A stretch of DNA of 64,000 nt from the UHGV virus genome UHGV-1558314; one strand, given 5' to 3'. Origin of the DNA: a virus. A model generated the notes under the pieces. It searched no databases, was not told the DNA's origin, and worked only from the letters and a program-made list of their open reading frames with translations. Each line of letters opens with the position of its first letter. Within the stretch, counting starts at the first letter, position 1. A program made the translations under genes and the position numbers. Of the stretch, positions 1 to 64,000 are shown piece by piece.

Positions 1-643
1 TCCACTCCCATCTACCAAGGTCAAGATGCGCCTCGATGTATGTAAAGTGTTCAGACTTACGACATTTGCTGACTTTTGCATCATCATGTCGACCCATATT
101 GTCATACCAGCAAATTTCAAGTTTTTTGCCATCTTTTGCTGTGATGACTTTGAATGACTTAGACATCACATTGACAAGTGATGCACCAAGCCCATTAGTG
201 CCAGACAATGCGCCGCGGTCAGCAACAAAATTTGAACCAGACCTCAATGAGCCAAACACCATCTGCGGTATGTACTCATTGTACTCTGGATGCATCACTA
301 CAGGAATACCACCGTTGTCCCATACTGCAAGCTTGCCTGTTTTAGGATTGACTGTGACTGATATGCGATTGACTACTTCTTGTGCATGACTTTGAATGTT
401 ACGTTGACGCTCATCAAAACTGTTATTTATGCACTCATTAAACATTGTGTTCAAGCCAATTGACTGATATGTGTCATAGACACGTCGAATCGGTCTTTCA
501 GCATCTTCATATGGACGATACAACTCACATTCTTGTTCCGCAAGAAATTCAAGCGAACCTATGTACATGCCAGGCTTCAGTAGACAATGCTCGCGCGATG
601 AAAGTTTTTTGAATTTTTCTGTCAGATTGTTTATGTCAGACAT
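1..643 (-). CDS. Type II DNA topoisomerase ATPase subunit (GyrB / T4 gp39-like), 5' complete, 3' end beyond window
   Basis: Hand translation from ATG at 641-643 (minus) gives MSDINNLTEKFKKLSSREHCLLKPGMYIGS...; GHKL motifs seen: PGMYIGS, ECINNSFDE (N box), WDNGGIPV (G1), SGTNGLGASLVNVMS (G2); frame open to position 1; not in ORF track because it runs off the edge. Confidence 0.85.
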   Translation of the reverse strand, partial: MSDINNLTEKFKKLSSREHCLLKPGMYIGSLEFLAEQECELYRPYEDAERPIRRVYDTYQSIGLNTMFNECINNSFDERQRNIQSHAQEVVNRISVTVNPKTGKLAVWDNGGIPVVMHPEYNEYIPQMVFGSLRSGSNFVADRGALSGTNGLGASLVNVMSKSFKVITAKDGKKLEICWYDNMGRHDDAKVSKCRKSEHFTYIEAHLDLGRWEW

Positions 644-673
644 ATCTGTAAATTGAGATGTTTGTATATGTAT

Positions 674-702
674 ATTGTACAACAAGAATGCAAAACTTGC
701 AC
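674..702 (-). promoter_or_regulatory. Sigma70-like promoter (GTGCAA -35 / N17 / TACAAT -10 within GTTGTACAATAT)
   Basis: Plus-strand attgtacaac at 674-683 and ttgcac about 17 nt beyond; about 30 nt upstream of topoisomerase start. Confidence 0.5.
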
Positions 703-830
703 TGAAAATATACACATTTTCACATAACAGCAAGCATAATGCCAAGCACTACTGCAAGACATATCAAACCTATGCCAAGAACAATAAAGTCCAGTATAGA
801 ATACGTGTCATTAGACTGTTTCATAAGTAG

Positions 831-1757
831 TTATCGCAATTGATTCTTTGCAATGAATGCATTGATGTGCTCTGGCTTGCATACAGCACGATAGTAGAGT
901 TCAAATACTCGTTTAGCAGATGGCAATTTGCATGCAGTCAAATCTTTATCTTGCATTACAACACCAGTAATGTACTTAATGTCATGCAGCTCAATGTCTG
1001 AACAATGATGCTTTGCTGCAAACTCAAATGCTTGCTTAACAATTTTTGAGCATTCTGCTGTAGTACATTGCTGAAATGCTGCACAAAACTCTGCATAAGT
1101 GCTGCAGTCATTTTGCAGATGTAATGTAACAGATGATTTCAACATTGCTTCTGTTAAGTACTTTGGCAGCTTGCACAAAAATTTGACATATCTGCACTTG
1201 TCATCTGTCACATGCACATAGCCAGACACTGCAAGCATTCTAACATATCGAACAAGTTCTCTATGCTGTAGCACTGTGCGCAATATGACATTGTTTTGCA
1301 GCAAAATCTCATTGTCAACTGTGCAGTTAAGTGGCAATGTATTGTATGCTACTTTAAGATATGATAGCTTCGTTAATTGTTGTAAGCCATCATAGCCAAC
1401 AAAATCTGCTGGCACAATCAGTGGCAGACTGGCAACAACTTGTCGATTATTTCTGTCAACAATTGTGATTGCTGGGTTTTGCAAGTCAAGCACAGATTTT
1501 GAGCAAAACACTTGCATTGTGTCTTGAACTATGACAAATCCGAAGTTCTTGCACAATTGCATATTGCATGTACGAGCTTCTGCTGCGCTAATTGTTGCAA
1601 TGGGCAATCGTTTGTCGCTACACACATGCATTGGAGTTGGCCATATTGGGTCTGCTCTCAATACAAACACGTGTTTATTGCGGTCATATATTGCAGCAAA
1701 ATCTGCAAGATTGCTGATGTATCTTAAAGTAGTGTTACAAATCCCATTCATATGCAT
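831..1757 (-). CDS. Hypothetical Cys-rich protein (start uncertain; ORF track extends to 1973)
   Basis: Long minus ORF; first ATG compatible with upstream gene stop at 1735 is at 1755-1757 (MHMNGICN...); no recognised motif. Confidence 0.5.
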   Translation of the reverse strand: MHMNGICNTTLRYISNLADFAAIYDRNKHVFVLRADPIWPTPMHVCSDKRLPIATISAAEARTCNMQLCKNFGFVIVQDTMQVFCSKSVLDLQNPAITIVDRNNRQVVASLPLIVPADFVGYDGLQQLTKLSYLKVAYNTLPLNCTVDNEILLQNNVILRTVLQHRELVRYVRMLAVSGYVHVTDDKCRYVKFLCKLPKYLTEAMLKSSVTLHLQNDCSTYAEFCAAFQQCTTAECSKIVKQAFEFAAKHHCSDIELHDIKYITGVVMQDKDLTACKLPSAKRVFELYYRAVCKPEHINAFIAKNQLR

Positions 1758-2568
1758 TGTCTTGTACAGGTCCGCTAATTTGAACATCGAGGCCAAAGCG
1801 CTCAAGATAGCCATCGCAGAAATCAAGCCCATATTTGTTGCACTGTCTGAATGCATACTGGAACTTATCCAAGATTGCCCATAGATAAGGCTTTGAGCCT
1901 TCTGTGGGATATCCACCCTTTCTGTAATGCCACCAGCGCATGATATCATGAAACTCCCAATCTTCTGCTTCACATTCTACTGTAAAGCAGTCATGATATT
2001 TTGCCATCTGAGGCCAGAGTTCAGTATTGATGCGTTGACGAGTTGCTGCGCAGTCATCAAGCAACTCAAGAAACTCTTCAGGCGCATCAATCATGGGCAG
2101 ATTTGCTTCATTGACATCGATTTCTGCATCATTCGACAGCAGCTTTGTGATACGACCATTGTGCTCCGCGATGTCCTCGTAGACTTTTTTGCGTGTTGCA
2201 TCCATAGTCGCAGTCCACTTCGTGCCCTCTTCAATTTTCGGAAGTTGCTTGTCTTTGTTTTCGTTCCATTCAGGTGACTGGTCGAATATCGCCTTGCGAC
2301 GAATGTCTACAAGCTCCAAAAAGAAGGGCTTCGTCAACATAACAGCGTCACCCAGAATTTCTTTTGCTTGTTCAAAGCCCTCAATTTTGATTGAGTCTGC
2401 TGCAGCACAAATCTGCTCCTGAATTTTGTCTGCAGCTTCAAGAATGATGCGAGCTTTTGTTTTGATGTCATAAGATGCAGAATGTAAGCCAAGCTGCTCT
2501 GCGATTTCTACGGAATTTTGAAGACGAGCCTGCATGGCTTCTTCATTGTTCTTCTTTCCTCGTGCCAT
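1735..2568 (-). CDS. Hypothetical protein (277 aa)
   Basis: ORF track 1735..2568, ATG start MARGKKNNEE; acidic, Cys/His-containing C-terminal half; no recognised motif. Confidence 0.6.
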   Translation of the reverse strand: MARGKKNNEEAMQARLQNSVEIAEQLGLHSASYDIKTKARIILEAADKIQEQICAAADSIKIEGFEQAKEILGDAVMLTKPFFLELVDIRRKAIFDQSPEWNENKDKQLPKIEEGTKWTATMDATRKKVYEDIAEHNGRITKLLSNDAEIDVNEANLPMIDAPEEFLELLDDCAATRQRINTELWPQMAKYHDCFTVECEAEDWEFHDIMRWWHYRKGGYPTEGSKPYLWAILDKFQYAFRQCNKYGLDFCDGYLERFGLDVQISGPVQDNAYEWDL

Positions 2569-2843
2569 AATATTGTTGTTTTGCTATATGAGACTTGTTA
2601 TGACTTCAAGCACATGTTCTTTTGAATAGCACTTATCAAACTTATGCTTGAAGTCAATTAGTGACTCAAGCTTTGTTAAGTACCATTGATTGTCATACTT
2701 GAACCAGACTCGAGCATTTGCCGAACATATTGCATGCATTGCAGCATTCTGGTCTTCTTCAGGATTACGTCACTTAGACCCAAAGTAATATTGCAATGTA
2801 ATGCCACATTTATGAATTTCGTGCAATTTCATTTTTATGCTTA

Positions 2844-3098
2844 CTAAAATGTTAACTGTAATGACTTGATATTGACGCATTCAATTTTTAACATGACAAG
2901 CTTATCATGTGCAGCCATTGCGTCATATTTGATGTTTGCAATTTCAAGCTTCTGTGCAATTTTGTATGCAGAGACGCCATCAGTAGATATGCAGATACAG
3001 TTGCCAATGACTACATTTGCTGCATCTGTTATGTTAACTTTGCATGCATTATCATTGTTATCAATGACTTCTATGCATTTGATTGAGCTAAAGTCCAT
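2844..3098 (-). CDS. Hypothetical small protein (84 aa)
   Basis: ORF track only; no motif. Confidence 0.35.
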   Translation of the reverse strand: MDFSSIKCIEVIDNNDNACKVNITDAANVVIGNCICISTDGVSAYKIAQKLEIANIKYDAMAAHDKLVMLKIECVNIKSLQLTF

Positions 3099-3111
3099 AT
3101 TGCGAATGCTT

Positions 3112-3342
3112 TTATTGTGCTGATTTTGCTACATTTGCATATACCATGCCATGACAGCATGGGCATGTCCAATATGCTTCGGGTTCTTCATATGCAGGAC
3201 CTGGTATAGGATTGCCAAGCGTCATGTGTAAATCAGAAGCTTCGATTTCTATAATAGAATTGCACATATAGCAGACCTTTCTGCCAAGTCGTTTATCTAT
3301 TTGTTGCGTAGGTGCTTTGTAGTTGTTTTCAATGATTTTCAT
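3112..3342 (-). CDS. Small zinc-ribbon-like protein (76 aa)
   Basis: CYMC ... CPCCH four-Cys pattern; preceded by AT-rich late-type promoter and AACCTCTAC leader motif. Confidence 0.5.
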   Translation of the reverse strand: MKIIENNYKAPTQQIDKRLGRKVCYMCNSIIEIEASDLHMTLGNPIPGPAYEEPEAYWTCPCCHGMVYANVAKSAQ

Positions 3343-3420
3343 AGATGTAGAGGTTTAGTATATTTGATAGTATATTATTTATAGATATATAATACTACAC
3401 ACTTGCAGATTTTGCACTTA
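3343..3420 (-). promoter_or_regulatory. Late-type AT-rich promoter (TATAAATA-like) with AACCTCTAC leader element
   Basis: Gene-sense reads ...CTATAAATAATATACTATCAAATATACTAAACCTCTACATCT-ATG. Confidence 0.35.
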
Positions 3421-3574
3421 GTTGATAAATAATTTGTAAACATTTTCACAAACTTTTAACAGCTCTTTCGCTTATGAAAACTACTCAACTCTGGTTTGAA
3501 CGCCAGCAGTCAATCGCGGGTGGGCTCTTCGTGCTCCTATCACTACTATTGATGTCAGACTGTATGACTATGAT

Positions 3575-4225
3575 ATGCCGACAAAGGCATACACGACTGG
3601 GACTCATAGCATCGTAGTATACTATGATGGCGGAATTGTTGCAAATGGCAACACACAAAATGGGCGTTGGTACTCATCTCGACTTCAGCTTCAGCAATCA
3701 AAGGGCGCAGTTATCACTATAGCATTGCAAGATGCAAGCATTAGCGGCGTTGGTTGTGCTACTGTGTCATTTTACGCAGATGATGCAAAGATACAAAATG
3801 GCACTATGCATGTCAAACTATATTGTCGTACACAATATGAGTTTGTATGGCCACAAGCATACATGACTCAGTATGTGAATGATTTAATGTATGCTGTTTA
3901 TGTAGAGCCAAGTGACGTAAGATTTAATACAAGAGCTTTTGTCAATTGTTGCGGTTGTGGTCAAGCATTGACTGACAACTTTAATGGAGAACTCTGGGAT
4001 AATGGCTATTCAATTGAAGACACTGACATTATGCAAGCTGACGCAGACGAATGGTGGCCAATGATTAGTAATGCCTATGCAGAATTTCCATACACTGTCA
4101 TAGCATCAAACATTCCGGAAGAGTCTATGGCATCTGGACTTGCAGCTTTTCTGCAAAGTGCTGGTGTTGGCAGTGTTTTCTATGTACAAGCATTGCAGCT
4201 TGGTGAACTTGTAAGTTCATTTTAG
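3575..4225 (+). CDS. Hypothetical protein (216 aa), plus-strand island
   Basis: ORF track; followed by bidirectional terminator; short upstream ORF from ATG 3474 with hydrophobic segment overlaps its start in another frame. Confidence 0.5.
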   Translation: MPTKAYTTGTHSIVVYYDGGIVANGNTQNGRWYSSRLQLQQSKGAVITIALQDASISGVGCATVSFYADDAKIQNGTMHVKLYCRTQYEFVWPQAYMTQYVNDLMYAVYVEPSDVRFNTRAFVNCCGCGQALTDNFNGELWDNGYSIEDTDIMQADADEWWPMISNAYAEFPYTVIASNIPEESMASGLAAFLQSAGVGSVFYVQALQLGELVSSF

Positions 4226-4240
4226 ACTGTAGCATGATAC

Positions 4241-4282
4241 AAAAAGAAAGCCGAACTGAATTTCAGTTCGGCTTTCTTTTTT
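4241..4282. terminator. Bidirectional rho-independent terminator
   Basis: A5 - gaaagccgaactg / cagttcggctttc stem (13 bp) - T6 between convergent genes ending 4225 (+) and 4301 (-). Confidence 0.75.
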
Positions 4283-4300
4283 GCATACGCTTATGCTATG

Positions 4301-7300
4301 TTAGAACAGAGCAATGATGTTGTCAACAAACATAAAGCACTTTTGCAGCAATTCAGCTGTCGGCGTCATCTCATATGCTTTGCCATCATACATAAATCGC
4401 ACAGTGACAATGGGTGACACTTCGTCTTTGAATGCAAGCACAGGAACATCTACACCTGCAGTCAATTGCACTTCAACATCCTTGTCAGCTGCTACATCTT
4501 TAGCAATCACTGCAATATCTTGACAACGACCAGCAGCTACTGCATATCTAACGTTTGTCAATGTAGCAGACATGTCAGCAAGAGCTTGCATGATTTGCTG
4601 TTGAGTAAATTGCTCAACCGACTTCTTTGCAGCCTTGACAGCTTCGATATCTTGCGTATTTGCAAGAATCAATGCTACCACTGCAGGGTCAGAAGTAGTC
4701 CACCAACGACCATCAATTGCAAGCCACAGTCGATTGCCATTGACGTCAATTGCATATGCATATTGAGTGTTTGGCGCCAATGTGACTTTTCGAGTGTTCT
4801 TTAAGAACTCTGCTGCATCAGGTGCTGCAACAATGTTCTTGACAAATGACGGCAGCATTTCAGCTTCAAATGTTTGTGTAGCTTCAAAGACACCGCCACG
4901 TGCATCGTCATCAATTCTGCCTGCAAAGCGTTTGCAGATTTGAATGATTGTAGCCATGCCTACTGTTGGAACGACTTGACGTTTCATTGCAGGCATTTGC
5001 AGAGGCATTGTATCTTGCGCAATGTACAATGATGTCGCATCAACAGTGTCAAGTACTCGTGCAATGTCTGCAGTATCAACAATTACAAACCAGTCGCCAT
5101 CATGGCAGACAATGAGTTGCTTGCTGTCATTTGCATATGTCAGCAATACTGCAATGTCATTTTTGATTGAGATTGCAGGAATCCATGCTTGTTGCAGAGG
5201 TAAGTCAAGATTTGGTGTGCCGCATGGATAAAGCGCAGATGGCTGCATAATTGAGCGGCAATCAAAACCTATTGAACTTACAAGCTGCAGAACTTCGCCA
5301 CGAATGCAAGCATTACTTTGATTCTGTGTCATGTCATATGCAAGCCAACTGCAAATTGCTTTGATTGATGACACTGGAAATGCTACGCCAATTGTGCTGT
5401 ATGCAATCTTGCCGTCTGCTGACAATGACTCATCAACTGCAATGCCAGCATCATTGAACAATGACATATCAATTGAACAATGGAATTCGCCACCAGGCAT
5501 TGGACCTGCAGCAATGCCATAGCCATGACCAAGTGACAGCCATTCTTTCATTGCATCTGAATTGTATGACGAGAACTTGTACAGCACATATGACTTATGC
5601 GGGTCACTAACTGACTTGCGAATCTCCATCTTGGCGCCTGCTTTCTTTGCAATTGCTTTAATGTTATCGGCATGCTTTTTTGCCTCAGACTTGTCAAATT
5701 TGCCTTCATCAAGTTGAGCAATCTTGCCAAGCGCATAAGCAGTCCATGCAATTAACAATTGATTCAGTGCACCAACTTCTGACCACGACTTTTCTGCAAA
5801 CCATGAGCCAAGACCAGATTTGTCAAGGGTTTCTTTGCGTTCAGCTTTTGTTGTGCTGTCCCACCACTTGCCAGTCGCAGGCAATACAATGTCTTTGATT
5901 TGCTCCTTACGAAGCTCATTGACACCAATTTTGCCCTCATGAACATGCGCATTTGCATGATATGCTCTAAGAGCAGCCAACGCAGCATCATATGAGTCAT
6001 AGTCTTGCGGCCAGAATTCCCCATTCTTGCCAATGATGCCCCATACACCCTTTGACTTTTCTTGGATGACAGAGTCTTTGTCACCGGCAGCTTCATTGAC
6101 AAATGCCGTGTTAAGATATGCAATGACATGCTGAAGCTCTTTGTCGTCTGCAGACTCATTGACGTTCTTAGCGTAATCACCAAGAATTGATTCAACTTTG
6201 CCACGCAAATTGCTTGGCATATCATCAAGGTCAAGATTGCCGTACTTCGTAACTTCTGGTTGAGACAATCCAAGCAATTTCAACACCTTATCGCGGTACT
6301 TATTTGCAAGCTTCTTCCAAATCCAGCGGAATGTTACAGCGCCAATCAAGAATTTGATGAGGCCCTCATCAAGTACATGTTGTTCACGCAAATATGCTGT
6401 AATGCATGAACGTTGACCATCAGTCAAGTCAACCCACATTTTATCAAGCAATATTGAATCTGGGTTGCTTGCAATGCCAGCGCCGCTGCGGTTGTACACA
6501 TTCATTCTGTCAATTGCTGGTGTTGCGTCATTGTCCCACCAAGCTTGTGCATATGAACATCCAGCAGGATTTGAGATTGCTTCATTAATGTACATGACAT
6601 TGAAGATTTCGCAAAGACGCTTGCGACATTCAGGTGACATAACTTGCCATTGTGTTGCAATTTTGTCTTCTGACCACTGCAACAGCATGTCTGCAAATTC
6701 TTTACCTGCGCATTGCTCAACTGCACCATGTTTCGAACGCCAATAATTGTCAGGCTCAATTTGTGCAATTGCATGAACAAATGAAGTCAGATTGTATGAC
6801 GCAGATTCGCAAATGCAATGCTGTTCAATGTAGCTACGAACAGCAAGTGCAGTGTCTTCCGGCAAGTTGCTATATGGTGACTCATAGATGTTTGCTTGCT
6901 GATTGAGCATATGTGGAGCAACTTCTGCAATGATTTGTTTGCGAACATTCAATGGCCATGCATTCCATGAAGATTCTACAGATTCATCAAGATGCATGCC
7001 AATTGCATCCATAACTGCATCAGCATCTTTGCCCGACAGTTCGTCAAACAATTTGTCTACTACTGCATAATCATATCGCAAATTTGGCTGAGCCTTTGCA
7101 AGAGCGTCCATCATTGCTTTGCGTTCTTGTTTTGACGCATTATTCCATGTGCCAGCATACAATTCTGCTGTCGCGCTTTCACAGACAATATCTGCAGCAG
7201 CATATGCTTGCTTCATAATGTCCATGAAGATTGACTTCATTTTTGGATGCATCACATGATACTTTTCATTGTAGATGTCAAGTACGCCATAAACATCTTT

Positions 7301-7507
7301 CAATGGTCGAATGCTTTCTGATGAGCCGAATGATGGCTTCAAAATTGAATTGCATACACGTTCAACGGTGCCACGCATAAACTTGACATCACTTCGCTTG
7401 TCACTGATAGACATAAATGCATCAATGACAGACTTGATGTTGTCATCTGCAGCTTCATTGACAAAGCCTACTGGTCGACCGCCAAACTTGTTTGTTTGTG
7501 TTGTCAT
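4301..7507 (-). CDS. Large hypothetical protein (1068 aa) with FVNE motifs; possibly a protease-processed virion protein
   Basis: Long ORF, ATG start MTTQTNKF; contains RPVGFVNEAADD near N-terminus and TAFVNEAAGD internally; no catalytic motif recognised. Confidence 0.8.
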   Translation of the reverse strand: MTTQTNKFGGRPVGFVNEAADDNIKSVIDAFMSISDKRSDVKFMRGTVERVCNSILKPSFGSSESIRPLKDVYGVLDIYNEKYHVMHPKMKSIFMDIMKQAYAAADIVCESATAELYAGTWNNASKQERKAMMDALAKAQPNLRYDYAVVDKLFDELSGKDADAVMDAIGMHLDESVESSWNAWPLNVRKQIIAEVAPHMLNQQANIYESPYSNLPEDTALAVRSYIEQHCICESASYNLTSFVHAIAQIEPDNYWRSKHGAVEQCAGKEFADMLLQWSEDKIATQWQVMSPECRKRLCEIFNVMYINEAISNPAGCSYAQAWWDNDATPAIDRMNVYNRSGAGIASNPDSILLDKMWVDLTDGQRSCITAYLREQHVLDEGLIKFLIGAVTFRWIWKKLANKYRDKVLKLLGLSQPEVTKYGNLDLDDMPSNLRGKVESILGDYAKNVNESADDKELQHVIAYLNTAFVNEAAGDKDSVIQEKSKGVWGIIGKNGEFWPQDYDSYDAALAALRAYHANAHVHEGKIGVNELRKEQIKDIVLPATGKWWDSTTKAERKETLDKSGLGSWFAEKSWSEVGALNQLLIAWTAYALGKIAQLDEGKFDKSEAKKHADNIKAIAKKAGAKMEIRKSVSDPHKSYVLYKFSSYNSDAMKEWLSLGHGYGIAAGPMPGGEFHCSIDMSLFNDAGIAVDESLSADGKIAYSTIGVAFPVSSIKAICSWLAYDMTQNQSNACIRGEVLQLVSSIGFDCRSIMQPSALYPCGTPNLDLPLQQAWIPAISIKNDIAVLLTYANDSKQLIVCHDGDWFVIVDTADIARVLDTVDATSLYIAQDTMPLQMPAMKRQVVPTVGMATIIQICKRFAGRIDDDARGGVFEATQTFEAEMLPSFVKNIVAAPDAAEFLKNTRKVTLAPNTQYAYAIDVNGNRLWLAIDGRWWTTSDPAVVALILANTQDIEAVKAAKKSVEQFTQQQIMQALADMSATLTNVRYAVAAGRCQDIAVIAKDVAADKDVEVQLTAGVDVPVLAFKDEVSPIVTVRFMYDGKAYEMTPTAELLQKCFMFVDNIIALF

Positions 7508-7567
7508 ATATCAACTATTTTGATTGTCAATCAATTGATTTGTTTGTTATATGTATGCAACAATGCA

Positions 7568-7601
7568 AAATGAACCTGCAAATTTCTTCGCAGGTTCATT
7601 T
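7568..7601 (-). terminator. Hairpin terminator downstream of RNR gene
   Basis: aaatgaacctgc / gcaggttcattt 12-bp stem, 10-nt loop. Confidence 0.6.
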
Positions 7602-7619
7602 TGAGTGTGTCATGCAACA

Positions 7620-10600
7620 TCAATTGCATGCTGAATGTCCGCAGTTGGTGCATCGAACACAGCCGTCAAACTTGACCATGTCACCACCGCATTCAGGGCA
7701 CTTTGCATACATTTTTGAGCCATCTTGAATATGCAGTTTCAATGCACGACCAATTGCTTTGCAGAATGTTCCGACAGATGCAAAGCTTTTTGCAGTTTGG
7801 TCGACAATTTCGCCAAGGTCAATACCATTGCGAAGCATCGTTGAGTATAGTCGAGTAATTGTTTGTTGCTCATCTGAACCAAGACGTTCTGATATATTGT
7901 CATAGTGCTGCAAGAATGACAAATTGTCACCAAGCTTGTAGTGCTTCTTATCAGTCTTTGTGATTGTCGTTTGTTCAATGCCTTGCAACTTGTCGAATTC
8001 ATCTTTGTCAAGTTCAAATGCAAAGATTTCATAAGGTCGACCGTCATCACAGCCTACAAGAATACACCACTTGCGCTTATACACTGACACGCAATACACT
8101 GCAGCAGGCAATACTGGTTTTCGTTTTGAGCGATGACCAGATTGCAAGATGTGCGACTTGTCTTTTGACTGCTTGTCATCTTTTACGAGAACACCTGCAC
8201 GTGAGCCGTCTCGATAAATTGTGCAGCCCTTGCAGCCAGATTTCCATGCAGTCATATAAATTTCACGAACGAGTTCTTTTGTTGCAGAGTTTGGAATGTT
8301 GACCGTTACAGAAATTGACGAGTCAATGTATTTTTGCAATGCACCTTGCAGTTTCACCTTGCCAATCCAGTCAACATCTTCAGTAGTTGCCTTGTAGTAT
8401 GGTGATTGAACAAGCAACTCATCAATGACTGCTTGTGGAGCATTTGATAGCCAAGCTTTGATACGAGACATTTCTGCTTCTGACCATTCAATGCCAGTAT
8501 CTTTGACAAGAGTAAATTTGCCATCGCCAAGCTGCAATCGTTTACAAATCCACTGCATCAATGGGTAGTGAACTACAGCATATTCAATGAACTTGTCACC
8601 AGTAGTCTCATCAATGAAGTTGATGTCAGCTTCATTATCAACTGCAGTAGGCTTGCGACGACGTTTATGCAGCGGCATAAAGACAGGTTCAATGCCAGAC
8701 GTTGTCTGAGTCATCAAAGCTGTAGTGCCTGTTGGCGCAATTGTGGTCGTGTTAATGTTTCGACGGCCAAATTGCTGATAAGTTTTGATATGCTCATCAT
8801 CAATCGGTTCAGATAGCATACGCTGTACGAACTTTGACTGCACATCTGTGTCATAGTCGAATATTGCAAATGCGCCACGAATCTTTGCTAAGTCAATCGA
8901 TGCTTCATAAGTAGCCTTTACAAGCCATTGTTGCATAGTGACTGCGAAGTCAATTGACTCTTGTGAACCATAGCGCAAGCCAAGCATTGCCATTGCATCG
9001 CCAAGTGCAAGGAAGCCCATGCCATATCTACGAGTATTTGTCAATTTGTCATAGACTTTGTGCCACAAGTCAAGTTCAGTCTTTTTGATGTCAAAGTCTT
9101 CTTTGTCTGACTGTACCTTTGCAATGATTCGTTGCACTGCTTCAATTTCAAGCTGTACAAGGTCATCCATGATGACTGCACAATCATACGTGTCTTTATA
9201 GAATGTCTCAAAGTCAAATGACGCATCAGCAGTCCAAGGATTAAGCACGTATGCAGTCAAATTGCGATGTGACAAAATGCAGCTTGCATATGCTGCAAGA
9301 GGTTGTTCACCACAATTTAATGTATTGACTACTTGCTTGTCATTGACTGCAATAAAGAAATTGTGGAAGTCTTCTACTGTACCATTGTACACATCTGCTT
9401 TGTTCATGTGACGTGTTGCAACGACTTTGACAATTGTATCACCAGTAGTGTCAATGTCTGCATATTTGCTGCAGCCACCTAATGCTGCACAAGCTTCACA
9501 GCAATATGACTGTTCACGATTGTCATAAGAGATTTCGAATTCTTTACCACAGCACTCGCATTGTTTGATAACTGTATTTCGTTCTGTTTTTACAAGCTCA
9601 TCAGTCTTCAATGCAATTGATAGCTTATCTGCGCTTGGCATATCAATTGCCCACAACGTGTCATTTGTCGCAAGGTCAATTGCATACTTGAAATCACCAT
9701 TAGCAAGTCTGAACTCATGATTTGCTGTGCAATTGATGACATGACCATCATCAAGCACAATCTGAATGATTTGTGCATTGTGTGCAGTCAATCTTGGTCG
9801 ACGCATTGTACGCACAACAAGCTTGCCATTAGCGTCAAGACAATACACTGGAATGTCTTCGCCGTTATCAGCAAGCTCTTTGAATGTCTTCAAGCCTGAG
9901 CCATCAGCAACAAGCACTTTTGTGTCACCAGTGAAGCATGGATTTGTTGAGCGCTCTTCATACATTTTGCCGTATGCTTTCGAGTTCGACTCTTCCATAA
10001 TGCGGTCCCAAAAGAATACACCAGGTTCTGCAGATGCCCATACATTATCAACAATTTTGTCAAACAATGCTTTTGCATCTGATGTCTTATGCAGCTCTTG
10101 ACCATTAGAGCCACGCCAAACATGCTCAAACTGTTGTTCTGCAAGCACTGCACGCATAAATGCATCAGTAAGCTTGATGGAAATGTTTGCGCATGTGATT
10201 TTCGTCAAGTCCTTTTTTGCATCAATGAACTTATCTGCATCAGGATGCTCAATTGACAATGACAACATCAATGCGCCACGCCTGCCATTTTGTGCAACTT
10301 CTTTTGTCGATGTTGAAAAACGTTCCATAAATGACACTACACCAGACGTCGTAACAGCACTGTTATGCACTTCTACGCCTTCTGGACGAATATGTGACAA
10401 ATCATGGCCGACACCACCACGACGTTTCATCAACTGAACTTGTTCTTCATCTATTTTGAAGATGCCGCCATATGAGTCTGCATCATTGCCTATTACATAG
10501 CAATTTGACATTGATGTGTAACCGCCAAGACCAATACCAGCCATTGGAGAACCACCAAGTACAAATCGCTTAAATGGCTCAAGCAAATATGCAAGTCGCT

Positions 10601-10841
10601 CTTTTGACAATACACGTTTGCCTGTCTGTTCTTCAAATTGTGATTCTATACGGTCAAATTCATTGACCCAGCGTTCATGCATATCAGACAATGAGTGTTC
10701 ATACAGATTGTCTTTGTCATGATGCAAGTATTTTGACATGCATATGTCAGCAGCCATTGAGTCGCCTGTAAATTCATGTGTCAGTGTAGTGTGCACTTCA
10801 GCATATTCAGGCGACCCAATTTGAATAGGACGTTTTGTCAT
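7620..10841 (-). CDS. nrdJ: Class II (adenosylcobalamin-type) ribonucleotide reductase with mini-intein and C-terminal zinc ribbon
   Basis: Motif STNP-[insert]-CGEQPL reconstitutes the NPCGEQ active-site loop; C-terminal CPECGG...CVRCTNCGH; ORF-track start at 10901 is TTG inside the promoter, true ATG (MTKRPIQ) at 10839-10841. Confidence 0.9.
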   Translation of the reverse strand: MTKRPIQIGSPEYAEVHTTLTHEFTGDSMAADICMSKYLHHDKDNLYEHSLSDMHERWVNEFDRIESQFEEQTGKRVLSKERLAYLLEPFKRFVLGGSPMAGIGLGGYTSMSNCYVIGNDADSYGGIFKIDEEQVQLMKRRGGVGHDLSHIRPEGVEVHNSAVTTSGVVSFMERFSTSTKEVAQNGRRGALMLSLSIEHPDADKFIDAKKDLTKITCANISIKLTDAFMRAVLAEQQFEHVWRGSNGQELHKTSDAKALFDKIVDNVWASAEPGVFFWDRIMEESNSKAYGKMYEERSTNPCFTGDTKVLVADGSGLKTFKELADNGEDIPVYCLDANGKLVVRTMRRPRLTAHNAQIIQIVLDDGHVINCTANHEFRLANGDFKYAIDLATNDTLWAIDMPSADKLSIALKTDELVKTERNTVIKQCECCGKEFEISYDNREQSYCCEACAALGGCSKYADIDTTGDTIVKVVATRHMNKADVYNGTVEDFHNFFIAVNDKQVVNTLNCGEQPLAAYASCILSHRNLTAYVLNPWTADASFDFETFYKDTYDCAVIMDDLVQLEIEAVQRIIAKVQSDKEDFDIKKTELDLWHKVYDKLTNTRRYGMGFLALGDAMAMLGLRYGSQESIDFAVTMQQWLVKATYEASIDLAKIRGAFAIFDYDTDVQSKFVQRMLSEPIDDEHIKTYQQFGRRNINTTTIAPTGTTALMTQTTSGIEPVFMPLHKRRRKPTAVDNEADINFIDETTGDKFIEYAVVHYPLMQWICKRLQLGDGKFTLVKDTGIEWSEAEMSRIKAWLSNAPQAVIDELLVQSPYYKATTEDVDWIGKVKLQGALQKYIDSSISVTVNIPNSATKELVREIYMTAWKSGCKGCTIYRDGSRAGVLVKDDKQSKDKSHILQSGHRSKRKPVLPAAVYCVSVYKRKWCILVGCDDGRPYEIFAFELDKDEFDKLQGIEQTTITKTDKKHYKLGDNLSFLQHYDNISERLGSDEQQTITRLYSTMLRNGIDLGEIVDQTAKSFASVGTFCKAIGRALKLHIQDGSKMYAKCPECGGDMVKFDGCVRCTNCGHSACN
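9315..9938 (-). other. Mini-intein (about 208 aa) inserted at the RNR catalytic cysteine
   Basis: Starts CFTGDTKVL, block F-like VYNGTVEDFHNFFIAVN, ends ...VVNTLN followed by +1 Cys; Cys-rich insert KQCECCGKEFEISYDNREQSYCCEAC; no LAGLIDADG domain seen. Confidence 0.7.
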
Positions 10842-10882
10842 TGTAACAGTGCATTTAAGTGTTTTAACAGTTTTATGTATAA

Positions 10883-10911
10883 ATTGTACAACAATGGGCA
10901 AAATTTTGCAT
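10883..10911 (-). promoter_or_regulatory. Sigma70-like promoter (ATGCAA-N17-TACAAT) for RNR
   Basis: Plus attgtacaac at 10883-10892, ttgcat at 10906-10911. Confidence 0.5.
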
Positions 10912-10958
10912 CAACTCAAAACAGCCAAGCAATGAATTGCTTGGCTGTTTTGAGTTGA
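10911..10958. terminator. 48-bp perfect palindrome (22-bp stem, 4-nt loop); terminator or protein-binding site
   Basis: tcaactcaaaacagccaagcaa tgaa ttgcttggctgttttgagttga. Confidence 0.65.
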
Positions 10959-10969
10959 TGCGCACCTGC

Positions 10970-11128
10970 TATTTTACTTGAACAGCTTCTGCAAGAATGA
11001 AACTGCAATCTACTACATCATCTTCTTCGCATTTAGAATTGAAGTACTGCTGAGCATCCTTGGCATTGTCAAATGCTTCATACCATCGATGGTCAATGTA
11101 GTCTACTAATACAAGATAGTGTTTCATA
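10970..11128 (-). CDS. Hypothetical small protein (52 aa)
   Basis: Hand-translated MKHYLVLVDYIDHRWYEAFDNAKDAQQYFNSKCEEDDVVDAVFILAEAVQVK; below ORF-track size cutoff. Confidence 0.3.
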
Positions 11129-11149
11129 GTTAGTTGCAGTTAGTTGTAG

Positions 11150-11605
11150 TTATTGTGCTTTGCCAGTATAATAAGTGATTGCGTCAATGTAAGGCTGTTC
11201 TTTAGACATTAGCCAATCAATGCCAAATACTGTATCTTGGCGAAATCTTCGTTGTGCAATCATTTGAACTTCTATAGGCATATCTACGTCCTTGCCAAAT
11301 CTTATTGTATTTGCAAGTTCTGTGATTGCATATCTGAGAATTTTATCAGTGCTCATTGTTAATGTACTTTCCGGCAATTGCCAGTAGCGTTCTTGGAATG
11401 CTCGATTTGCTGAGTAAGTCCAAAGTTCAAGTCTTGCATTTCTGCAATCATATGAAACAATCAGACTTAATCCTTTTGTCCAGCAATGTGCTATCTTAAT
11501 GATAGGGTTGTTGTCATTGATTGATGACATTGCTTGCAGTTTTTCGAAATCTTTAACATATCTGTTATCATTCGAAAGCTGTTCCATTATTTCACCGTAA
11601 GTCAT
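11150..11605 (-). CDS. Hypothetical protein (151 aa), late-promoter class
   Basis: ORF track; AACCTCTACTACA immediately 5' of ATG. Confidence 0.6.
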   Translation of the reverse strand: MTYGEIMEQLSNDNRYVKDFEKLQAMSSINDNNPIIKIAHCWTKGLSLIVSYDCRNARLELWTYSANRAFQERYWQLPESTLTMSTDKILRYAITELANTIRFGKDVDMPIEVQMIAQRRFRQDTVFGIDWLMSKEQPYIDAITYYTGKAQ

Positions 11606-11780
11606 TGTAGTAGAGGTTAAAATATATTAATATATAATAATTATACTACAAAGTTGCCAGATTTGCACCAGAATGTATAACAAGTTCACACAAAATTACA
11701 AACAAAAACAAGCAGACTGCAATTACAGCCTGCTTGCACCAAAACAGAAAAAGATGATAACTTAACCCAAAAACCTAACT

Positions 11781-13322
11781 TTATCTACTTACAGAATCTC
11801 GCATTGAAATCATAACTTGCTCTTGAATTGACATAGGTATGATGTTGAAGTCTGACACTTCAGCAACGTCATCAACATCAAGTGCTCTTAATGTGTCTGT
11901 GTTACAGCAAGTCACTATGATTGACTTGCGAACATACTCATCAGCAACATTCCACAACAGCTGACAAATTGCTCGATTGTCAAGACAAATTTCATTGACT
12001 GTGCGGACAAGGCTGTACCATGCAGTCACATTATTGCGCTTCAGAGTTTCAAGCATATATCGTGCAAGCCCAAAACCTGCTACATATGACCCAGTCTGCT
12101 TATTGAATGACTCAATTGCGTATGCATCAAACAATGCTTCTGTCATCAAGGGCATTGCAGCGGTCATTCGGTAGTATCGATAGTCAACACATACAATCAA
12201 CCAGTTAACATATGAATTGACTGCGTATGCATGCGCTTTGAACCCAAGGTCATTCAAGATTTTGCAGATGGCATTGTAAGTCGATTCATCAGCATTGCCA
12301 AAGTTTGCAAGCAGCTTAACTTTAAGAATGTCTTCACCAATTGCATTTCTTGTAGCAGTGAATGATGGTATGCATGCAAAGCTTCTTTTGCAGATGTCTG
12401 TGATAAGTTGCTGTGCATCATTCACAAGCTGTCTTGCAGCCTCAGCACGCTTTTCAGACTGTGCTTGATATTTTGGCCGCAACTGTGATGAGCCAGTTGC
12501 AGCACCATATCGCATAGCAGCTTGCCAGTCCTTGAGATTATTTTGCAATTCACGAACATAGTCTGCAGCGACCATTGCAGATGGAGTTCTTTGCTGTTCG
12601 ATGAGTTTGTTGATGTTTGCAAGCACATCTGATGCAAACATATCTTTTGGTTTGACTTTCGCAATTTCAGCAAGCACTGCAGGTACACGAGCAATGCCAC
12701 GAGGCTCATTTGAAACTACTACTGCATAATCTACAAGTGCCTCACATACAAGCTGTTCATCGACAAAGTACTCAGGATTCTGCACAGCGTCTTCAACAAC
12801 TGCAATCAATGTTGCTATACGATTGCCGTCAGGCTTATTGCCAAACAGCTCAATGTACAACATATCTGCTTGTTGGTCTGTCATTGAACCTGCAATGTCA
12901 ATTGACTTTGCCAGCTTATTAAGCAGTTCAGCTTGCTTACTCGACAATCTGACTTTGTATGATGACTCTACAGCTTCTTTGACTGCTTTGAGTTTTCTAT
13001 CAATGTCAAGACTACTTTCATTGACATTCATACCAACAATGCCAGCAGCGTCAGTGTTAAATTGCTCAACAGTTTCTGCTGCAGTTATTGGCGATGACAC
13101 AATAGATTGTTTTGCATTTGCTGCAAGCTGATTGAGTCGAGTGACTGCTTCAGAATCTTGCGCAACTGCAAGATATCTTACGCACAGCTCATCAATCTGT
13201 GAAAGATAACTTTGGGTCATGTTTATCGAAAAATTGTTGTTTCTTGACGAATAGCTGTTGGATGCAATTTGCAGAAACACTTCGACATTTCTAAGTTCCG
13301 ATGATGACAACAATGTTTCCAT
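11781..13322 (-). CDS. Hypothetical protein (513 aa) with one VNE site; possible virion component
   Basis: ORF track; GMNVNESSLD motif. Confidence 0.7.
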   Translation of the reverse strand: METLLSSSELRNVEVFLQIASNSYSSRNNNFSINMTQSYLSQIDELCVRYLAVAQDSEAVTRLNQLAANAKQSIVSSPITAAETVEQFNTDAAGIVGMNVNESSLDIDRKLKAVKEAVESSYKVRLSSKQAELLNKLAKSIDIAGSMTDQQADMLYIELFGNKPDGNRIATLIAVVEDAVQNPEYFVDEQLVCEALVDYAVVVSNEPRGIARVPAVLAEIAKVKPKDMFASDVLANINKLIEQQRTPSAMVAADYVRELQNNLKDWQAAMRYGAATGSSQLRPKYQAQSEKRAEAARQLVNDAQQLITDICKRSFACIPSFTATRNAIGEDILKVKLLANFGNADESTYNAICKILNDLGFKAHAYAVNSYVNWLIVCVDYRYYRMTAAMPLMTEALFDAYAIESFNKQTGSYVAGFGLARYMLETLKRNNVTAWYSLVRTVNEICLDNRAICQLLWNVADEYVRKSIIVTCCNTDTLRALDVDDVAEVSDFNIIPMSIQEQVMISMRDSVSR

Positions 13323-13334
13323 GTGATATGTATT

Positions 13335-13850
13335 TTAGCCTGCAAACTCATTGATTTTTAGGTCATTTGTCGTAACTGCAAAGCAATCAATGTGCAGCCA
13401 TGTGACGTCTTTTTCTATACGACAACGATGCGGCAATTCATCTGCATGTTCTTTAATGAGCTTTCGCATTTCTGCAGCAGTCATATCTGCAGACTGACAA
13501 TCAATTGCTGCACCATTACAATGTGCACTCAAATAAAGCTTGTTTGCAAGTGTCTTGTCTTTTGGGATTTGACAGATATTGCATCGTAAGCCACGTTGAC
13601 TCATTGTGCCGCCTTTAGCCCAATTATTGACACATAACGGCACTTTCAGCACAAATTTGCGTAATGCAAGCAGCAAGTCAAGCAGTTCTCTGTCAAGAAA
13701 CTGCCAAGAATTATCGCCAAACTTGTCATAGCAATGTTTGCATACAAGTTCTTTTATGCTGAAATATTGCTTAAGCTCTGCAATGACAGAGTCTCTTGAA
13801 GCACTTGCAATATCTGCAATGTTAGCTATGCTGTTGTTGCTGTTGTTCAT
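13335..13850 (-). CDS. Peptidase M15-type endolysin (L-alanyl-D-glutamate peptidase-like)
   Basis: Zn-ligand motifs LSAHCNGAAIDC (SxHxxGxAxD) and TWLHIDC; start set at ATG 13848-13850, overlapping holin-like ORF by 29 nt. Confidence 0.7.
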   Translation of the reverse strand: MNNSNNSIANIADIASASRDSVIAELKQYFSIKELVCKHCYDKFGDNSWQFLDRELLDLLLALRKFVLKVPLCVNNWAKGGTMSQRGLRCNICQIPKDKTLANKLYLSAHCNGAAIDCQSADMTAAEMRKLIKEHADELPHRCRIEKDVTWLHIDCFAVTTNDLKINEFAG

Positions 13851-14133
13851 GTTGTCTATCAAGTTCTTTGCATTTGCACTCATTTCGTTCACCCATGACT
13901 TTTGTAATGCCCGCAGTTGCAAACATGCCTGCGACTGCGCCAATTATGCCTGCAACTGCGCCAAGTTGCTCAGTTGTTTTGCCAGTTGCTACGACTTCCC
14001 ATATGATAGCAAAACAAACAACGAGCAATATAAAGATGCCTATAAAAGTCACAGCTACAACAAAAAATGATTTGACTGACACACCAGTGTCATTCGTCAC
14101 TAAGTTGCGCATTGTAAATTTGTTGTTATTCAT
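13822..14133 (-). CDS. Holin-like small membrane protein (2 TM helices, charged C-terminus)
   Basis: FFVVAVTFIGIFILLVVCFAIIW and LGAVAGIIGAVAGMFATAGI hydrophobic segments; directly upstream of endolysin. Confidence 0.55.
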   Translation of the reverse strand: MNNNKFTMRNLVTNDTGVSVKSFFVVAVTFIGIFILLVVCFAIIWEVVATGKTTEQLGAVAGIIGAVAGMFATAGITKVMGERNECKCKELDRQHEQQQQQHS

Positions 14134-14146
14134 ATGGATGGCGAAC

Positions 14147-14173
14147 TGTACACATTGTACACATTGTACACAC
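14147..14173. repeat. Tandem 9-bp repeat TGTACACAT x3 (three -10-like TACAAT units on minus strand)
   Basis: tgtacacat tgtacacat tgtacacac, 14-40 nt upstream of holin-like start. Confidence 0.7.
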
Positions 14174-14234
14174 TTATATTGTATGTGTTTGTATATGTAT
14201 TTTAACAGGCATTAGCAAACAATACAAAAATGCA

Positions 14235-14276
14235 AAATGAAAGTGGCTCAGATGTATATCTGAGCCACTTTCATTT
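14235..14276 (-). terminator. Hairpin terminator (19-bp perfect stem)
   Basis: aaatgaaagtggctcagat gtat atctgagccactttcattt. Confidence 0.65.
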
Positions 14277-14293
14277 GTCATATGAGTTGTCTA

Positions 14294-15949
14294 TTATGCA
14301 AGCAATGTTTGCAGCATGTAGCAGCCTTTTGCATATGCGACAATTGCTTTTGCAGGATTGTTCTTGATGTATGCAGGCAACTTGAGCCAAATCAGTGCTA
14401 CAAGAACTTTCTGTCGCAGCGTTAAATCAAGTTCATCAATGTTGTAGCCAATGACTTTTGCTCTGACATCGCCATCAACATAATCGAATTGCTGATATGC
14501 TGACTGATTGAATGCATCATAGCCAGACAAGCCATATGCAAACTTTGCAATGTCATAATCGATGTCACCAGTCATCTTGACGTCACCAAAGTAGCCTCTT
14601 GGGTCAATGAACATGCATTTTGATGAATCTGCACTGAACATTGTATTTGACGTATTCGGGTCACCATGAATGAATGACCAATTTTCGCATGCATAGTCAA
14701 TTGAATCTTCTTGTGACAAGAAGAATCTTAACTTGCTCATCAGTTCATCGAATGGCATCAATGCAATACCATTGAATGATTTGATGCCTGCTACAAGTGA
14801 CTTGACTTCAGCATATCTTGCAATAGTAGTCTCAATGTACTCTTTGCGCATTGCGTCAATCATTTGCTGTCTGCTAACTGGCCAAATCTCGTCATTGTCA
14901 AGATTACTTGCATGCAATTCATTGATTGACTGTTTGAATGTTGTCATGCAGCCACGAGCAATTGCAGCATATCTACGCTCAATATCAACTTTGTTGAGGA
15001 ACTGATGTACAGTCACTCCGTTAATTTTCGACATTTTGATGAAGTCTTCACCAGTTTCAAATATCGATGGAATGACTGTCGATTCTGCATTCATAGCATG
15101 ACGATACCATTCTTGTTCTTTCTGAATGAGTGCCAAACCACGAGCATTTGTAGCAGATTTCGTAACAATATCGCCATCAATGCTAATGCTATTGAAATAC
15201 CGCACTTCATTATCACGTGCAGCCTTGACTGCTTCACTGACAAATGCTCCGCGTTCGCCATATGAATGACAGCCAGCAATTTCATATCTGTCTACAAATG
15301 TAACGTTGGTCATTAAATCAGCAAAATCAGCATTGTTATCATTATGCTGCATATCAATGACATTGTTATGAAACGCTGCAGGTACATAATATGCGCCAAC
15401 AATGCCACTATGATATGTAGACTCATACAAATGGTCGAGCACATATGCTTCTGCATCTGCATAAGACCCTACTTTGTAGAATGCATCAGTAGGAATGAGA
15501 TGCAGTCTGCAATCAATGTCATTTGACGTGCAACAAGTTATGCAGCCATTTTTGAATTCTGCAAACGGCAATTCAATATCGCCAAGCCACACATCAGACC
15601 AATGATAGAATACATTGCAATCACCAATGTTGTTAGCAACAAACATTGCTACATCTGCGCATGCTTTTGCTGAGCCATCAGCTTTGTCATGCACAATAGT
15701 TGATAACTTGATATCTGGTGCAAATGCTGCAGCATGTTCATGAATCATTGCTACATGAGTGTCATTTGCACATGCAACAATGACTTCATCAAACTGTCGA
15801 GCATAGGATGTCAAAATCTTTGCAAGCACTGTTTGTTTGCCTGCATTTACAAGAGTTTTAGGGATGTAATTGTTGCCGGTCATTGTTGACATGCGAGTGC
15901 CCAACCCACATGCAATGATTGCTAACACATTTGGATATTGATGAGACAT
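14294..15949 (-). CDS. Bifunctional sugar-phosphate nucleotidyltransferase / APH-family kinase
   Basis: N-terminal VLAIIACGLGTRMSTMTGNNYIPKTLVNAGKQ (NTP-transferase G-loop); C-terminal FIHGDPNTSN and CMFIDPRG (APH/choline-kinase Brenner motifs); ATG at 15947-15949. Confidence 0.8.
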   Translation of the reverse strand: MSHQYPNVLAIIACGLGTRMSTMTGNNYIPKTLVNAGKQTVLAKILTSYARQFDEVIVACANDTHVAMIHEHAAAFAPDIKLSTIVHDKADGSAKACADVAMFVANNIGDCNVFYHWSDVWLGDIELPFAEFKNGCITCCTSNDIDCRLHLIPTDAFYKVGSYADAEAYVLDHLYESTYHSGIVGAYYVPAAFHNNVIDMQHNDNNADFADLMTNVTFVDRYEIAGCHSYGERGAFVSEAVKAARDNEVRYFNSISIDGDIVTKSATNARGLALIQKEQEWYRHAMNAESTVIPSIFETGEDFIKMSKINGVTVHQFLNKVDIERRYAAIARGCMTTFKQSINELHASNLDNDEIWPVSRQQMIDAMRKEYIETTIARYAEVKSLVAGIKSFNGIALMPFDELMSKLRFFLSQEDSIDYACENWSFIHGDPNTSNTMFSADSSKCMFIDPRGYFGDVKMTGDIDYDIAKFAYGLSGYDAFNQSAYQQFDYVDGDVRAKVIGYNIDELDLTLRQKVLVALIWLKLPAYIKNNPAKAIVAYAKGCYMLQTLLA

Positions 15950-15971
15950 TGTGTAGTATTGTTTATATGAA

Positions 15972-16000
15972 TATTGTACAATATGCATTGCTATTTTGCA
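15972..16000 (-). promoter_or_regulatory. Sigma70-like promoter (TTGCAA-N17-TACAAT)
   Basis: Plus attgtacaat at 15972-15981, ttgcaa at 15995-16000. Confidence 0.55.
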
Positions 16001-16248
16001 AGATGACAATGCTTACGCCATACTGCAATTTCAACATCTGTAGCAAAATCAAAGTGCAAGCCATGCAATTGTTTCATGTCATATTGACGTCTTGCAATAT
16101 ACTTATTGCCAACTCGCTCAACAACAGAACCAATTTCTACTACATTTTTAGAATGTCGTGGCTCATGTAATGGCACTCTGAATATGTATCTGCCATCTAA
16201 TGTTGACATTATGTCACCATTGTCAATTATGCCTGTTTGCCTGCTCAT
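15991..16248 (-). CDS. Hypothetical small protein (85 aa)
   Basis: ORF track only. Confidence 0.4.
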   Translation of the reverse strand: MSRQTGIIDNGDIMSTLDGRYIFRVPLHEPRHSKNVVEIGSVVERVGNKYIARRQYDMKQLHGLHFDFATDVEIAVWRKHCHLAK

Positions 16249-16263
16249 TGTTAAAGCATCAAG

Positions 16264-16938
16264 TTATTTTTGAATGTCTACAAGTTCTGCTGCAATTCTA
16301 TCATATGCTAGCATGTGCTTAATTGCGTCATCAAGCAGCTTGTTAAATTCAAGATACTGCTGCAGCACTTTGTCATTCTGCAATGACTGCTCAAGCGCAG
16401 CATAATCACCTGCAAACGGGCGATTCATTGACAGGCCAAAGTTCTTCGCACATTTAGCATAAAATGCATTGTACTCTGCAGCATCAATTGGTGTCGCGTC
16501 ATGAGCTTTAAGCGCACTTTCACTGAGCAACGGGATGGTTTGCTTTCTGCAACGAGTAAACTCGTCTTTGTCAACATACAACACAGAACAACGAACGACA
16601 TTGTCTTCTGCATTCATACCACCTGTCAACAAATCCATTTCCCAATCGAAGCAAATGTTGTAGATGTACAGCATCACAGTTCGATGCTTGTTATCAACAA
16701 ACTTCCAATATCGAGACTTTTTGCAGATAGCTTTGATATGCTGCAAGTCATGCATAAACTTATCATGCGATATCGCATCAAAGCGAGGCAATGATTTGTT
16801 GTCAATGAATGTGTTTGCTGCATCTGCACAACGTTTGAATTCTGCTTGATGCATATTCAGCTCTTCTATGCGCTTTGCTACAAGCGCTTCATATTCTGCT
16901 TTTGCAAGAGCAAGTCTTGCTTCATACAAACTTTGCAT
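16264..16938 (-). CDS. Hypothetical protein (224 aa)
   Basis: ORF track; no motif. Confidence 0.6.
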   Translation of the reverse strand: MQSLYEARLALAKAEYEALVAKRIEELNMHQAEFKRCADAANTFIDNKSLPRFDAISHDKFMHDLQHIKAICKKSRYWKFVDNKHRTVMLYIYNICFDWEMDLLTGGMNAEDNVVRCSVLYVDKDEFTRCRKQTIPLLSESALKAHDATPIDAAEYNAFYAKCAKNFGLSMNRPFAGDYAALEQSLQNDKVLQQYLEFNKLLDDAIKHMLAYDRIAAELVDIQK

Positions 16939-16963
16939 ATTTGTGTATGTTTATGAGTTTCTG

Positions 16964-17420
16964 TTAAAATTTGCCATCTGCTACTTGAAAACATTGATAG
17001 CCAAGCTCTCGCCATTTAGCGACCATGGAATCGCGGTCTTCAAGCACAAATGCAATTTGTTGCAGTTCGTCTTCAGACAATGTTTCTACAAGCAATTCAG
17101 GTTTGACAAGCGTATCATGACGTTTATCACCATCTTTTCGCATAAGAATTTGCGGATTGACGATTCTGCCATCTGTATGCTGTGCAAGCCAAACTTCTGT
17201 CATCTGTCTGCAGCTTTCACGACGACCTGTGCAGAATATGATTCTGTAGCCAACTTGCTGCAAATCGCAAAGCAAGTCAAGCACAGTCATAATAGGCTTG
17301 TCTTCATAACAGTGTGCATAAAATGCATCCCCAATCTTTGTTTGATTGTTGAAGATATTTTAGACGGTCGCCAACTTTTGAAATTGTTCCGTCAATGTCG
17401 CATATGATGATATTTGCCAT
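16964..17420 (-). CDS. HAD-superfamily phosphatase interrupted by an apparent frameshift (two ORF fragments)
   Basis: N-fragment from ATG 17418-17420: MANIIICDIDGTISKVGDRLKYLQQSNKDWG... (DxDGT motif I); C-fragment 16964-17290 has IIFCTGRRE, RKDGDKR, EDRD; frames differ, shift localises to C4 run at 17329-17332. Confidence 0.6.
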
Positions 17421-17439
17421 GATATGTATGCTTATGAAA

Positions 17440-17463
17440 GGAAGAGCTCAATTGAGCTCTTCC
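17440..17463 (-). terminator. Palindromic hairpin ggaagagctcaattgagctcttcc
   Basis: 24-nt perfect palindrome downstream of gene 17495..18367. Confidence 0.5.
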
Positions 17464-17494
17464 TGATAGTCAACTTGATAAACCTCTACGAAAA

Positions 17495-18367
17495 TCAAGC
17501 CTGACTACTTTTGTTGATTACGAGATACTTGTATCGTTCTTTGATTGTGATGTTCTTTGATTTTGCTGCCTCGAGTTCTTTACGTTCCTTGGAGGAATAG
17601 TTGAACTTGATGTAGTCGGAGAACAATTCGGGCTTATCTGCTACTTCATTGTTCTTGACTTCTTTTACAAGAGTTTGCTGAAACTCATTGATTGTAGTGA
17701 AACCAAGGAATGACTGGAACTTGTTAAGCGGAAACAACTTATCTGTGTTGTCCTCGAATGTCGGGAATTCGTCGGAATACGTAATTTCGATTTGGTCTAC
17801 GAAATATCTAAGTTTTTCCCAAGGTTCCTTGCCAATGAGGAGAATGTTCTGATGGTCAAGTTTTTCCTCGAACATTTCCAGGAGGCATTCGTATGATTTT
17901 ACGAGACGAACTCCAGGATATGTAATTGATGCAATTGAACGAGGTTTGTGAGTTGTCTTGACTTCTTTATTGTACGTTTCCTCATCAATGCAATAGATGT
18001 ATCGCTTGACCTTGTCGTATTCTTTCGGAAGATAGTTGTTGTCAAGGAATTGCTTGTCAACTACAATGAAACTGAAAGGATAGAGTTCATTGAATCGTTG
18101 ACGAAGCTGTTCTGTTGCAAGGAAGAAATGCGAGCCATCTTTTGCTGCAAATTCCATATTTGAATTGCATCCTGCATATGCAATGTATCTGTTTCGCTTC
18201 CATTTAAGGAATCGACTTACCAGATTCTTTTCGAAGATATCCTTGTATTTGAAGTTAGTGTCCCAGTACTCCTTAACAATTCCATCTTGCATTTTTCTTG
18301 ACAATTTTGAATTGTCTACCGGCCTATCAGTAAAAACTGAAGGTTTGTTTGCATTGTATAATCCCAT
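17495..18367 (-). CDS. Hypothetical Lys-rich protein (290 aa), late-promoter class
   Basis: ATG at 18365-18367 (MGLYNANKPSVF) preceded by AACCTCTACTACA; ORF-track N-terminal extension crosses the promoter. Confidence 0.7.
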   Translation of the reverse strand: MGLYNANKPSVFTDRPVDNSKLSRKMQDGIVKEYWDTNFKYKDIFEKNLVSRFLKWKRNRYIAYAGCNSNMEFAAKDGSHFFLATEQLRQRFNELYPFSFIVVDKQFLDNNYLPKEYDKVKRYIYCIDEETYNKEVKTTHKPRSIASITYPGVRLVKSYECLLEMFEEKLDHQNILLIGKEPWEKLRYFVDQIEITYSDEFPTFEDNTDKLFPLNKFQSFLGFTTINEFQQTLVKEVKNNEVADKPELFSDYIKFNYSSKERKELEAAKSKNITIKERYKYLVINKSSQA

Positions 18368-18461
18368 TGTAGTAGAGGTTTTTGTTAAATTTATTATATA
18401 TGTATATATTACAACGACAGTGCAAAATTTGCACTGTCGTAGCATAAAAGTTTACACATTT

Positions 18462-18806
18462 TTACAAATATGAGTACAGTTTGTTCATAACTCGTTCAAT
18501 TGCAAATTCAACACCATATTGCAACAACTGTTCAGTGCTAAATGTCTTTGCTGCATGTGCATGCGCAACAATATGCTTTGTCTGTGCATATAATATCCAA
18601 GTATCAGTTGGCCTGTCATAAGTTACTGTCAGTCTACATGTTTGCAACACAAACTCTTGACTAAAGTATTCTCTTCGCCAAAACTCTGGTTCTGCAATAT
18701 GCAAATCAAGCCAAGCAAACTCAAACAGAATTTGTTTAAGTTGACGTTGATGCTTACGTTCAGCACGATATGAGTTGCTGAATAGCCATTTAATGATGTT
18801 CATCAT
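18462..18806 (-). CDS. Hypothetical protein (about 114 aa)
   Basis: ATGA start/stop overlap with upstream SIS gene. Confidence 0.5.
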   Translation of the reverse strand: MMNIIKWLFSNSYRAERKHQRQLKQILFEFAWLDLHIAEPEFWRREYFSQEFVLQTCRLTVTYDRPTDTWILYAQTKHIVAHAHAAKTFSTEQLLQYGVEFAIERVMNKLYSYL

Positions 18807-19519
18807 TTGCAATCATTATGCTGAGTATGAATTGCGTTGCCCTGTGAATCCAAGCGAATCGCAGTTTGCATTGCGACTTCAGATTGTGTTTGTTCTGCTT
18901 GACGAGCTCTTTGAAGTCCACCTCCAGGGTGACATGTGTAAAATCTATCAAAGTCAGTGCCAAGCTGTTCAGCAACAGACAACATGATGTTATCACCAAT
19001 GAGCTGAGATGCTAGCAGAGAATTCGTCGGAATTCGTGGATTGCGTGAGTCCTCGTCAATTGCTGGCAATGATACAAGCAAGTCTGCCCAAGCATTCATA
19101 TCAGTGACCTTGCCACCAGCAAAGTTAATGCCGATGATTTGGCAATTCGGTGCAAGCAATTCACGATGTTCACGAAGATATGTCATTGCAGTTGCAAGTT
19201 CAGATGTGTTGCCTGTTTTGCTGAATGCTACAATAACATCATTGTTTCGAATCATACCAAAGTCACCATGCATTGCATGTACTGCATCAAAGAACGCAGC
19301 ATCAAGTGAAATTGAATAGCATGTTGCAGCAAGTTTTTCACAGCAATGCACATTTTTGCCAATGCCAGTGAACAATACTTTGCCATCAGACTTCAATGCA
19401 TTTGCAATAATGTCTGCTGCAATGCCAAGAACATCATATTGCGCATCTGAAATGTTGTTGTGCCATGCTACAAGCGACTCGACTGATGCAGCAATGCCTT
19501 TGTGTACAAGTGTTTTCAT
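18803..19519 (-). CDS. SIS-domain sugar-phosphate isomerase (arabinose-5-phosphate isomerase KpsF/GutQ-like, no CBS domains)
   Basis: GKVLFTGIGKN...KLAATCYSISLDAAFFDAVHAMHGDFGMI...DVIVAFSKTGNTSEL matches the KpsF/KdsD SIS signature. Confidence 0.8.
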   Translation of the reverse strand: MKTLVHKGIAASVESLVAWHNNISDAQYDVLGIAADIIANALKSDGKVLFTGIGKNVHCCEKLAATCYSISLDAAFFDAVHAMHGDFGMIRNNDVIVAFSKTGNTSELATAMTYLREHRELLAPNCQIIGINFAGGKVTDMNAWADLLVSLPAIDEDSRNPRIPTNSLLASQLIGDNIMLSVAEQLGTDFDRFYTCHPGGGLQRARQAEQTQSEVAMQTAIRLDSQGNAIHTQHNDCK

Positions 19520-19537
19520 TTTGTGATGTTTGAAGGT

Positions 19538-20221
19538 TCAAAGAAACTTGAGTTTTGACAGCATTTCAGTGTCTTGTTCTGTGTTGATGCCAAGCTCTTG
19601 CATGACATCAAGCAACGCAGACCATAATTGCTCATATGATTGCCCACCCCCATTCATGACAACTGCATCAACGAACAACTCGTCGATGTGCTGCTCACTT
19701 GAATGATTGATGTTTTGCATGACATCATCATTAACAATCTTTATGAGTTTGAAGCCTCTTGAGCGCAATGCGGTCGCTTCATTTGGATATCGACAGTCAC
19801 CAACACAAATGAGAGCTTCATTATGACAGTTGTCAAGTCGATACAACAAACTATTGACAAAGAAGTCTTCACCATACAGTTTCTTGAGCACATCTGAAAC
19901 ATCAAGATGCACATTGCGAATCGATGAACCTGCAAACTCTACAAAGTGTTTTTGTTTGAATGCATTGTTATGCAAGTCTTGCAAATTGTAGCCCAGTGTA
20001 CTTGCAATAAATGCTTTCAGTGGCTTTGCAAAGCACTCATATGCAAGATTGCAGCCACATGACCAGTATGGATTTGCTTCAATTTGCTGCAAAGTTGATG
20101 TGTAAATGCTATCAATTACAGTGAACTTGCATTTAGTCATGACTCGAATCATCGCCCAAGCCAAATCTTTGCCTACGCCTGCATGACCAACAAGCGCAAT
20201 TTTTGTTATGTCATCATTCAT
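19538..20221 (-). CDS. P-loop kinase, deoxynucleoside monophosphate kinase-like
   Basis: Walker A-like IALVGHAGVGKD at N-terminus; size and position resemble T4 gp1-type dNMP kinases; function tentative. Confidence 0.6.
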   Translation of the reverse strand: MNDDITKIALVGHAGVGKDLAWAMIRVMTKCKFTVIDSIYTSTLQQIEANPYWSCGCNLAYECFAKPLKAFIASTLGYNLQDLHNNAFKQKHFVEFAGSSIRNVHLDVSDVLKKLYGEDFFVNSLLYRLDNCHNEALICVGDCRYPNEATALRSRGFKLIKIVNDDVMQNINHSSEQHIDELFVDAVVMNGGGQSYEQLWSALLDVMQELGINTEQDTEMLSKLKFL

Positions 20222-20603
20222 TGCACCACTGTTTAAGAGTCACAAAATTGTTGAAGTCTGCATAAAAGTCATCGCCACCGTTAAGCATTGCGACATTCTC
20301 AAGTTCATTGAGAATGATTTGCTTATCAATGACTATTGCAAGAGCGTCAAAGTCTTCTTTTGATTGCAAATCAAGTAGCACAGGATGACCTTTGAGTCTT
20401 GTAGTTAATGTTGTTGGCAGTCTATGCACAGACTTCTTTTTCTTTGACTGCGTAGGATGTTTTGAGCGCTTTCTTGTAGCAGTCAGCTGAATATCATAGT
20501 CAATTTCAAGCAAACCTGCATCTTGCATTACAAAGTTGAGATTGACATACACAGGATGCTTTTGCTGAATGTCTATGAATTCTTGTAATTTGTCGTTTAT
20601 CAT
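20214..20603 (-). CDS. Hypothetical protein (129 aa)
   Basis: ATG at 20601-20603 (MINDKLQEF) downstream of promoter; ORF-track start crosses hairpin and promoter. Confidence 0.5.
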   Translation of the reverse strand: MINDKLQEFIDIQQKHPVYVNLNFVMQDAGLLEIDYDIQLTATRKRSKHPTQSKKKKSVHRLPTTLTTRLKGHPVLLDLQSKEDFDALAIVIDKQIILNELENVAMLNGGDDFYADFNNFVTLKQWCNE

Positions 20604-20626
20604 TTGAAATGCATTTGTATATGATA

Positions 20627-20655
20627 ATTGTACCACGTATGCATCAACTTTGCAC
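20627..20655 (-). promoter_or_regulatory. Sigma70-like promoter (-10 TACAAT)
   Basis: Plus attgtacca at 20627 and tttgcac at 20649-20655. Confidence 0.45.
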
Positions 20656-20661
20656 ACAAAA

Positions 20662-20689
20662 CAAGACCAACTCAATTGAGCTGGTCTTG
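20662..20689 (-). terminator. Hairpin with GCTCAATTGAGC-like core
   Basis: caagacca actcaattgagc tggtcttg, one mismatch. Confidence 0.5.
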
Positions 20690-20707
20690 CGGTCATATGT
20701 AGACTTC

Positions 20708-21265
20708 TTAAAATTTGGATAGACTCGTAGTTGAATCAATGCGCAAAGAATCTGCTATAGGTGCGCAATCATCAATTGGGCGACTTGCAGGCTTAACTTT
20801 GAGCATGTACATTCTGCAGTTGCCAATATCTATAAGGGAACCAGAACGTGTCATATAATCACAACCCAAAATGCCAACAACTTCATGACCAAGTGCTTTG
20901 CTAAGCTGAACTAAAATAGGCGAAATGTCGTCAATAAACATGTCCAGCTGTACAGAACCATTTGCGATAGTAATGTCTGCATCTATTGCATGAGATACTT
21001 GAAGAGCTCCTGTGACATATGATAGTCGCTTAACTGAACGCTCTTTGCCAACCATGTCATGAGTTGCAACAAATGTGCTGTCAATCAATGACAATGATGC
21101 GCCAGTGTCAAGCAAAAGCCATGTGTCGACACCATTGACATTTGCATGCACAAATGGCAGGCTCTTCAAAACAATCGGTGACTGTGATTGCTGCAATGCT
21201 TCATTACACATTGTCAGCGTCATAATCGCAAGTAGCGATATAAGAAACAATTTGAATGTTTTCAT
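20708..21265 (-). CDS. Retropepsin-like aspartic protease with signal peptide / possible lipobox
   Basis: N-terminal MKTFKLFLISLLAIMTLTMC; active-site LLDTGAS; GILGCDYM downstream. Confidence 0.75.
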   Translation of the reverse strand: MKTFKLFLISLLAIMTLTMCNEALQQSQSPIVLKSLPFVHANVNGVDTWLLLDTGASLSLIDSTFVATHDMVGKERSVKRLSYVTGALQVSHAIDADITIANGSVQLDMFIDDISPILVQLSKALGHEVVGILGCDYMTRSGSLIDIGNCRMYMLKVKPASRPIDDCAPIADSLRIDSTTSLSKF

Positions 21266-21269
21266 AAGG

Positions 21270-23222
21270 CTACTCTGCTTTTGTTGCTTGCATCAGTTCA
21301 GCAAAGCTTACAGTGTAAGCATCTTCACCAACAGTCACATATGCTGCATCAACATTGGAGTCATTGCCTGTGTATGTAACCAAGGTGCCTGCAGGAATTT
21401 CTACACCGTCAATTGTTCGCATCGAATTGACAAGCTTATATGTCTTGTTGTCTTCGAAGTTCTCATTGACATATGCGGCAGCAATCATTGTTGAACGCTT
21501 ACGAGATGCAGACTCATTGACAAAGCTTGCGCCAACAAGTTCTGACAGCTTCTTCTTTGTTGCTGCAGAACACTTGTCATATGCAATGTCAATTGCAAGG
21601 TCTACATCGCCAAGTTCCTTTGCAATGAGTTCATCAATCTGAGACAGCTTCTTGTCATCTTTGACAGCGACAAAATTCATTGCAAACTTGCGAGCGTTGT
21701 CTGACAATGATTCATCAATGTTCCACTGTTTCATCAATGTCTGCTTCAGTACCTTGTCAAGTTCCGACCAGTCCTTATCTGCAAGAGTAGTTGCATCAAA
21801 GTCTTCATTGCTGAACTGCTTCAGCACTTTGACTTTGTCATCATGTGACAATGCTGACCACTTGTTTGCAGCGTCTTCAGCAGATTCAAGCAGAGGCTTG
21901 ATTGCATCTTTGAGTTCTTGCGGCCAAGTTTCAGGCGCTTTGAGCAGCATCTCAGATGAGTTGTACTTAAGCATGTCGGTCATGATTGCAAGCTTAACAT
22001 TGTTAGCTTTCTCCTCAGGTGACAGAGCTTTGAACTTTTCAGCCCAGTCTTCAGATTCAGTCACGATTGATACTGGCTTTGCAAAACCAGCGACAAAGAC
22101 AAGCTTATACATGATGTTCGTCATGAATGAACAAACTGCATCAATATCAGACTGAGTTGCTGCAGATTGAGCATCACGAATGTTAAGCAATGCTTGACGA
22201 AGAGACATAATGCCTACAACAGGGTCAGACCATGTCAATACAACTGAACTATCGATTGTGATGCCCTTGTCAAATCGCATATTTTCTGCAATGCGGTCAG
22301 CAAGTTCAGGCAGTTCAGTGTAGTACTGCTCAAGTGCTGCATGTGTAGCAGGAATAGAAACTTTTGCAGCATCAAATGGGTTATTGATGTGCATAACATG
22401 TGCAGTTTGAATTGACTGCATCAGCATCGACACTACTGCAGATTCTATTGCAACATCATCTGCAGCAGCTTCATCAAGATTTGCAATTTTTAGCAATGCC
22501 TTTTTGTCTGCATCTGACAATCGCAGCCAAATGTATTCCCATTGACTGTTTGCATCATAGCCACGGTCAGTAGCAAACTTGGTGAGTTCTGCAGATTTCT
22601 TTGCTGCGTCATCGTCATCAAGCCAATCCAAGAATGCTTTCAGTTTGTCGTCAAATGCTTCATTGACAAATGACGCCATCGCATTTTGCAACAAATATTG
22701 ATGGTCTCGTACTGGTGACTCAACAATTTCAAAGCCTTCAAGAGACTTTGGCGAGTCAGTTGCTGAACCAGCTTCAAGACACTTCTTTGATGCATTGTCA
22801 ATGACAAACCACATCTTTTGTGCTTTGAGTGCAATGTAAGTCTTGTCTTTTGATTGCTGAACAGTCATGTTGTCAAGAGCCAATGCACTGATTGGCAAAT
22901 TCTTGACTGCTGACTTGTCAAGTGCTTCATTGACTGCTACATTGTCATCACTCATTAACTGAGTATTTGCAGCAAATGTTGCAGAATCAATGCTAAGCTC
23001 TTTGCCATCGGGCATAGCGAACTTAACTGCATCTGCAACATCAAGCACTTGCACCATGGTGCCTGCTTCGACTTTGTCGTCACCAACAGCGAACTCAGTT
23101 ACAACCTGATATGCTTTGTTAGCTTCAACAGTCTCAACAGACTCCATAATGAACTTTGCTGTGCTGCAAGAGATTTTGTGCTTTTTCATGTTCATGTATG
23201 AATTTGAGTGTTTGTTGTTCAT
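21270..23222 (-). CDS. Acidic 650-aa protein with several xVNE sites; candidate scaffold/internal head protein
   Basis: ASFVNEAFDD, ASFVNESASR, AAYVNENFED, VAVNEALDK. Confidence 0.75.
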   Translation of the reverse strand: MNNKHSNSYMNMKKHKISCSTAKFIMESVETVEANKAYQVVTEFAVGDDKVEAGTMVQVLDVADAVKFAMPDGKELSIDSATFAANTQLMSDDNVAVNEALDKSAVKNLPISALALDNMTVQQSKDKTYIALKAQKMWFVIDNASKKCLEAGSATDSPKSLEGFEIVESPVRDHQYLLQNAMASFVNEAFDDKLKAFLDWLDDDDAAKKSAELTKFATDRGYDANSQWEYIWLRLSDADKKALLKIANLDEAAADDVAIESAVVSMLMQSIQTAHVMHINNPFDAAKVSIPATHAALEQYYTELPELADRIAENMRFDKGITIDSSVVLTWSDPVVGIMSLRQALLNIRDAQSAATQSDIDAVCSFMTNIMYKLVFVAGFAKPVSIVTESEDWAEKFKALSPEEKANNVKLAIMTDMLKYNSSEMLLKAPETWPQELKDAIKPLLESAEDAANKWSALSHDDKVKVLKQFSNEDFDATTLADKDWSELDKVLKQTLMKQWNIDESLSDNARKFAMNFVAVKDDKKLSQIDELIAKELGDVDLAIDIAYDKCSAATKKKLSELVGASFVNESASRKRSTMIAAAYVNENFEDNKTYKLVNSMRTIDGVEIPAGTLVTYTGNDSNVDAAYVTVGEDAYTVSFAELMQATKAE

Positions 23223-23268
23223 ATGATATGATATATATCAAGTGCAGCAATTGAACAGATTGCAAAAA

Positions 23269-23298
23269 CAATGCTCAGACTGTAAAGTCTGAGCATTG
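23269..23298 (-). terminator. Hairpin (12-bp stem)
   Basis: caatgctcagac tgtaaa gtctgagcattg. Confidence 0.55.
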
Positions 23299-23339
23299 AA
23301 CGACTAAATTGTGCATCTTCCACAATGATATAGAATCAT

Positions 23340-23470
23340 TGTTAATATTGTATTGATATTGTACAACATGCATTGCATATTTGCAATGATACAACATGCA
23401 AAATGCGCTTGCACTTTGATGCAAAGTGCTGCGTATACAACATGCATCGCGTATTCGCATTTGATGCAAT
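23340..23470 (-). repeat. Cluster of three tandem promoter-like repeat units (TTGCAN-N17-GTTGTA[CT]AAT variants)
   Basis: attgtacaacatgcattgcatatttgcaatg / atacaacatgcaaaatgcgcttgcac / gtatacaacatgcatcgcgtattcgcatttgatgc; related copies at 24515-24590 and 48250-48360. Confidence 0.55.
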
Positions 23471-23474
23471 GTCA

Positions 23475-24494
23475 CTATTGCTTATGCCAGCCATATGATG
23501 CCTGACCAGCATCATACACTTCTACAAAACCATGGTCGTACATAAAATCTTCATTACGAGTGCCCTTGCCCCCATTAGTACCAAGAATACGGTCTGCACC
23601 ATGCATAAGCAGCATATTATTTGTGATATGTTGCTTTGTCAGCATATTGAACCAATGTTTGCTATATGACAAGCCAAGACCATCAAAGCCCAGCTTTGTG
23701 TACACGCCACCATCAAACTTGCTCAAATCACAATACGACAACACAGATTCAGGGTCATATGTCTTGATAAAGTGCTTGAATATGCGTTCGGCGCCACCTA
23801 CGACTTTTGTTGCTGCACAAAGACGCAGTAGTTCATACTGATATCGCTTATTGTATCGTGGACGACCAAATGTCATAAGCTGATGTATGACATAGCCGCC
23901 AAGCAATTCAAGTGGATGGCCTTCAATCAACGCAAGATTGATAAAATTGCCTGAGCACTTGCCTTGCAAATGATGTTCAATCAAAAATTGATTTGCAGTA
24001 TACTTGTCAATTTCAACAACTTTAAGCTTGCGAGCATATACAATCTTTGATTTGTCTACGATTTGATGCTTGATGTGATTGATAACTTTCTTGGCGTCAT
24101 CCCAATCCCACACATGAATGCAATGAAAGCCTGCAGCTTTTGCAATGTCTGTTTTCTTTGCATGAATATCACAAGGCAAATGCGAATCTTTTGCAGCATG
24201 CATAAATAGATGCTCAAATGAATGCGTGCTATTATGTGAAAATGTGGGATTGATGTTGATGACGATGTTGTCATGTCTAAAATCGAAGACTTCATCACCA
24301 ATAACAAAGTTGCGCTCAAAATCTATACCGACATGTTTGAGTAATACTTGATGCCACACATCTTTATAGGCTGATTCAAGATTGCTTAGCTCATCACAGT
24401 TTGCAATATTTTTGTAACGTTGAATAGCAGCATCAAAGTCAAGATTGACTTCAGCGTAGTCTGCATTTTTATCGTAGTGAAATTTTGAGCTCAT
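23475..24494 (-). CDS. Homing-endonuclease-like protein, family paralog 1 (Vsr/DUF559-like nuclease motif)
   Basis: IVININPTFSHNSTHSF ... GFHCIHVWDWDD and C-terminal VEVYDAGQ shared with paralogs; ATG at 24492-24494. Confidence 0.75.
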   Translation of the reverse strand: MSSKFHYDKNADYAEVNLDFDAAIQRYKNIANCDELSNLESAYKDVWHQVLLKHVGIDFERNFVIGDEVFDFRHDNIVININPTFSHNSTHSFEHLFMHAAKDSHLPCDIHAKKTDIAKAAGFHCIHVWDWDDAKKVINHIKHQIVDKSKIVYARKLKVVEIDKYTANQFLIEHHLQGKCSGNFINLALIEGHPLELLGGYVIHQLMTFGRPRYNKRYQYELLRLCAATKVVGGAERIFKHFIKTYDPESVLSYCDLSKFDGGVYTKLGFDGLGLSYSKHWFNMLTKQHITNNMLLMHGADRILGTNGGKGTRNEDFMYDHGFVEVYDAGQASYGWHKQ

Positions 24495-24515
24495 GTGTAT
24501 AATTTGTATGAGATT

Positions 24516-24544
24516 ATTGTACAACATGCAAATGCATGTTGCAT
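24516..24544 (-). promoter_or_regulatory. Sigma70-like promoter (ATGCAA-N17-TACAAT)
   Basis: Plus attgtacaac at 24516-24525, ttgcat at 24539-24544. Confidence 0.5.
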
Positions 24545-24598
24545 TTGATGCAAAGTACTGCGTACACAACATAAAGTACAAGTTTGCTTTTGACAGAC

Positions 24599-25621
24599 TT
24601 ACTTTGTATTGCTACGCGTCATTGTTAAATGACCGCAATCATACACATCAACTTCTGTTTTGCCAAGCATGCATGTATGACAATTTATTTTGAAATCTAC
24701 TGCAGTGTAGTCAGGATAGTTTAGCGGAGATTCTTTTGACAAATCAATTTCAATTGTGTCAGTAGTTTTAAGTTGTTCAGTGCCTGCAATGATATCTGCA
24801 ATGAGATTGATAACATCTTCTTGTGAATCCCAGTCAAACACAGTTATGCAACGATAGCCTGCATCAAGCGCAAGTTTTGTTTTGTTGTAATGGTATTGCG
24901 CATCAAGTGGCTCATTTTTGTCAGACAATTTTGTTGCATATCGAAACCCAAGCGTGCTGTTATGCGATACGGTAGGATTGATTTCTACAAGCAATTTATG
25001 TGTGCCATCAATATCATATGACAAATCATATGAATAACGTTGAATTCTAACTGCGTCAAGCTGCATGTCAATGTGTAAATGACGCAATATTATTGCATGC
25101 CAATGCTTGTTGATGCCCGATATTATATTTGCAGCTTCCATGCATTTTGGATGCATTACAAAATACGGCACGCCAAAGCGTTCTTGTATTGTTTTGTATG
25201 CTTTTGCATTAGAATCTTTACCATAAATGCTGCCATAACGCTTAAGCTTTGTAGCAATCAACTTGTCTATGTCACCCATAGCATTGCCAAAGCGCTCAAT
25301 CTTATGCTGTTTAATGGCATCTTTGTCGCCAAACATATGACCATATCGAGACATCTTTGTTGCTTTGACTGCATTGATGTTGCAACCTGCACCATATCGA
25401 GCATGCATAGTTTGCATGCGTTTAGCAATGTGCTCTTGTGATTGCTTAATTTGTTCGGTGCCAAATTTGCGCAAATTATTGATACGCTTAGTAACATCTT
25501 GTTTAATGACTGAATGCGTGGTTGTTCGCTTGCCAAGTCTTACACATTCTGTAGTTTTGAGCAATGTATCTCGTTCAAACTCAATTTGTGCAATTCGTGC
25601 AACAATTTCTTTAGATGTCAT
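24599..25621 (-). CDS. Homing-endonuclease-like protein, paralog 2 (tandem K/R-Y/F-G repeats + Vsr-like nuclease motif)
   Basis: Repeats ...MSRYGHMFGD...IERFGNAMGD...LKRYGSIYGKD...; LLVEINPTVSHNSTLGF ... GYRCITVFDWD ... VDVYDCGH; ATG at 25619-25621. Confidence 0.75.
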   Translation of the reverse strand: MTSKEIVARIAQIEFERDTLLKTTECVRLGKRTTTHSVIKQDVTKRINNLRKFGTEQIKQSQEHIAKRMQTMHARYGAGCNINAVKATKMSRYGHMFGDKDAIKQHKIERFGNAMGDIDKLIATKLKRYGSIYGKDSNAKAYKTIQERFGVPYFVMHPKCMEAANIISGINKHWHAIILRHLHIDMQLDAVRIQRYSYDLSYDIDGTHKLLVEINPTVSHNSTLGFRYATKLSDKNEPLDAQYHYNKTKLALDAGYRCITVFDWDSQEDVINLIADIIAGTEQLKTTDTIEIDLSKESPLNYPDYTAVDFKINCHTCMLGKTEVDVYDCGHLTMTRSNTK

Positions 25622-25640
25622 TTTTAATAGCATATTGATA

Positions 25641-25670
25641 ATTATACAACATACAAATGAGTTTTGCATT
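25641..25670 (-). promoter_or_regulatory. Sigma70-like promoter (-10 TATAAT variant)
   Basis: Plus attatacaac at 25641-25650, ttgcat at 25665-25670. Confidence 0.4.
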
Positions 25671-25700
25671 TTTGATGTAGCAATTGCTTGCACAGTTTGC

Positions 25701-25737
25701 AAAAAAGAACCGCTTGCAATCTAATTGCAAGCGGTTC
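25701..25737 (-). terminator. Rho-independent terminator (14-bp stem + U tract on minus strand)
   Basis: aaaaaa gaaccgcttgcaat cta attgcaagcggttc. Confidence 0.7.
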
Positions 25738-25966
25738 AATGAATACGTTTGTCAGAAACTGTCAATGGTGCAATCGCTTGAAGAGTTAACTGAACAACTT
25801 GTTGATGCGATTGCTGCATTGGTGACTACCAAGCAGCCCATTGAACATTGGATTCGACATCAACGTCTTTGTGGTTGTTGTTGAACTCCCCAAGCCAGCA
25901 AGTATCATTTAGCAAGTTTCCAAACTTAACGTACTTGTCGTTCCCCGGCTTGGGTGGTGCAGGTTG

Positions 25967-27682
25967 TCAAATCCAGCCGTAGTCGCTGTGGATAGCGAAG
26001 GTGAGGTAAGCCAACTCGGGATACATACCCGTCTCCGCGAGAGCGTAATCCGACTCAATCAGCAACTTTGGCGCTGCTGTTCCTTCGGCTGTTAATTCCA
26101 CACTTGATGCAAGGTCATATGGCATGAATACACATCCCTGGTTGACATTCTCTACGTCAACACCGTCAGCAGTCTTGTTCGTACGAAGAACGAGAACAGT
26201 GTTGTCGTTCAGCGGCTGCTTAGGATTGCAATAGATTTTAATGCCAGCAAGGTCACCTGCGTAATACAGGTTTTTGTTGTCCTGTACCAGCGTATTGTCA
26301 AGAGCTGCAACAAAGTTTTTCTGAGCCTTAATTGCAACCAAGGCAATCGTATTGACCACAGCAGCATCACCAGCACCGAAACGCGACAGGTTGCCAATGA
26401 TTGCCGAAGCAGCCAGGATACGCGTTGCGATACGAGCCTGACGGGTAATCTGGTTCTCAGCCGAGCTGTTCGATTCAGCGTTCGGAACCATGCCGAATTC
26501 AGCCGTACGGTCTACACCCATCTTGTCGACAAATGCAGGAGCTTGGAATTCCGAGAATGCCTTGGCAGTCGAACCAGCGTAGCCAATGTACAAGTTCAGG
26601 TTGTAGCCCTGAGCAGCCAACAGCTGAGCATGTGTCGTAACACCAAGTGCACGCATGCGCTTCAGACCATTGTCATTGATTGACTGCGTGATTTCATTCT
26701 GCATTGCATTCTTGATGATTGCAACTGCATCCAAACCGCGAGCACGGAGGTCCTTAACCTGGCGACGAGTCAGAGCGCCCCAAGTCTGGTACGTCTTAAC
26801 TTCGATAGCCTTTGAGAAGGTGCGGAGCTCCAGCATGTTCGGGTTGCCAGCCTCAGCCTCAGAACGAGACATTGGGTTGCCGTCAAGGTCATCCATTGCA
26901 GCGAAGCCGTGGATGTGTTCGTCACCAGCCGAAACCAGGTCGAACATAACCTCAGTCATACCAGTCAGCAAGTCAGTTACAGCACCTGCAGCGTCAACCG
27001 AGTAGATTTTCGATGCAGCCATTGCAACATCAGCCAACGACTTGTCAGGAGCAACAGTCATTGCGCCACCTGCGCCTACAGTGTACACGCCCTCATTGCG
27101 AACTACGAGGTAGCCTGCAACACGCGATACCTGTACAAACGTTACTTTGGCAGCAAGCTCACCAGCAGCTGAACCGCCGATGTACAGAACTTGACCCTTC
27201 TTGAGGCCACGAACCATTGTCTGCGAAGCAACATTGTACAGTTCCTTCCACTTGATGAGGAAGTAGCGAGGACCCTTGGCAACATTCAGCTTGCCGCCAC
27301 CATACACGTAGTCTACATAGTCCAGCTGAACCAGCGGGCTGTAAACAGGAATGGTCGGGAGCAGGTCGAACAGAATCGTGTTGGCTGCGATGTTCATGTT
27401 CAGAGCCAGAACATTGGCAGCTACATCGATTGAACCACGCTTACGCGACGGGTCATGGAACTGTGCTTGCGTGCCTGGGTCAGCAGGGAAAGCGACCGGA
27501 CCTACGCCATTGAGATTCTGCGAATACGTCGACTCAAACGACTCGTTCATATACTGAACGTTCTGAGCGATTGATGCGAGCAGATACTTCTTAGCGGGCG
27601 AGAGCTTGGAGTCAAACGACTCATCAAGAACAGGGCCCCACTTTTTCAGCAATGCATCAATCTGTGTACGTTTTGCGTTCAT
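25967..27682 (-). CDS. Putative major capsid protein (571 aa) with N-terminal propeptide cleavage motif
   Basis: Markedly GC-richer codon usage than neighbours; N-terminal ...NVQYMNE/SFEST matches the recurrent xNE motif; late-type promoter upstream; family assignment not verified. Confidence 0.7.
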   Translation of the reverse strand: MNAKRTQIDALLKKWGPVLDESFDSKLSPAKKYLLASIAQNVQYMNESFESTYSQNLNGVGPVAFPADPGTQAQFHDPSRKRGSIDVAANVLALNMNIAANTILFDLLPTIPVYSPLVQLDYVDYVYGGGKLNVAKGPRYFLIKWKELYNVASQTMVRGLKKGQVLYIGGSAAGELAAKVTFVQVSRVAGYLVVRNEGVYTVGAGGAMTVAPDKSLADVAMAASKIYSVDAAGAVTDLLTGMTEVMFDLVSAGDEHIHGFAAMDDLDGNPMSRSEAEAGNPNMLELRTFSKAIEVKTYQTWGALTRRQVKDLRARGLDAVAIIKNAMQNEITQSINDNGLKRMRALGVTTHAQLLAAQGYNLNLYIGYAGSTAKAFSEFQAPAFVDKMGVDRTAEFGMVPNAESNSSAENQITRQARIATRILAASAIIGNLSRFGAGDAAVVNTIALVAIKAQKNFVAALDNTLVQDNKNLYYAGDLAGIKIYCNPKQPLNDNTVLVLRTNKTADGVDVENVNQGCVFMPYDLASSVELTAEGTAAPKLLIESDYALAETGMYPELAYLTFAIHSDYGWI

Positions 27683-27770
27683 GATTGAATTTGTTTGTTA
27701 TTGAAAGTGAAACATATATTTCTGTATAATATGTATAGAACTACTGATATTGATTGAATTGTGAAAATGG

Positions 27771-29060
27771 TCATTTTTCAATCTTTTTGAGCAATGCATG
27801 ACCGCAATCATAGACTTCGACGAAGCCTGAAGCAATCAATGAGTCAACATCTATAGAAGACGTTCGTATAATATGTTCGTGTGTCTTGATATTGTATAGA
27901 TGACACTGAACCCATGTTTTGACGACTTCATAATTTGGATACAATCGAGGGTCTTCTTTTGACAAATCAAGTTCTATGACATCATCAGTTTTGAGCTGCT
28001 CAGTTTTGTTTATGACATCTCTAATGTGCAGCAACATATCATATCTACAATCCCAGTCAAATATTGTTATACATCGATAGCCATTGCGTGCTGCAACATC
28101 TGTTTTGAATTTGTGAGCATACGCAGGTTTGGCGTCATTATCAACAGAATGCCCAGTTATGTAACCAAAGCCCTTTGTTGCATTGTGTGTAACAGTTGGA
28201 TTGATTTCAATTACAACAGCATCTTTTCGCAAATCATATAACAAGTTCTCAATAGGATGCTCAGTAACAAAATCAAGATTGCAAGAATGTTTCAAATCCC
28301 ATTGCCACGACATATTGATGTTTGATGTCAACCTTGCAGATGCTTGCGGCAATTGCAATGCATGTTCTACACCATAGCGTTCACGTAATGTTGCATGAGC
28401 CCTTTGCATATTTTGCATTGCGGGACCCCAATGCTCAAATTTTGTAGCATTTATCTTTGCAATTTTGTCTGGTAGCTTATTTGTACTATCTACACCATAT
28501 TTAATAAGACAACTGATGCGAATATTGTATTGTCGTTTTATTCGAGAATGTGACGTAGCACATCTACTAAATCGTTCAAATGGTGTTGATGCAATCAATG
28601 CATCTCGTTCTGACTCAAGAGCTTTGACATGTTCAAGCACTTCTGCTGGTACATTATCATAGTCAATCACATATTGCTGACGTGGTTGCGTTACATGAGT
28701 TTTGCCGTGTGTCTTAAGCTTATTGATTTGTATGCTATACTTTCTGCGTATATGTGGATGTCTTGATGCATCAGATTGCGCAATTTCATGCTCTCGTTGC
28801 TCTTCAAGTTTAGCTATTTGCTCAACAATAGCTGGTTCAATGTCTGGTTTGTCTGATATGACTATGTTTTTAAGCTCATCAAGACGCTTGTTGAGATATT
28901 TGACACGTCTTGTATATGTTATCTTTGCAACTTGATGGTTTGTATGATGCTTGCCTACTTGCTGTTCTGGTTGATTCAGCGTGTCATCAAGGCGTTGCTT
29001 AGCGAGCTCAAATTCATTATCAAGCCATGCTTTATGCGCATCAAATTCATCTTGTGTCAT
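27771..29060 (-). CDS. Homing-endonuclease-like protein, paralog 3
   Basis: VVIEINPTVTHNATKGFGY ... GYRCITIFDWDCRYD ... VEVYDCGHALL. Confidence 0.75.
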   Translation of the reverse strand: MTQDEFDAHKAWLDNEFELAKQRLDDTLNQPEQQVGKHHTNHQVAKITYTRRVKYLNKRLDELKNIVISDKPDIEPAIVEQIAKLEEQREHEIAQSDASRHPHIRRKYSIQINKLKTHGKTHVTQPRQQYVIDYDNVPAEVLEHVKALESERDALIASTPFERFSRCATSHSRIKRQYNIRISCLIKYGVDSTNKLPDKIAKINATKFEHWGPAMQNMQRAHATLRERYGVEHALQLPQASARLTSNINMSWQWDLKHSCNLDFVTEHPIENLLYDLRKDAVVIEINPTVTHNATKGFGYITGHSVDNDAKPAYAHKFKTDVAARNGYRCITIFDWDCRYDMLLHIRDVINKTEQLKTDDVIELDLSKEDPRLYPNYEVVKTWVQCHLYNIKTHEHIIRTSSIDVDSLIASGFVEVYDCGHALLKKIEK

Positions 29061-29125
29061 ATGTGTGTGTAGTGCTTGTTAATCATGTTATATATCATAT
29101 GACAAATTACTACTTTGCATATAAC

Positions 29126-29159
29126 AAAAAAGAAGCCAAGTCGTTTTGACTTGGCTTCA
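29126..29159 (-). terminator. Rho-independent terminator
   Basis: aaaaaa gaagccaagt cgttttg acttggcttc. Confidence 0.6.
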
Positions 29160-29189
29160 AATTATTCTAACTTATTGATAGTTAATAAG

Positions 29190-29765
29190 TTAAAATTGAG
29201 AACCTACGACACGTGGCACTGCAAGTTCGCTGGTAAGAACGGCTTGACAAGTGTAAATGTCGTCACTATTCTTGTCATGTGAATCGACTGCGCTGATAGG
29301 ACCCTTAGGGAATCCATTCTTGTACGACGTTACTCTCCAGGCTGTTCCAACCTGATTATTTTCAACGAGAATCCAAGAACCCACATAGTTTTTCTTGAGA
29401 CCCATGGCTCCCGTGAGAGGATTCCTGCGTTTCGCATTCCAACTTTGGAATGCATTGTAAATCACAGGGTCATTGGTGTCTGGTCCATGCAAGTTCAGAT
29501 TCATTGTGATAGTCAGGTTGTGAATGTTGCTGACTGTCAATGCTGAGAACTGACGAGACTGATTTTGCGCAACTTTTTGTGAAACCACATCAGGCGCATT
29601 GTCAAGTGTGCCCAAACCTGAAATTGACTGAATTTGCTCATCAATTGTATCTGGAATCACAACGCCTGCAGGTGGCATAAGTGTGAGCTCGAACAATGAA
29701 CTGAACACGGGTTCAGCATATTCGGCAGTCACTTCGCTGTTTTTGATATGCGGTAACTTCGGCAT
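29190..29765 (-). CDS. Hypothetical protein (191 aa); possible tail tube protein
   Basis: Size and position near sheath-like gene; weak FELTLMPPAGVV resemblance to gp19-type tubes; tentative. Confidence 0.55.
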   Translation of the reverse strand: MPKLPHIKNSEVTAEYAEPVFSSLFELTLMPPAGVVIPDTIDEQIQSISGLGTLDNAPDVVSQKVAQNQSRQFSALTVSNIHNLTITMNLNLHGPDTNDPVIYNAFQSWNAKRRNPLTGAMGLKKNYVGSWILVENNQVGTAWRVTSYKNGFPKGPISAVDSHDKNSDDIYTCQAVLTSELAVPRVVGSQF

Positions 29766-29806
29766 GATTGTAATGTGTTATTAAATTGTTCTTGTTTTGT
29801 TATGCG

Positions 29807-30556
29807 TCATCGTACAGTGAATGACTTATCATCATCTTCTGTAGTAGTCGGGTCATCAATTACATCGTGGCCAATGCCTGACTCTGGTTCTGGTTCTGGT
29901 TCCGGTTCCGGTTCCGGTTCTGGTTCTGGTTCCGGTTCTGGTTCCGGTTCTGGTTCCGGTTCTGGTTCCGGTTCTGGTTCCGGTTCTGGTTCAGGTTCTG
30001 GTTCCGGTTCCGGTTCTGGTTCTGGTTCCGGTTCTGGTTCCGGCTTGGGCTCTGGCTTGGGCTCTGGCTTGGGCTTCGATGAATAATCAAACATCTTATG
30101 AATCCATTTGCACCACCATTTGCGACATACATGTGTGCCATCATGATAATACGCTTGCAGCTCCATTGGAATTGCATGATATGCTTTGTCATGTGACATA
30201 CCTTTGAATACTCGCAAGTACACATAGCACAAGCAATATGCAATGTAGTACATAAGCGGTGATGCAAGCAGCCACCACCAGCTAAGCACATTGCATGCTG
30301 CAAGCACAATAAGTACAAGCAACGTCGCAAGTGTTACGAAGATGAATTGCTTTGCATGCACAGCTTCATGCTTCAATGTCTCAGAATATCTACTAAGTGT
30401 GTCATCATATGACTTATCACTTCTTATGAAGCACATTGCACACAACGACATTGCATAATAATGTGAAAATGGAATGTATGGCTGGTCGATGACAAGCATT
30501 GGTCCAGCAAACCACAGTCGCCACTGAGATTTCTTTGGCAGTGTTGCAGTTTTCAT
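29807..30556 (-). CDS. HExxH-motif membrane protein with C-terminal (KPEP)/(PE)n repeat tract
   Basis: [10 protein letters not shown] followed by hydrophobic helices; C-terminal about 60-aa PE repeat encoded by the hexanucleotide SSR. Confidence 0.7.
29884..30074. repeat. Hexanucleotide microsatellite (GGTTCY)n about 30 units plus (GGCTTGGGCTCT)n
   Basis: Direct reading of ggttctggttccggttcc...; encodes (PE)n on minus strand. Confidence 0.9.
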
Positions 30557-30619
30557 AAAATGATGTTTATTGTTGATGATGAAGACTGAAGAGCTTTGGC
30601 TCTTCAGTCTATCAATTTG

Positions 30620-33457
30620 CTACTCTGCAGATGCGCCTTGCAGTGACAATGTTGTACGATGTACACCAATTCGAATGCCTTGAGCATTGATAATTTCAGT
30701 GTCAAGTACAATGAATCCGCGAGCAATCGTTTCATCATCATTGTTGCTGCTATCACAGACATTCGTGTACGAAACTGCGCCACCGGCTGCAACGATGCCA
30801 TCCATGAAATTGTCTGCTTTAGTCTTAACCTGCAAACGAACATTTGCAGTGTTTCGCTTGTACTGGGCAGACTTCAAGTATGGCTCGATGTTGTCAGCGA
30901 CGTAGATGAGCAACTCGAGATTTTCGATGTAGCTGAATGCGCTGGTGTAAGCTACTTGTGCAGAACGAGATGTCAGCATTGTGATGACGCCTTGGTCTGA
31001 ACGAGCAAGCATATTCCAACCTGCAGGTTCAAGGTCATCCATATCAGACCCTTCACCTTGTGAGACAATCATGTCAATGTCGGTTACGCCAACACCAGAC
31101 AGTGGCCACTCATCACCAGCAACGACGTCAAAGACATGCTTGCCTGCTTCTATATGCTTTCTCATGAAGACATTCGACAAGATACCTGTTGCAGGAATCG
31201 TCATATCATCAATGCCATCATTGTAGCGAACATTGGCTACATATGTGATGAACGGTGCGCCATCAGTTTGACCTGCGAAGCTGAACAACTTGCTGTATGG
31301 TTTATCGGTGTTACCACCTGCAGCACAGTACTTAGACTCAATTGGGTCACCTGCATTGTCCTTGAAGTACGGGTCAGTTGAGCGGAACAAGTCATACTTG
31401 GTTGGCAGAGCAGAGAATGCGATTGCACGTTTTGAATCATTGCAAATCTTTGCAAACTCGTACTTTTGATTTGCTGCAATGTATGTCTTGAATGGGTCAA
31501 CTACGTAACGCCATTGACATTGATTGTGGTCCATCAAGCTACGATAAACGCCGCCTGAAATGAGAGCTTGCAGTACTTCTGTCTGACGTGCAGATGTGCC
31601 ATCAACAAATTGAGTTGCACGAAGAGCTACGCCATGCAGATATGCGCCCTTGAAGAACTTAACTTGGTCAACAAGCTTCGTCAATGACCAAACAGACGCC
31701 TGCGAGGCGTACTTCATCATTGAGCCATCTGCAAGTTCAAATTCGCCTTCAGCACCCGCAGCTTTGTATGCCAATGCACCAGTGAATTGATATTCAATCA
31801 ACACTTTGTTTTCTGCAAATGCATCGTAGACATTCTTCTTCTCAAGTGGCGACAAATCAGCTTCAGTGATTGTGATTGGCATGCCACCATACTTGAGCGG
31901 CTTATCCAACGGCAGACCATTAGAATCATATTCAACAAGGTCACCACCATATGAAATTGTCTCACCTGCAGCTCTTGCTTTACGAGCTTTCGTTGATGAA
32001 GTTTCTACATCTGCAGACTCTTCGCCGCCAATTGTGACTGTTGAGCCTTGCGGATAGATGAAGTTGCCCTTTGCATCCTGAGGGAATGCAACCTTTGCAC
32101 CTGATTCGTCAATGTACATTGGAATGCCGTCTTCCTTGCCAATGACAGGAACTGCGCGATATTCAGCTACAACTGCGCGACTTGTGCAGCGTACTGGTGA
32201 ACCATCAGCGCCAATGAAGATGTCGCCAAGTGAAATTGGCAACACTGGTGCAACAAATGAAGTCTTTGAAGCTTCACCTGGCTGCACAAATGGAACCATC
32301 ACATTAACAAACTCAGATGACACGAAGTCCTTGAGCTGTTCTTTTGTGATTGCGACATCTGTTGCTGTTGGCGTGCAGTCAATCTTTTCAGGATTGATGT
32401 CAGTTGACGGACGAGCCATGCCAAGATATTGATGTGTAGCATCATCAGCAAACAATGGACCCGCAGCTTCATCTACAGAAATGTAGTTCGAACCAAAGAT
32501 GTCCACTGCACGTTGGAAACGAGCGTCTTCAATGTCATTTGAATTGTAGAACTCGTCAACCTTGTCAGGGTCAATCTTACACATGATACCTGTCGTGTCT
32601 GACACTGCATTCACAGCAGTTTCCAATGACAGTTTGTTGCCATTGATATCAAGCAAGTCAGGAATCAATGAGCCAGATACACGACCCATGTAGCCAGATG
32701 CTGCAAGCTTTGACAGTGCCTCAGGACCATACATGCCATCAACTTGTGCACGGATGCCATCCTTTGTGAAGTACTTGCCATATACAGTCGAACCTGCAAG
32801 TGATTCATAGTTCGTCAGTTTTTCAGAGAAAAACCAAACATCAACCATATAGTCTGACACAAGGTCATTGCAGTTCACGCCGGGTACATACATTGATGGG
32901 AAGCGGTCTTGAACTGACTTGATGTCATAATCATAGCCAGTCAATGTTGTCGGCGTAATGAAGATTGTTGCAGACTTGTTTGTAAGTGTTGAGAAGTTGA
33001 GCAGCTGTACGGGGTCAGCGCCAACAGCATTGAGCAGATTCAATGGCTCAGCTTTCCAGAAGTTTGATGTATCATAGACATCCTTAAATGGAACGTCTAC
33101 AGGTGAGCCATCTTCTCCTGAGCTGTTTGCAGCAAAAGTCACTCGTGACAACACATCGCTATCATTGAATGAGCGCAAGTTCAACACAAGAATTGGGCTT
33201 GTTGCAAGCATTTGCTCTGCAATGAGACCAGCGAAACAGCCGGCACGCTCCAAACGCTTGTCACGTTGACCGAAAATTTCATGCAGCTGGTCTGCATCTT
33301 CAACAAGCACGGCGCGATTGACCGGACCGTTCTTCCACTGGCCTGGCAGCAATCGAAGTGTTTGAGCGGGCAGTGAGTCAAGGTGACTTGCGTCAATGAA
33401 CAGACGATATGTCCCGACTGACTTGAACCGTTCAAATAAAGAAGTGTTATTTGCCAT
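30620..33457 (-). CDS. Putative tail sheath protein (946 aa)
   Basis: N-terminal GQWKNGPVNRAVLVEDADQLHEIFG resembles sheath motif; ATG at 33455-33457 (MANNTSLF); late-type promoter; tentative. Confidence 0.65.
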   Translation of the reverse strand: MANNTSLFERFKSVGTYRLFIDASHLDSLPAQTLRLLPGQWKNGPVNRAVLVEDADQLHEIFGQRDKRLERAGCFAGLIAEQMLATSPILVLNLRSFNDSDVLSRVTFAANSSGEDGSPVDVPFKDVYDTSNFWKAEPLNLLNAVGADPVQLLNFSTLTNKSATIFITPTTLTGYDYDIKSVQDRFPSMYVPGVNCNDLVSDYMVDVWFFSEKLTNYESLAGSTVYGKYFTKDGIRAQVDGMYGPEALSKLAASGYMGRVSGSLIPDLLDINGNKLSLETAVNAVSDTTGIMCKIDPDKVDEFYNSNDIEDARFQRAVDIFGSNYISVDEAAGPLFADDATHQYLGMARPSTDINPEKIDCTPTATDVAITKEQLKDFVSSEFVNVMVPFVQPGEASKTSFVAPVLPISLGDIFIGADGSPVRCTSRAVVAEYRAVPVIGKEDGIPMYIDESGAKVAFPQDAKGNFIYPQGSTVTIGGEESADVETSSTKARKARAAGETISYGGDLVEYDSNGLPLDKPLKYGGMPITITEADLSPLEKKNVYDAFAENKVLIEYQFTGALAYKAAGAEGEFELADGSMMKYASQASVWSLTKLVDQVKFFKGAYLHGVALRATQFVDGTSARQTEVLQALISGGVYRSLMDHNQCQWRYVVDPFKTYIAANQKYEFAKICNDSKRAIAFSALPTKYDLFRSTDPYFKDNAGDPIESKYCAAGGNTDKPYSKLFSFAGQTDGAPFITYVANVRYNDGIDDMTIPATGILSNVFMRKHIEAGKHVFDVVAGDEWPLSGVGVTDIDMIVSQGEGSDMDDLEPAGWNMLARSDQGVITMLTSRSAQVAYTSAFSYIENLELLIYVADNIEPYLKSAQYKRNTANVRLQVKTKADNFMDGIVAAGGAVSYTNVCDSSNNDDETIARGFIVLDTEIINAQGIRIGVHRTTLSLQGASAE

Positions 33458-33560
33458 GTTCGTTATCGTATTTGTAAATTGTGAAATGTTGCTTTGTTTG
33501 ATTATAACTTGATATATGTATGTATATGATGACATCAAACATGTTGTTGACCAAAATCAA

Positions 33561-33588
33561 AAAGACCAGCTCAATTGAGCTGGTCTTT
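33561..33588 (-). terminator. Palindromic hairpin aaagaccagctcaattgagctggtcttt
   Basis: 28-nt perfect palindrome with GCTCAATTGAGC core. Confidence 0.6.
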
Positions 33589-33611
33589 CAAATGCTGTTT
33601 AACTATCATCA

Positions 33612-36600
33612 TTAGCCACGAATCAAGTCAACCAAGCGTTGCTGTTCAGGAGTCAATGACGACTTTCCACTGCCATCAACGTTTTCGTTAACGAAACCGA
33701 CTGGCTGCTTAGTCGAATATGACTTGATTGCAGCCCAGTTACGTGAACGATAGAATGCTGCGACATCTGACTCATTTACGAAAGTGCGAACTGCTGCCTG
33801 AGTAGCAATCAATGACTTCTGTTCAGGAGTCAAGCTTTCATAAATGTACTTGTATGCTGTTGGCATGTGCTTCAGATACAATGGCGTATGGTCAATTGGC
33901 TGCAGATTCTCATCCAAGACTGCCACACCTGCAGCATCATAGCGAGTTGCAAGCTGCTTTGTTTGACGACGCAATGCAGCAATTTCATGCTTGATGTTTG
34001 TCAAGCATTCATCTGTTGCTTGCGCGCCAAGATATGTGCGAAGCATATCAGACAGCATCTTCTGATTTGCGTCAGTCAAATCACCTGCGACTTCGATGCC
34101 AGTCAGCTGGTCATCCTTACTGATGACTACAGAAATTGTAGAGCCATCACGCTCAACTGTGCGGAAGTCAAAGTCATCATATGACTTATCCTTAAGAACA
34201 GCTTCACGAATATTGTCATCTACGCCTTCATTGACCATGCTCATGCATTCCTCAACATCTACGTCAAGTCCAAGCTCTTCTGCAGTTTCAGCAATCTTTT
34301 CTGCAAGTTGAGCTTTGTTTTCAACTTTGTCGAGGTCTGCTGCATCTGATACAGCATCGACAAGTTCATCTGCCTGTGCACGAGTAATCGTTGAAGCATC
34401 AACAAGGCCATCAATGATTTGCTCTACATCTGCAGGCGTCGGCTTATTGTCTTCTGTAGCTTCATTGATAAACTTAGCAGTCTTTGGCTTGTAGCTAAGC
34501 TTGCCCTCATTAACCATCTCATCCTGCAATTGTGCAGCGATGTATGCAATCAGCAATGACTTGTTGGCTTCAAGTTCATCGACTGCTTCAGCAGACTTTT
34601 GAGCTTTGATGAGTTCATCGTAAGCTGCTGCAACTTTGTCATCCATCGTAGACTTGTCAGGGTCAATGTTTTTGATGCATGTCTTGACAATGTCATCCTG
34701 ATAGAACTTGTCAATGATTGACTTGTCAGTGTCAGAGTACGTTGCATACAGCTTGTCAGCAACAATTGACTCATTGACAATCTTGCCAGGCTCAGATGCA
34801 GGAACAAGAGTCCACTTACCATCAACTTCTGCAACAATGCCTGATGTCGATTCACCATAAGTGACTGTCAGACGAGTACCAGCTTCATTGTTATCAATTG
34901 TGTTGACGACTGCTTCGAATTCATTGCCATCTGCATCATAGATTTTGATGTTGTCACCGACAGCAGCTTCATCTACTGGTGCTTCGAAGAACTCTTTGAC
35001 AAAGTTCTGAACATCAACGGGCAGACTGTCATATGGCTGTGATGCATAGTACTCTGAGTCAGCGTCAAGGTAGTTCTTTGACAGCAGCCAAGTTTTTCGA
35101 GCAGCAACATCTGCAGCATTCCAAGCATCGACTGACTCATCGCAGTCATCAACAAGTGCAAGATACTCAGGGTCTTTCTTGTCATCAAAACGAAGAGTAA
35201 ACTTTTGCTCGGGCTTGCCAGCAGGCCAAACTTCGACTTCAATTTTTGTAGTGCCTGCAACATTTTTGACTGCGCCTACAACAATCTTGTCGCCTTTGTT
35301 GATGCCATTAGACATGTCGTATGGTGCTTCAATAGATTCATCTGTCGACTGTGCTCGAATTGCAGCTGCAATAGCGTTACGAGATTCATTGTCAAACATC
35401 TCCCATGTAGCATTTGCAGCATCTTCTACGCCAATCTTGTCTTTGCCAATCTGCTCAATTAACTGATTGCGGTCAGCTACTGAAGCATTGTACCACCAGT
35501 CTGCTGCAGGGTCAGAAGCTTCATCAAGCGCTTTGACAGTTTCATATCGACCGTCATACAGCATGTACTTATCACCTTCTTTGATGGCTACAGACTCCTT
35601 GCCATTGTACTTGAATGACACTTTGTCTTCATTGAAGCCAGTCAATTCAGCTGTGATTTTGTCACCGTTCTTGTCATAAACTTCGACAGTTTGTGCTTCA
35701 TCAATGTTCAAGTGCTTCTTGAGTGCATCTACAAGTTCTTTGCCAAGTGCATCTTCATTGTCATGAGCATGTTGGAAGCAATCTTCATCTGACTTATCAG
35801 GCTGAACAGCTTTCAATGCTGTGGCACGATTGAGCATTGACATTGTGCCCCAGATTGATACGAAGCTTTTGCCCTCATTGTCTTGTGCTTTGGCTTCGTC
35901 AATTGCATCAATGTCTTTCTCAAGCATTGCATGATGAGCAATGTCGATGCCAGCCCATTTCGTCTTTGCATTATATGGCAAACCAATATGCTTCGACAAA
36001 ATTGACTGACGCTGGTCATCTGTGAATGAATCCCAAGCTTCGCCAAGTGTTGCATGCTTTGCTTCATCAGCAGCAAATTCAGCTTCAATCTTGAGTTTGT
36101 GGTCCTTGTCAATCAGTTGCCACTTGGCATTTGGACGATAAAACTCAGACAATGACAGCTTGTCAAGAATGACTTTGCGTTCGTCATCTGACAATTCGTC
36201 CCACTTGTTGTCAGCAGATTCATCGATGTTGACGAGTTCTTTCTCAATGAGATTCTTGTCAAGCATTGCATCAATGATTGGCTGCTGGGCTTCTGCTGGA
36301 ATGTCTTTGAACGACTTAATTGCAATGACAGCGTCTTTGTCATCAACTTTAGCAGCTTCAACAATTTCTGTCTTCACTTCATCAGTCAAAGCGCCCCAAG
36401 CAGCATCGAGATAATCAAAGTTGAGAGCTTCATCACATTCAACAATGCCATACTGCTTTGCAATGTCATTGTGCTTGTCAAGATTGCTGTCGAGTTCAGC
36501 TTCAATTGCTGCTTTGATGTCATCAATTGACTTATCTTCAACTTCAAACTCAAGAGCTTTTGCAAATTCAGTCAATGCTGCATCATCAAGCTTGCTAATG

Positions 36601-37562
36601 TCATAAGGCTTAGCATCTTCATTTGTGAAGTCAATGCCAAGCAAAGACATTGCTTGTTTTTTGTTTTCTTCTGAGAGTGCATCGAATGCAGTTGCAAGAC
36701 CGACATCGGTATAGTCACACCCAACTTCGTCAAGCAATGCTTCGACTTTCTGGATGTTTTCTACACCAACTTCATTAGCATCAGCATTGTTGTATGCCTC
36801 AATAAAACGTGATTGGTTTGTCATGGTAGTGAAATCTTCTATTGATTCGTTTATGAGTTGCTGTTTGAGTGCATCCAATGATGCTGAGCCAATCAATGCA
36901 TCAGGGAATAGCTTCTGCAACATGCCTGTACGTGCAAGCTCAATCAATTGGAGCATCAATGAGTTTGGCGAGTCTTCGTCATCTACAGATTCACAAATGA
37001 GAGTGTCTTTTGATTCATTAACTGAACCGACAAGATTGAACTCTGCTTCAGGAAATGACGGCTCGCATACTAAATCGTATGTAATCAACTTTAGTAGAGT
37101 CGTTGCACCTGTAGTAGGATTAACTATACCAAGAGCTCGACTTGATACAAACAATGGTGAGCCTGCAGCCACAACTGCCCATGCAATACGACCTGCTGGC
37201 GTATCAAGAATAGTAATCCAGCCTTCAAATCGTTGCTTATCAGGATTCCATTCAATACTGTCAATGCGGTGTGATACATTCCCATACTTCACAGTACGTC
37301 GCTTAACATGCTCAAGCTCGCCAAATAGACGCTTAGCTTTGATTGCTGATTGCAATGTTTGTACTTGCGCAAAATAATTTTCGAAATTGTATGTTCGACC
37401 ATTACGATTACGCTCGCCAATAGTTGCATATGTACCGAACAATCTACCAAGCGCGCCACTTGGCACATGTTCATCTACAGCTTCAGCAACAAATTGACAA
37501 TCCTGGCGGCTTTCTATAATAAGCTGCGCAGGCTTGCCTTTGTATGTTATTGGTTTTGCCAT
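33612..37562 (-). CDS. Prohead protease (T4 gp21 / S77-like) fused to a long acidic scaffold/internal-protein-like region (1316 aa)
   Basis: N-terminal NGRTYNFENY ... LFGELEHVKRR ... SHRIDSIEW ... ILDTPAGRIAWAVVAAGSPLFVSSRALG ... YDLVCEPSFP; downstream GSVNE, LINESIED, MSMVNEG, KFINEA, KIVNES, TFVNES, GFVNEN. Confidence 0.8.
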   Translation of the reverse strand: MAKPITYKGKPAQLIIESRQDCQFVAEAVDEHVPSGALGRLFGTYATIGERNRNGRTYNFENYFAQVQTLQSAIKAKRLFGELEHVKRRTVKYGNVSHRIDSIEWNPDKQRFEGWITILDTPAGRIAWAVVAAGSPLFVSSRALGIVNPTTGATTLLKLITYDLVCEPSFPEAEFNLVGSVNESKDTLICESVDDEDSPNSLMLQLIELARTGMLQKLFPDALIGSASLDALKQQLINESIEDFTTMTNQSRFIEAYNNADANEVGVENIQKVEALLDEVGCDYTDVGLATAFDALSEENKKQAMSLLGIDFTNEDAKPYDISKLDDAALTEFAKALEFEVEDKSIDDIKAAIEAELDSNLDKHNDIAKQYGIVECDEALNFDYLDAAWGALTDEVKTEIVEAAKVDDKDAVIAIKSFKDIPAEAQQPIIDAMLDKNLIEKELVNIDESADNKWDELSDDERKVILDKLSLSEFYRPNAKWQLIDKDHKLKIEAEFAADEAKHATLGEAWDSFTDDQRQSILSKHIGLPYNAKTKWAGIDIAHHAMLEKDIDAIDEAKAQDNEGKSFVSIWGTMSMLNRATALKAVQPDKSDEDCFQHAHDNEDALGKELVDALKKHLNIDEAQTVEVYDKNGDKITAELTGFNEDKVSFKYNGKESVAIKEGDKYMLYDGRYETVKALDEASDPAADWWYNASVADRNQLIEQIGKDKIGVEDAANATWEMFDNESRNAIAAAIRAQSTDESIEAPYDMSNGINKGDKIVVGAVKNVAGTTKIEVEVWPAGKPEQKFTLRFDDKKDPEYLALVDDCDESVDAWNAADVAARKTWLLSKNYLDADSEYYASQPYDSLPVDVQNFVKEFFEAPVDEAAVGDNIKIYDADGNEFEAVVNTIDNNEAGTRLTVTYGESTSGIVAEVDGKWTLVPASEPGKIVNESIVADKLYATYSDTDKSIIDKFYQDDIVKTCIKNIDPDKSTMDDKVAAAYDELIKAQKSAEAVDELEANKSLLIAYIAAQLQDEMVNEGKLSYKPKTAKFINEATEDNKPTPADVEQIIDGLVDASTITRAQADELVDAVSDAADLDKVENKAQLAEKIAETAEELGLDVDVEECMSMVNEGVDDNIREAVLKDKSYDDFDFRTVERDGSTISVVISKDDQLTGIEVAGDLTDANQKMLSDMLRTYLGAQATDECLTNIKHEIAALRRQTKQLATRYDAAGVAVLDENLQPIDHTPLYLKHMPTAYKYIYESLTPEQKSLIATQAAVRTFVNESDVAAFYRSRNWAAIKSYSTKQPVGFVNENVDGSGKSSLTPEQQRLVDLIRG

Positions 37563-37707
37563 ATTGTTAAATGTGTTATTTGAAAGTTTGCAACATTTTT
37601 GTTGTTATTGATTATATATGCAAGGCAGACTTGTGTGTTGAAAAATTGCAAATTTTCAGTAATTTGTACATACATAAAATACAAAACCATCCAAATCAAT
37701 TCATTGT
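37563..37707. promoter_or_regulatory. Divergent promoter region between minus protease gene and plus RuvC-like gene
   Basis: AT-rich, contains atatatgcaagg (late-like, minus) and taatttgtacatacataaaat (plus). Confidence 0.35.
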
Positions 37708-38376
37708 ATGTCAACAAACAATCATGGCAAGCTCAGATTACTTGAGCTCAAAGAAGCACAGCCATATGATACACTCAAAATTGGCATCGACGTATCAGTA
37801 GATGCTACTGGCATGTGCATGATATTTGGCAAGACTGTCGCATTGTTCAAATTTACACCACATTTGCCGCCAGAAGATGACAGTTCAGATGATGTGAACT
37901 TTGTGCAGTTCAACAAAATCTATCTGCAAACATCATCTTCTGCAAGAGAACGCTCAAAAATGCATACTCGACATACGCTTGCAAATAAGATTGTTGATGC
38001 TATTGACATGTTCATGCAGGAAATCTGGCCGAACAGTCCAGCAAACATTCAAATTGTCACAGAAGGGTCTGCATATGGCTATGCTGCGCATAACTCTAAC
38101 AGCTTAGTTGAACTTGCTGAATTTAGAAGCGTGATTTTAGAAAGAGTCTATCATCGTTGGCCTCTTGGTACACATCTAAGTCTTGATGTCATTGCGCCAA
38201 AATCATTGAAGAAACACGCGACTGGTGATGGCAAAGCAGACAAACTAAAGATGATTGAAGCTGCAATCGCTAAGTTGACACGCATTCATTGGGCAGGCAA
38301 AATTGACGATGAATGTGACGCATTGCATCTTTGTATGTATGAGCCATTAAGCAATCCTGAACCACGACTTTGGTGA
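37708..38376 (+). CDS. RuvC-like Holliday junction resolvase
   Basis: LKIGIDVSVDATGM (first Asp), VTEGSAYGY (Glu), DDECDALHLCMYE (Asp/His). Confidence 0.8.
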   Translation: MSTNNHGKLRLLELKEAQPYDTLKIGIDVSVDATGMCMIFGKTVALFKFTPHLPPEDDSSDDVNFVQFNKIYLQTSSSARERSKMHTRHTLANKIVDAIDMFMQEIWPNSPANIQIVTEGSAYGYAAHNSNSLVELAEFRSVILERVYHRWPLGTHLSLDVIAPKSLKKHATGDGKADKLKMIEAAIAKLTRIHWAGKIDDECDALHLCMYEPLSNPEPRLW

Positions 38377-38497
38377 CATTACATCATACAACATAAGTTT
38401 CATTTCAAAAACTCAATTCATATGCAAATCCCTCGTAACTGGGGGAGGGGCACAACAAGCCCTCCAAAGCAAGTCAAAGATTCTTGCAAAAGTTGAC

Positions 38498-38773
38498 GTG
38501 TATTTAATGCCAAGCGCAAACATTGACACGCTTATCAAACAAGGCTTTAAGTACATTGTGTATCGCAACACTAATACAATGTCAGCGTATCAATACACGA
38601 ATAGAATGTTTGCTGATTCGTCAACAATGGCAATGCTAACATTGACAGACGTTGAAATTGGCGACATGCATTCGTTTGGCTTGCATAACACAACAAATAA
38701 TACAACAAAGCCTATGCAAATGCGTCAAGTAACAATTACACCAACCTCCACTGTTGTAACTGTGCAATGGTGA
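38498..38773 (+). CDS. Hypothetical small protein (91 aa)
   Basis: ORF track; followed by hairpin terminator. Confidence 0.4.
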   Translation: MYLMPSANIDTLIKQGFKYIVYRNTNTMSAYQYTNRMFADSSTMAMLTLTDVEIGDMHSFGLHNTTNNTTKPMQMRQVTITPTSTVVTVQW

Positions 38774-38794
38774 GCGCTCATTAGCATATGCATC

Positions 38795-38829
38795 AAAAAA
38801 ACTCCGACAGAATTGTTCTGTCGGAGTTT
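38795..38829 (+). terminator. Hairpin terminator ending the plus-strand island
   Basis: aaactccgacag aattgtt ctgtcggagttt. Confidence 0.6.
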
Positions 38830-39111
38830 GCTGTTGTTATAAACAGTTATCTTAACAACACTGTTATCTCAAAATGTTTTGCAATCTACTGCATGATTCA
38901 ATTTTGTGTGGCACTGTCATCAGATGTTGCAAAGTCAACTTCACCAGTAGACTTTACTGCAGACTTAAATGCATTCAAGCCGCATGTAACAATGCAGATA
39001 ACTACAATTTTTAATGCCAAACAGCTTATAAACTGTTACGACACCATTGTCAATCTTGCGGTTATACGTAATTATTTTCTTAAAAAGTGCATGCTTCGTT
39101 TTCATATGTCA

Positions 39112-40908
39112 TTAGCTTTGTGATGTTTTGGCAGGTTCATCATCAATAGGCTCATCATCAACTGACTCATCATCACCTGTATCAATGCCAGAAGCCGCAG
39201 CAAGTGAAACATCATTAGCGACGCCTTGCTGTTCAAGTTGTTGTTGAGCTTGTTTTGTTTGAATTGCGACAAGTCTTGCAGCTTCCATTGCAAGCTTAAG
39301 ATTCTCTTGAAGTTCGATATCAAGCTGTTCAGCATTAGCTTGCATGTCTTCTTTGCTTAAGCCAAGGTACTTGTTGATAAGCCAATTGCTCGAGAAGAAC
39401 GGGCGTTCAGTGTCAGACATGTTAAGTGAACGAACAAGTGAACTGCGAATATCTTCGATTGTATGTATACGCTTCTGAAGCAATGTGAGCTCCATTTGCG
39501 TTTGGAAGTGATTGTATCGATTGAACTTAAGTTTTAGTGCATTCAACACATCATTGTCACCAATGTAGTTATTGTTTTTGATGCACATCAAAACATACAC
39601 AGGCTTCAATATGATTGCAACGCCAAATCTACGCATCAAAGCTGAAATGAAGATAGCAAAGCGCCGCTCATCACGTTGAATTGACTCTTCAGAAACATTC
39701 CACATGCCACCGCCGTCATCGAATCTGCTTAGAGGCAGCTTTGACAAGCGTTGCAAGTTATTGCGGAAATATGTGACTGCTGAAGTGTCAGATAAGTCAG
39801 GCATGCCTGTGCCAATTGTTTGAATGTTGGGTTTGCCTGCATTAGTATCAGCCAGCCAAAATTCGCTATTGAAGGGCACAGATGCTTCACCGTTAACTTG
39901 GAGTTCGCCGGTTTGATTGTCGAATTCAATTTTTTCGTGGTACTTATTCATTGCTTTACGCAATGTTTCCTGTGCAGCAGCTTTCAGTTTACCGCCAGTA
40001 GGAATTGTGATAAGTGAACGAAAACGAGCAGCTGTCGTAGCATATGCAATGCGGCTTCGCTCCAAAATTCTAAGTAAGTTAAACGCACGAACAAGACGCT
40101 CAAAGTATGACATAGACCCAACCATGTCATCATTCCACTGCAAATATGCTACTTGCGAATCAAGCAAGTTGATTTTTTCTGAATTATTAGACACAAATGC
40201 TGGTGCTTTAACATCAAACATTGTATGTGTCTTAAACATATCTTGTTGAGACTTATCATACTGCCAGAAGAACATGTCGCCCTTCTTCATAGGTGTCAAT
40301 GCAAACGCGTTCAACTTTCTGATGCCAACAACATCAGTTGGCTCATCTGCATTATCAAACACAATCTCATAGCCAAGTCTACCTCGTACAAGATATTCAC
40401 GCAACAATGCTTTGACATCTTGTTTACGAGGTTCTGAGTTCAACCCATTGAATGCATACATCAAATAGACTTGCTTGAATGCATCCATAAAGTCATCTTT
40501 GATTGTCTGCTTTGTTGCGTCATCTATCTCAAGTTTATCGATGTCGCAAAAATCAGGCTCGCAAAAGAAATTGCTATCAGAATTGAACACGATGCACTCA
40601 TCAATCATGCGGTCAAGAATGTCATCGAGTTCCGGTTCTGCACTTAAGATGTCATATTTTTTGGCTCGAAGATAACTTGTCAATCCAAAAAGATTCTTTT
40701 TAGGTGACTCTTTCTGATTGAACACGTCATCAGTAGACAACACAACAACTTCTTGGTCATTGATGTTATGCTCACCTGTATATGCTGCTTTCTCCAAATC
40801 TGCATCAGACCCAGACTTGTGCACGTTCAATTGCTGCAATGGGCTGTCTTTTGGAATTGAGCGCAATGCATCAGTCCCCAGATATGTTCGTTTGGTCTTT
40901 TTAGCCAT
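39112..40908 (-). CDS. Hypothetical protein (598 aa) with acidic C-terminus; possible portal protein
   Basis: Size and acidic C-terminal tail DDESVDDEPIDDEP; no Walker A, so not terminase; function tentative. Confidence 0.65.
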   Translation of the reverse strand: MAKKTKRTYLGTDALRSIPKDSPLQQLNVHKSGSDADLEKAAYTGEHNINDQEVVVLSTDDVFNQKESPKKNLFGLTSYLRAKKYDILSAEPELDDILDRMIDECIVFNSDSNFFCEPDFCDIDKLEIDDATKQTIKDDFMDAFKQVYLMYAFNGLNSEPRKQDVKALLREYLVRGRLGYEIVFDNADEPTDVVGIRKLNAFALTPMKKGDMFFWQYDKSQQDMFKTHTMFDVKAPAFVSNNSEKINLLDSQVAYLQWNDDMVGSMSYFERLVRAFNLLRILERSRIAYATTAARFRSLITIPTGGKLKAAAQETLRKAMNKYHEKIEFDNQTGELQVNGEASVPFNSEFWLADTNAGKPNIQTIGTGMPDLSDTSAVTYFRNNLQRLSKLPLSRFDDGGGMWNVSEESIQRDERRFAIFISALMRRFGVAIILKPVYVLMCIKNNNYIGDNDVLNALKLKFNRYNHFQTQMELTLLQKRIHTIEDIRSSLVRSLNMSDTERPFFSSNWLINKYLGLSKEDMQANAEQLDIELQENLKLAMEAARLVAIQTKQAQQQLEQQGVANDVSLAAASGIDTGDDESVDDEPIDDEPAKTSQS

Positions 40909-41053
40909 TTTTGTATTGCTTTGAATATCTATACACGTCTTGTCAATTTGACATGACCGCAGTCATCTGCAATTATTTAGTAGTGTGTATATGCGTAATT
41001 TGCGTTGCAATTTGTAGTCAAATCACGAACTTCATATGTTGTAGCAGACTCAT

Positions 41054-42172
41054 TCATAGTAATGATGCTTGTAAAATGTCTATAATGTGCTCATCAGTTT
41101 CACATAAATCTGTATCACTTATTATGCAATATGCAGACAATTCAGTAGATGCATTAACATATGCAGTCATTGCAGCAGCTTTTGCTATGACTATATCATC
41201 ATGCAGCCATTTAGCAGGCTTTATTTCAACAACAATTTGCGCGTTATTAAAATGCACAACAAAATCCGCGATATATACATGTGTAGCACTATTGAACACA
41301 TACTTACACCTTGCAGTTTCTATTGAATAGTGTAACTTATTGCGTTCACAAAAGTGTATAAATTTGCGTTCATTGTTTGAACGAAACGACGCTTTAGCTG
41401 ATAAACAGTATTTTGCAGTTTGAACATAGCCTCTCATGCAGTTCATAAATGGCTGCAATGACATTATGTCTCGACCATTTAACAATGCTCTATGCTGTGC
41501 TTCTGCACGTCTACGTTTAACTTCTGGTTTAGCATCTGTAATTTTGCGAGTAGCACGTATACGTTCTTTAACACCAGGTCGAGCCATGATTGCTTTTGCA
41601 GAAGCACTTCGATGCGCATGTGTTTCAGGCCTTGCGTTAGCAATTAGCATCCCATGCAATTGAGTGTCTTTAACTTCTTGACGCTGCATTGCTATTCGAG
41701 TGCTCTGTGAAATCTTTTGCCTAACTGCAGGATTTGACATTGCACGTTTTGCGCGTTCTGACGCCTTTACACGTAGTTCTGTATTATTTGCATACATGGC
41801 ACGTTGAGTATTACTAATTTTGGTGCCAATGCGTTGTTTATATTCTGCATCTGCAAAGTATTTTGCATTTCTGCATGCATGACTGCAAACATCGCCGTCA
41901 CCATAGCCACGTGTTACACACCACCATGTTAATTGCTTGCCACATATAGAACATGTTGGGATATCTGAGTCATCTTTAATTTCACATAGATATTTGTCAT
42001 ACCATTGCTTCAATGAATAGCCTACAATAGGTTCAGCCTTTCTACTAAAATACGTGCTAAATATCCATGTATCAAGTTCAGGCACGTATAACTGAAACTT
42101 TGTACGTGTTATTTGCTTAACAAATTTGTCCCAATTCTTAGCGGCATTGCGCTTAGCGTCTTCAGCAGTCAT
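41054..42172 (-). CDS. Zinc-finger / tandem-repeat DNA-binding protein with C-terminal PD-(D/E)xK nuclease domain (homing-endonuclease-like)
   Basis: CSICGK...CSHAC; four to five about 17-aa repeats (KISNTQRAM, KASERAKRAM, KISQSTRIAM, SASAKAIMA); YIADFVV...QIVVEIKP. Confidence 0.7.
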   Translation of the reverse strand: MTAEDAKRNAAKNWDKFVKQITRTKFQLYVPELDTWIFSTYFSRKAEPIVGYSLKQWYDKYLCEIKDDSDIPTCSICGKQLTWWCVTRGYGDGDVCSHACRNAKYFADAEYKQRIGTKISNTQRAMYANNTELRVKASERAKRAMSNPAVRQKISQSTRIAMQRQEVKDTQLHGMLIANARPETHAHRSASAKAIMARPGVKERIRATRKITDAKPEVKRRRAEAQHRALLNGRDIMSLQPFMNCMRGYVQTAKYCLSAKASFRSNNERKFIHFCERNKLHYSIETARCKYVFNSATHVYIADFVVHFNNAQIVVEIKPAKWLHDDIVIAKAAAMTAYVNASTELSAYCIISDTDLCETDEHIIDILQASLL

Positions 42173-42179
42173 TAGAGCA

Positions 42180-42926
42180 TCAAATCATTCTGTTATCACT
42201 AACTGCAAAGTTGATATTGTTGTCTTTCAGATATTGCATGTACATTGCAAATACTTGTTCTGCTGTCATTTTGTTGTACTTTGATGATGGTATGAAAATT
42301 GCTTTCGACCAGTTCTCATAAGTTATTTCAATCAAACCTGTAATGCGTTCTGGAATGTATTCACGAAATGCAAACGCGCCGCCATATGGCTGTACAATTG
42401 GCGCGATTTTGTGCCAATCAACAAACACAGGTGTTTGTTCTGTTCTATAAAGCTCGCCTTTATATTTTGATGCAAATGCTCTAAAAATTGCTTCTGCAAT
42501 CACAAAGCGAACTTCAAGTGGCACAAAGTGTAAGCTTAAGCCAACAGAACGCCATTCACCAGATTGTGTGTAAAAGCCGCCCATACAAAAACATAGGGGC
42601 GTTTCGTCCCACACTGCAAGCCAATCTTTTGTTTTAGGGTCACTGTATACAAACATATACAGCTTCCCAGGCTCCATGTACTTTCTGCGAATCTGCACAT
42701 CAGGATTCGTAGCATATGATTTGAACCATGCAGCAGCTTCTCTACCACCGTTTGGCATTTTGTACCACGGATTGCTTCGAATTTCTTTGCCAAGGTCATA
42801 TTGACCAGACTTTACCAAACGATTGAATAATCGTTGTGCTGCAGTCAATATTGAACGTCCTACTGACTTCGCTTTGTCAATAAAAGACGTTTTTGCTTGT
42901 GTATCTAATGAATTAAACTTTGCCAT
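42180..42926 (-). CDS. Hypothetical protein (248 aa)
   Basis: ORF track; no motif. Confidence 0.65.
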   Translation of the reverse strand: MAKFNSLDTQAKTSFIDKAKSVGRSILTAAQRLFNRLVKSGQYDLGKEIRSNPWYKMPNGGREAAAWFKSYATNPDVQIRRKYMEPGKLYMFVYSDPKTKDWLAVWDETPLCFCMGGFYTQSGEWRSVGLSLHFVPLEVRFVIAEAIFRAFASKYKGELYRTEQTPVFVDWHKIAPIVQPYGGAFAFREYIPERITGLIEITYENWSKAIFIPSSKYNKMTAEQVFAMYMQYLKDNNINFAVSDNRMI

Positions 42927-43073
42927 ATCATCATCGTTTCGGCTTTGTGACTACGTGCCAAGCATTGCATTCTTGACACCACACAGCTCTCTTTGTTTGT
43001 TTAGCATTTAGCACTGCTTGCTTAGCTACTTCTGCATTTGCAGCAATCTTATCATAGCATTTCTTTGTGCAAC

Positions 43074-43523
43074 TCATTTGAAGAATCGTTCAGTTATGAT
43101 TTTGAACTTAACATTTTGTTGTTTGCAATATGCAATTGCGGCATTCCACTTTGCGACATTTTTGCAATATGTTTCTTTCGCATAATTTGACGCAGACCGA
43201 CTTGGGCATTGCGTTTCATGCCATGGTTTCACCTCAACGACATATGTAGAATCTGCGGTTTTGAACAAAAAGTCGGGCCAATATGTGTGCGTTACGCCAT
43301 CAAGCTCATATGCAATTGGCAGTGTCTCAGATGACCAAGCAAGAACCTTTGAACTCATATCGCAAAGCTTGCAAAATCTGAATTCAAGTGAACTGCGGTA
43401 TATGATTGTCTTGTCTGTCGCGTCTTTGCCTTTGTACTTATCTGGGTTCATGCATCTGTAGTAGCCTTGCTTGTAGGGCCCTGATTTGTTTGGCTTAAGT
43501 TGCTTAATGTTCATTGCAGTCAC
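43074..43523 (-). CDS. PD-(D/E)xK-family nuclease (149 aa)
   Basis: YWPDFLF ... YVVEVKP (PD ... ExK) core. Confidence 0.7.
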   Translation of the reverse strand: MTAMNIKQLKPNKSGPYKQGYYRCMNPDKYKGKDATDKTIIYRSSLEFRFCKLCDMSSKVLAWSSETLPIAYELDGVTHTYWPDFLFKTADSTYVVEVKPWHETQCPSRSASNYAKETYCKNVAKWNAAIAYCKQQNVKFKIITERFFK

Positions 43524-43765
43524 TCATTGTCAGGTTTGACGTCTTTGCAGCCAAACTTATGCACAGCGTATTCAAGACCAAGTTGTTGCAATTCTGCAAA
43601 TGTCTTATCTTGCACATATTCTTTTGGAAATCTGCCATGCCATTTACCTATCATAGGCGCACATTCTGAACACATTCGAGGCATATTCTGTAAACGTGCA
43701 GACCAATAATAGCCAAGCGCAGTGTTTTCAATTGCGCCACACTTTTCACATACAAATAAAGGCAT
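43520..43765 (-). CDS. Small zinc-ribbon protein
   Basis: CEKCG ... CSECAP; ATG at 43763-43765 just downstream of upstream gene stop. Confidence 0.5.
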   Translation of the reverse strand: MPLFVCEKCGAIENTALGYYWSARLQNMPRMCSECAPMIGKWHGRFPKEYVQDKTFAELQQLGLEYAVHKFGCKDVKPDNE

Positions 43766-43769
43766 AATA

Positions 43770-45149
43770 TTAGCTATTAACTTCCCACATATTGTCAATA
43801 TCAAGTACAGGCCACATTCTACGTTGAAGCTCAACTGTTTGTGACAGTTTGCCTGACTTTGTGTAGTTCCATTTCAATGCAGTGCTTATGTATTTGCCGC
43901 TCAATCGCAAATTCTTTGCATTTTGAGATACACTTGGCTGTCGCTTTGGCGAATCTGTAGCCTTTTCATCAGGTTTTGTTGGCTCTTCAAGCTTGTTCTT
44001 GATTGACCATATCTCAACGTTTAGTGTTTTGAATGCATATAGCTGGTTCAGTGTTCGTTGTAATGTGCATGACAAAATTACTCTATCAAGCATGCCTTGA
44101 GACCAATCATACATTGCAGCAGCTTCATAAAAATGCTCATGCACATTTGAGTGGTCTGGGTCTCGTTTAGCAAGTTGAATTGCAGTTTGCTCTGTATAAT
44201 CTGCAAAAGTGTCCCAAATCTTATCTGTAGATTCTTGTTTGATGACAGGCTGAGACGTCTGCACATTTATGCTTTGTTCACCCAAATTATGCTGCATTGA
44301 CACAACATTGACTGCCGATGGCCTACGCATAGACGCTGAATTGTATGTCATGCCATATTTTGTGAATCTTGACATCCAATTTTCACCATTGACATTGTTA
44401 TTCAAGATGAGCTTTTGCGGCTTTGGCAATTCTTTGCCATCAATGTTGTCAATTGTTATTGTGTCATCAAGCGGAGTCTCTTCCATTTCTGCAAACACAT
44501 CAACAATCGTCAAACGATACCAAGGGTCAATGAATGCTTTGACAACTTTGTTTTTGCCAAGCCACATATGTCGTAATACATGACGCCTAATGAAGCTTAG
44601 ATATGTTTCATTGCATTGCAGCCATGTCATTTTGTCATCTGTGCCATCGATATTTGTGACAAGGCCAAGACCTGTATCTTCGCAAATCTTCTTGATGACA
44701 TCAATGCTTGTCATGTCATCAAATGATTGAACCATTGTTTGCTTCAATGCATCATCAACAAACAAATGCGCAGAAATTCGAATGTTGCCATTGTCTTGTT
44801 CTGCATTATCAATCAAAAAGTCAGCTTTGATGACCTTGAATTCTGTGTCAGCAGTATTGCCAATGTAAAGTGTTGCAATGTCGTGTACAAGTGGAAAGTC
44901 ATTGAACATAAAGTTTGCATTGTCATTAAATGACAACTCAAATTGTGGCAAAAAGTCCTTGCCATATGACAGCTCAAAGTACTGAATTGACCCAAAGGGC
45001 ACATTCGTGTTGCACACATACACAAGTGGCACAAGTTTACCTGCAGACTTCAGCACAGATTTTGTCGAGTCTTCATTGACAGGGTCATAATTGACCATTA
45101 TGTCTCGCACTTCATCAATCAAAGTGCCCTTCAGAACTTCTTTGAGCAT
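43770..45149 (-). CDS. Hypothetical protein (459 aa), possibly structural
   Basis: ORF track; no motif. Confidence 0.7.
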   Translation of the reverse strand: MLKEVLKGTLIDEVRDIMVNYDPVNEDSTKSVLKSAGKLVPLVYVCNTNVPFGSIQYFELSYGKDFLPQFELSFNDNANFMFNDFPLVHDIATLYIGNTADTEFKVIKADFLIDNAEQDNGNIRISAHLFVDDALKQTMVQSFDDMTSIDVIKKICEDTGLGLVTNIDGTDDKMTWLQCNETYLSFIRRHVLRHMWLGKNKVVKAFIDPWYRLTIVDVFAEMEETPLDDTITIDNIDGKELPKPQKLILNNNVNGENWMSRFTKYGMTYNSASMRRPSAVNVVSMQHNLGEQSINVQTSQPVIKQESTDKIWDTFADYTEQTAIQLAKRDPDHSNVHEHFYEAAAMYDWSQGMLDRVILSCTLQRTLNQLYAFKTLNVEIWSIKNKLEEPTKPDEKATDSPKRQPSVSQNAKNLRLSGKYISTALKWNYTKSGKLSQTVELQRRMWPVLDIDNMWEVNS

Positions 45150-45150
45150 A

Positions 45151-45639
45151 TCAAAAGATGATTTTGCCTGCTTGCTGATTGATAATTACATGTGATGTGC
45201 TTCGCCTGTTTGCAACAATTGATGCATTTGACGCTTGTGCTTCAACTTTATCAGTTGTAGTTTTGTTGACTGTTTGCGGAACCGTTTTTGCATCTGCATT
45301 CTGCTTGTATGTCAGCACTGTTATGGCATCATATACAGAAGTCTCAGGCACAAGTAAGATGTCATCAGGCTCAAAATCAAAGGGCGATTTGCGATTATTG
45401 AATGTCATCAATTGCTCAATGCCACGTTTATGCGCATACACATATTCAGATAAGCCAATGGGATTTGCTGCATACACAGGATGCACAAGAGCAACGCCAC
45501 CAACGCCTACTGTGTCAAATTGTCTTGATTGTGTAGCTGTTATGCGTTCATCTGAGTGCAATGTAACATTGTCAAGCAATGGCATTGCAATATCATCATA
45601 ATTATCTGTGACCATTGTTGTGATGATGTTTATGTTCAA
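45151..45639 (-). CDS. Hypothetical protein (about 150-162 aa; start uncertain)
   Basis: ORF track; N-terminus overlaps lipoprotein gene end. Confidence 0.55.
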   Translation of the reverse strand: MNINIITTMVTDNYDDIAMPLLDNVTLHSDERITATQSRQFDTVGVGGVALVHPVYAANPIGLSEYVYAHKRGIEQLMTFNNRKSPFDFEPDDILLVPETSVYDAITVLTYKQNADAKTVPQTVNKTTTDKVEAQASNASIVANRRSTSHVIINQQAGKIIF

Positions 45640-45850
45640 TCAAAATGAGTGTGCCTGCTTGCAATTTGAACAACTCTTGCATAACATGCATTTGCAAACC
45701 ATATTGAGTATGATGTTGTCTGTTTGCTTCAATGTCTTTTGCAAGCCATGCTTCTGATTCAGAACTTGTTGTCAAGTAGCATGACAGCGTCATTGTACTG
45801 CAGCCAATGCAACATAGTACACACATAAATGCAACAATGAGCTTTGCCAT
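45602..45850 (-). CDS. Small putative lipoprotein (82 aa)
   Basis: MAKLIVAFMCVLCCIGCS signal/lipobox-like N-terminus; His-rich C-terminus. Confidence 0.5.
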   Translation of the reverse strand: MAKLIVAFMCVLCCIGCSTMTLSCYLTTSSESEAWLAKDIEANRQHHTQYGLQMHVMQELFKLQAGTLILIEHKHHHNNGHR

Positions 45851-45856
45851 GACAAT

Positions 45857-46480
45857 TTACGCTTTGTTGATTTCAGATGGCATTCTGAACTTGATGTCAT
45901 TGTACACAAATGTCAATGTGAATGTCATCACGTTCTGGTCTACACGAGTTTTGTCATATGTGAGTTCAGAAATTGCAGAAAACACGACATCAATGAAGTC
46001 GATGCCAAACAATGGTTTCTTTGCACCACCATATGTTGCTACAAATCTGCAAGGCTGAAAGTAGATAGTTTCACGTTTATCATTAGCGTACACAAACAGC
46101 GACTCCAAGCAACAAAAATAATTGAGCCCACCATTCGTCAATCTGCATGTCACTTGGATTCGCTTATCAAGTGCTTGATGAATTGTTTTGCTGCCCTTAT
46201 GAAACTGTGTAATCGACTTCTTCATGCCGCTGTCATCAAGAACTTTATTGACATTTTGAGTGACAATGGGCATTGATATGCCCATCAATGACACAGACTG
46301 AATTGAATCATGCAACAAGTCATTGATGTCATAAATGATTTGTGTTGGTTGTTGCACAAACACTTTATTGTATGTCTCAGCAATGTCTTGCGGAATCAAA
46401 TCAATTGGCAAGTCAAAGCGAAACTGGTCAGAACGTGTATCGAGAATGAGCATATTTTTGATAATTTGTTTATGTACCAT
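45857..46480 (-). CDS. Hypothetical protein (207 aa)
   Basis: ORF track; no motif. Confidence 0.65.
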   Translation of the reverse strand: MVHKQIIKNMLILDTRSDQFRFDLPIDLIPQDIAETYNKVFVQQPTQIIYDINDLLHDSIQSVSLMGISMPIVTQNVNKVLDDSGMKKSITQFHKGSKTIHQALDKRIQVTCRLTNGGLNYFCCLESLFVYANDKRETIYFQPCRFVATYGGAKKPLFGIDFIDVVFSAISELTYDKTRVDQNVMTFTLTFVYNDIKFRMPSEINKA

Positions 46481-47736
46481 TAACTGTCATACGACCAGTG
46501 ACCACAGTCATACACTGGCACAAATCCAGTGTCAAGCATTTCTTGCTCATTAAAGTCATCATCAAGCAAGTGTTCACCCGATTTTGTATTAACCCAGTGC
46601 TTCTTAATTGTGCATTCATCAACCGCAAAGGGATTAAGTACATTGTCAGTACAGTCAATGAACGCATCATTCAAATGCGCTTCAATGATATGAAGCACAA
46701 TTTCTTGGTCGTGCCAATCAAATATCATGAGTGGCGTGTAGCCACATGCAATTGCAAGTTGTTGCTTCCACCAATGATAGTTTGGCTATTTTGCTTCTGC
46801 AGCATTTCGTTTAAAGCCATACACGCTATTATGAGTATGCGTCGGGTTAACGTCAATTAGCAGATTGCCATAATACAGGTCATATGACGTTATGCCAACA
46901 CCATGTTCAAACTCAAAATGCACACCAAGATGTTCTTCAATGTATGATTGCCACCATCTGTTTGGCGCAGATATGATTTGCCCATTTGCTTGCATACATT
47001 TATTTGTCATGCAAAACCATGGCACACCGTAACGTTCCATACAGGTTTTTGAAATTGCAGCAAGCCATTCATCTTTGTCTCTATGCGGCCATGCATAACC
47101 ATAACGCAGACGGCATGTTTGTTGAGCTTTAGCAACGATTGGCGCTAAACGTTCACCGTATATTTCACGTTTAGTTGCGATGGCTTTGCGTGGATTAGTC
47201 CATCCAGCATCACCCCATCGCTCAAGCTTCGTTTGCTGAGATTTTTCAACAATCAGTTCAAGATTCTCACCATATTTTTGACGACGAGTTTGCATTGCTG
47301 CAACATAATCTGTAATGCATCTATGGCCATACAAACGTTCTTTTGTCGCACATTGAACATCTACTGGACCTTGTGGATAGCCATAGCGTTCCATATTCGT
47401 TTGACGAATATGTGCTTTATCGCCATATGAACTGCCGTAGCGTGCAACTTTAGTGGCAATTGTTTGCTTGATGTTGCCTGCTTTAGAACCATAACGAGCT
47501 TCTTTAGTTGCTACGCATTTTTGTTTGACTTCTGCTCTGTTCCAATTATGCTCAACGCCATGTTTACGAAGATGGCCAATTTTCATGTTGTACACGTTTT
47601 TGATATGACCATGAGATGTCTTACGTGGTGCATATCGTACAAATGGTGTTTCTGCAAGCAACTTATCTCGTTCAGCTTCAAGCTCTTTAATTCGAGCTTC
47701 AAGAGCTTCACCAGTCAAAGGCTCTACATGTTTCAT
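46480..47736 (-). pseudogene. Homing-endonuclease-like paralog 4 interrupted by a single in-frame TAG (46786-46788)
   Basis: ORFs 46786..47736 and 46480..46728 are in the same frame; intervening codons read *PNYHWWKQQLAIACGYTPLMIFDW and align with intact paralogs. Confidence 0.7.
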
Positions 47737-48233
47737 TCGTGTTTGCCAGTTTGAAATAACGAATCAATTGGGATGTGAATACCAGGTTTGGATTGAATGT
47801 TCCATCCGCGCGCCAAACCATTAAGTACGCAGCTCGTAAGGTAAGAAAACGCGTTTTGAGTTACTGTTGGGTCAAACATTTGCCACTTTGACGCCAAAAT
47901 TAGCATGGCTTCTGCTGCGACATCTGCTTGCAAGTCTTTGTCTCTGTAGTATAAACGTCTCTGCACATGTTTGATAAGCAACTCAAACATGTGTATAAGT
48001 TTATCTGACAGCTGCCCAGATACTTTGCATGCGCATATTTCTGCACAAAGTTCTTTGTTGTTAATGTAATAGTTTGATGGCTGACCACGTTTCTTTGTGT
48101 TTGCTGCTTCTTCACGAAGTTGGTCTTCAAGCTGTGTCAACATGTCATCATCTGACACATATTGAATATGCTTATCTTCTGGCAGTTTAGATTCTATTGG
48201 TTGTAAGTTTTGCAGTGGCATAACAGTGAGCAT
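47733..48233 (-). CDS. Late-transcription sigma factor, T4 gp55-like
   Basis: PSNYYINNKEL matches T4 gp55 N-terminal KYNYVNNKEL; QNAFSYLTSCVLNGLARG region similar; ATG at 48231-48233. Confidence 0.7.
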   Translation of the reverse strand: MLTVMPLQNLQPIESKLPEDKHIQYVSDDDMLTQLEDQLREEAANTKKRGQPSNYYINNKELCAEICACKVSGQLSDKLIHMFELLIKHVQRRLYYRDKDLQADVAAEAMLILASKWQMFDPTVTQNAFSYLTSCVLNGLARGWNIQSKPGIHIPIDSLFQTGKHE

Positions 48234-48249
48234 TAAAATTCCTATATAA

Positions 48250-48360
48250 ATTGTACAACATGCAAAATGTTTTTGCACCATTTTGATACAACATGCATTG
48301 CATATTTGCAATGATGCAAAGTACGATGTACACAACATGCATTGCATATTTGCAATCATA
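48250..48360 (-). repeat. Three tandem promoter-like repeat units (about 35-40 bp each)
   Basis: attgtacaacatgcaaaatgtttttgcacc / gatacaacatgcattgcatatttgcaatg / gtacacaacatgcattgcatatttgcaatc. Confidence 0.55.
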
Positions 48361-48390
48361 AAAAAGCTCAGCCAATTACGGCTGAGCTTT
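48357..48390 (-). terminator. Rho-independent terminator
   Basis: aaaaa agctcagcc aattac ggctgagcttt. Confidence 0.6.
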
Positions 48391-48437
48391 CATTGAGATG
48401 CAACTTTTACGTTGACAGCAAACCTAACTATGTTCGG

Positions 48438-49727
48438 TTATTCTTTTGGCAGAAGTTCAGCAATGCGTGACTGCAATTGCTCTTTCTGCTTCAAATAGCT
48501 GTCAAGAATTTGCTGATGAGCTGCATAGCCCTCTGATGTTGGGTCCATACTCTGCATTGTGACTTGAACTGCAGCAATGTCTGATTCGACATTGTTGAGC
48601 ACTGTCTGATATGCGTCGACTTGTGCAGATGCACGAATTGCAGCTTTCATTGCAGTGTCATAATGTTCGCGCCACATTGACTTGATGCATTCGATTTCTG
48701 GTGTGCTTACAGAAATTGACTGCAATGCTGCAATGAGTGCAACAATGCCGCCGTATACTGTAATGACGCCAGACTGAGTGTCAAGCATGTTGAAGTGATT
48801 GCCATCAACTGCGTATACAATGATAGGCGCAGATTGCAGCTTGACTGAATTGTCGAGAACTGCAAGCTTTGTGAACTGCTGCGCTACTGTAATGACTGCA
48901 TTGCAAATTGCCTCTGCAGTCTCAAATTCGCCTGCAACTTGCATGCTAACTTGATTGAGTTGCATATAAGTCTTGACTTTCTCAGCGAATTCAAGTGCAG
49001 TCATAACTTGCGAATCAAGCTCAACTGCATCTTGGCCAACAATGCGAACATGGCCGACAATTGTGTCAGCAAAGAATGCTTCAGTCTTTGGACAATACTG
49101 AACAAGAGACATCGCATCCATCAATGCAACAGATTCTGCAGATGGCTCAGATGCTGTAGCATACAGCAAATTACCATCAGATACAGTGAACCACTTGCCA
49201 ACTACAGGCAGACCCATGATGTCGCCTTCAATAATTGCAAGCACATGCTGGCAATCACCTGTAGCAATGATGTGCTCAGGATTTGCTGCATAGTAGATGT
49301 CTTTTGCCTGCTTAATGAGCGACTTCACCTCAGGGTACATGTCATAATTGTCAAGCACGCCATCAACTGCAATTGCTCGAATGATTGGCTCATCAGTTGA
49401 TGCAACATCTACTGCATCTTCGATTGCTGACGCAGCCCTTTGCATATTTGCAGAGCCATCACTCATCAAATCTTCCATGACAAGTGACGCCTTGAAACCA
49501 AAGCCATCTGCGCCAATTGCTGCTTTCTGTGATTTTGCAAATGCGCGTACAGCAGCATCTTTGCTATTTGCAGCGCTTTCCAAAATCATTGCAGCTTTTC
49601 GAAGAGTCAGACCAGACTTTTTGATTTGTGCAAGTGACTCATTGACAAAGTTTGCACCGCCAAAAGTCAATGCTTTGATGCCTTTGATACCTTGAACAAA
49701 TGCATCAACGTTTACAGTATGTTTCAT
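48438..49727 (-). CDS. Hypothetical protein (429 aa) with N-terminal FVNE site; candidate processed virion protein
   Basis: GGANFVNESLAQ about 27 aa from N-terminus. Confidence 0.75.
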   Translation of the reverse strand: MKHTVNVDAFVQGIKGIKALTFGGANFVNESLAQIKKSGLTLRKAAMILESAANSKDAAVRAFAKSQKAAIGADGFGFKASLVMEDLMSDGSANMQRAASAIEDAVDVASTDEPIIRAIAVDGVLDNYDMYPEVKSLIKQAKDIYYAANPEHIIATGDCQHVLAIIEGDIMGLPVVGKWFTVSDGNLLYATASEPSAESVALMDAMSLVQYCPKTEAFFADTIVGHVRIVGQDAVELDSQVMTALEFAEKVKTYMQLNQVSMQVAGEFETAEAICNAVITVAQQFTKLAVLDNSVKLQSAPIIVYAVDGNHFNMLDTQSGVITVYGGIVALIAALQSISVSTPEIECIKSMWREHYDTAMKAAIRASAQVDAYQTVLNNVESDIAAVQVTMQSMDPTSEGYAAHQQILDSYLKQKEQLQSRIAELLPKE

Positions 49728-49734
49728 AGTCTAC

Positions 49735-51225
49735 TTATGCCTTTTTAGATTTACGCTTTGCAGCAACTACGACTTCTGCTACGATAGCTTCTACAGTAGC
49801 TTCAGTTACAACAGACTTGTCTGCAACTTTTACAAGAGCTGCATGCAACTTGTAGTTGCCGACTTTGCTGAAAATGCACTTGAATTCTGTTGTTGCATTG
49901 TATTCTGCAGGTACTGCAAAACCACTGTCAGGACCCCATACACCACTATCTTCGAATGTCCAAGGCTGACCCTGTGAATCTGTTGCAGTGAATGTCACAT
50001 GACCATCTTCAGGTGCTTCTACAATTTCATATTGCAGCTGAACGCCATCAACACCAGCTGTGCCAACTACTTCAGTTGCAAGTGTTGCATTGATTGCAAC
50101 TTCTGTTGCAGGCTGAATGCTTGCAGGGACATCTACAGAAATCTTGTATTCTGATACTTCAGGCTGAACTGGCTCAGCAACAACTACTGTAGACTCTGTT
50201 TCAACAACTACACTGTCATCAGCAACCTTGGCAAGAACTGCATGCAATTTGTATGTGCCTGCCTTGCTAAAGATTACAGTGAACTTTGTAGTTGCATTGT
50301 ATTCTGCTGGAATGTCAAAGCCTACTGCAGGACCCCATGTGCCATTGTCGACAAACGTGTATTCCTCGCCAGTTGTGTCAGTAGCCTTGAATGTCACATG
50401 GCCATCTTCAGGTGCTTCGTCTACACCATAGCGGAACTGAACTTTGTCAACACCGACATCACCAACAGTCTTCGTTTTGAATGTTGCATCAAGCTCAACT
50501 TCAGTGTTTTCGATGATTGTTTCAGGCGCAGACATTTCAAACTCATACTCAGATACTGTTTGCACAGCTTGTTCAAGTTTGATGTTCTTTGTCTTGTTTG
50601 AAATCATAGTTTCACGACCAGCCTGGCTAACGTAGCCCTCTTTAGACACTTCCCAGACAATTTCTTCGCCTGACAAAACAGTCAACGAATTGCGAACTTC
50701 ACCATTCATCTTGACAACTGCATCTGCAGGTTCTACATTGATTGTCAGTGTAGCTTTGCTGAGCTCAACAAGCTCCACTACTTGAATGACATCATGGTTT
50801 GTGAGCGTGATTGTGCCCTCCTGAGATTCATAGCCCTCTTTCGACACTTCCCACTTAATTGGAATGCCTGCAGGCACATTCTCAAGCATCTTTGTAGCCT
50901 CACCATTGATTTCTACGTGAGCATCTTCAGGCACAGGCTGAATTGTGATGCTGAACTTATCTTTGCCAGGTTCAGGGTCTGGTCCTGGTCCTGGGTCATC
51001 ACCAGTAATTGCAGGGATGATAGTGTTTTCGATGACTTTCTGAGCTTCTGCAGTTGTGCCATAGAATTTGAGCGTTTTCTTGGCTTCTTCTACAGACATT
51101 TTCTCAAGATTGTCTGCAAGATATGTCAGACCAGTGACTGCAGCAATTTTCTGCCGCATTTCTGGGCTAATGACTACACCAGTAGATTTGACTACTGGAG
51201 CAGCTTGTTTTTGTTTCTTTGCCAT
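49735..51225 (-). CDS. Ig-like-repeat protein (about 496 aa); possible capsid decoration protein
   Basis: Two about 110-aa repeats (VSEYEFEMSAPETI...YKLHAVLAKVAD and VSEYKISVDVPASI...YKLHAALVKVAD) plus two shorter repeats; ATG at 51223-51225 (MAKKQKQ). Confidence 0.7.
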   Translation of the reverse strand: MAKKQKQAAPVVKSTGVVISPEMRQKIAAVTGLTYLADNLEKMSVEEAKKTLKFYGTTAEAQKVIENTIIPAITGDDPGPGPDPEPGKDKFSITIQPVPEDAHVEINGEATKMLENVPAGIPIKWEVSKEGYESQEGTITLTNHDVIQVVELVELSKATLTINVEPADAVVKMNGEVRNSLTVLSGEEIVWEVSKEGYVSQAGRETMISNKTKNIKLEQAVQTVSEYEFEMSAPETIIENTEVELDATFKTKTVGDVGVDKVQFRYGVDEAPEDGHVTFKATDTTGEEYTFVDNGTWGPAVGFDIPAEYNATTKFTVIFSKAGTYKLHAVLAKVADDSVVVETESTVVVAEPVQPEVSEYKISVDVPASIQPATEVAINATLATEVVGTAGVDGVQLQYEIVEAPEDGHVTFTATDSQGQPWTFEDSGVWGPDSGFAVPAEYNATTEFKCIFSKVGNYKLHAALVKVADKSVVTEATVEAIVAEVVVAAKRKSKKA

Positions 51226-51315
51226 AAGATATTGTGAATTTGGTTGTTTATTCTTAACAAAATATGTACATACAGATGCAACAGATGATATGTCAGATAC
51301 ACAAAGCTGCATAAA

Positions 51316-51355
51316 ATGACCAGACTTGCAAATAAATTTAAGCAAGTCTGGTCAT
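51316..51355 (-). terminator. Hairpin terminator downstream of polymerase C-part
   Basis: atgaccagacttgc aaataaatttaa gcaagtctggtcat. Confidence 0.6.
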
Positions 51356-51369
51356 CAGTTTTGATTGCA

Positions 51370-52662
51370 CTACAACAATGACGGCACTCGTTGAGTTTCA
51401 AGTGGGTCGCTGACATTGATGCCTGTGTATGCAACAAGTCGTTGTATTGGGCCAAGTACGAGTTTTTCGAACATGAGTCGTTTGTTCATTGGCGGCACAT
51501 CTGGCATATACTTCGGTGTCGGCATTTCGCCTGGTGCAAAGCCAAATGCATCGCAATATTGACGAGAGCCAATTGGGATATTTGACAAATCTGACTTTGC
51601 TCTGTCAACAAAGTAGTAGAACACTCGACCGCCTTCAATCAATGGGTATCGTGTTTCCAATCCATGAGCTTTTACAAGACGATTATGCCAACAACATGCC
51701 CTGTACTGAGGCAGTACACCTTTTGCTAACTGCCATTCGCCATCATAGCTTAACACATAGTCATGATACTTGTTTGCATTGACATATGCACAAAGTTTTT
51801 CCAAGTCTTGCTCAGCTTCAAAGCGTTTCCATAATTTCTGTATGAGCTTTGGATATGTCGCAGAAGTCAATTCACCTCTGAACATTTTTTTGAATGCATA
51901 ATCAAGCATTTGCCTAACAAGCATTGATGAGCCTGTTTGAATAAGTTCGATGCCCTTACCTTGAATATGCTCAGTAGGGTCTTCAAATACTCGACCATCT
52001 ACATATATTTGAGACTTCAAATACTTTTTCTTTTGGGCAAATAATGCAGTATCAGAAATCGTCTCAAGGTCGAACATTAGCACAGAATCTCCATGACGCT
52101 TTGCAAGGTCATTTGCATATGACCTATTGAACAGTTCTTCCATACGATATTTGAATATCGCAAGAATCAAGTCATACCAATTTTTGCCTGTGTAACCAAT
52201 TGACTTAACTGTCGGCTCAAAGTGAATGTACAAAGAGTCTGTGTCAATATACAGCACTTTGTCTTCATAGGGTTCTTGCTTTGGCGACACAGACAAATCA
52301 AAATTGCCTTTCAATTTGGGGTCATTGCGCAGCTTTTCATGCAATTCATAATCACACCACCATTTATTGTTGAGATAGTCATTTGCTACTCGTTCGCCAA
52401 AGTGAATGAAGTTACGCCCTTCTGCAGTAATTGATTCTGCAACTGCCATATTGAAGAAGTGATAGAATCGATTACTTGTCGCACCATAAATACTGTTCCT
52501 TAGTGTTTTGAACGTCACCTGCAATGACGCATGTTTAAGCGACTCTTGTATTGCAAAGCCACGTAATTCAAATAGACGCTCAGTAGACAACTGACTCAAA
52601 TCGCCAGTTAAATCTACTCCATCTATTTCAATTTTTGACATGTCTATCTGAGCTTCTGCCAT
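51370..52662 (-). CDS. Family-B DNA polymerase, C-terminal part (motifs B and C)
   Basis: FKTLRNSIYGA (KxxxNSxYG) and LYIDTDSLYI (DTDS). Confidence 0.9.
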   Translation of the reverse strand: MAEAQIDMSKIEIDGVDLTGDLSQLSTERLFELRGFAIQESLKHASLQVTFKTLRNSIYGATSNRFYHFFNMAVAESITAEGRNFIHFGERVANDYLNNKWWCDYELHEKLRNDPKLKGNFDLSVSPKQEPYEDKVLYIDTDSLYIHFEPTVKSIGYTGKNWYDLILAIFKYRMEELFNRSYANDLAKRHGDSVLMFDLETISDTALFAQKKKYLKSQIYVDGRVFEDPTEHIQGKGIELIQTGSSMLVRQMLDYAFKKMFRGELTSATYPKLIQKLWKRFEAEQDLEKLCAYVNANKYHDYVLSYDGEWQLAKGVLPQYRACCWHNRLVKAHGLETRYPLIEGGRVFYYFVDRAKSDLSNIPIGSRQYCDAFGFAPGEMPTPKYMPDVPPMNKRLMFEKLVLGPIQRLVAYTGINVSDPLETQRVPSLL

Positions 52663-52683
52663 AAGGTATCTTATTTAATTATT

Positions 52684-52712
52684 ATTGTACAACACACATT
52701 GCAATTTTGCAA
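52684..52712 (-). promoter_or_regulatory. Sigma70-like promoter (TTGCAA-N17-TACAAT)
   Basis: Plus attgtacaac at 52684-52693, ttgcaa at 52707-52712. Confidence 0.55.
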
Positions 52713-52726
52713 TATGTGTGTTAAAC

Positions 52727-52762
52727 AAAAATGCAGCAGCAGAACATCTGCTGCTGCATCGG
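52727..52762 (-). terminator. Rho-independent terminator
   Basis: aaacaaaa atgcagcagcag aacat ctgctgctgcat. Confidence 0.6.
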
Positions 52763-52801
52763 CAGGTATCTTCACATGTATTTGAGTTGATTACGATGTG
52801 A

Positions 52802-53629
52802 TTAGAATGGCAGGTCACCATCGTCACCTGCAGCGCCAAATTCAGCTGCAATGTCATATACCAACGTCATTGCGATTCGCAAATCGCGCTTCTTAGACTT
52901 CAGGCGCATGATATCATGACCAGAATTGTTTGTGATGACTGAACATTCAAACTCTTCATTGCCATCAATAAATGACAACATTGATTTGTGAATTGTGATT
53001 GGCGATAAATCAGATGGGTAATTTGCATCAATCACATATTCAAAGTTGTTGTTCTTGGCAATTAGTCCTCGTTCAGTCGTACGAATCTCAATGCCGGGCA
53101 ATTCCTTATCACCAGTATTCAATGAGCCATACGATGACATGATGCCAAAGTGATTTGACGTCAAATCGAGTTTTCTTAGATTTGTTGTGCTGTCAAACAA
53201 CATTGACATATCATTGTCAGACAGCTCAAAGTAGCCAAGTGATGGCATTGAACAAACCTGATTGATTTTGAGCTGATTGTTTGAGATTACAATGAGCTCT
53301 GCAATTGTATCTGTGCCAATTTGTTTGACATAGATTTCAATCATTGCAGATGAGCCAAATGCAGCAAGTACTCGATTGTTAAACTGTGTGCCGTTGTAAA
53401 TGAGCGCCTTGACTGTGACATCTTTGAGCGTCGACTCATAATGCTCACAAATATCAAGAACATTGAGCGTCTGTGATTTTACAAAGCTGCTGTTGCCAGC
53501 ATCAGTTCTGATTCGCTGGTCATTAAGTGAAAAGCTAAGCTTGCCATCGCACTTTAATGATGATGCAAACAATGCTCGCAGCATATCAATGTTTGCATTG
53601 CGTAACGTAATTTTGTTCAAAGTTTCCAT
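52802..53629 (-). CDS. Hypothetical protein (275 aa) with SSB-like acidic C-terminal tail
   Basis: C-terminus ...GAAGDDGDLPF resembles the DDDIPF SSB tail; body not recognisably OB-fold; function unknown. Confidence 0.65.
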   Translation of the reverse strand: METLNKITLRNANIDMLRALFASSLKCDGKLSFSLNDQRIRTDAGNSSFVKSQTLNVLDICEHYESTLKDVTVKALIYNGTQFNNRVLAAFGSSAMIEIYVKQIGTDTIAELIVISNNQLKINQVCSMPSLGYFELSDNDMSMLFDSTTNLRKLDLTSNHFGIMSSYGSLNTGDKELPGIEIRTTERGLIAKNNNFEYVIDANYPSDLSPITIHKSMLSFIDGNEEFECSVITNNSGHDIMRLKSKKRDLRIAMTLVYDIAAEFGAAGDDGDLPF

Positions 53630-53697
53630 CTTGTATCTATGTTGTTGATTTTCAATTTAATATATTGAACAACATTTGTTGACATTTTGCAACATTG

Positions 53698-54072
53698 TCA
53701 TCGATTGTCGCCTGACCCATGCAGTACGCCTCGTAATTTTCGAGACTGTAGTTTCTGAATGTTAAGCTGACAAATGTCAGTTAAGCTGTAGCCCAAATCA
53801 TGTGCAAGAGTTGCAGCATACCACATGACATCGCTAAGCTCTTTTGCGATTTCCTTGCGAATGTCTTCATTGTCAAAATCACCATTCTTGTCTCGAATGA
53901 CTTTTTTGACTTTGTCTGCAACTTCGCCTGCTTCACCCGTCAAGCCAAGCGTTGGATAGACAATTGCAGCTGATTTAGGATACACTGCGCTATCAAGTGC
54001 AGCAGTCTGATATTCATCAATGGTTGAAATACAAGTGTGGTCAATTACACCATGTTCATCTCGTTTAAGCAT
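53698..54072 (-). CDS. mazG: MazG-like nucleotide pyrophosphohydrolase
   Basis: LTGEAGEVADKVKK ... KELSDVMWYAATLAHDLGYSL. Confidence 0.75.
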   Translation of the reverse strand: MLKRDEHGVIDHTCISTIDEYQTAALDSAVYPKSAAIVYPTLGLTGEAGEVADKVKKVIRDKNGDFDNEDIRKEIAKELSDVMWYAATLAHDLGYSLTDICQLNIQKLQSRKLRGVLHGSGDNR

Positions 54073-54073
54073 A

Positions 54074-54565
54074 TCATTTACGTTTTTGTTTGACTCTTAA
54101 TCGTTTTTGCATAAATGCTCTTGTAGCTTCACCAAAAGCCATCTCGTCTCGTTCGCCACCACAAAGCTTTGCAAGCTTATTGAATGTGTCTTGGTCAATC
54201 ATTGTGTACGTTGAGTTGTTGACCACATGCAATGCAAACTGAATCAGCGGTGCGCCTGGCTGCAAGCAGAACGGCTCTTTGCCCGCATTGTACACTGCAA
54301 GATGAATCTCGCCATGATAGTCTGAATCTACAAACTCACTTGTTTTGATGATAAGATGATTTCGTGAAATGCCCGACTTATTGTAGGCAATCAATGCATG
54401 ACAGGCAGGCACAAGTGCTTTGATGCCAGATGGAATTGCAATGCCCTCACCAGGTTGCAGCATTGTTTGCACAAAATCATTGGGTATGCAAAAGTCCCAT
54501 GCGCCAGATTCTGCTGTTGACTTAAAAGGACTTTCTACATTTCTGCATTTTGCAAAGAATAACAT
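54074..54565 (-). CDS. dUTPase / dCTP deaminase superfamily protein
   Basis: GAWDFC (motif 1-like), IAIPSGIKAL, VDSDYHGEI (motif 3), PGAPLIQFAL (motif 4-like). Confidence 0.75.
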   Translation of the reverse strand: MLFFAKCRNVESPFKSTAESGAWDFCIPNDFVQTMLQPGEGIAIPSGIKALVPACHALIAYNKSGISRNHLIIKTSEFVDSDYHGEIHLAVYNAGKEPFCLQPGAPLIQFALHVVNNSTYTMIDQDTFNKLAKLCGGERDEMAFGEATRAFMQKRLRVKQKRK

Positions 54566-54588
54566 ATTAAGTATGTGTTTGTATGTTG

Positions 54589-54939
54589 TTAGTACATTTC
54601 TCGTTTAACAAGAGCTTTGCGTTTTGAGCGTAACCCTGCCCTATTACGTAATTCTACTGACCAATCACGAATCATTTGCCATGCAATCCCACCACGTTGA
54701 ATACCACCGTGCTTGAACATTTCATTGCAAATACCTTGAATAAACACCGCATCAGACTTTGTCAATGCGTCAACAATTTGACCATGGTTGTCTTCTGTCT
54801 TGACATCATTACAGAGCTTAAGTTCATCTACTGAAAGTTCGCCAAGCAGCTCATAGTAGTATATGAGAGCTTTGCGTGCGGCAATTGCTTTTCTTGAATT
54901 GCCAGAATAAGACAAAGTTACATGTTTGCTCATATTCAA
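54589..54939 (-). CDS. Hypothetical protein (116 aa)
   Basis: ORF track; no motif. Confidence 0.55.
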   Translation of the reverse strand: MNMSKHVTLSYSGNSRKAIAARKALIYYYELLGELSVDELKLCNDVKTEDNHGQIVDALTKSDAVFIQGICNEMFKHGGIQRGGIAWQMIRDWSVELRNRAGLRSKRKALVKREMY

Positions 54940-54959
54940 TTATTGTTATTATATGTTGA

Positions 54960-54988
54960 TATTGTACAACATGTGTTAACTTTTTGCA
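54960..54988 (-). promoter_or_regulatory. Sigma70-like promoter (ATGCAA-N17-TACAAT)
   Basis: Plus attgtacaac at 54960-54969, ttgcat at 54983-54988. Confidence 0.5.
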
Positions 54989-56175
54989 TGACCACAATCA
55001 TACACCGCAACATAGCCAGCATCAATCATCTCTTGCTCATCTTGTCCGCAATCTTCAATATGTTCTTTTGTCTTCAAATGACACCAGTGTTTGCGAATTG
55101 TTGACTTGTCATCTGACAATTGCGGATTGAGTGCGAAGTCAGTTGAGTCTACTGGTTCACCTGCAAGATGCTTTCTAATGACATCAATGACAACATCAAA
55201 TGGCATCCAGTCAAACACTGTAATGCAAGTGTAGCTGTGTTTGATAGCAAGTTGTGTTTTGTTAAAATGGTTGTCATATGGTCGTTGCCAATTATGATTT
55301 GCATTGAACACAATATTTGCAAAACTACGCGTGCTATTATGAGAAATAGTTGGGTTAAGTTCAATTAGCAACTTATGCGATTTGCAAACAATGTCATATG
55401 ACAATGACGTGTTCTCAAATGTAAATTCTTGCTCAAAATGCACATCAAGGTTATCAAATAGCATGTTAAGCCTTGTGCATATTTTTGTATTGTGTGCAGA
55501 CTTTGCTTTAGATTTTGCTCTGCATTGAGGCAATTGGCATGGCCACACTACACCATGACGTGACAATGTTGTTGCACGAATTGCGTCAAGATTCGTTGAT
55601 GGATTGCCATATCGAGCTATTCGAGTTTGCCTTGCTTTGTCTATATTGCCTGGGCCTGCATTGCCCCATCGCTGCAACTTTGTTTGTCGAGCTTGTTCAT
55701 GATTGCTGTAATATGGGTCTCCATATCGTTCAAGCTTTGTTTGCTTTAACTTACTCATGTCGCCAAGCCCATTGCCATACTTAGCACGCTTTGTTTCTAT
55801 GCCTTTCTTTAGATTGCCTCGTTTGTTGCCATATTTTGCAATGTTGTGTGCATTACGTTTTTCAATGTCACCAAACCCATTGCCATATCGTGCAAATTTT
55901 GTTGCTTGCGCTTTTTCAAAATTGACTGCTAATGTGCCATAACGAGCATACTTAGTTGCTTTGCCCTTATCAACGACTTCTTTACGATGCAATGCAGCTT
56001 CAACACCATATTTTCGCAAATTTGTAATTTTTGCATTGTATCGTCGTCTAATTGTTGCATGAGTGTTGTTACGAGACCCTGTTCTGACATATTCAGTTGC
56101 AGCAAGTTCAGCATCACGTAACTGCTCAAGTTCTGCAATTCGTTGTTCAAGTTCAGCGCCTACAAGTGGTTTCAT
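54976..56175 (-). CDS. Homing-endonuclease-like protein, paralog 5, between the two polymerase ORFs
   Basis: Seven about 17-aa repeats with (K/R)YG core; LLIELNPTISHNSTRSF ... SYTCITVFDW ... VAVYDCGH. Confidence 0.75.
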   Translation of the reverse strand: MKPLVGAELEQRIAELEQLRDAELAATEYVRTGSRNNTHATIRRRYNAKITNLRKYGVEAALHRKEVVDKGKATKYARYGTLAVNFEKAQATKFARYGNGFGDIEKRNAHNIAKYGNKRGNLKKGIETKRAKYGNGLGDMSKLKQTKLERYGDPYYSNHEQARQTKLQRWGNAGPGNIDKARQTRIARYGNPSTNLDAIRATTLSRHGVVWPCQLPQCRAKSKAKSAHNTKICTRLNMLFDNLDVHFEQEFTFENTSLSYDIVCKSHKLLIELNPTISHNSTRSFANIVFNANHNWQRPYDNHFNKTQLAIKHSYTCITVFDWMPFDVVIDVIRKHLAGEPVDSTDFALNPQLSDDKSTIRKHWCHLKTKEHIEDCGQDEQEMIDAGYVAVYDCGHAKS

Positions 56176-56183
56176 GTGTTGTT

Positions 56184-57689
56184 TTACAATTTGATTGCGC
56201 CTCTACGAGCAAGCTCTTCTTCAATCAATCGAACATGATTGTTAGAATACCAGAACTGAATTTTTTTGTGATAATTACGCTTGTCTCCAAGTTCTTCCTG
56301 TACTGCTTTGTACATGCTTTTTTCATGATTGTCATACAAGCAGTCATTAACGGACACAAAGTACTCTGGCAATGACTTGTAATGCGCAATTTCATCAGGA
56401 TTTGTCAGACGTCTGATAAAGTTATCCGGTGATACATTGCATGATTTCATTGAACTTGGATAGAGTGAATTTGCATCAACACAAACAACTTTATGAGCCC
56501 AATGGTTAAATGGTTGCTTCACAAAGCCACCTTCAAATGCATGCACAACATTTTCTGGACCGCCTTGAGCACATACGACTTTGCCACCATATTTGTTGTA
56601 CAAATATGTCATCATGACGCCCTCAGATTGCTTAACTGGGCCTTGACAGTGGTTCATATCAATGTTTGACACATTTGACAAGCCCATCACATTTGATATC
56701 AAGTCAGTTTTTGCAGCAATCATCGCATTGACCATCGTATCGACAGCATTATATGCAATGAACGTGCATGGATGATACAAATACAGCTCTTTAAGTGTAC
56801 AATCATAGGGCAGCTTACCTACACCGAACATACGATGTGCAATATAGTCAAGTCGCAATGACTCTTTTTGCCACACTGAATAGTCGTATGTGTCCATGAG
56901 CTGCATGTAGTCATCAATGTACTTGTGATATGGCATACCATTGCCCCAGACAGTTCTGCCAACTGGAGATGCCAATGCTAAATCAATATTGTGCATTGCG
57001 CATCGATTTTTGACATAGATGTTGTCGAAGCCATTGATGTTCCAGCCTGTCAATGCAGGAATGTTTTTGAAGAGCTTAGTCACCCAAAAATGCAACAATT
57101 CATGCTCATTTGCATGTTGAAAGATTTTGACAGTTGGATGTTCTTTCAAATACGCAGCAAAGCAATGTTGACCCATGTACTCTTGAATGATGCCATTGAC
57201 AAACTCAAATGCATCATCCAGTGTTGGGTTTTGTTTGCCACAGCTTTTGCGCAAATCATCATCATTCAACAAGTCAACAGTAGTCTGAATGACACAATTG
57301 CATTGTTCATCGCATGTACTTATTGCATTAATGGGCATTTCAGCTTTGTCAGGCTTTGGAAAGCCATTGCCAATTTCAGTCTCAATATCGTAAAAGTATA
57401 ACTTTGGTCTACGATAAGCAAACAATTCAACTTTGTCAGCTTCAGGCAATTCAAATAAGAATTGCAGCAAGTCAAATTGATTGAATCGTTTTGCTGTGAC
57501 TCGAGTCACAGGCAATTTGCGCCAATCTTGAATATCTGCATATTGCGGCTCTACATGGTCTGATATTTGCCATACTGGAAATTGATATGGCTGTTCACAG
57601 ACTGGGTATGTTTTGATGTCAATGCCACCTTGCTCATTAACGTATGAAACTTCAATGCCATGTGACAAATATGCTACGTCGACAATCAT
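56184..57689 (-). CDS. Family-B DNA polymerase, N-terminal part (3'-5' exonuclease motifs + polymerase motif A)
   Basis: LYFYDIETE (Exo I), NINGFDNIYV (Exo II), YNAVDTMV (Exo III), VCVDANSLYPSS (motif A); ATG at 57687-57689. Confidence 0.9.
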   Translation of the reverse strand: MIVDVAYLSHGIEVSYVNEQGGIDIKTYPVCEQPYQFPVWQISDHVEPQYADIQDWRKLPVTRVTAKRFNQFDLLQFLFELPEADKVELFAYRRPKLYFYDIETEIGNGFPKPDKAEMPINAISTCDEQCNCVIQTTVDLLNDDDLRKSCGKQNPTLDDAFEFVNGIIQEYMGQHCFAAYLKEHPTVKIFQHANEHELLHFWVTKLFKNIPALTGWNINGFDNIYVKNRCAMHNIDLALASPVGRTVWGNGMPYHKYIDDYMQLMDTYDYSVWQKESLRLDYIAHRMFGVGKLPYDCTLKELYLYHPCTFIAYNAVDTMVNAMIAAKTDLISNVMGLSNVSNIDMNHCQGPVKQSEGVMMTYLYNKYGGKVVCAQGGPENVVHAFEGGFVKQPFNHWAHKVVCVDANSLYPSSMKSCNVSPDNFIRRLTNPDEIAHYKSLPEYFVSVNDCLYDNHEKSMYKAVQEELGDKRNYHKKIQFWYSNNHVRLIEEELARRGAIKL

Positions 57690-57700
57690 ATTATTATCTT

Positions 57701-58111
57701 TTAGAATAGAGATATTGTACAACAATTTGATTCAGGTTGCCATTCTACAATATGCGCATCAAAGTGTTTGTTAAGCCAATGTGCAAGTATGTGTCTATGA
57801 CAAAATGCAGATGGTCTGCACCAACATAACAATACAATGTCTCGTTCGCCTGCAAAAATCTTTATGCGATGCAGCATCAAACTTATCTGTGACAATGCAG
57901 CGTCAAGTTTTGCTGCATATTGCTCTGCATATTGTGCATTGTCAAGCAAGCCTGCTTTATGCAAACGAACAAGTGACATGTAATCAGGCATGACGTCAGT
58001 CCATGTAAAATCTGCTATGAAGCCCTTAGGCTTTGTTGCAGACACTTGAACAAGAAATGCGTTATCAGGCAGATGCCTGCATGCATAATATGAAGTCAAG
58101 ATTCTTGTCAT
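57701..58111 (-). CDS. Hypothetical protein (136 aa), DUF488-like
   Basis: DIVLLCWCRPSAFCHRHILAHWL resembles the conserved DUF488 core; tentative. Confidence 0.55.
   Translation of the reverse strand: MTRILTSYYACRHLPDNAFLVQVSATKPKGFIADFTWTDVMPDYMSLVRLHKAGLLDNAQYAEQYAAKLDAALSQISLMLHRIKIFAGERDIVLLCWCRPSAFCHRHILAHWLNKHFDAHIVEWQPESNCCTISLF
57714..57742 (-). promoter_or_regulatory. Sigma70-like promoter (-10 TACAAT) for polymerase N-part
   Basis: Plus attgtacaac at 57714-57723; -35-like ttgcca at 57737-57742. Confidence 0.45.
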
Positions 58112-59031
58112 TCTACAGTAATTGTTGCAAGTTTGTTAATTGGCTGTATGAACACATCAAAGCTTTTAACAGTGCCAAACGCATTTCGTTTAACTGCATA
58201 TAACATTGTAGTGTTCACATCATGCTTTGCATAGCGAGTTTCAATGACTTGACTGATGTAGCCTTTTGAATCTCGAATGTATTCTATGCTTGTAGCAATT
58301 TTGTTTGCTTTGATAGAGTTTACTGTAATCAATGCGCCATTCTGACCATATGCATATTGCATTGTTGCTGTAGATGGCTTTGCAGCATTCACACTTAACT
58401 GCTGAATGACTTGCATTTTGCGACCATGCGAATCATAGTAATATGTGAATGTGCATGGAAACTTGCCAACCAAACTGTTCAAATGACGCAACTGCTCATA
58501 ATGATAGCTGAACTGCACTACACTACTATTAGATTCACAAATGCTGCTTGGTCTGTAGTAGCCATTGAAGCACCCATACTGAATTGTGTATGTTTCAAAA
58601 TGACCTCTACGATACAAACTAAGCAAACTAAGCATAGTCGTAGCCTCATCAACATGCAAGAACTTAATGTCTGCGCATGCATTGCTCTTGGCATAATCAG
58701 CTGCATTCCACTTATCAACGACTTTCCAAGAGTAGCATTTGATGCTTTGATTGCGCTCATTGACAAAGTGTATGCCATTTGACTGCACCTTTACAATGTC
58801 ATAGCAATTCAAATGACCATTACTGTCAATGAATTTTTGCAGCCAGTTTAAGGCCATAATATTTGTTGCAAATGTCTGTGCAAATGCAATTTGACCATCT
58901 GCAAATGCTGCTGTGTATGTCTTGTTCTTATCGTAGATTGGCAATGTTGCATCTGCATATGATGCTGCTACAAACGCATAGCCAATCACATTATTCTCAG
59001 AACTTAAATTAGAATGTCTCAACTGTTCCAT
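58108..59031 (-). CDS. Hypothetical protein (307 aa)
   Basis: ORF track; no motif. Confidence 0.65.
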   Translation of the reverse strand: MEQLRHSNLSSENNVIGYAFVAASYADATLPIYDKNKTYTAAFADGQIAFAQTFATNIMALNWLQKFIDSNGHLNCYDIVKVQSNGIHFVNERNQSIKCYSWKVVDKWNAADYAKSNACADIKFLHVDEATTMLSLLSLYRRGHFETYTIQYGCFNGYYRPSSICESNSSVVQFSYHYEQLRHLNSLVGKFPCTFTYYYDSHGRKMQVIQQLSVNAAKPSTATMQYAYGQNGALITVNSIKANKIATSIEYIRDSKGYISQVIETRYAKHDVNTTMLYAVKRNAFGTVKSFDVFIQPINKLATITVE

Positions 59032-59240
59032 GTGCCATTACGCTTACGACGTTCAATTTCTGCCTCAACGTCATCAATGTCATGATTTATTTGAGCAAGA
59101 CGAATGTCATTGTCATACTCTTTAAGTAGCTGTTCAAACAAATCTTCTTTGAACTGCTTCAAACGTTCATTTGAAAATGCTCTTACGTTCATATCAAAGT
59201 CTACATTCTTTTTCAAGTTTCTTGTCATTGATGACAACAT
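59019..59240 (-). CDS. Hypothetical small protein (73 aa)
   Basis: ORF track only. Confidence 0.4.
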   Translation of the reverse strand: MLSSMTRNLKKNVDFDMNVRAFSNERLKQFKEDLFEQLLKEYDNDIRLAQINHDIDDVEAEIERRKRNGTWNS

Positions 59241-59763
59241 TCAACAAATAGTTGACATGTTTGCATGAATGACGATACATAAAGCCTGGGCAATCACAAT
59301 ACGCTTGCATTGATTCAGGATATAACACAAGTACATGTGAATTGCCTCGTGAGCCAAAGACTTTGTACTTGACCGGTACTGTCGGCAAGCCAATCAAATT
59401 ATTGACGTCTTGTGAATGTCTGATGTTATGCAGCTGTTTAAGTGAAACCCAGTGTTCTGCGGCTTCAGTAGCAGACATCAAATTAATGCCAAATGCTTGT
59501 TTATATTGCTGTTTGCAAAACAACTGCCATTTGTGTGCATATACAGAGTTCTTTTGCAGTATCTCTTTATGCAACAAATACTCTTCAATATATCTTGGTT
59601 GCCAACGAGTCGACCATGACGCAAATTCAGGCACAAACTGAATGTCTTCAAGAGTTGTGCCTGCTGGTACAGAATGCCAAGCATCACCTGTACATGCATA
59701 AGTGCCTGTTGTTGTTACAATTATTGCCGGATTACATTTGCCAATGATTTGAATCTTGTCCAT
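59194..59763 (-). CDS. SWIM zinc-finger protein (189 aa)
   Basis: CDCPGFMYRHSCKHV (CxC...CxH). Confidence 0.65.
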   Translation of the reverse strand: MDKIQIIGKCNPAIIVTTTGTYACTGDAWHSVPAGTTLEDIQFVPEFASWSTRWQPRYIEEYLLHKEILQKNSVYAHKWQLFCKQQYKQAFGINLMSATEAAEHWVSLKQLHNIRHSQDVNNLIGLPTVPVKYKVFGSRGNSHVLVLYPESMQAYCDCPGFMYRHSCKHVNYLLNVVINDKKLEKECRL

Positions 59764-59806
59764 CTTATTTATGATTTGATGTCTTGTATTTATATTATAT
59801 GTTGAT

Positions 59807-59834
59807 ATTGTACAACGCTAAGTGTCATTTTGCA
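59807..59834 (-). promoter_or_regulatory. Sigma70-like promoter (GTGCAA-N16-TACAAT)
   Basis: Plus attgtacaac at 59807-59816, ttgcac at 59829-59834. Confidence 0.5.
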
Positions 59835-59975
59835 CTGTCGTCACCAATTGTTATTGATGGTGTTGCAAACAATGCAAGCAAACACCAACCACTTTTAGTA
59901 ACTGCACAAGCAACTGCTATTGCAGCAAAGAAGCTTGCATAAATGATTGCTGCAGCAAGCCAACTTGTTTTATCG

Positions 59976-60266
59976 CTATATTTGTTGTTCGATGAGTTCT
60001 CCATTGATAATGTCTTTTCTGATGTAAACGCCCTTTAATGTTGGATGCTGCTGTACAAACGTCATGTGACCAATAACATGCACTTTGTGATTTTTAGGCA
60101 GTACAATGCCATGCTCAAATATAGCATGAGTATCTGTAAATTGCAACAGTTTCACCGGTGCTGTAATACAATTGACAAAGTACAACTTGCCAACTTGCGC
60201 ATCTGCTGCTTTGATTTTGTCTTTCATTGTTATGCAATTTGAGTACTGGCGTATTTTACAAGCCAT
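59976..60266 (-). CDS. Hypothetical protein (96 aa)
   Basis: ORF track. Confidence 0.5.
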   Translation of the reverse strand: MACKIRQYSNCITMKDKIKAADAQVGKLYFVNCITAPVKLLQFTDTHAIFEHGIVLPKNHKVHVIGHMTFVQQHPTLKGVYIRKDIINGELIEQQI

Positions 60267-60508
60267 GCATACACATCATAGTGAAAAATCTTCACATAAT
60301 GCGGCATGCTAAAGCATTCACCACAACTGCAATGCGCATCAATGTTGCCTGTAATAACGTTGTATGTTAGCCGAACAATTTCATATGACTCAGAGCCCAT
60401 TTGACAATGCTGCTTAATGTCAATTGTTCTGCCAAATCGTTTGCGAAACCATATAACAAGTTGTGCATACAAATCATCAATGTTTGATGTCATTGAGCAG
60501 TCTTTCAT
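60230..60508 (-). CDS. Hypothetical protein (92 aa), Cys/His-containing
   Basis: ORF track; HCSCGEC motif. Confidence 0.45.
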   Translation of the reverse strand: MKDCSMTSNIDDLYAQLVIWFRKRFGRTIDIKQHCQMGSESYEIVRLTYNVITGNIDAHCSCGECFSMPHYVKIFHYDVYAWLVKYASTQIA

Positions 60509-60532
60509 ATGCGTAAGGATAGTCGGGATTTG

Positions 60533-60979
60533 TCAGCAAACGCTTAATAAACTGTTGAGCTCAAATTTGCTGTCAAATGATTGAACTGCAGGCCTGCCAA
60601 CAAATTTGAGATATTTGATTGCTTCTTTAGCAAATTTGCCTGCAGAATTACTGTCAAGCATTATGTATGATGTCAAAGTGTCAATCATAAAAATGCTTCG
60701 CCAACTTGGTGCGCCACAAATGACTTCTACTGCATTCCTGTTAGGAATGCGTCGTACACGTACATTAAGAATGGTCATCAAGTCATTCCAAGATGCGTCT
60801 CTGCATGTACATGGCTGCAAATTCCACTGACGTGTCATATGACACCAATATAGAATTGTGTTTGCAGGCAATTCTGCTCGTTCAGCTTTGCTAAGCTTAT
60901 GGCCATCTGCTGCATAGACAGCTTGTCTGCTAATCTGAACAGAGCTAAGCTTGCCTCGTTTGTGTGTAACTGCTACCAT
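60533..60979 (-). CDS. Hypothetical protein (148 aa)
   Basis: ORF track. Confidence 0.55.
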   Translation of the reverse strand: MVAVTHKRGKLSSVQISRQAVYAADGHKLSKAERAELPANTILYWCHMTRQWNLQPCTCRDASWNDLMTILNVRVRRIPNRNAVEVICGAPSWRSIFMIDTLTSYIMLDSNSAGKFAKEAIKYLKFVGRPAVQSFDSKFELNSLLSVC

Positions 60980-61371
60980 GTCTTTGCATAGTTAATGAGC
61001 TGCTTAACATCAAAGAATGCAGGATTGTCGTACGTAGACTTGCTGTAGTCAAAGATGACACAAATGTTGTTGCCAAGCAATCTGCAGTTGCCATAGATTT
61101 TTGCAATCTTTGTGTTACGTTTCTTGTCAACGCAAATATTGATTGCTTGTACTTTCATGACATCAAGCCACTGACCAGTGTATTCATTCTGAACTGCAGA
61201 TGGTTCACAAGTTGGCAATGCAAGCACATATGTCTTACCACTGTCAAGTCGTTCAATGACTTCACCATGATATTGAGGTTCAAGAATGTTGACGCCATTG
61301 ACATCAGGATTTGCTGTTCGTAATGCAACTTTCAATTCTTCTGTAGTTGCGTTGTAATTTATTCTGTACAT
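60973..61371 (-). CDS. Hypothetical protein (about 132 aa)
   Basis: ATG at 61369-61371 (MYRINYNATTEELK); ORF-track extension overlaps upstream membrane protein gene. Confidence 0.5.
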   Translation of the reverse strand: MYRINYNATTEELKVALRTANPDVNGVNILEPQYHGEVIERLDSGKTYVLALPTCEPSAVQNEYTGQWLDVMKVQAINICVDKKRNTKIAKIYGNCRLLGNNICVIFDYSKSTYDNPAFFDVKQLINYAKTW

Positions 61372-61387
61372 ATCTATTGATATTTTG

Positions 61388-61618
61388 TTATTCGAAATCC
61401 GTGTCATCTGCATTTTCATTAGGGTCATAGATAAGCCATACAAATGCTGCACAGCCAAGTATGAATAAGCCTCCGCCAATGATTGTAGTGAAGATTGAGC
61501 CAATGTAGTGTTTTACAATATCGCCAAGCGGATTCAGTGTTTCGTAACCCATCATAAATGCGACAAATACAACTATTATTGCTGCTATTGCTTTGTTTGT
61601 CGTGTTTCGTTTTATCAT
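61388..61618 (-). CDS. Small membrane protein (2 TM helices)
   Basis: AIAAIIVVFVAFMMG and IIGGGLFILGCAAFVWLI; ATG at 61616-61618 preceded by AAAACCTCTACAA. Confidence 0.5.
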   Translation of the reverse strand: MIKRNTTNKAIAAIIVVFVAFMMGYETLNPLGDIVKHYIGSIFTTIIGGGLFILGCAAFVWLIYDPNENADDTDFE

Positions 61619-61741
61619 TATTGTAGAGGTTTTAGTGTTCTGTATATTATGTTCGAATATATGGGGGCATATATTATATATAGATATATTACAACACACA
61701 AATCATTTTTGCACACTTTTATAAACCAAAATTTCACAAAA

Positions 61742-62050
61742 ATGCAAACACAAGAAGTTTTAACGGATGTCATTGACATGTCACAATCAGCTCGCAATTA
61801 TGCGCTTGGCACTGTATGTGACGCAGAAGAGCATGAAGATGCTGTTGACGCAGTTATCGAAGATTACATGCAAGGCGCAAGAGAAATGTACGTCAAGTTG
61901 ACTACATTTGTCAATGTCAATGATGCAGTGCCTACAAATAACTACCCAGTCATTGCAAAGCTTGCAAATGATTCATATGCAATTGCAACATTTGAAAATG
62001 ACATGTGGTCAGTTGACCATATTGTTGCGTGGCGCAAGTTGCACATTTAA
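61742..62050 (+). CDS. Hypothetical acidic protein (102 aa), plus-strand island
   Basis: ATG at 61742 (MQTQEVLTDVIDMSQ); followed by bidirectional terminator. Confidence 0.45.
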   Translation: MQTQEVLTDVIDMSQSARNYALGTVCDAEEHEDAVDAVIEDYMQGAREMYVKLTTFVNVNDAVPTNNYPVIAKLANDSYAIATFENDMWSVDHIVAWRKLHI

Positions 62051-62064
62051 GATTACAGCACAAC

Positions 62065-62095
62065 AAAAAAGTCCGAGCAATGCTCGGACTTTTTT
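62065..62095. terminator. Bidirectional rho-independent terminator
   Basis: aaaaaagtccgagc aat gctcggactttttt. Confidence 0.75.
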
Positions 62096-62111
62096 GTTGT
62101 GCACTGATTGT

Positions 62112-63995
62112 CTATCGAACAATCGATGTAATTGATGCTACTGGTATCGTACCAATGATTGATGTAGTTGAGCGGAAGTCTGCATAGACTTTAATGTCAA
62201 ATGTGAACTCCTTGCCACCAATGTAGCATATGAAATTCATTGTTTTTGTGTATGACAACTTGTTTTGTTGAGTATTGCTGTCAATGTCAGATGAACCAAC
62301 TGCATCAGTCATACGAGCCTGGAACAACAATGGTATCAGCAATGCATTGTTTTCACCAGGCTTAACTACATAAGCTGCAGAATCAGTACTATTCGAAACT
62401 TGCATTTGATTGACTGTTGTCGGATTCAACAGCAAGAATGCGCCACGACTATTTGCGCCGACTGCATAGACGTCGTTGTCTGTGAATGCGCATTTAGGTG
62501 CGTTTTCTGCAGTAAGTTCAAGTGGCAGAATCTGCTGATACTTTGACTTAATAACAGAATTGAACTTAGCAAGTTCTGCAAATGCAGCAGTCAATGCTGC
62601 TTTTGTTTGTTCATTCTTATTTGCTGAGTATGCAATCCATGCAGGATGCTGAACAGACAGCAGATTATATGCGTCTGGTGATACTGTCGACTTCAATGCA
62701 ATCGCTTCATAATCATCGTCATTCTTATGAACAAATTTGCGATTTGCTGCTTGTGCAGAAGTGTCAATGTTTTGTGTTTCTACAGTAGACGATGATGGTG
62801 TTTCTGCAGCAATGTACAGCTTTTCTGTGCCTGTTACGTTTTTCAAACCAGCATACAATGCTTGTCCCATGTATTGACGAGTGCCATACGGCGCCAAGAT
62901 GTCATTGCTGTCATATGCATCGCTGTTAAGCACTACAGGCACATCATAGACATCTGCAAAATCTTGTAGCTTGTCTGTAATATGCTGTGACAAGTCACCA
63001 TGATATCGTGGGTACAATGAAATGTTTTCTGCACCAATGTTGTAGAACTTCAGCCAATATTGTCGAGTAAGCACTTTACCATAGTTGTCTGCTGAAGTGA
63101 TGTCAAACTTATCTGCATAAGTGCCAGCAAACAAAACATTGCTTGAGCCATTCAGAATTTCTGTTTGATTGCCTTCGTCATCTATGATTGCAACTCGAAG
63201 CATCGAGCCTTGATTCAGAATGATGTCTTTGAGCTGCGCGACTTCATTGCTAAGTGACAACAGTTTTTCGTATGTCGTCACTTTTGCAAGCTCTGATGTA
63301 AAGAAGCCTGATGCGATGTTTTGAGCATTGTGAGCATAGTAGATGTTGTTTTCTGAGAATGCATCTGCAATATGCTTGATAAGACCTTTGTTCTCAAGCA
63401 TATTTTCAAGAGCTACATTTTGCTTATCAATTGCAAGTTCATCTTTAAGTGTGACAAACATTGCAGAAGCTGCAAGACTTTCTGGGAATTGAATGCTAAC
63501 AATATTCGACCACTCAGATTCATTGAGTACATTTGGATAGCCTGCTTCGCCAATCGCTTTAACACGGAACTGAACAATCTCATTAGCAGAAATTGGAATT
63601 TCAAGCTGATTGCATGAGATTGCATCAATGGATTCTGAATTGATTGGTTCCCATTGAATGCTACCATCGACAATGATTTTGCGACGAAGTGGCGTAAATA
63701 CTTCATTCCATGTGCTAAATGCTGCTGTCGTAATTGTGCCTGCTGCGTTTTCGATGTCAAATGTGTCTGCCTTTGCTACTGTGCCATTCAATGATGCATA
63801 TCTGTACTGCACCTTGAATTGCACAATGTTTTGTGCTGCAGTAAACCTACTGATTGCAGGGTCTTGTACCGGTAAGAAGCCTCGAACTCTGAACTTTGGA
63901 TTGTACAATGCGTCATATGCAGCACCATTGATATTCAGCATCTCATCAATGATATTTGTGAGTGTTTGCAGTCGTTCTGCTCTTTGCTGAGTCAA
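62112..63995 (-). CDS. Hypothetical large protein (627 aa), probably structural
   Basis: Long ORF with ATG start MTQQRAERLQ; no catalytic motif; NVLNESEW motif. Confidence 0.8.
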   Translation of the reverse strand: MTQQRAERLQTLTNIIDEMLNINGAAYDALYNPKFRVRGFLPVQDPAISRFTAAQNIVQFKVQYRYASLNGTVAKADTFDIENAAGTITTAAFSTWNEVFTPLRRKIIVDGSIQWEPINSESIDAISCNQLEIPISANEIVQFRVKAIGEAGYPNVLNESEWSNIVSIQFPESLAASAMFVTLKDELAIDKQNVALENMLENKGLIKHIADAFSENNIYYAHNAQNIASGFFTSELAKVTTYEKLLSLSNEVAQLKDIILNQGSMLRVAIIDDEGNQTEILNGSSNVLFAGTYADKFDITSADNYGKVLTRQYWLKFYNIGAENISLYPRYHGDLSQHITDKLQDFADVYDVPVVLNSDAYDSNDILAPYGTRQYMGQALYAGLKNVTGTEKLYIAAETPSSSTVETQNIDTSAQAANRKFVHKNDDDYEAIALKSTVSPDAYNLLSVQHPAWIAYSANKNEQTKAALTAAFAELAKFNSVIKSKYQQILPLELTAENAPKCAFTDNDVYAVGANSRGAFLLLNPTTVNQMQVSNSTDSAAYVVKPGENNALLIPLLFQARMTDAVGSSDIDSNTQQNKLSYTKTMNFICYIGGKEFTFDIKVYADFRSTTSIIGTIPVASITSIVR

Positions 63996-64000
63996 TGTAA

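What the first reader, a model, noticed from the sequence alone, without database searches (positions are those of the whole stretch)
10911..10958. 48-bp perfect palindrome upstream of the RNR promoter
A 22-bp perfect stem with a 4-nt loop is much longer than the other terminators here (10-14 bp). It could be a strong terminator, a cruciform, or a binding site regulating the RNR operon.
Basis: seen in the sequence. Interest (0 to 1): 0.4.

Follow-up and report, generated by a model that had tools for sequence, protein, structure and literature searches.

The report
Long palindromic terminator abutting RNR promoter
The palindrome is real and slightly longer than reported (54 bp), and it is most likely an unusually long transcription stop signal in a gut phage, placed directly against the promoter of the ribonucleotide reductase gene; an ordinary kind of element, except that its centre is flipped in some related strains.

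Summary
The palindrome is real and larger than reported: 54 bp (10908-10961), with two perfect 26-nt arms and a 2-nt centre. Shuffled sequence gives arms of at most 11 nt.

All neighbouring genes are on the minus strand. On that strand the element starts 7 nt after the stop codon of a 52-aa gene. Its last 4 nt overlap the -35-like box of a promoter motif found 17 times in the window, here serving a class II-type RNR gene.

Its core (12-bp stem, A4/T4 flanks, TTTTG tail) matches 11 other post-gene hairpins in this phage, whose stems are 11-21 bp. It is therefore the long extreme of a family of intrinsic terminators. The extra length is 10 outer base pairs lying beyond the T-tract.

In 16 related metagenome contigs it is single-copy and always at this position. 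The centre is TC in 8 sequences, counting the window, and GA in 6, which amounts to an inversion. The A/T runs mostly change symmetrically (3/3, 4/4, 5/5; one contig 6/4). It is kept intact where the upstream gene is replaced.

No NrdR box, Rfam family, telomere resolvase or extra copies were found. The role of the outer arms is unresolved. No expression data were available, so termination is inferred. Verdict: a new member of a known kind, of modest interest.

The parts
10908..10961 (-). 54-bp perfect palindrome. Minus strand 5'-GCATCAACTC AAAA CAGCCAAGCAAT TC ATTGCTTGGCTG TTTT GAGTTGATGC-3'. The sequence reads the same on both strands apart from the centre.
10918..10951 (-). Inner terminator core: A4 (10951-10948), 12-nt stem arm (10947-10936), centre TC (10935-10934), 12-nt stem arm (10933-10922), T4 (10921-10918). 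The inner hairpin alone folds at -17.4 kcal/mol.
   Evidence: same anatomy as the other post-gene hairpins
10952..10961 (-). Outer 5' arm GCATCAACTC, which pairs with 10917-10908. It lies beyond the A-tract. The replaceable upstream gene cassette ends exactly at its first base.
10908..10917 (-). Outer 3' arm GAGTTGATGC, downstream of the T-tract. Its last 4 nt (ATGC) are part of the -35-like box of the RNR promoter.
10876..10915 (-). RNR promoter-like motif, first flavour: -35-like ATGCAA 10911-10906, a 17-nt spacer containing the dyad GCAAAATTTTGC, and -10-like TACAAT 10888-10883. PWM score 37.9.
   Evidence: conserved in all relatives
7620..10841 (-). Ribonucleotide reductase large subunit with a mini-intein. 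It matches the Pfam RNR barrel domain, and its closest homologues are annotated as B12-dependent RNR. ATG at 10841; the predicted 5'UTR is about 35 nt.
10969..11127 (-). 52-aa gene of unknown function. Its stop codon lies 7 nt before the palindrome. Some strains carry unrelated small genes in its place.
11150..11605 (-). 151-aa gene of unknown function, the first gene of the two-gene unit that ends at the palindrome.
11633..11672 (-). Promoter-like motif, second flavour (TAGTATAAT with the leader AACCTCTAC), in front of the 151-aa/52-aa unit. This is a weak match to a model built only from first-flavour sites: PWM score 14.1, just above the cut-off of 14.
11708..11737 (-). Conventional terminator hairpin (13 bp followed by TTTTGTTTG) ahead of that promoter. 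Its strain variants keep G.U wobble pairs on the sense strand.
7566..7603 (-). Terminator hairpin (17 bp, CAAAA...TTTTG) 16 nt after the RNR stop codon. It closes the single-gene RNR unit.

Best explanation
The element is a factor-independent (intrinsic) transcription terminator whose sequence is symmetric. It lies in a large myovirus-type gut phage whose capsid resembles those of jumbo phages of Bacteroidota.

It ends the two-gene unit made of the 151-aa and 52-aa genes. It also shields the adjacent RNR promoter from read-through, so that RNR runs as its own single-gene unit: promoter 10915-10876, gene 7620-10841, terminator 7566-7603.

Inferred mechanism: when RNA polymerase has made ...CAGCCAAGCAAUUCAUUGCUUGGCUG-UUUUGAG, the 12-bp inner hairpin (-17.4 kcal/mol) forms next to the U-tract and releases the transcript. 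The released RNA can then pair A4 with U4, and part of the outer arms, into a blunt hairpin of about 19 bp that should resist 3' exonucleases.

The 10 outer base pairs lie beyond the U-tract, so they can only form in read-through RNA or in DNA. I think they were most likely created, and are kept perfect, by replication template switching across the hairpin. That mechanism also explains the flipped centre and the symmetric indels. Whether the extra length adds a function, such as a second termination chance in front of the A/U-only stretch AAAAUUUU or resistance to antitermination, is open.

Shown: the anatomy, position, conservation and variant pattern. Inferred: termination itself, the promoter, and the origin of the outer arms.
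For: 1. Position. All local genes are on the minus strand. The element begins 7 nt after the TAG of the 52-aa gene and ends inside the -35-like box of the next promoter.

2. Family resemblance. Twelve hairpins in the window, including this one, have stems of 11-25 bp. Ten of them lie 7-43 nt after a minus-strand stop codon, and most are followed by TTTT(G) on the minus strand. Three other hairpins are followed within about 40 nt by a -35-like TGCAAA, namely 25707-25737, 11708-11737 and 20662-20689; PWM promoter matches 38-40 nt downstream back this for the first two.

3. Core anatomy. CAAAA-stem-loop-stem-TTTTG is the same as in the terminator at 7566-7603.

4. Promoter motif. There are 17 hits on the minus strand and none on the plus strand, nearly all shortly upstream of a gene start (one lies inside an ORF and two are weak matches at ORF edges).

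5. Conservation. The element is present once, at this position, in all 16 related contigs that reach this position. It is also present where the upstream gene has been swapped.

6. Variants keep the helix. A3/T3, A4/T4 and A5/T5 versions and an enlarged loop all still fold at -40 to -43 kcal/mol.

7. Neighbouring hairpin. Variants of 11708-11737 keep G.U pairs only on the sense strand, as expected for RNA hairpins in this phage.

8. Literature. Typical terminator stems are 7-9 bp, and stems over 14 bp make terminators resistant to processive antitermination (PMC10325885). Template switching can create perfect stems, extend them, invert loops and produce instant compensatory changes (PMC8794818).
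Against: There are no expression data, so termination is inferred.

The T-tract is short: TTTTGAGTT, and only T3 in variant d. Once the full 26-bp stem has formed it is followed by AAAATTTT rather than by a T-run. For that reason the terminator scan did not list it.

The simple terminator model does not explain the 10 outer base pairs (chance about 1e-6), nor why they stay perfectly Watson-Crick while neighbouring hairpins tolerate wobbles and mismatches.

The flanking genes run in the same direction, so the bidirectional symmetry has no obvious use. No plus-strand promoter motif was found.

The relatives are only 1-5% diverged, so conservation has limited statistical power.

One contig (L021) has an asymmetric A6/T4 version, at -35.6 kcal/mol.
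Confidence: 0.7

Rival explanations
1. A two-state terminator and RNase III site, working like lambda sib/tI retroregulation. Terminated transcripts carry a protective hairpin of about 16-19 bp. Read-through transcripts, for example under antitermination or from a strong upstream promoter, also pair the outer arms into a perfect 25-26-bp duplex. RNase III would cut that duplex, which would separate and destabilise the upstream message and reset the 5' end of the RNR message. This would add to the terminator role rather than replace it.
For: The outer 10 bp lie on either side of the A/T-tracts, so they can pair only after read-through. The full helix is 25-26 bp of perfect duplex, above the roughly 20-22 bp needed by RNase III (my own knowledge of the enzyme). 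The perfect pairing is kept in variants a-d. A second hairpin, at 62058-62102, has the same outer/A-tract/core design.
Against: No RNase III or antiterminator gene turned up in the window proteins scanned, although the host enzyme would suffice. The outer arm of the 62058 hairpin is damaged in the relative, so the outer arms are not generally protected. Template switching can keep the arms perfect without any selection. There are no RNA data.
Confidence: 0.12
2. A DNA-level control element of the RNR promoter. It would be either an operator for a dimeric phage or host regulator, or a supercoiling-driven cruciform that hides the -35 and upstream region.
For: The 3' arm covers about -37 to -63, and the whole palindrome about -37 to -90, relative to the predicted start, and it overlaps the -35-like box by 4 nt. 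The element stays with the RNR side when the upstream gene is swapped. The centre inversion shows that the arms interact in DNA. The phage encodes proteins resembling junction-cutting enzymes, RuvC-like and TnsA/endonuclease I-like.
Against: 54 bp is far longer than known operators. The variants change half-site spacing by -2 to +2 bp in the A/T runs and by +4 at the apex, yet keep the pairing. No NrdR box is present. None of the other 16 promoter copies has such a palindrome. There are no further copies of the arm in the window, the related 174-kb contig or 185,579 genomes.
Confidence: 0.06
3. A recombination or module-exchange junction. The palindrome would mainly matter as a hotspot where gene cassettes are swapped between phage strains.
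For: Homology between strains carrying different upstream genes resumes exactly at the first base of the palindrome. A second variable cassette, the plus-strand gene 3575-4225, ends exactly at the first base of the hairpin at 4241-4281.
Against: Terminators are common mosaic boundaries simply because they lie between selectable units. There are only two examples. No recombinase target features or repeated copies were found.
Confidence: 0.05
4. A telomere-resolvase (protelomerase) target, a replication origin or a packaging site.
For: Its length and perfection resemble telRL-type sites of linear-plasmid prophages (my own knowledge).
Against: No telomere resolvase was found among the window proteins scanned. 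Contigs from many samples read straight through the element. There is no GC-skew turn at 10-12 kb. The centre is not self-complementary. Only about a third of the genome was visible.
Confidence: 0.01

Closest known systems
Rho-independent (intrinsic) terminators, especially symmetric 'bidirectional' ones with an A-tract mirroring the U-tract
   Same: A GC-containing stem-loop followed by a T-run on the transcribed strand. It lies a few nt after a stop codon, an A-tract mirrors the T-tract, and a promoter follows.
   Different: The stem is 25-26 bp, against the usual 7-9 bp (PMC10325885). The pairing continues 10 bp beyond the A/T-tracts. The flanking genes are co-directional rather than convergent. 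The T-run has only 4 T.
Long-stem, antitermination-resistant terminators (TerR of plasmid pLS20; PMC10325885)
   Same: An extraordinarily long stem at the end of a transcription unit that protects the downstream unit from read-through. In that system the stem length, not its sequence, is what matters.
   Different: TerR has a 15-bp stem directly before its U-tract. Here only 12-14 bp precede the U-tract. No antitermination system has been identified in this phage.
Lambda sib/tI retroregulation and T7 intergenic RNase III sites
   Same: A terminator hairpin that grows into a longer duplex only in read-through RNA. It sits at an intergenic position in a phage.
   Different: Here the duplex is perfect, whereas the T7 sites have internal loops. 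There is no evidence of cleavage or antitermination. This is a functional analogy only.
Hairpin-loop 'flip-flop' inversions and template-switch mutations (plastid small inversions, e.g. PMC6824564; RNA hairpins, PMC8794818)
   Same: The loop is exactly reverse-complemented between close relatives while the arms are unchanged. Changes to the two arms are simultaneous and symmetric. The stem is extended.
   Different: Those cases were described in plastid spacers, rRNA and miRNA genes, not in phage terminators. Here two (possibly three) hairpins of one phage population are polymorphic.
NrdR boxes upstream of nrd genes
   Same: A palindromic element upstream of a ribonucleotide reductase gene.
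   Different: NrdR boxes are tandem 16-bp sites with the consensus acaCwAtATaTwGtgt. None is present near this RNR gene.

Membership tests
Intrinsic (Rho-independent) terminator | Stable GC-containing stem-loop in the RNA of the transcribed strand | tested here: met
   The inner hairpin has an 11-12-bp stem at -17.4 kcal/mol and the full hairpin folds at -42.6 kcal/mol. The region has a z-score of -6.3 against shuffles.
Intrinsic (Rho-independent) terminator | U-rich tract immediately 3' of the stem | tested here: inconclusive
   TTTTGAGTT follows the inner stem (6 of 9 are T), and strains vary from T3 to T5. After the full stem the tail is AAAATTTT. The consensus scan did not list the element.
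Intrinsic (Rho-independent) terminator | Located at the 3' end of a transcription unit, on the same strand as the gene | tested here: met
   It starts 7 nt after the stop codon of the 52-aa gene and is followed by a promoter motif. Nine of the 11 other hairpins lie 9-43 nt after a stop codon.
Intrinsic (Rho-independent) terminator | Causes transcript release | not testable with these tools
   This needs Term-seq, RNA-seq or in-vitro transcription.
Bidirectional terminator | A-tract upstream that mirrors the U-tract, so that both strands encode a terminator | tested here: met
   The element is a perfect palindrome with A4/T4, so it reads the same on both strands.
Bidirectional terminator | Sits between convergent transcription units | tested here: not met
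   Both neighbouring genes are on the minus strand, and no plus-strand promoter motif exists in the window.
Antitermination-resistant long-stem terminator (TerR type) | Stem longer than about 14 bp | tested here: inconclusive
   There are 25-26 bp in all, but only 12-14 bp precede the first U-tract. The criterion comes from PMC10325885.
Antitermination-resistant long-stem terminator (TerR type) | A processive antitermination system acts on the upstream unit | not tested
   No NusG-, N- or Q-like hit appeared among the window proteins scanned. Only about a third of the genome was available and many proteins have no family.
sib-type RNase III retroregulator | The duplex extends only when sequence beyond the termination point has been transcribed | tested here: met
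   The outer 3' arm (10917-10908) lies downstream of the T-tract.
sib-type RNase III retroregulator | RNase III cleavage that changes the stability of the upstream message | not testable with these tools
   This needs RNA-end mapping with and without RNase III.
NrdR operator | Tandem 16-bp NrdR boxes upstream of the nrd gene | tested here: not met
   Allowing up to 3 mismatches gives a single chance-level match, at 13097, and none near RNR.
Repeated palindromic elements (REP/MITE-like) | Many dispersed copies | tested here: not met
   There is one copy in the window and one in the related 174-kb contig. None was found in 185,579 reference genomes, and metagenome hits occur only at this locus.
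Protelomerase target (telRL type) | A telomere resolvase gene in the genome, usually adjacent | tested here: inconclusive
   None of the window proteins scanned (most ORFs of at least 120 aa) matched a resolvase. Two thirds of the genome was not seen. Contigs read through the site.
Rfam RNA families | Match at or above a family's gathering score | tested here: not met
   There are no matches at gathering thresholds in the window. The only weaker hits are generic miRNA-precursor hairpins of 15-36 bits, against cut-offs of 60-200.
Hairpin flip-flop / template-switch polymorphism | The loop is exactly reverse-complemented between close relatives while the arms are unchanged | tested here: met
   The centre is TC in 8 sequences, counting the window, and GA in 6. 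At hairpin 14230-14281, L018 is the exact reverse complement of L005, including an asymmetric mismatch.

The most novel reading that the evidence does not exclude
The outer arms may have a purpose. In that reading the element is a two-state switch in a gut phage of Bacteroidota. It would terminate ordinary transcripts, but in read-through RNA it would form a 26-bp duplex that is processed (sib-like retroregulation). Alternatively, as DNA it would fold into a hairpin or cruciform that occludes the -35 of the RNR promoter. The flip-flop polymorphism would then be the footprint of frequent hairpin extrusion in vivo.
Probability: 0.1. Interest if true: 0.55.

Novelty: new member of a known kind. 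Interest (0 to 1): 0.3.

Why it matters
On its own this is routine annotation, but it fixes the transcription map around a phage RNR gene: promoter, single-gene unit and flanking terminators.

It also led to a phage-wide promoter motif that can be used to annotate this uncultured lineage.

The population data give a clean natural example of hairpin inversion and symmetric arm changes in phage terminators. That matters for anyone who reads compensatory changes as proof of selection on RNA structure, because template switching can produce the same pattern.

If the outer arms prove functional, this would be a compact terminator and processing switch in a poorly studied group of Bacteroidota phages.

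Tried and rejected
- **GenBank phages:** megablast of the locus gave no match. tblastn with the 151-aa protein also gave none.
- **Distant relatives for covariation:** the 151-aa protein has only homologues of about 89-99% identity among 5.8 billion proteins. IMG/VR scans with three neighbouring proteins returned only one contig of about 95% identity. A real covariation test across deep divergence was therefore impossible.
- **Rfam:** nothing at gathering thresholds. Sub-threshold miRNA hairpin hits were dismissed as generic.
- **NrdR box:** absent.
- **Outer-arm word as a repeated binding motif:** GTTGATGC/TTGATGCA looked enriched. The excess disappears under a Markov model and reflects a genome-wide 4.7-fold excess of TGCA. 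Rejected.
- **Telomere resolvase, RNase III, antiterminator:** not found among the window proteins scanned.
- **Recurrent inversion:** flanking SNPs are mosaic across five haplotype groups, so only one or more inversion events can be claimed.
- **More strains around hairpin 4241-4281:** the look-up returned only a contig identical to the window.
- **Technical failures:** One translation was in the wrong frame and was redone.
- **Assembly artefact as the cause of the flips:** considered and judged unlikely. Both states occur in SPAdes, MEGAHIT (k141) and Logan contigs. The k-mer sizes exceed the arm length, and the flip at 14230 carries an asymmetric mismatch with it. It cannot be excluded without reads.

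Full report
**Observation**

The window holds a perfect palindrome of 54 bp, not 48. Its arms are 10908-10933 and 10936-10961, 26 nt each and 100% complementary, around a 2-nt centre. Neither strand of the arm recurs elsewhere in the window, even with 3 mismatches allowed, and no match was seen in 100 shuffles. In mononucleotide shuffles the longest perfect hairpin arm is 8-11 nt, against 26 observed. It is the longest inverted repeat of the window. As RNA it folds into a 25-bp stem with a 4-nt loop at -42.6 kcal/mol. The surrounding 161 nt have a z-score of -6.3.

**Context**

The window is phage DNA. Almost all ORFs are on the minus strand. Tail sheath, portal, head protease, major head protein and a split DNA polymerase are recognisable. 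The capsid protein is 33-37% identical to those of jumbo phages of Bacteroidota (Chryseobacterium MA9V, Tenacibaculum PTm1/pT24, Prevotella phages) and of Sphingomonas PAU. The RNR is closest to those of uncultured gut phages, crAss-like phages and Bacteroides phages. I saw no Shine-Dalgarno sequence before the gene starts I read, which fits a Bacteroidota host.

Read on the minus strand, the order is:
- the TAG stop of a 52-aa gene (10969-11127);
- 7 nt of spacer;
- the palindrome;
- 66 nt of spacer;
- the ATG (10841) of a ribonucleotide reductase that carries an intein.

**The promoter**

The word TTGTACAA recurs 30-60 nt upstream of several gene starts. A weight matrix built from nine such sites finds 17 hits, all on the minus strand and none on the plus strand, nearly all shortly upstream of a gene start. 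The consensus is TGCAAAA-N12-TG-TTGTACAAT. This can be read as a -35-like TTGCAA/ATGCAA box, a 17-nt spacer and a -10-like TACAAT box.

The RNR copy scores 37.9. Its -35-like ATGCAA lies at 10911-10906, so it overlaps the last four bases of the palindrome, and its -10-like box is at 10888-10883. A weaker match of a second flavour of the motif (score 14.1, just above the cut-off), at about 11672-11633, precedes the 151-aa gene. The palindrome therefore closes a two-gene unit (151-aa and 52-aa genes) and directly abuts the promoter of a single-gene RNR unit. That unit ends at another hairpin, 7566-7603, 16 nt after the RNR stop.

**Anatomy compared with the other hairpins**

Twelve intergenic hairpins, counting this one, have stems of 11-25 bp. 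Ten lie 7-43 nt after a minus-strand stop codon, and most are followed by TTTT(G) on the minus strand. Three others are followed within about 40 nt by a -35-like TGCAAA: 25707-25737, 11708-11737 and 20662-20689. PWM promoter matches 38-40 nt downstream back this for the first two.

The core of the palindrome is CAAAA-CAGCCAAGCAAT-TC-ATTGCTTGGCTG-TTTTG. This has the same layout as the 7566-7603 terminator (CAAAATGAACCTGC...GCAGGTTCATTTTG). What is special is ten further base pairs, GCATCAACTC/GAGTTGATGC, outside the A/T-tracts. These have a chance probability of about 1e-6. One other hairpin, 62058-62102, has a similar 7-bp outer extension.

The outer 3' arm lies downstream of the T-tract. It therefore cannot take part in termination at that tract and can pair only in read-through RNA or in DNA.

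The consensus terminator scan did not list the element. This is presumably because the stem, extended to its maximum, is followed by AAAATTTT. Stems of 7-9 bp are typical in model bacteria, and stems over 14 bp confer resistance to processive antitermination in one studied system (PMC10325885).

**Relatives**

Only close relatives exist. They are one 174,628-bp IMG/VR contig of about 95% identity and 15 further metagenome contigs. The element is single-copy in the IMG/VR contig and absent from 185,579 reference genomes.

Five versions occur, written on the RNR-sense strand:
- (a) A4/T4 with centre TC: the window, L007, L012 and L017-L020.
- (b) A4/T4 with centre GA: L006 and L008.
- (c) A5/T5 with centre GA and the outermost G changed to A: L009, L010, L011 and L015.
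- (d) A3/T3 with an apex enlarged by a 4-nt insertion: L013 and L014. In these two contigs phage homology stops 233 nt into RNR, so they may be relics or chimeras.
- (e) A6/T4 with centre TC: L021.

Four points follow from these versions.

1. TC and GA are reverse complements of each other, so the centre has been inverted. Both states occur in SPAdes, MEGAHIT and Logan assemblies. Flanking SNPs are mosaic, so only one or more inversion events can be claimed.
2. The A/T-run lengths change symmetrically in three versions. Version (e) can be derived from (c) by a single misaligned inversion, since the total of 10 is kept and the centre is flipped.
3. Versions (a)-(d) still fold at -40 to -43 kcal/mol, and (e) at -35.6. 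The distance between arm halves varies while the pairing is preserved. That argues for a hairpin and against a dimeric protein site on duplex DNA.
4. In L017-L020 the 52-aa gene is replaced by unrelated small genes, and homology resumes at the first base of the palindrome.

**Inversion is not unique to this hairpin**

At 14230-14281 the L018 version is the exact reverse complement of the L005 version. This includes the loop (ATAC/GTAT) and an asymmetric T.G/C.A position. At 62058-62102 the single central base is A in the window and T in the relative, and the runs go from A6/T6 to A7/T7. In that relative the outer arm is damaged, so outer extensions are not universally protected. Variants of 11708-11737 keep G.U pairs on the sense strand only, as expected for RNA hairpins.

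Replication template switching is documented to create and extend perfect stems, to invert loops and to give instant compensatory changes (PMC8794818). Small hairpin inversions are also well known in plastid spacers. The perfect symmetry seen here is therefore not by itself proof of selection.

**Alternatives tested**

- No NrdR box lies near RNR.
- No Rfam family matches.
- No telomere resolvase, RNase III or antiterminator was found among the window proteins scanned. A RuvC-like protein and two TnsA/endonuclease I-like proteins are present.
- There is no GC-skew turn at this position.
- The apparent enrichment of the outer-arm word reflects a genome-wide 4.7-fold excess of TGCA.

**Conclusion**

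The best reading (confidence about 0.7) is an unusually long, sequence-symmetric intrinsic terminator. It ends the small upstream unit and insulates the RNR promoter. Its outer arms and flip-flop polymorphism are most simply explained by template switching across the hairpin.

A sib-like RNase III role for the full duplex in read-through RNA (about 0.12) and a DNA-level role at the promoter (about 0.06) remain possible. Both can be tested by RNA-end mapping, mutant templates and read-level counting of flip and flop.

All functional statements are inferences, because no expression data were available. The finding is a new member of a known kind and of modest interest.

Noticed in passing
window 682-61694, minus strand (e.g. 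10915-10876, 15981, 23366, 52692, 59815): A phage-wide promoter-like motif, TGCAAAA-N12-TG-TTGTACAAT, has 17 copies, all on the minus strand and nearly all upstream of genes. The spacer often contains a TGCAAA...TTTGCA dyad. The motif does not match the Bacteroidota TTTG/TAnnTTTG consensus, so a phage-encoded sigma factor or activator may read it. A weak Sigma70_r2 hit lies at 47733-48359.
   Followed up: partly
window 61694, 18414, 11648, 3397 (minus strand): A second flavour of the promoter motif (TTGTAATATATA / TAGTATAAT) is coupled to a conserved leader, AACCTCTAC, 3-9 nt before the ATG. The leader resembles the anti-Shine-Dalgarno sequence rather than the Shine-Dalgarno sequence. It may mark a separate temporal class or an unusual translation signal.
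   Followed up: no
window 14230-14281; L005 and L018: A second terminator hairpin is inverted as a whole between strains. The inversion includes the loop (ATAC/GTAT) and an asymmetric mismatch.
   Followed up: yes
window 62058-62102; L024 7810-7880: A 22-nt-arm palindrome has the same outer/A-tract/core design. In the IMG/VR relative its centre base is flipped A to T, the runs change from A6/T6 to A7/T7, and the outer 5' arm has lost 2 nt.
   Followed up: partly
window 4240-4281 and 3575-4225 (+); L023: The plus-strand gene 3575-4225 (weak match to a CorA-like copper-binding domain) is absent from the IMG/VR relative. Homology starts exactly at the first base of the 4241-4281 hairpin. This is a second variable cassette bounded by a palindromic terminator.
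   Followed up: partly
window about 9280-9890 (RNR residues about 318-505); L021 1130-2484: The RNR carries a mini-intein with a Cys-rich insert after ...RSTNP|C. Contig L021 has a different intein, about 255 aa longer and with an HNH endonuclease motif, at the same site.
   Followed up: partly
window 54949-56181 (gene 54976-56175); also 27771-29060 and 46786-47736: A 399-aa DUF7487 gene is missing from the IMG/VR relative, where the junction is clean. DUF7487 domains occur in three genes of the window, so this may be a mobile gene family.
   Followed up: no
L013 and L014, position 1316 onward (corresponds to window 10608): Contigs from two independent samples share a junction 233 nt into RNR, after which unrelated and apparently GC-richer DNA follows. 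This is either a chimeric assembly or a real relic or recombinant. These contigs carry the A3/T3 version of the palindrome with the enlarged loop.
   Followed up: partly
whole window: The tetranucleotide TGCA is 4.7-fold over-represented relative to base composition (2176 observed against 467 expected, both strands). This inflates many TGCA-containing 8-mers.
   Followed up: partly
window 37708-38376 (+), 43074-43523 (-), 41054-42172 (-): There is a RuvC-like protein (at the Pfam threshold) and two TnsA/endonuclease I-like proteins. These are candidate junction-resolving or homing nucleases.
   Followed up: no

What the first reader, a model, noticed from the sequence alone, without database searches (positions are those of the whole stretch)
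11604..11618. Conserved AACCTCTAC(T)ACA element immediately 5' of start codons in the AT-rich promoter class
Genes starting at 3342, 11605, 18367 and 61618 each have, in mRNA sense, ...AACCTCTACTACA-ATG (plus-strand tgtag(t)agaggtt). It is pyrimidine-rich, not a Shine-Dalgarno, and most other genes also end their leaders in TACA-ATG with no SD. This points to a non-SD initiation mechanism, a conserved late-promoter downstream element, or a translational-repressor site.
Basis: seen in the sequence. Interest (0 to 1): 0.5.

Follow-up and report, generated by a model that had tools for sequence, protein, structure and literature searches.

The report
Start-codon-anchored leader motif in gut phage
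A 10-base sequence (AAACCTCTAC) sits exactly four bases before the start codon of a small set of genes in a ~175 kb human-gut phage, most likely as a ribosome-loading signal for a host that does not use Shine-Dalgarno sites; its exact mirror-image copy, conserved behind one of those genes, hints at RNA-RNA control.

Summary
The motif is real, but the consensus is AAACCTCTAC-N4-ATG, not ...TACA-ATG. The 9-mer AACCTCTAC occurs 5 times in the window against 0.08 expected. Four copies lie 4 nt before the ATGs at 3342, 11605, 18367 and 61618. The claim that most leaders end in TACA-ATG is wrong (3 of 63).

The window is part of a ~175 kb human-gut jumbo myovirus, probably of Bacteroidota: 0 of 63 leaders are SD-like and there is an A peak at -14 to -12.

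The motif is the 3' end of a repeated cassette: -35 GTGCAA, 17 nt, -10 TAWWAT, then a variable AT-rich leader. It follows the start codon, not the promoter:
- its distance to the -10 box varies from 16 to 54 nt;
- one copy is intercistronic, with no promoter;
- the same promoter in front of a tRNA cluster lacks it.

It places A at -14, -13, -12, -6 and usually -3, the measured enhancer positions in Flavobacterium johnsoniae.

One antisense copy (17480-17493) directly follows the gene C stop codon and precedes its terminator. It is invariant in a relative with 77% amino-acid identity whose flanks have diverged, which suggests 5'/3' or sRNA-type pairing (untested).

Closest known: T4-type PeSL cassettes. 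I rate it a new variant of a known kind.

The parts
3347..3356 (-). Leader motif copy A: AAACCTCTAC, then ATCT, then the ATG at 3340-3342 (gene A, 76 aa, 3112-3342)
   Evidence: gene call confirmed by L040
11610..11619 (-). Leader motif copy B: TAACCTCTAC, then TACA, then the ATG at 11603-11605 (gene B, 151 aa, 11150-11605). This is the site of the finding.
   Evidence: unchanged in five strain variants
18372..18381 (-). Leader motif copy C: AAACCTCTAC, then TACA, then the ATG at 18365-18367 (gene C, 290 aa, 17495-18367)
   Evidence: conserved in the 77% aa relative L027
61623..61632 (-). Leader motif copy D: AAACCTCTAC, then AATA, then the ATG at 61616-61618 (gene D, 76 aa, 61388-61618)
   Evidence: 76-aa gene call in L042
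3389..3417 (-). Promoter-like core of cassette A: -35 GTGCAA, 17 nt, -10 TATTAT
   Evidence: sequence match only; activity not tested
11640..11668 (-). Promoter-like core of cassette B: GTGCAA, 17 nt, TATAAT. An upstream terminator hairpin lies at 11708-11737.
18406..18434 (-). Promoter-like core of cassette C: GTGCAA, 17 nt, TAATAT
61686..61714 (-). Promoter-like core of cassette D: GTGCAA, 17 nt, TAATAT, followed by a 53-nt leader before the motif
18414..18440 (-). 11-bp inverted repeat ACGACAGTGCA-AATTT-TGCACTGTCGT overlapping the -35 box of cassette C. The stem changes in a compensatory way in L027 and L038, and shows a G-U pair in the IMG/VR relative.
17480..17493 (-). Anti-motif island. 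The - strand reads TTTCGTAGAGGTTT, starting 1 nt after the gene C stop codon. GTAGAGGTTT is the perfect complement of AAACCTCTAC. It is the only antisense copy in about 125 kb examined.
17440..17463 (-). Terminator-like hairpin GGAAGAGCTC-AATT-GAGCTCTTCC, 16 nt downstream of the anti-motif, at the 3' end of the gene C transcript

Best explanation
AAACCUCUAC-N4-AUG is an mRNA-level element. It is the translation-initiation module at the 3' end of a repeated promoter-leader cassette, in a ~175 kb human-gut phage whose host (probably Bacteroidota) does not use Shine-Dalgarno pairing.

The cassette is: a stem-loop or terminator; a -35 GTGCAA box; 17 nt; a -10 TAWWAT box; an AT-rich leader of variable length; the motif; and the start codon.

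The fixed 4-nt register places adenines at -14, -13, -12 and -6, and at -3 in most copies. These are the positions that raise SD-independent initiation in Bacteroidia. The leader is G-free and predicted to be unstructured.

The invariant pyrimidine core CCUCUAC is not explained by those rules. I infer it is kept because it pairs with the conserved complementary sequence GUAGAGGUUU in the 3'UTR of gene C. That RNA could be the full-length mRNA or a processed fragment made of the seed plus the terminator. Pairing would occlude the initiation region, giving auto-regulation of gene C and possibly cross-regulation of the other class members.

Shown here: anchoring to the start codon, independence from the promoter, sequence constraint, and conservation of the complement. 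Inferred: the effect on translation and any pairing in vivo.
For: Fixed register. The spacer is 4 nt at A, B, C, D (window), E and F (IMG/VR relative), E2 and L027-C, although its sequence varies (ATCT, TACA, AATA, AACA). The -10-to-motif distance is 16, 20, 24, 24, 27, 32 and 53 nt.

Independence from the promoter. E2 is intercistronic, 22 nt after the stop codon of gene E, with no promoter. The same GTGCAA-17-TATTAT promoter in front of 7 tRNA genes lacks the motif. Window promoters at 25641 and 23386 also lack it.

Sequence constraint. There are 0 differences in 60 motif positions against 36 in 366 flanking cassette positions in orthologous comparisons (one-sided Fisher p = 0.003). An unbiased orthologue test shows the motif kept in the 77% aa relative.

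Host-type translation. 0 of 63 leaders are SD-like, A frequency is 0.57, 0.63 and 0.48 at -14, -13 and -12, and G is depleted. A at -3, -6, -12 and -13 enhances translation in F. johnsoniae (PMC6847099). MCP relatives infect Chryseobacterium, Tenacibaculum, Flavobacterium and Prevotella. The samples are human gut.

Accessibility. Predicted P(unpaired) of the motif is 0.56-0.99.

Complement. There is a unique exact 10-nt antisense copy directly after the gene C stop codon. It forms a 14-of-14 invariant island between the window and L027/L088, while the adjacent terminator and spacer have diverged. Motif and complement are both present in the window lineage and in L027, and both absent in six lineages at 43-51% identity. 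The duplex energy is -12.8 kcal/mol, and the pairing is part of the MFE of the window's full-length C mRNA with P about 0.88.
Against: - There are no expression, TSS or ribosome data. The host is inferred, not identified.
- 56 of 63 genes, including the major capsid gene, initiate without the motif, so it is not required for translation.
- In F. johnsoniae, replacing -14..-11 with UCCC lowered expression by 90%, so C at -11 and -10 is not obviously favourable.
- Relatives at 45-51% identity keep the promoter boxes but not the motif.
- The pairing idea rests on two lineages, without covariation.
- In L027 the 5'/3' duplex is not in the predicted ensemble (+4.3 kcal/mol above MFE).
- The four extra conserved bases (UUUC) of the 3' island are not explained by pairing.
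- No promoter for a separate sRNA is visible upstream of the anti-motif.
- About 50 kb of the genome was not examined.
Confidence: 0.5

Rival explanations
1. The motif exists mainly as the target ('seed match') of a phage regulatory RNA derived from the 3' end of the gene C transcript (GUAGAGGUUU seed plus terminator hairpin). This RNA would shut off, or time, translation of a small regulon of cassette genes. Any ribosome-enhancing effect would be incidental.
For: - A unique, conserved, exact complement sits in a seed-plus-terminator arrangement.
- The 9-of-10 variants at internal motif positions (C4 to U twice, A9 to G) keep pairing as G-U.
- Motif and anti-motif co-occur across lineages.
- The motif covers -14..-5, inside the 30S footprint.
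Against: - It does not explain the strictly fixed 4-nt register.
- Only two lineages carry the pair, and there is no covariation.
- There is no internal promoter and no Rfam family.
- 8 of the 10 possible transitions in the motif would preserve pairing anyway, so the G-U argument is weak.
- duplexfold ranks class members 1, 3, 4 and 9 of 63, which is not exclusive.
Confidence: 0.2
2. The motif is the operator of a phage- or host-encoded RNA-binding translational repressor or activator (working like T4 RegA, or like gp32/gp43 operators) that controls a set of early mRNAs.
For: - The same sequence sits at a fixed position next to the AUG on several unrelated mRNAs, including an intercistronic one.
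- The sequence is strictly constrained.
Against: - No candidate protein was identified, and no RegA-like hit appeared among the proteins scanned. The scan was incomplete.
- It does not explain the conserved complement behind gene C.
Confidence: 0.12
3. The 10-mer has no function of its own. It is linker homology kept uniform by recombination or gene conversion between repeated cassettes, as in PeSL-mediated shuffling.
For: - A gene A presence/absence polymorphism has its junction inside the motif: AAACCTCT|GCAAT-ATG in L045 and L086.
- Genes E and E2 are flanked by near-identical copies of the motif plus the first codons.
- The upstream part of cassette A is 80% identical to that of cassette E.
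Against: - The AT-rich leaders and the 4-nt spacers next to the motif differ freely in sequence and length, while the 10-mer does not.
- 10 nt is too short to drive homologous recombination by itself.
- The antisense copy is conserved outside any cassette.
Confidence: 0.1
4. It is a DNA element: a promoter-downstream or initiator element, or the site of a DNA-binding protein (roadblock or repressor) that recognises the 10-bp site in either orientation.
For: - In duplex DNA the copy behind gene C is simply the same site inverted.
- All copies are intergenic.
Against: - The distance to the promoter varies from 16 to 54 nt.
- It is present without a promoter (E2), and absent from the same promoter in front of the tRNA genes.
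- 7-8 sense copies are all locked to the ATG, against one antisense copy.
- The site is not palindromic.
Confidence: 0.05

Closest known systems
PeSL (promoter-early stem-loop) regulatory cassettes of T4-type phages (Arbiol et al. 2010, PMC2839356; Comeau et al. 2014, PMC4122927)
   Same: Both are repeated intergenic cassettes of about 60-100 bp. Each has a sigma70-like -35/-10 promoter, an AT-rich part, a stem-loop that may overlap the -35 box, and a conserved ribosome-binding element plus start codon at the 3' end. Both precede small ORFans, and both coincide with gene insertion/deletion junctions between close strains.
   Different: The host type and phage lineage differ. The 3' element here is not a Shine-Dalgarno sequence but a pyrimidine-rich AAACCUCUAC at a fixed 4-nt spacing. 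A strong stem-loop is evident at cassettes C and B only. Promoter and terminator activity and mini-circle formation were not tested. PeSLs are not known to have a complementary copy in a 3'UTR.
Kozak-like, SD-independent initiation in Bacteroidia (Baez et al. 2019, PMC6847099; Jha et al. 2021, PMC7797042)
   Same: There is no SD in any leader, and an A peak at -14 to -12. The motif has A at -14, -13, -12 and -6, and mostly at -3. The leader is unstructured.
   Different: The known determinants are individual adenines, not a 10-nt word. The invariant CCUCU core has no counterpart in those studies, and C in -14..-11 was deleterious in one construct.
5'UTR-3'UTR pairing within one bacterial mRNA (S. 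aureus icaR, PMC3868564; B. subtilis hbs, PMC5737220) and 3'UTR-derived sRNAs
   Same: A short 3'UTR sequence just upstream of the terminator is perfectly complementary to the ribosome-binding region of the same mRNA. For the window's gene C mRNA, this pairing is in the predicted MFE structure.
   Different: In icaR an anti-SD-like 3' motif masks a real SD. Here the polarity is reversed: the leader resembles the anti-SD (CCUCU against CCUCC) and the 3'UTR element is SD-like (GAGGU). The same target also occurs on at least five other mRNAs. Nothing has been tested experimentally.
T4 RegA translational operator sites
   Same: The same short sequence sits next to the AUG of several early-type mRNAs.
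   Different: The sequence is unrelated to RegA sites, and no RegA homologue was found among the proteins scanned.

Membership tests
Shine-Dalgarno sequence | Purine-rich element complementary to the CCUCC anti-SD at the 3' end of 16S rRNA, 5-10 nt upstream of the start codon | tested here: not met
   The motif is pyrimidine-rich and has the same sense as the anti-SD (CCUCU against CCUCC; PMC7797042). 0 of 63 leaders contain GGAG, GAGG or AGGA.
Bacteroidia Kozak-like initiation region | Adenines at -3, -6, -12 and -13 (A run at -14..-11) upstream of the start codon | tested here: met
   AAACCUCUAC-N4-AUG gives A at -14, -13, -12 and -6 in all copies except B, which has U at -14. A at -3 is present in all spacers except ATCT at site A.
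Bacteroidia Kozak-like initiation region | Weak secondary structure around the start codon | tested here: met
   Predicted leader MFEs are -1.6 to -4.8 kcal/mol, and P(unpaired) of the motif is 0.56-0.99. This is prediction only.
Bacteroidia Kozak-like initiation region | Measured enhancement of translation in a Bacteroidota host | not testable with these tools
   This needs reporter fusions or ribosome profiling.
PeSL-type regulatory cassette | Repeated sigma70-like -35/-10 promoter in intergenic regions | tested here: met
   GTGCAA, exactly 17 nt, TAWWAT in all cassettes A-F and in L027. This is a sequence match only.
PeSL-type regulatory cassette | Associated stem-loop acting as terminator or attenuator | tested here: inconclusive
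   Cassette C has an 11-bp stem overlapping the -35 box, with compensatory changes in L027 and L038. Cassette B has a terminator 40 nt upstream. Cassettes A, D, E and F show only 3-4 bp stems.
PeSL-type regulatory cassette | Conserved ribosome-binding element and start codon at the 3' extremity | tested here: met
   AAACCTCTAC-N4-ATG takes the place of the SD.
PeSL-type regulatory cassette | Flanks ORFans, and marks insertion/deletion junctions between close relatives | tested here: met
   Genes A, B, C, D, E and F have no known function. Gene A is absent from L045 and L086, with the junction inside the motif. Genes E and E2 are flanked by a duplicated motif.
PeSL-type regulatory cassette | Demonstrated promoter or terminator activity and recombination mini-circles; T4-type phage | not testable with these tools
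   These are experimental criteria. The phage is not a Tevenvirinae-type phage; its MCP is nearest to the PAU, MA9V and PTm1 jumbo phages at 33-37% identity.
3'UTR-derived sRNA / 5'-3' UTR pairing | Conserved single-stranded seed complementary to the target initiation region, upstream of an intrinsic terminator | tested here: met
   GUAGAGGUUU is an exact 10-nt complement. The surrounding island is 14 of 14 invariant against L027 and L088 while the flanks diverge. A terminator hairpin lies 16 nt downstream.
3'UTR-derived sRNA / 5'-3' UTR pairing | Compensatory co-variation of seed and target across lineages | tested here: inconclusive
   I found only co-occurrence (both present or both absent), with no lineage carrying a changed pair.
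3'UTR-derived sRNA / 5'-3' UTR pairing | A stable RNA species, and a regulatory effect of the pairing | not testable with these tools
   No transcriptome data were available. Folding supports cis pairing in the window (P about 0.88) but not in L027.
Rfam cis-regulatory or sRNA families | Match to a curated covariance model | tested here: not met
   No hits at gathering threshold in the whole window.

The most novel reading that the evidence does not exclude
A Bacteroidota jumbo phage marks a small regulon of cassette genes with an anti-SD look-alike (ACCUCU) placed where an SD would normally sit. It controls them through an SD-like seed (GUAGAGGUUU) carried in the 3'UTR of one regulon member. 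That seed would act either as a 3'UTR-derived sRNA working in trans on at least 6 mRNAs, or by 5'-3' closure of its own mRNA. This would be a phage-encoded RNA-RNA translational switch in a phylum where SD/anti-SD pairing is not used and Hfq is absent.
Probability: 0.22. Interest if true: 0.7.

Novelty: new variant of a known kind. Interest (0 to 1): 0.45.

Why it matters
Translation initiation without Shine-Dalgarno pairing is understood only as a set of single-nucleotide preferences, and almost nothing is known about how phages of gut Bacteroidota organise gene expression.

This element offers two things. First, it is a compact, strongly constrained 10-nt leader word locked to the start codon, which could be tested directly as a portable initiation signal for Bacteroides engineering. 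Second, it is a concrete and falsifiable candidate for RNA-RNA control: a leader motif paired with a conserved complement in a 3'UTR.

It also extends the concept of PeSL-type 'mobile regulatory cassettes' from T4-type coliphages to an unrelated gut jumbo phage. There the cassette ends in a non-SD element and coincides with gene gain and loss junctions.

Tried and rejected
- Close phage relatives: megablast of 10 kb against GenBank phages found nothing. Only a protein-level search placed the phage.
- Exact 16-mer scan: besides the IMG/VR relative, all hits were chance matches in unrelated coding sequence. The same was true of the composite-pattern scan.
- Sigma70 consensus scanner: no enrichment (29 sites against 24.6 expected), and it missed the GTGCAA -35 box. 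My first reading of the promoter (TGTARTAT box with 11 or 14 nt spacing) was replaced by GTGCAA, 17 nt, TAWWAT, which fits all cassettes.
- Bacteroidetes TTTG / TAnnTTTG promoter reading: fits only some cassettes, so I left it open.
- Leaderless-mRNA or phage-RNAP promoter reading of the motif (AR9/phiKZ-like, recalled from memory): rejected because of the intercistronic copy and the consistent upstream -35/-10 boxes.
- Analogous motif in distant relatives: L031 and L038 share AACTTCAAA in their leaders, but at variable spacing and with no 3'UTR complement.
- Chryseobacterium phage MA9V-2, first 50 kb: no start-anchored word. It uses TAnnTTTG-type promoters.
- Gene C function: no Pfam, PHROG or PDB match. 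The AlphaFold model was too poor (pLDDT 58) to search with.
- 6-nt indel at site D against the relative: I first thought it showed selection on spacing, but it lies after the ATG and is uninformative.
- Extension of pairing beyond 10 nt between the gene C leader and 3'UTR: none in either lineage (read directly from the sequences).
- Walking the L027-like lineage: produced only 5 kb and no further cassettes.
- Complementarity to 16S helix 22 (GUAGAGG): recalled from memory only and not tested; I think it unlikely because that segment is buried in a helix.

Full report
**What the window is.** Nearly all genes are on the - strand. The large ORFs match a major capsid protein, tail sheath, portal, prohead protease and ribonucleotide reductase. 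No close phage exists in GenBank. The capsid protein is 33-37% identical to those of jumbo phages of Chryseobacterium, Tenacibaculum and Sphingomonas (PAU), and more distantly to Prevotella Lak phages. The window is 100% identical to a 175,395-bp contig from ENA assembly ERZ27260853; another contig carrying the same 21-kb stretch comes from a ZeeviD-labelled (ZEEV15) assembly, and related loci are labelled human gut metagenome. It is 94-95% identical to IMG/VR contig UViG_3300045988_152288 of 174,628 bp. None of 63 called genes has an SD-like leader. G is depleted in leaders (12% against 20%), and A peaks at -14 to -12. These are the signatures described for Bacteroidia (PMC6847099). A Bacteroidota host is therefore probable, but it is inferred.

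**Checking the observation.** The four sites exist as described. The conserved word is AAACCTCTAC (TAACCTCTAC at 11605), followed by any four bases (ATCT, TACA, TACA, AATA) and then ATG.
- The 10-mer occurs 4 times against 0.022 expected, and the 9-mer 5 times against 0.084.
- All copies with at most one mismatch are intergenic, with a clean gap to the 2-mismatch background.
- A conservative column-shuffle test gives 3 of 2000.
- The statement that most other leaders end in TACA-ATG is wrong: 3 of 63.

**Anatomy.** Each site is the 3' end of a composite cassette. It consists of GTGCAA, exactly 17 nt (ending TTG or TAG), TAWWAT, an AT-rich stretch, the motif, 4 nt, and ATG. The same -35/17/-10 arrangement underlies the more frequent 'TGTTGTACAAT' promoters, so this is one sigma70-like promoter family (sequence match only). 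The motif cassettes are the subset with a long AT-rich leader. Cassette C has an 11-bp stem overlapping its -35 box, and the arms change in a compensatory way in L027 and L038. Cassette B follows a canonical terminator.

**Census.** I walked the IMG/VR relative and the ENA contig to cover about 125 of 175 kb. This added:
- two more perfect cassettes: E (L022 8805) and F (L049 5583);
- E2, an intercistronic copy 22 nt after the stop codon of gene E, with no promoter (AAATCTCTAC-AACA-ATG);
- three variants: AAACCTCTGC with 3 nt spacing; AAATCTCTAC with 2 nt spacing; and a degenerate AAATCTCATT with 4 nt spacing in front of a helicase gene.

**Promoter element or mRNA element?** Four results point to the mRNA.
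1. The distance from the -10 box to the motif is 16-54 nt, while the motif-to-ATG distance is constant.
2. E2 has the motif without a promoter.
3. The same promoter (GTGCAA-17-TATTAT) in front of a cluster of seven tRNA genes has no motif. Two further promoters of this type in the window also lack it.
4. In orthologous comparisons there are 0 changes in 60 motif positions against 36 in 366 elsewhere in the cassettes (p = 0.003).

An unbiased orthologue test with gene C gave the following. The motif, its spacing and the hairpin are kept in a relative with 77% amino-acid identity (L027). Relatives at 43-51% identity keep the promoter boxes but not the motif. The element is therefore constrained but specific to this lineage. 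The first 50 kb of Chryseobacterium phage MA9V-2 show nothing comparable.

**Why the register matters.** With a 4-nt spacer, the motif puts A at -14, -13, -12 and -6, and most spacers add A at -3. In Flavobacterium johnsoniae, A at -3, -6, -12 and -13 correlates with ribosome density, and mutating them lowers reporter output (PMC6847099). The leaders are G-free, and the motif is predicted to be accessible. This gives a grounded reason for the fixed spacing: the element is an SD-independent initiation module. It does not explain the invariant CCUCUAC core. C in -14..-11 was even deleterious in one construct of that study.

**The complement.** The only antisense copy in 125 kb lies 1 nt after the gene C stop codon (17480-17493; the - strand reads UUUCGUAGAGGUUU), 16 nt before the gene C terminator hairpin (17440-17463).
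- In L027 and L088 (77% aa identity) these 14 nt are invariant, while the spacer and terminator sequence have diverged.
- Motif and complement co-occur: both are present in these lineages, and both are absent in the distant ones.
- The 10-bp duplex is worth -12.8 kcal/mol. It is in the MFE of the window's full-length gene C mRNA (P about 0.88), but not in that of L027 (+4.3 kcal/mol).
- No internal promoter precedes it, and Rfam has no match.

The layout resembles 5'/3'-UTR pairing in icaR (PMC3868564) and 3'UTR-derived sRNAs, with one curiosity. The leader word resembles the anti-SD (CCUCU against CCUCC), and the 3' word is SD-like. I regard functional pairing as a real but unproven possibility (about 0.2-0.3).

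**Comparison with known systems.** The architecture and genomic behaviour match PeSL cassettes of T4-type phages (PMC2839356). Both have a repeated sigma70-like promoter, a stem-loop, and a ribosome-binding element plus ATG at the 3' end. Both sit in front of ORFans and at indel junctions. Here, gene A is missing from L045 and L086 with the junction inside the motif, and genes E and E2 carry a duplicated motif plus their first codons. The differences are the phage lineage, the non-SD 3' element, and the conserved complement. It is not an SD (tested and not met), not a promoter-downstream element, and not a known Rfam RNA.

**Verdict.** This is a genuine, constrained, start-codon-anchored leader element. 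It is best read as the translation-initiation module of a PeSL-like cassette in a Bacteroidota gut phage, with a credible but untested RNA-pairing partner. I rate it a new variant of a known kind, of moderate interest.

Noticed in passing
window 18414-18440 (- strand); L027 ~375-401; L038 ~1290-1320: A palindrome centred on TGCAAATTTTGCA overlaps the -35 box of cassette C. It keeps its symmetry through compensatory arm changes in relatives at 77% and 45% identity, and through a G-U pair in the IMG/VR strain. It looks like an RNA hairpin (terminator or attenuator) or an operator.
   Followed up: partly
window 16964-17420 (- strand), frameshift near 17325-17339: The polynucleotide-kinase-type HAD phosphatase gene is split. 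The ATG at 17420 opens MANIIICDIDGT..., and the frame then shifts at a GGGG run into the 108-aa ORF that gene callers report. The sequence is identical in contigs from two samples, so this is a pseudogene, a shared assembly error or programmed frameshifting.
   Followed up: no
window 61647-61674 (- strand); also L049 ~1760-1800: The long leader of cassette D contains a palindrome ATATATG-CCCC-CATATAT and a 7-codon mini-ORF (MPPYIRT*; MSSYIRT* in the relative). The ...CATATATTCGAACATAAT part recurs in the leader of a helicase gene (cassette G).
   Followed up: no
L086 7454-9154 (IMG/VR relative, about 4-5.5 kb beyond the window's coordinate-1 edge; same gene-free gap at L040 16491-18391): A cluster of 7 tRNA genes (Gln, Pro, Leu, Ser, Glu, Thr, Gly), plus an ARAGORN tmRNA-like call, is driven by the same GTGCAA-17-TATTAT promoter type.
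   Followed up: partly
window 3098-3356 compared with L045 10330-10400 and L086 340-410: Strain polymorphism: the 76-aa gene A is absent in two other strains. There the cassette is fused directly to the next gene (AAACCTCT|GCAAT-ATGGAC).
   Followed up: partly
L040 18950-19047 / L086 9900-10000: Tandem direct repeats (GCAATTGATATAGAAT, 2-3 copies) lie between a TTGTAGTACAAT promoter and a 239-aa gene whose leader carries the 2-nt-spaced motif variant. They look like operator sites.
   Followed up: no
window 7620-10841 (- strand): The ribonucleotide reductase large subunit (1073 aa) has a weak precomputed Pfam Intein_splicing hit, so it may carry an intein.
   Followed up: no
window 23356-23414 and 48272-48320 (- strand): Near-identical stretches of about 45 nt (...tgcaaatatgcaatgcatgttgta...) recur upstream of two genes. 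This appears to be another repeated promoter/operator module of this genome.
   Followed up: no
L031 8976 and 9983; L038 1332: Relatives at 45-47% identity share a different leader word, AACTTCAAA, in front of two or more genes, but at variable distance from the ATG. It may be an ancestral or parallel leader element.
   Followed up: partly

What the first reader, a model, noticed from the sequence alone, without database searches (positions are those of the whole stretch)
14147..14173. Three tandem TGTACACAT repeats in front of the holin-like gene
In gene sense these are three consecutive -10-like GTGTACAAT units immediately upstream of the putative lysis cassette. They may be a multi-start promoter or an operator for timing of lysis.
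Basis: seen in the sequence. Interest (0 to 1): 0.35.

Follow-up and report, generated by a model that had tools for sequence, protein, structure and literature searches.

The report
Variable 9-base repeat before phage holin
The three tandem 9-base units in front of this gut phage's holin gene are real, but related phages carry 1 to 4 copies, so the array is a slippage-prone variable spacer rather than a required promoter or operator.

Summary
TGTACACAT occurs 2.9 times, perfectly, at 14147-14172 on the + strand. In gene sense this reads GTGTGTACA-ATGTGTACA-ATGTGTACA-G and ends 13 nt before the ATG of a two-transmembrane holin-like ORF, which overlaps an endolysin gene.

The window comes from a ~175 kb myovirus of the human gut, distantly related to jumbo phages of Bacteroidetes.

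In 44 related contigs the array has 1 unit (21 loci), 2 (3), 3 (19) or 4 (1). Its 5' edge also varies, and some units carry point changes. It is the most variable 50 nt in a 2.9 kb alignment. The blocks on either side are almost invariant.

The units share the 8-mer TGTACAAT with the phage's own promoter-like motif, TGCAAA-N13-GTTGTACAAT. They lack the rest of that motif and score poorly against a model built from it. Single-unit alleles contain no TGTACAAT at all.

The invariant block upstream carries ATACATAT, the 8-mer most enriched in gene-strand intergenic DNA. It also precedes the capsid and tail-sheath genes.

Best reading: the array is a length-polymorphic repeat made by slippage, probably inside the 5' leader of the lysis transcript. 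It is dispensable and at most tunes holin dose. Neither a multi-start promoter nor an operator is supported, and neither is excluded. Interest is modest.

The parts
14235..14276 (-). Intrinsic terminator hairpin of the upstream gene 14294-16009 (19-pair stem, loop ATAC, T-rich tail).
   Evidence: Terminator scan; sequence. The hairpin is kept in all relatives, with stem changes G-C to G-T and A-T to G-T.
14191..14234 (-). Nearly invariant block between the terminator and the array. It holds a sigma-70-like candidate promoter: TTGTAT (14227-14222), 17-nt spacer, TGt-TAAAAT (14207-14199).
   Evidence: Mean column entropy is 0.007 for 14220-14191 among 30 unique haplotypes, as low as the holin coding sequence. 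The hexamers were read. The TGnTAnAAT pattern is not enriched genome-wide (9 on the gene strand, 8 on the other), so the promoter assignment is an inference.
14193..14200 (-). ATACATAT, the genome's most gene-strand and intergenic-specific 8-mer. Candidate late-promoter or initiation-region element.
   Evidence: 9 copies on the minus strand, 0 on the plus, 8 of 9 intergenic, p about 1e-9. It also lies upstream of the tail-sheath gene (33521), the capsid gene (27736), the 1068-aa gene (7556) and the 513-aa gene (13333). It directly follows the -10 of two consensus promoters, at 18415 and 683. It is invariant in all 44 relatives.
14178..14183 (-). Upstream TACAAT hexamer just 5' of the array. 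The scan tool pairs it with TTAAAA as a 9-of-12 sigma-70-like site.
   Evidence: It reads TATAAT in L013 and is disrupted by a 1-nt deletion in L041.
14147..14177 (-). The hypervariable segment: 5' edge ATAAG, then TGTGTACAA, TGTGTACAA, TGTGTACA. The reported array is 14147-14173.
   Evidence: TRF. Allele table with 1-4 units and variable edges ATAA, ATAC, ATAAG, ATATAG, ATATAGTG. Entropy 0.36-0.67 and 37 indel columns.
14134..14146 (-). Conserved spacer GTTCGCCATCCAT between the array and the first ATG.
   Evidence: Entropy 0.007 for 14141-14111. It served as the 3' anchor in all loci.
13822..14133 (-). Holin-like ORF of 103 aa with two in-frame starts, M1 (14133) and M8 (14112), two hydrophobic segments and a charged poly-Q tail.
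   Evidence: ORF list and hydropathy. M8 is invariant, including in the 71%-identical homologue P0003, whereas the residues before it are not conserved. No family match.
13335..13883 (-). Endolysin (M15-type peptidase-like), overlapping the 3' end of the holin-like ORF.
   Evidence: PHROG 894 'endolysin', E=2e-16. tblastn hits to annotated endolysin, L-Ala-D-Glu endopeptidase and peptidase_M15_3 genes in gut and Vibrio phages.

Best explanation
The array is a variable-number tandem repeat produced by replication slippage or unequal recombination of a 9-bp unit (TGTGTACAA). It sits in the untranslated interval between a nearly invariant block that follows the upstream terminator and the nearly invariant start region of the holin gene.

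The lysis genes are most likely transcribed from that invariant block, or by read-through of the terminator. In that case the array is transcribed as part of the 5' leader, roughly +15 to +45. Extra units are dispensable. They lengthen the leader by about 10, 20 or 30 nt and add -10-like TACAAT hexamers and upstream AUGs. Their effect on holin and endolysin output is therefore at most quantitative.

Shown: the repeat, its position, its 1-4 copy polymorphism, the invariance of its flanks, and its poor fit to the phage's own promoter model. Inferred: the slippage origin, the location of the promoter, and any effect on expression.
For: 1. Copy number is 1 (21 loci), 2 (3), 3 (19, including the window) or 4 (1) among 44 related contigs. 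There are 14 distinct alleles, including GT-dinucleotide length changes at the 5' edge and point variants such as ATATGCACA and TGTATACA.
2. Copy number changed within edge classes: the ATAAG class has 2 and 3 units, the ATATAG class has 3 and 4. Copy states are also scattered over clusters defined by the flanking sequence. L027 (1 unit) and L033 (3 units) differ by only 0.2% in 2 kb of flanks.
3. The array is the entropy and indel peak of a 2.9 kb alignment (0.36-0.67 against 0.007 on both sides).
4. Single-unit alleles occur on long contigs, up to 175.6 kb and of near-complete genome length (L018). Three units are therefore not needed.
5. The invariant upstream block contains ATACATAT. This is the top gene-strand intergenic 8-mer and is also found before the capsid and sheath genes. 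At two consensus promoters it lies directly after the -10 element. The same 15-mer, ATACATATACAAACA, follows the -10 of the promoter at 683.
6. The units fail the phage's bipartite promoter model. The best full-model score in the holin upstream region is -15.5, against 35-48 for the nine consensus sites used to build the models (the 42-nt model). The half-site rank is about 290.
7. A more distant lineage (holin 71% identical, L004) has no repeat at the equivalent position.
Against: No transcript 5' ends are available, so the promoter placement is inferential.
- The extended -10-like TGtTAAAAT pattern is not enriched on the gene strand.
- The invariant block is no more conserved than the holin coding sequence next to it, so its conservation alone does not prove function.
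- Every allele keeps a hexamer with A at position 2 and T at position 6 exactly 20 nt before the first ATG: TATAAT, TATACT, TACAAT or CACAAT. That is what a real -10 element at that spot would look like.
- Some allele scatter may reflect recombination between co-circulating phages rather than recurrent slippage.
- All multi-unit alleles carry 1-4 extra bases at the 5' edge, so the step from 1 unit to several was not a simple 9-bp slip.
Confidence: 0.55

Rival explanations
1. Multi-start promoter. Each unit junction forms a TG-TACAAT extended -10-like element of the type this phage uses. RNA polymerase starts 6-8 nt downstream of one or several of them. This would give short leaders of about 13 nt to the first ATG, or about 34 nt to the conserved Met8. 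Copy number would then set promoter strength.
For: TGTACAAT is the second most enriched gene-strand intergenic 8-mer and the core of the consensus GTTGTACAAT. The last hexamer lies 20 nt before the ATG, within the 16-46 nt range seen between the -10 element and the ATG at consensus promoters. All alleles keep an A2/T6 hexamer at that position, and single-unit alleles have a perfect TATAAT there.
Against: There is no TGCAAA box at N13. The sequence after the hexamer is G-rich where the consensus is AT-rich. The half-site scores -4.7, rank about 290, with 343 positions on the opposite strand scoring higher. TGTACAAT also occurs 6 times inside coding sequence. The A2/T6 hexamer is largely an automatic by-product of the unit's own sequence. 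The sequence about 35 nt upstream of that hexamer differs completely between 1-unit and 3-unit alleles.
Confidence: 0.2
2. Operator array. The palindromic TGTACA cores, spaced 9 bp apart, would be tandem binding sites for a phage or host repressor. The model is the tandem 8-bp met boxes bound by MetJ, or ribbon-helix-helix repressors in general. Such a repressor would delay holin expression, and copy number would set cooperativity.
For: Each unit has a perfect 6-bp palindrome, the units are head to tail without spacers, and the array lies between the candidate promoter and the start codon, a typical operator position. One unit is kept in every relative.
Against: The site is the least conserved part of the region. 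Core variants TGCACA and TATACA occur. Half of the genomes have a single unit. No second TGTACA-N3-TGTACA exists in 64 kb. No candidate DNA-binding protein was identified next to the cassette.
Confidence: 0.08
3. RNA-level control. The array would change leader structure or add upstream AUGs and short upstream ORFs. This would alter use of the two in-frame holin starts (M1 and M8), by analogy with the sdi stem-loop that sets the S107:S105 ratio in phage lambda.
For: Two in-frame starts with Lys5 between them, and Met8 conserved in a 71%-identical homologue. In most alleles an upstream ORF (ATG TGT ACA ... GAA TAA) ends 5 nt after the first ATG (read). UGUACA is self-complementary.
Against: The leader folds no better than shuffled sequence (z=0.24). 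The predicted unpaired probability around M1 and M8 is the same for 1-3 units: 0.61-0.63 for M1 and 0.56-0.59 for M8. ATAC-edge alleles lack the upstream ATG.
Confidence: 0.07

Closest known systems
Simple-sequence repeats in promoters or leaders of bacterial contingency loci, for example TA repeats between -35 and -10 of Haemophilus influenzae hifA/hifB and TAAA repeats upstream of Neisseria meningitidis nadA (own knowledge)
   Same: A short tandem repeat lies in the regulatory interval of a gene whose dosage matters for fitness. Copy number differs between otherwise very similar genomes. The flanks are conserved.
   Different: The unit is 9 bp and there are only 1-4 copies, so expected slippage rates are much lower. 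The host is a lytic phage rather than a bacterium. No switching within a clone and no effect on expression has been shown here.
Phage lambda S gene dual-start (S107/S105) with the upstream sdi RNA structure (own knowledge). Holin production rate sets lysis time (PMC3166277; bioRxiv 10.1101/2025.05.14.654169)
   Same: The element lies in the 5' region of a holin gene that has two in-frame Met codons with a basic residue between them. The cited lambda work shows that promoter activity and translation efficiency of the holin shift lysis timing.
   Different: No significant RNA structure is predicted here. Translation starts in Bacteroidetes hosts do not rely on Shine-Dalgarno pairing. Use of both starts is untested.
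MetJ met-box operators: 8-bp palindromic boxes repeated 2-5 times in tandem (own knowledge)
   Same: Palindromic short boxes arranged head to tail, with box number varying between sites.
   Different: The period is 9 bp, not 8. The site is hypervariable in the population. No cognate repressor and no regulon were found.
Phage T4 promoter classes: middle promoters with a MotA box at -30 plus a -10 element, and late promoters with TATAAATA only (own knowledge)
   Same: This phage shows a bipartite class (TGCAAA-N13-GTTGTACAAT) before replication and nucleotide-metabolism genes. It also shows a short AT-rich element (ATACATAT) before capsid, sheath and lysis genes.
   Different: The sequences are unrelated to those of T4. 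The factors that read them are unknown. The temporal classes are inferred from gene function only.

Membership tests
Tandem repeat / VNTR | At least two head-to-tail copies beyond chance expectation | tested here: met
   TRF gives 2.9 perfect copies, score 52. The period-9 run of 17 was never reached in 300 simulations.
Tandem repeat / VNTR | Copy number differs among related genomes while the flanks stay aligned | tested here: met
   1, 2, 3 and 4 units between invariant anchors in 44 loci. The array is the entropy and indel peak.
Contingency (phase-variable) locus | High-frequency, reversible copy-number change within a clonal population | not testable with these tools
   Only assembled contigs were available, not reads. 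Scatter of copy states over flank-based clusters is compatible with this but also with recombination.
Contingency (phase-variable) locus | Copy number changes expression of the adjacent gene | not testable with these tools
   No expression data. Predicted start-site accessibility is unchanged for 1-3 units.
This phage's bipartite promoter class (TGCAAA-N13-GTTGTACAAT) | GTTGTACAAT-like -10 half followed by AT-rich bases | tested here: not met
   The units match 8 of 10 bases (tGTGTACAAT) and are followed by GTG. The half-site scores -4.7, rank about 290.
This phage's bipartite promoter class (TGCAAA-N13-GTTGTACAAT) | TGCAAA box 13 nt upstream of GTTG | tested here: not met
   The full model scores at most -15.5 anywhere in 14134-14300, against 35-48 for the nine consensus sites (the 42-nt model).
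Sigma-70-type promoter | -35 and -10 hexamers at 16-18 nt spacing | tested here: inconclusive
   The scan finds TTAAAA-16-TACAAT (9 of 12), ending at 14178 just upstream of the array, and nothing inside the array. The region as a whole has no excess of such sites (14 found, 10.3 expected). The host's polymerase specificity is unknown.
Bacteroidetes primary-sigma promoter (TTTG at -33, TAnnTTTG at -7; own knowledge) | TAnnTTTG upstream of the gene | tested here: not met
   No TAnnTTTG in 14134-14293. The motif is not enriched on the gene strand (25 against 42).
Tandem-box operator (MetJ-like) | The same box recurs at other regulated genes and is conserved | tested here: not met
   No other TGTACA-N3-TGTACA in the window. 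The site is the least conserved part of the locus.
Holin-endolysin lysis cassette | Small membrane protein with at least one transmembrane segment and a charged C-terminus, adjacent to a muralytic enzyme gene | tested here: met
   Two hydrophobic segments and a charged tail. The overlapping ORF matches PHROG 894 endolysin and annotated endolysins. Hole-forming activity itself is untested, and the ORF matches no holin family.
Structured RNA element | Folding energy better than shuffled sequence, or a match to a known RNA family | tested here: not met
   z=0.24. No Rfam hit in the whole window.

The most novel reading that the evidence does not exclude
The array is a mutable tuning knob for lysis timing. 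Gain and loss of 9-bp units would create or remove TG-TACAAT promoter cores, or change leader length. This would shift holin dose, giving a widespread human-gut phage lineage heritable but rapidly changeable latent periods. It would be a contingency-type locus in a virus, acting on a life-history trait.
Probability: 0.12. Interest if true: 0.6.

Novelty: new member of a known kind. Interest (0 to 1): 0.3.

Why it matters
Lysis timing is a central fitness trait of a phage. In lambda it responds to the rate of holin production, through both promoter activity (PMC3166277) and translation efficiency (bioRxiv 10.1101/2025.05.14.654169).

Here a natural length polymorphism of 1-4 units sits directly in front of a holin gene, in a phage lineage recovered from many human gut metagenomes. 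This supplies ready-made alleles for testing whether regulatory repeats tune lysis in uncultured gut phages. If the polymorphism has no effect, it is still a useful strain marker for this lineage.

Checking the finding also exposed two strand-specific, gene-upstream motifs (TGCAAA-N13-GTTGTACAAT and ATACATAT). They could anchor promoter annotation for this poorly known group of phages related to jumbo phages of Bacteroidetes.

Tried and rejected
- Chance occurrence. Rejected by TRF, by simulation and by the population polymorphism.
- The 9-mer as a dispersed genome-wide motif. Rejected: 36 matches against 40 expected.
- Membership of the phage's main promoter class. Rejected by full and half models.
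- Bacteroidetes-type -7 element. Absent.
- RNA structure or known RNA family. The fold is not significant and Rfam is empty. Start-codon accessibility is unchanged across alleles.
- Replication-origin iterons or DnaA boxes. The unit TGTGTACAA matches the box TGTGGATAA at 7 of 9 positions by eye. However, there is no GC-skew turn near 14 kb, and a single-copy state in half of the genomes makes this unlikely.
- Coding repeat. In the holin frame the units read Cys-Val-Gln, but no start codon precedes them in the window. The longer gene calls in relatives (117 and 130 aa, P0001 and P0012) arise from 2-3 nt edge indels and are artefacts.
- Searches that found little. Megablast against phage records found nothing. 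IMG/VR holds only one relative. A peptide-pattern scan of JGI metagenomes found none. A full-text search for the motif strings returned only unrelated primer hits. A search for promoter motifs of Bacteroidetes jumbo phages returned nothing relevant.
- Helical phasing. Length increments of +10, +19, +20, +22 and +29 nt do not fit a single phase.

Full report
**The observation**

The + strand at 14147-14173 reads TGTACACAT TGTACACAT TGTACACAC. Tandem Repeats Finder reports 2.9 perfect copies of a 9-nt unit, score 52.

Nearly all genes in the window are on the minus strand. In gene sense the region reads ...TACAAT-ATAAG-TGTGTACAA-TGTGTACAA-TGTGTACA-GTTCGCCATCCAT-ATG. So there are two GTGTACAAT and one GTGTACAGT, and the last TACAAT ends 20 nt before the ATG at 14133.

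The 9-mer is not over-represented elsewhere: 36 matches at up to 1 mismatch, against 40 expected. The local tandem arrangement is not chance. A perfect self-match run of 17 at period 9 was never reached in 300 first-order Markov simulations, where the maximum was 14.

**Context**

- The ORF 13822-14133 (103 aa) has two hydrophobic segments and a charged, Gln-rich tail. It matches no curated family.
- It overlaps an ORF (13335-13883) that matches PHROG 894 'endolysin' at E=2e-16. That ORF also matches annotated endolysins and M15 peptidases of gut phages. 'Lysis cassette' is therefore a reasonable label.
- The upstream gene (14294-16009, nucleotidyl-transferase-like) ends in a strong hairpin terminator at 14276-14235.
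- The window encodes a tail sheath, a portal, a capsid protein, a ribonucleotide reductase and a split DNA polymerase.
- The capsid protein is 26-37% identical to those of Chryseobacterium phage MA9V, phage PAU, Tenacibaculum phages and the Prevotella Lak phages.
- Related contigs of 175-181 kb come from human gut metagenomes.
- Start codons lack Shine-Dalgarno sequences, which fits a Bacteroidetes host. That last link rests on my own knowledge.

**Comparison among isolates**

I used the holin protein and its variants to retrieve encoding contigs. I also ran a gapped DNA pattern across two public collections. Together with the window this gave 44 distinct loci sharing the invariant anchors ACACATACAAT and GTTCGCCATCC.

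Between the anchors the array has:
- 1 unit in 21 loci: ATAATGTGTACA in 14, ATAATGTGCACA in 2, ATACTGTGTACA in 3, ATACTGTATACA in 1, and L041 with a 1-nt deletion.
- 2 units in 3 loci.
- 3 units in 19 loci. Eight are identical to the window. The others have an ATATAG or ATATAGTG edge, a diverged middle unit ATATGCACA, or a last unit TGTATACA.
- 4 units in 1 locus (L036).

Copy number varies within edge classes: the ATAAG class has 2 and 3 units, the ATATAG class has 3 and 4. Copy states are also scattered over clusters defined by 2 kb of flanks. For example, L027 (1 unit) and L033 (3 units) differ by 0.2% in their flanks.

In a 2.9 kb alignment of 30 unique haplotypes, the array is the clear peak of entropy (0.36-0.67) and holds 37 indel columns. 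The 30-nt blocks on each side have entropy 0.007. Other 30-nt windows in that alignment score 0.007-0.30, apart from the two alignment-edge windows.

Single-unit alleles occur on long contigs, up to 175.6 kb and of near-complete genome length (L018). A more distant lineage (holin 71% identical, L004) has no repeat at this position.

**Are the units promoters?**

The phage has a striking strand-specific bipartite motif, TGCAAA-N13-GTTGTACAAT. There are nine exact GTTGTACAAT copies, all on the gene strand and none on the other. About ten weaker members exist. Most lie 16-46 nt before the start codons of replication and nucleotide-metabolism genes. The motif is also present in the distant lineage (L004).

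The unit junctions share the 8-mer TGTACAAT with this motif. That 8-mer occurs 17 times on the gene strand against 5 on the other, and 11 of the 17 are intergenic.

The units nevertheless fail on three counts:
- They lack the TGCAAA box.
- They are followed by GTG rather than AT-rich bases.
- They score -4.7 on the -10 half-model, rank about 290. A similar number of positions on the opposite strand score higher.

Single-unit alleles have no TGTACAAT at all. They have TATAAT or TATACT in the same place.

One point remains in favour of a promoter inside the array. Every allele keeps a hexamer with A at position 2 and T at position 6 exactly 20 nt before the ATG. This is largely a consequence of the unit's own sequence, but it cannot be dismissed.

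**Where the promoter more likely is**

The invariant block 14234-14191 contains ATACATAT (14200-14193). This is the single most gene-strand and intergenic-specific 8-mer in the window: 9 copies against 0, with 8 of the 9 intergenic, p about 1e-9. Other copies lie:
- upstream of the tail-sheath gene, the capsid gene, and two other genes that follow terminators;
- directly after the -10 element of two consensus promoters, that is, at the initiation region.

The 15-mer ATACATATACAAACA is shared exactly with the promoter at 683. A sigma-70-like TTGTAT-N17-TGtTAAAAT can be read just before it, although that pattern is not enriched genome-wide.

The most economical model is therefore that the lysis transcript starts in this block, or reads through the terminator, and the array lies in the leader. 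This step is inferred, not shown.

**Other mechanisms tested**

- RNA structure. The leader folds no better than shuffled sequence (z=0.24). Predicted accessibility of both candidate start codons is unchanged for 1-3 units. Rfam gives nothing.
- Operator. No other TGTACA-N3-TGTACA exists in 64 kb, and the site is the least conserved part of the locus.
- Bacteroidetes-type promoter. The TAnnTTTG -7 element is absent.

**Verdict**

The array is a hypervariable spacer of 1-4 units. It is not a conserved triple promoter or triple operator.

In kind it resembles the short repeats in regulatory regions of bacterial contingency loci. Rapid switching and an effect on expression are both untested here. 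Holin production rate sets lysis time in lambda (PMC3166277; bioRxiv 10.1101/2025.05.14.654169), so a tuning role is worth testing, but nothing here demonstrates one.

I rate the interest as modest (0.3) and class the array as a new member of a known kind.

Noticed in passing
window, minus strand; first base of GTTGTACAAT at 59816, 57723, 54970, 52693, 48259, 24525, 23367, 10892, 683; weaker sites at 15982, 53673, 61695, 18415, 25650, 48292, 3398, 11649, 23395, 20636; also L004:2673: A strand-specific bipartite promoter-like motif, TGCAAA-N13-GTTGTACAAT(at). All nine exact copies are on the gene strand and none on the other. Most lie 16-46 nt before the start codons of replication and nucleotide-metabolism genes. 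The TGCAAA box is often part of a TGCAAA...TTTGCA palindrome.
   Followed up: partly
window 23367-23441, 48259-48336, 24525-24570 (minus strand): Two or three of these promoter-like modules stand in tandem, about 28-46 nt apart, in single intergenic regions. Larger regulatory units are therefore also duplicated in this genome.
   Followed up: no
window minus strand 33521, 27736, 18405, 17429, 16189, 14200, 13333, 7556, 673: ATACATAT is the most gene-strand and intergenic-enriched 8-mer (9 copies against 0, 8 of 9 intergenic, p about 1e-9). It precedes the sheath, capsid, holin and other genes, and abuts the -10 element of two consensus promoters. It is a candidate late-promoter or initiation element.
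   Followed up: partly
window minus strand 61631, 18380, 11618, 3355: The conserved leader element AACCTCTAC lies 3-4 nt before the ATG of four genes. Each of these is downstream of the GT(T/A)GTAnTAT variant of the promoter motif. The sequence resembles the anti-Shine-Dalgarno sequence rather than a Shine-Dalgarno sequence. Its function is unknown.
   Followed up: no
window 14110-14133 (minus strand) and 13822-13860: The holin-like ORF has two in-frame starts (MNNNKFTM...) with a Lys between them, a dual-start-like layout. Met8 is invariant even in a 71%-identical homologue, while the residues before it are not conserved. The C-terminal poly-Gln run varies in length among relatives (QQQ to QQQQQ).
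   Followed up: partly
window 29807-30556 (minus strand), repeat at 29883-30076: A 249-aa protein with a long (KPEP)/(EP)n repeat of about 35 Glu-Pro pairs, encoded by a 6/12-nt tandem repeat with TRF scores of 232-267.
   Followed up: no
window 7620-10901; 51370-52662 and 56184-57725; 23475-24581, 46786-47736, 54976-56175: The ribonucleotide reductase large subunit has a weak intein-domain hit. The DNA polymerase is split into two ORFs about 3.5 kb apart. Several HNH or homing-endonuclease-like ORFs are present, so the genome looks rich in selfish elements.
   Followed up: no
L010 (ena:ERZ27260853:k119_42272, 175,395 bp) and L021: These contigs are identical to the window over the 2 kb of flanking sequence compared, and they carry the same array allele. 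L010 is probably the same phage genome as the window.
   Followed up: partly
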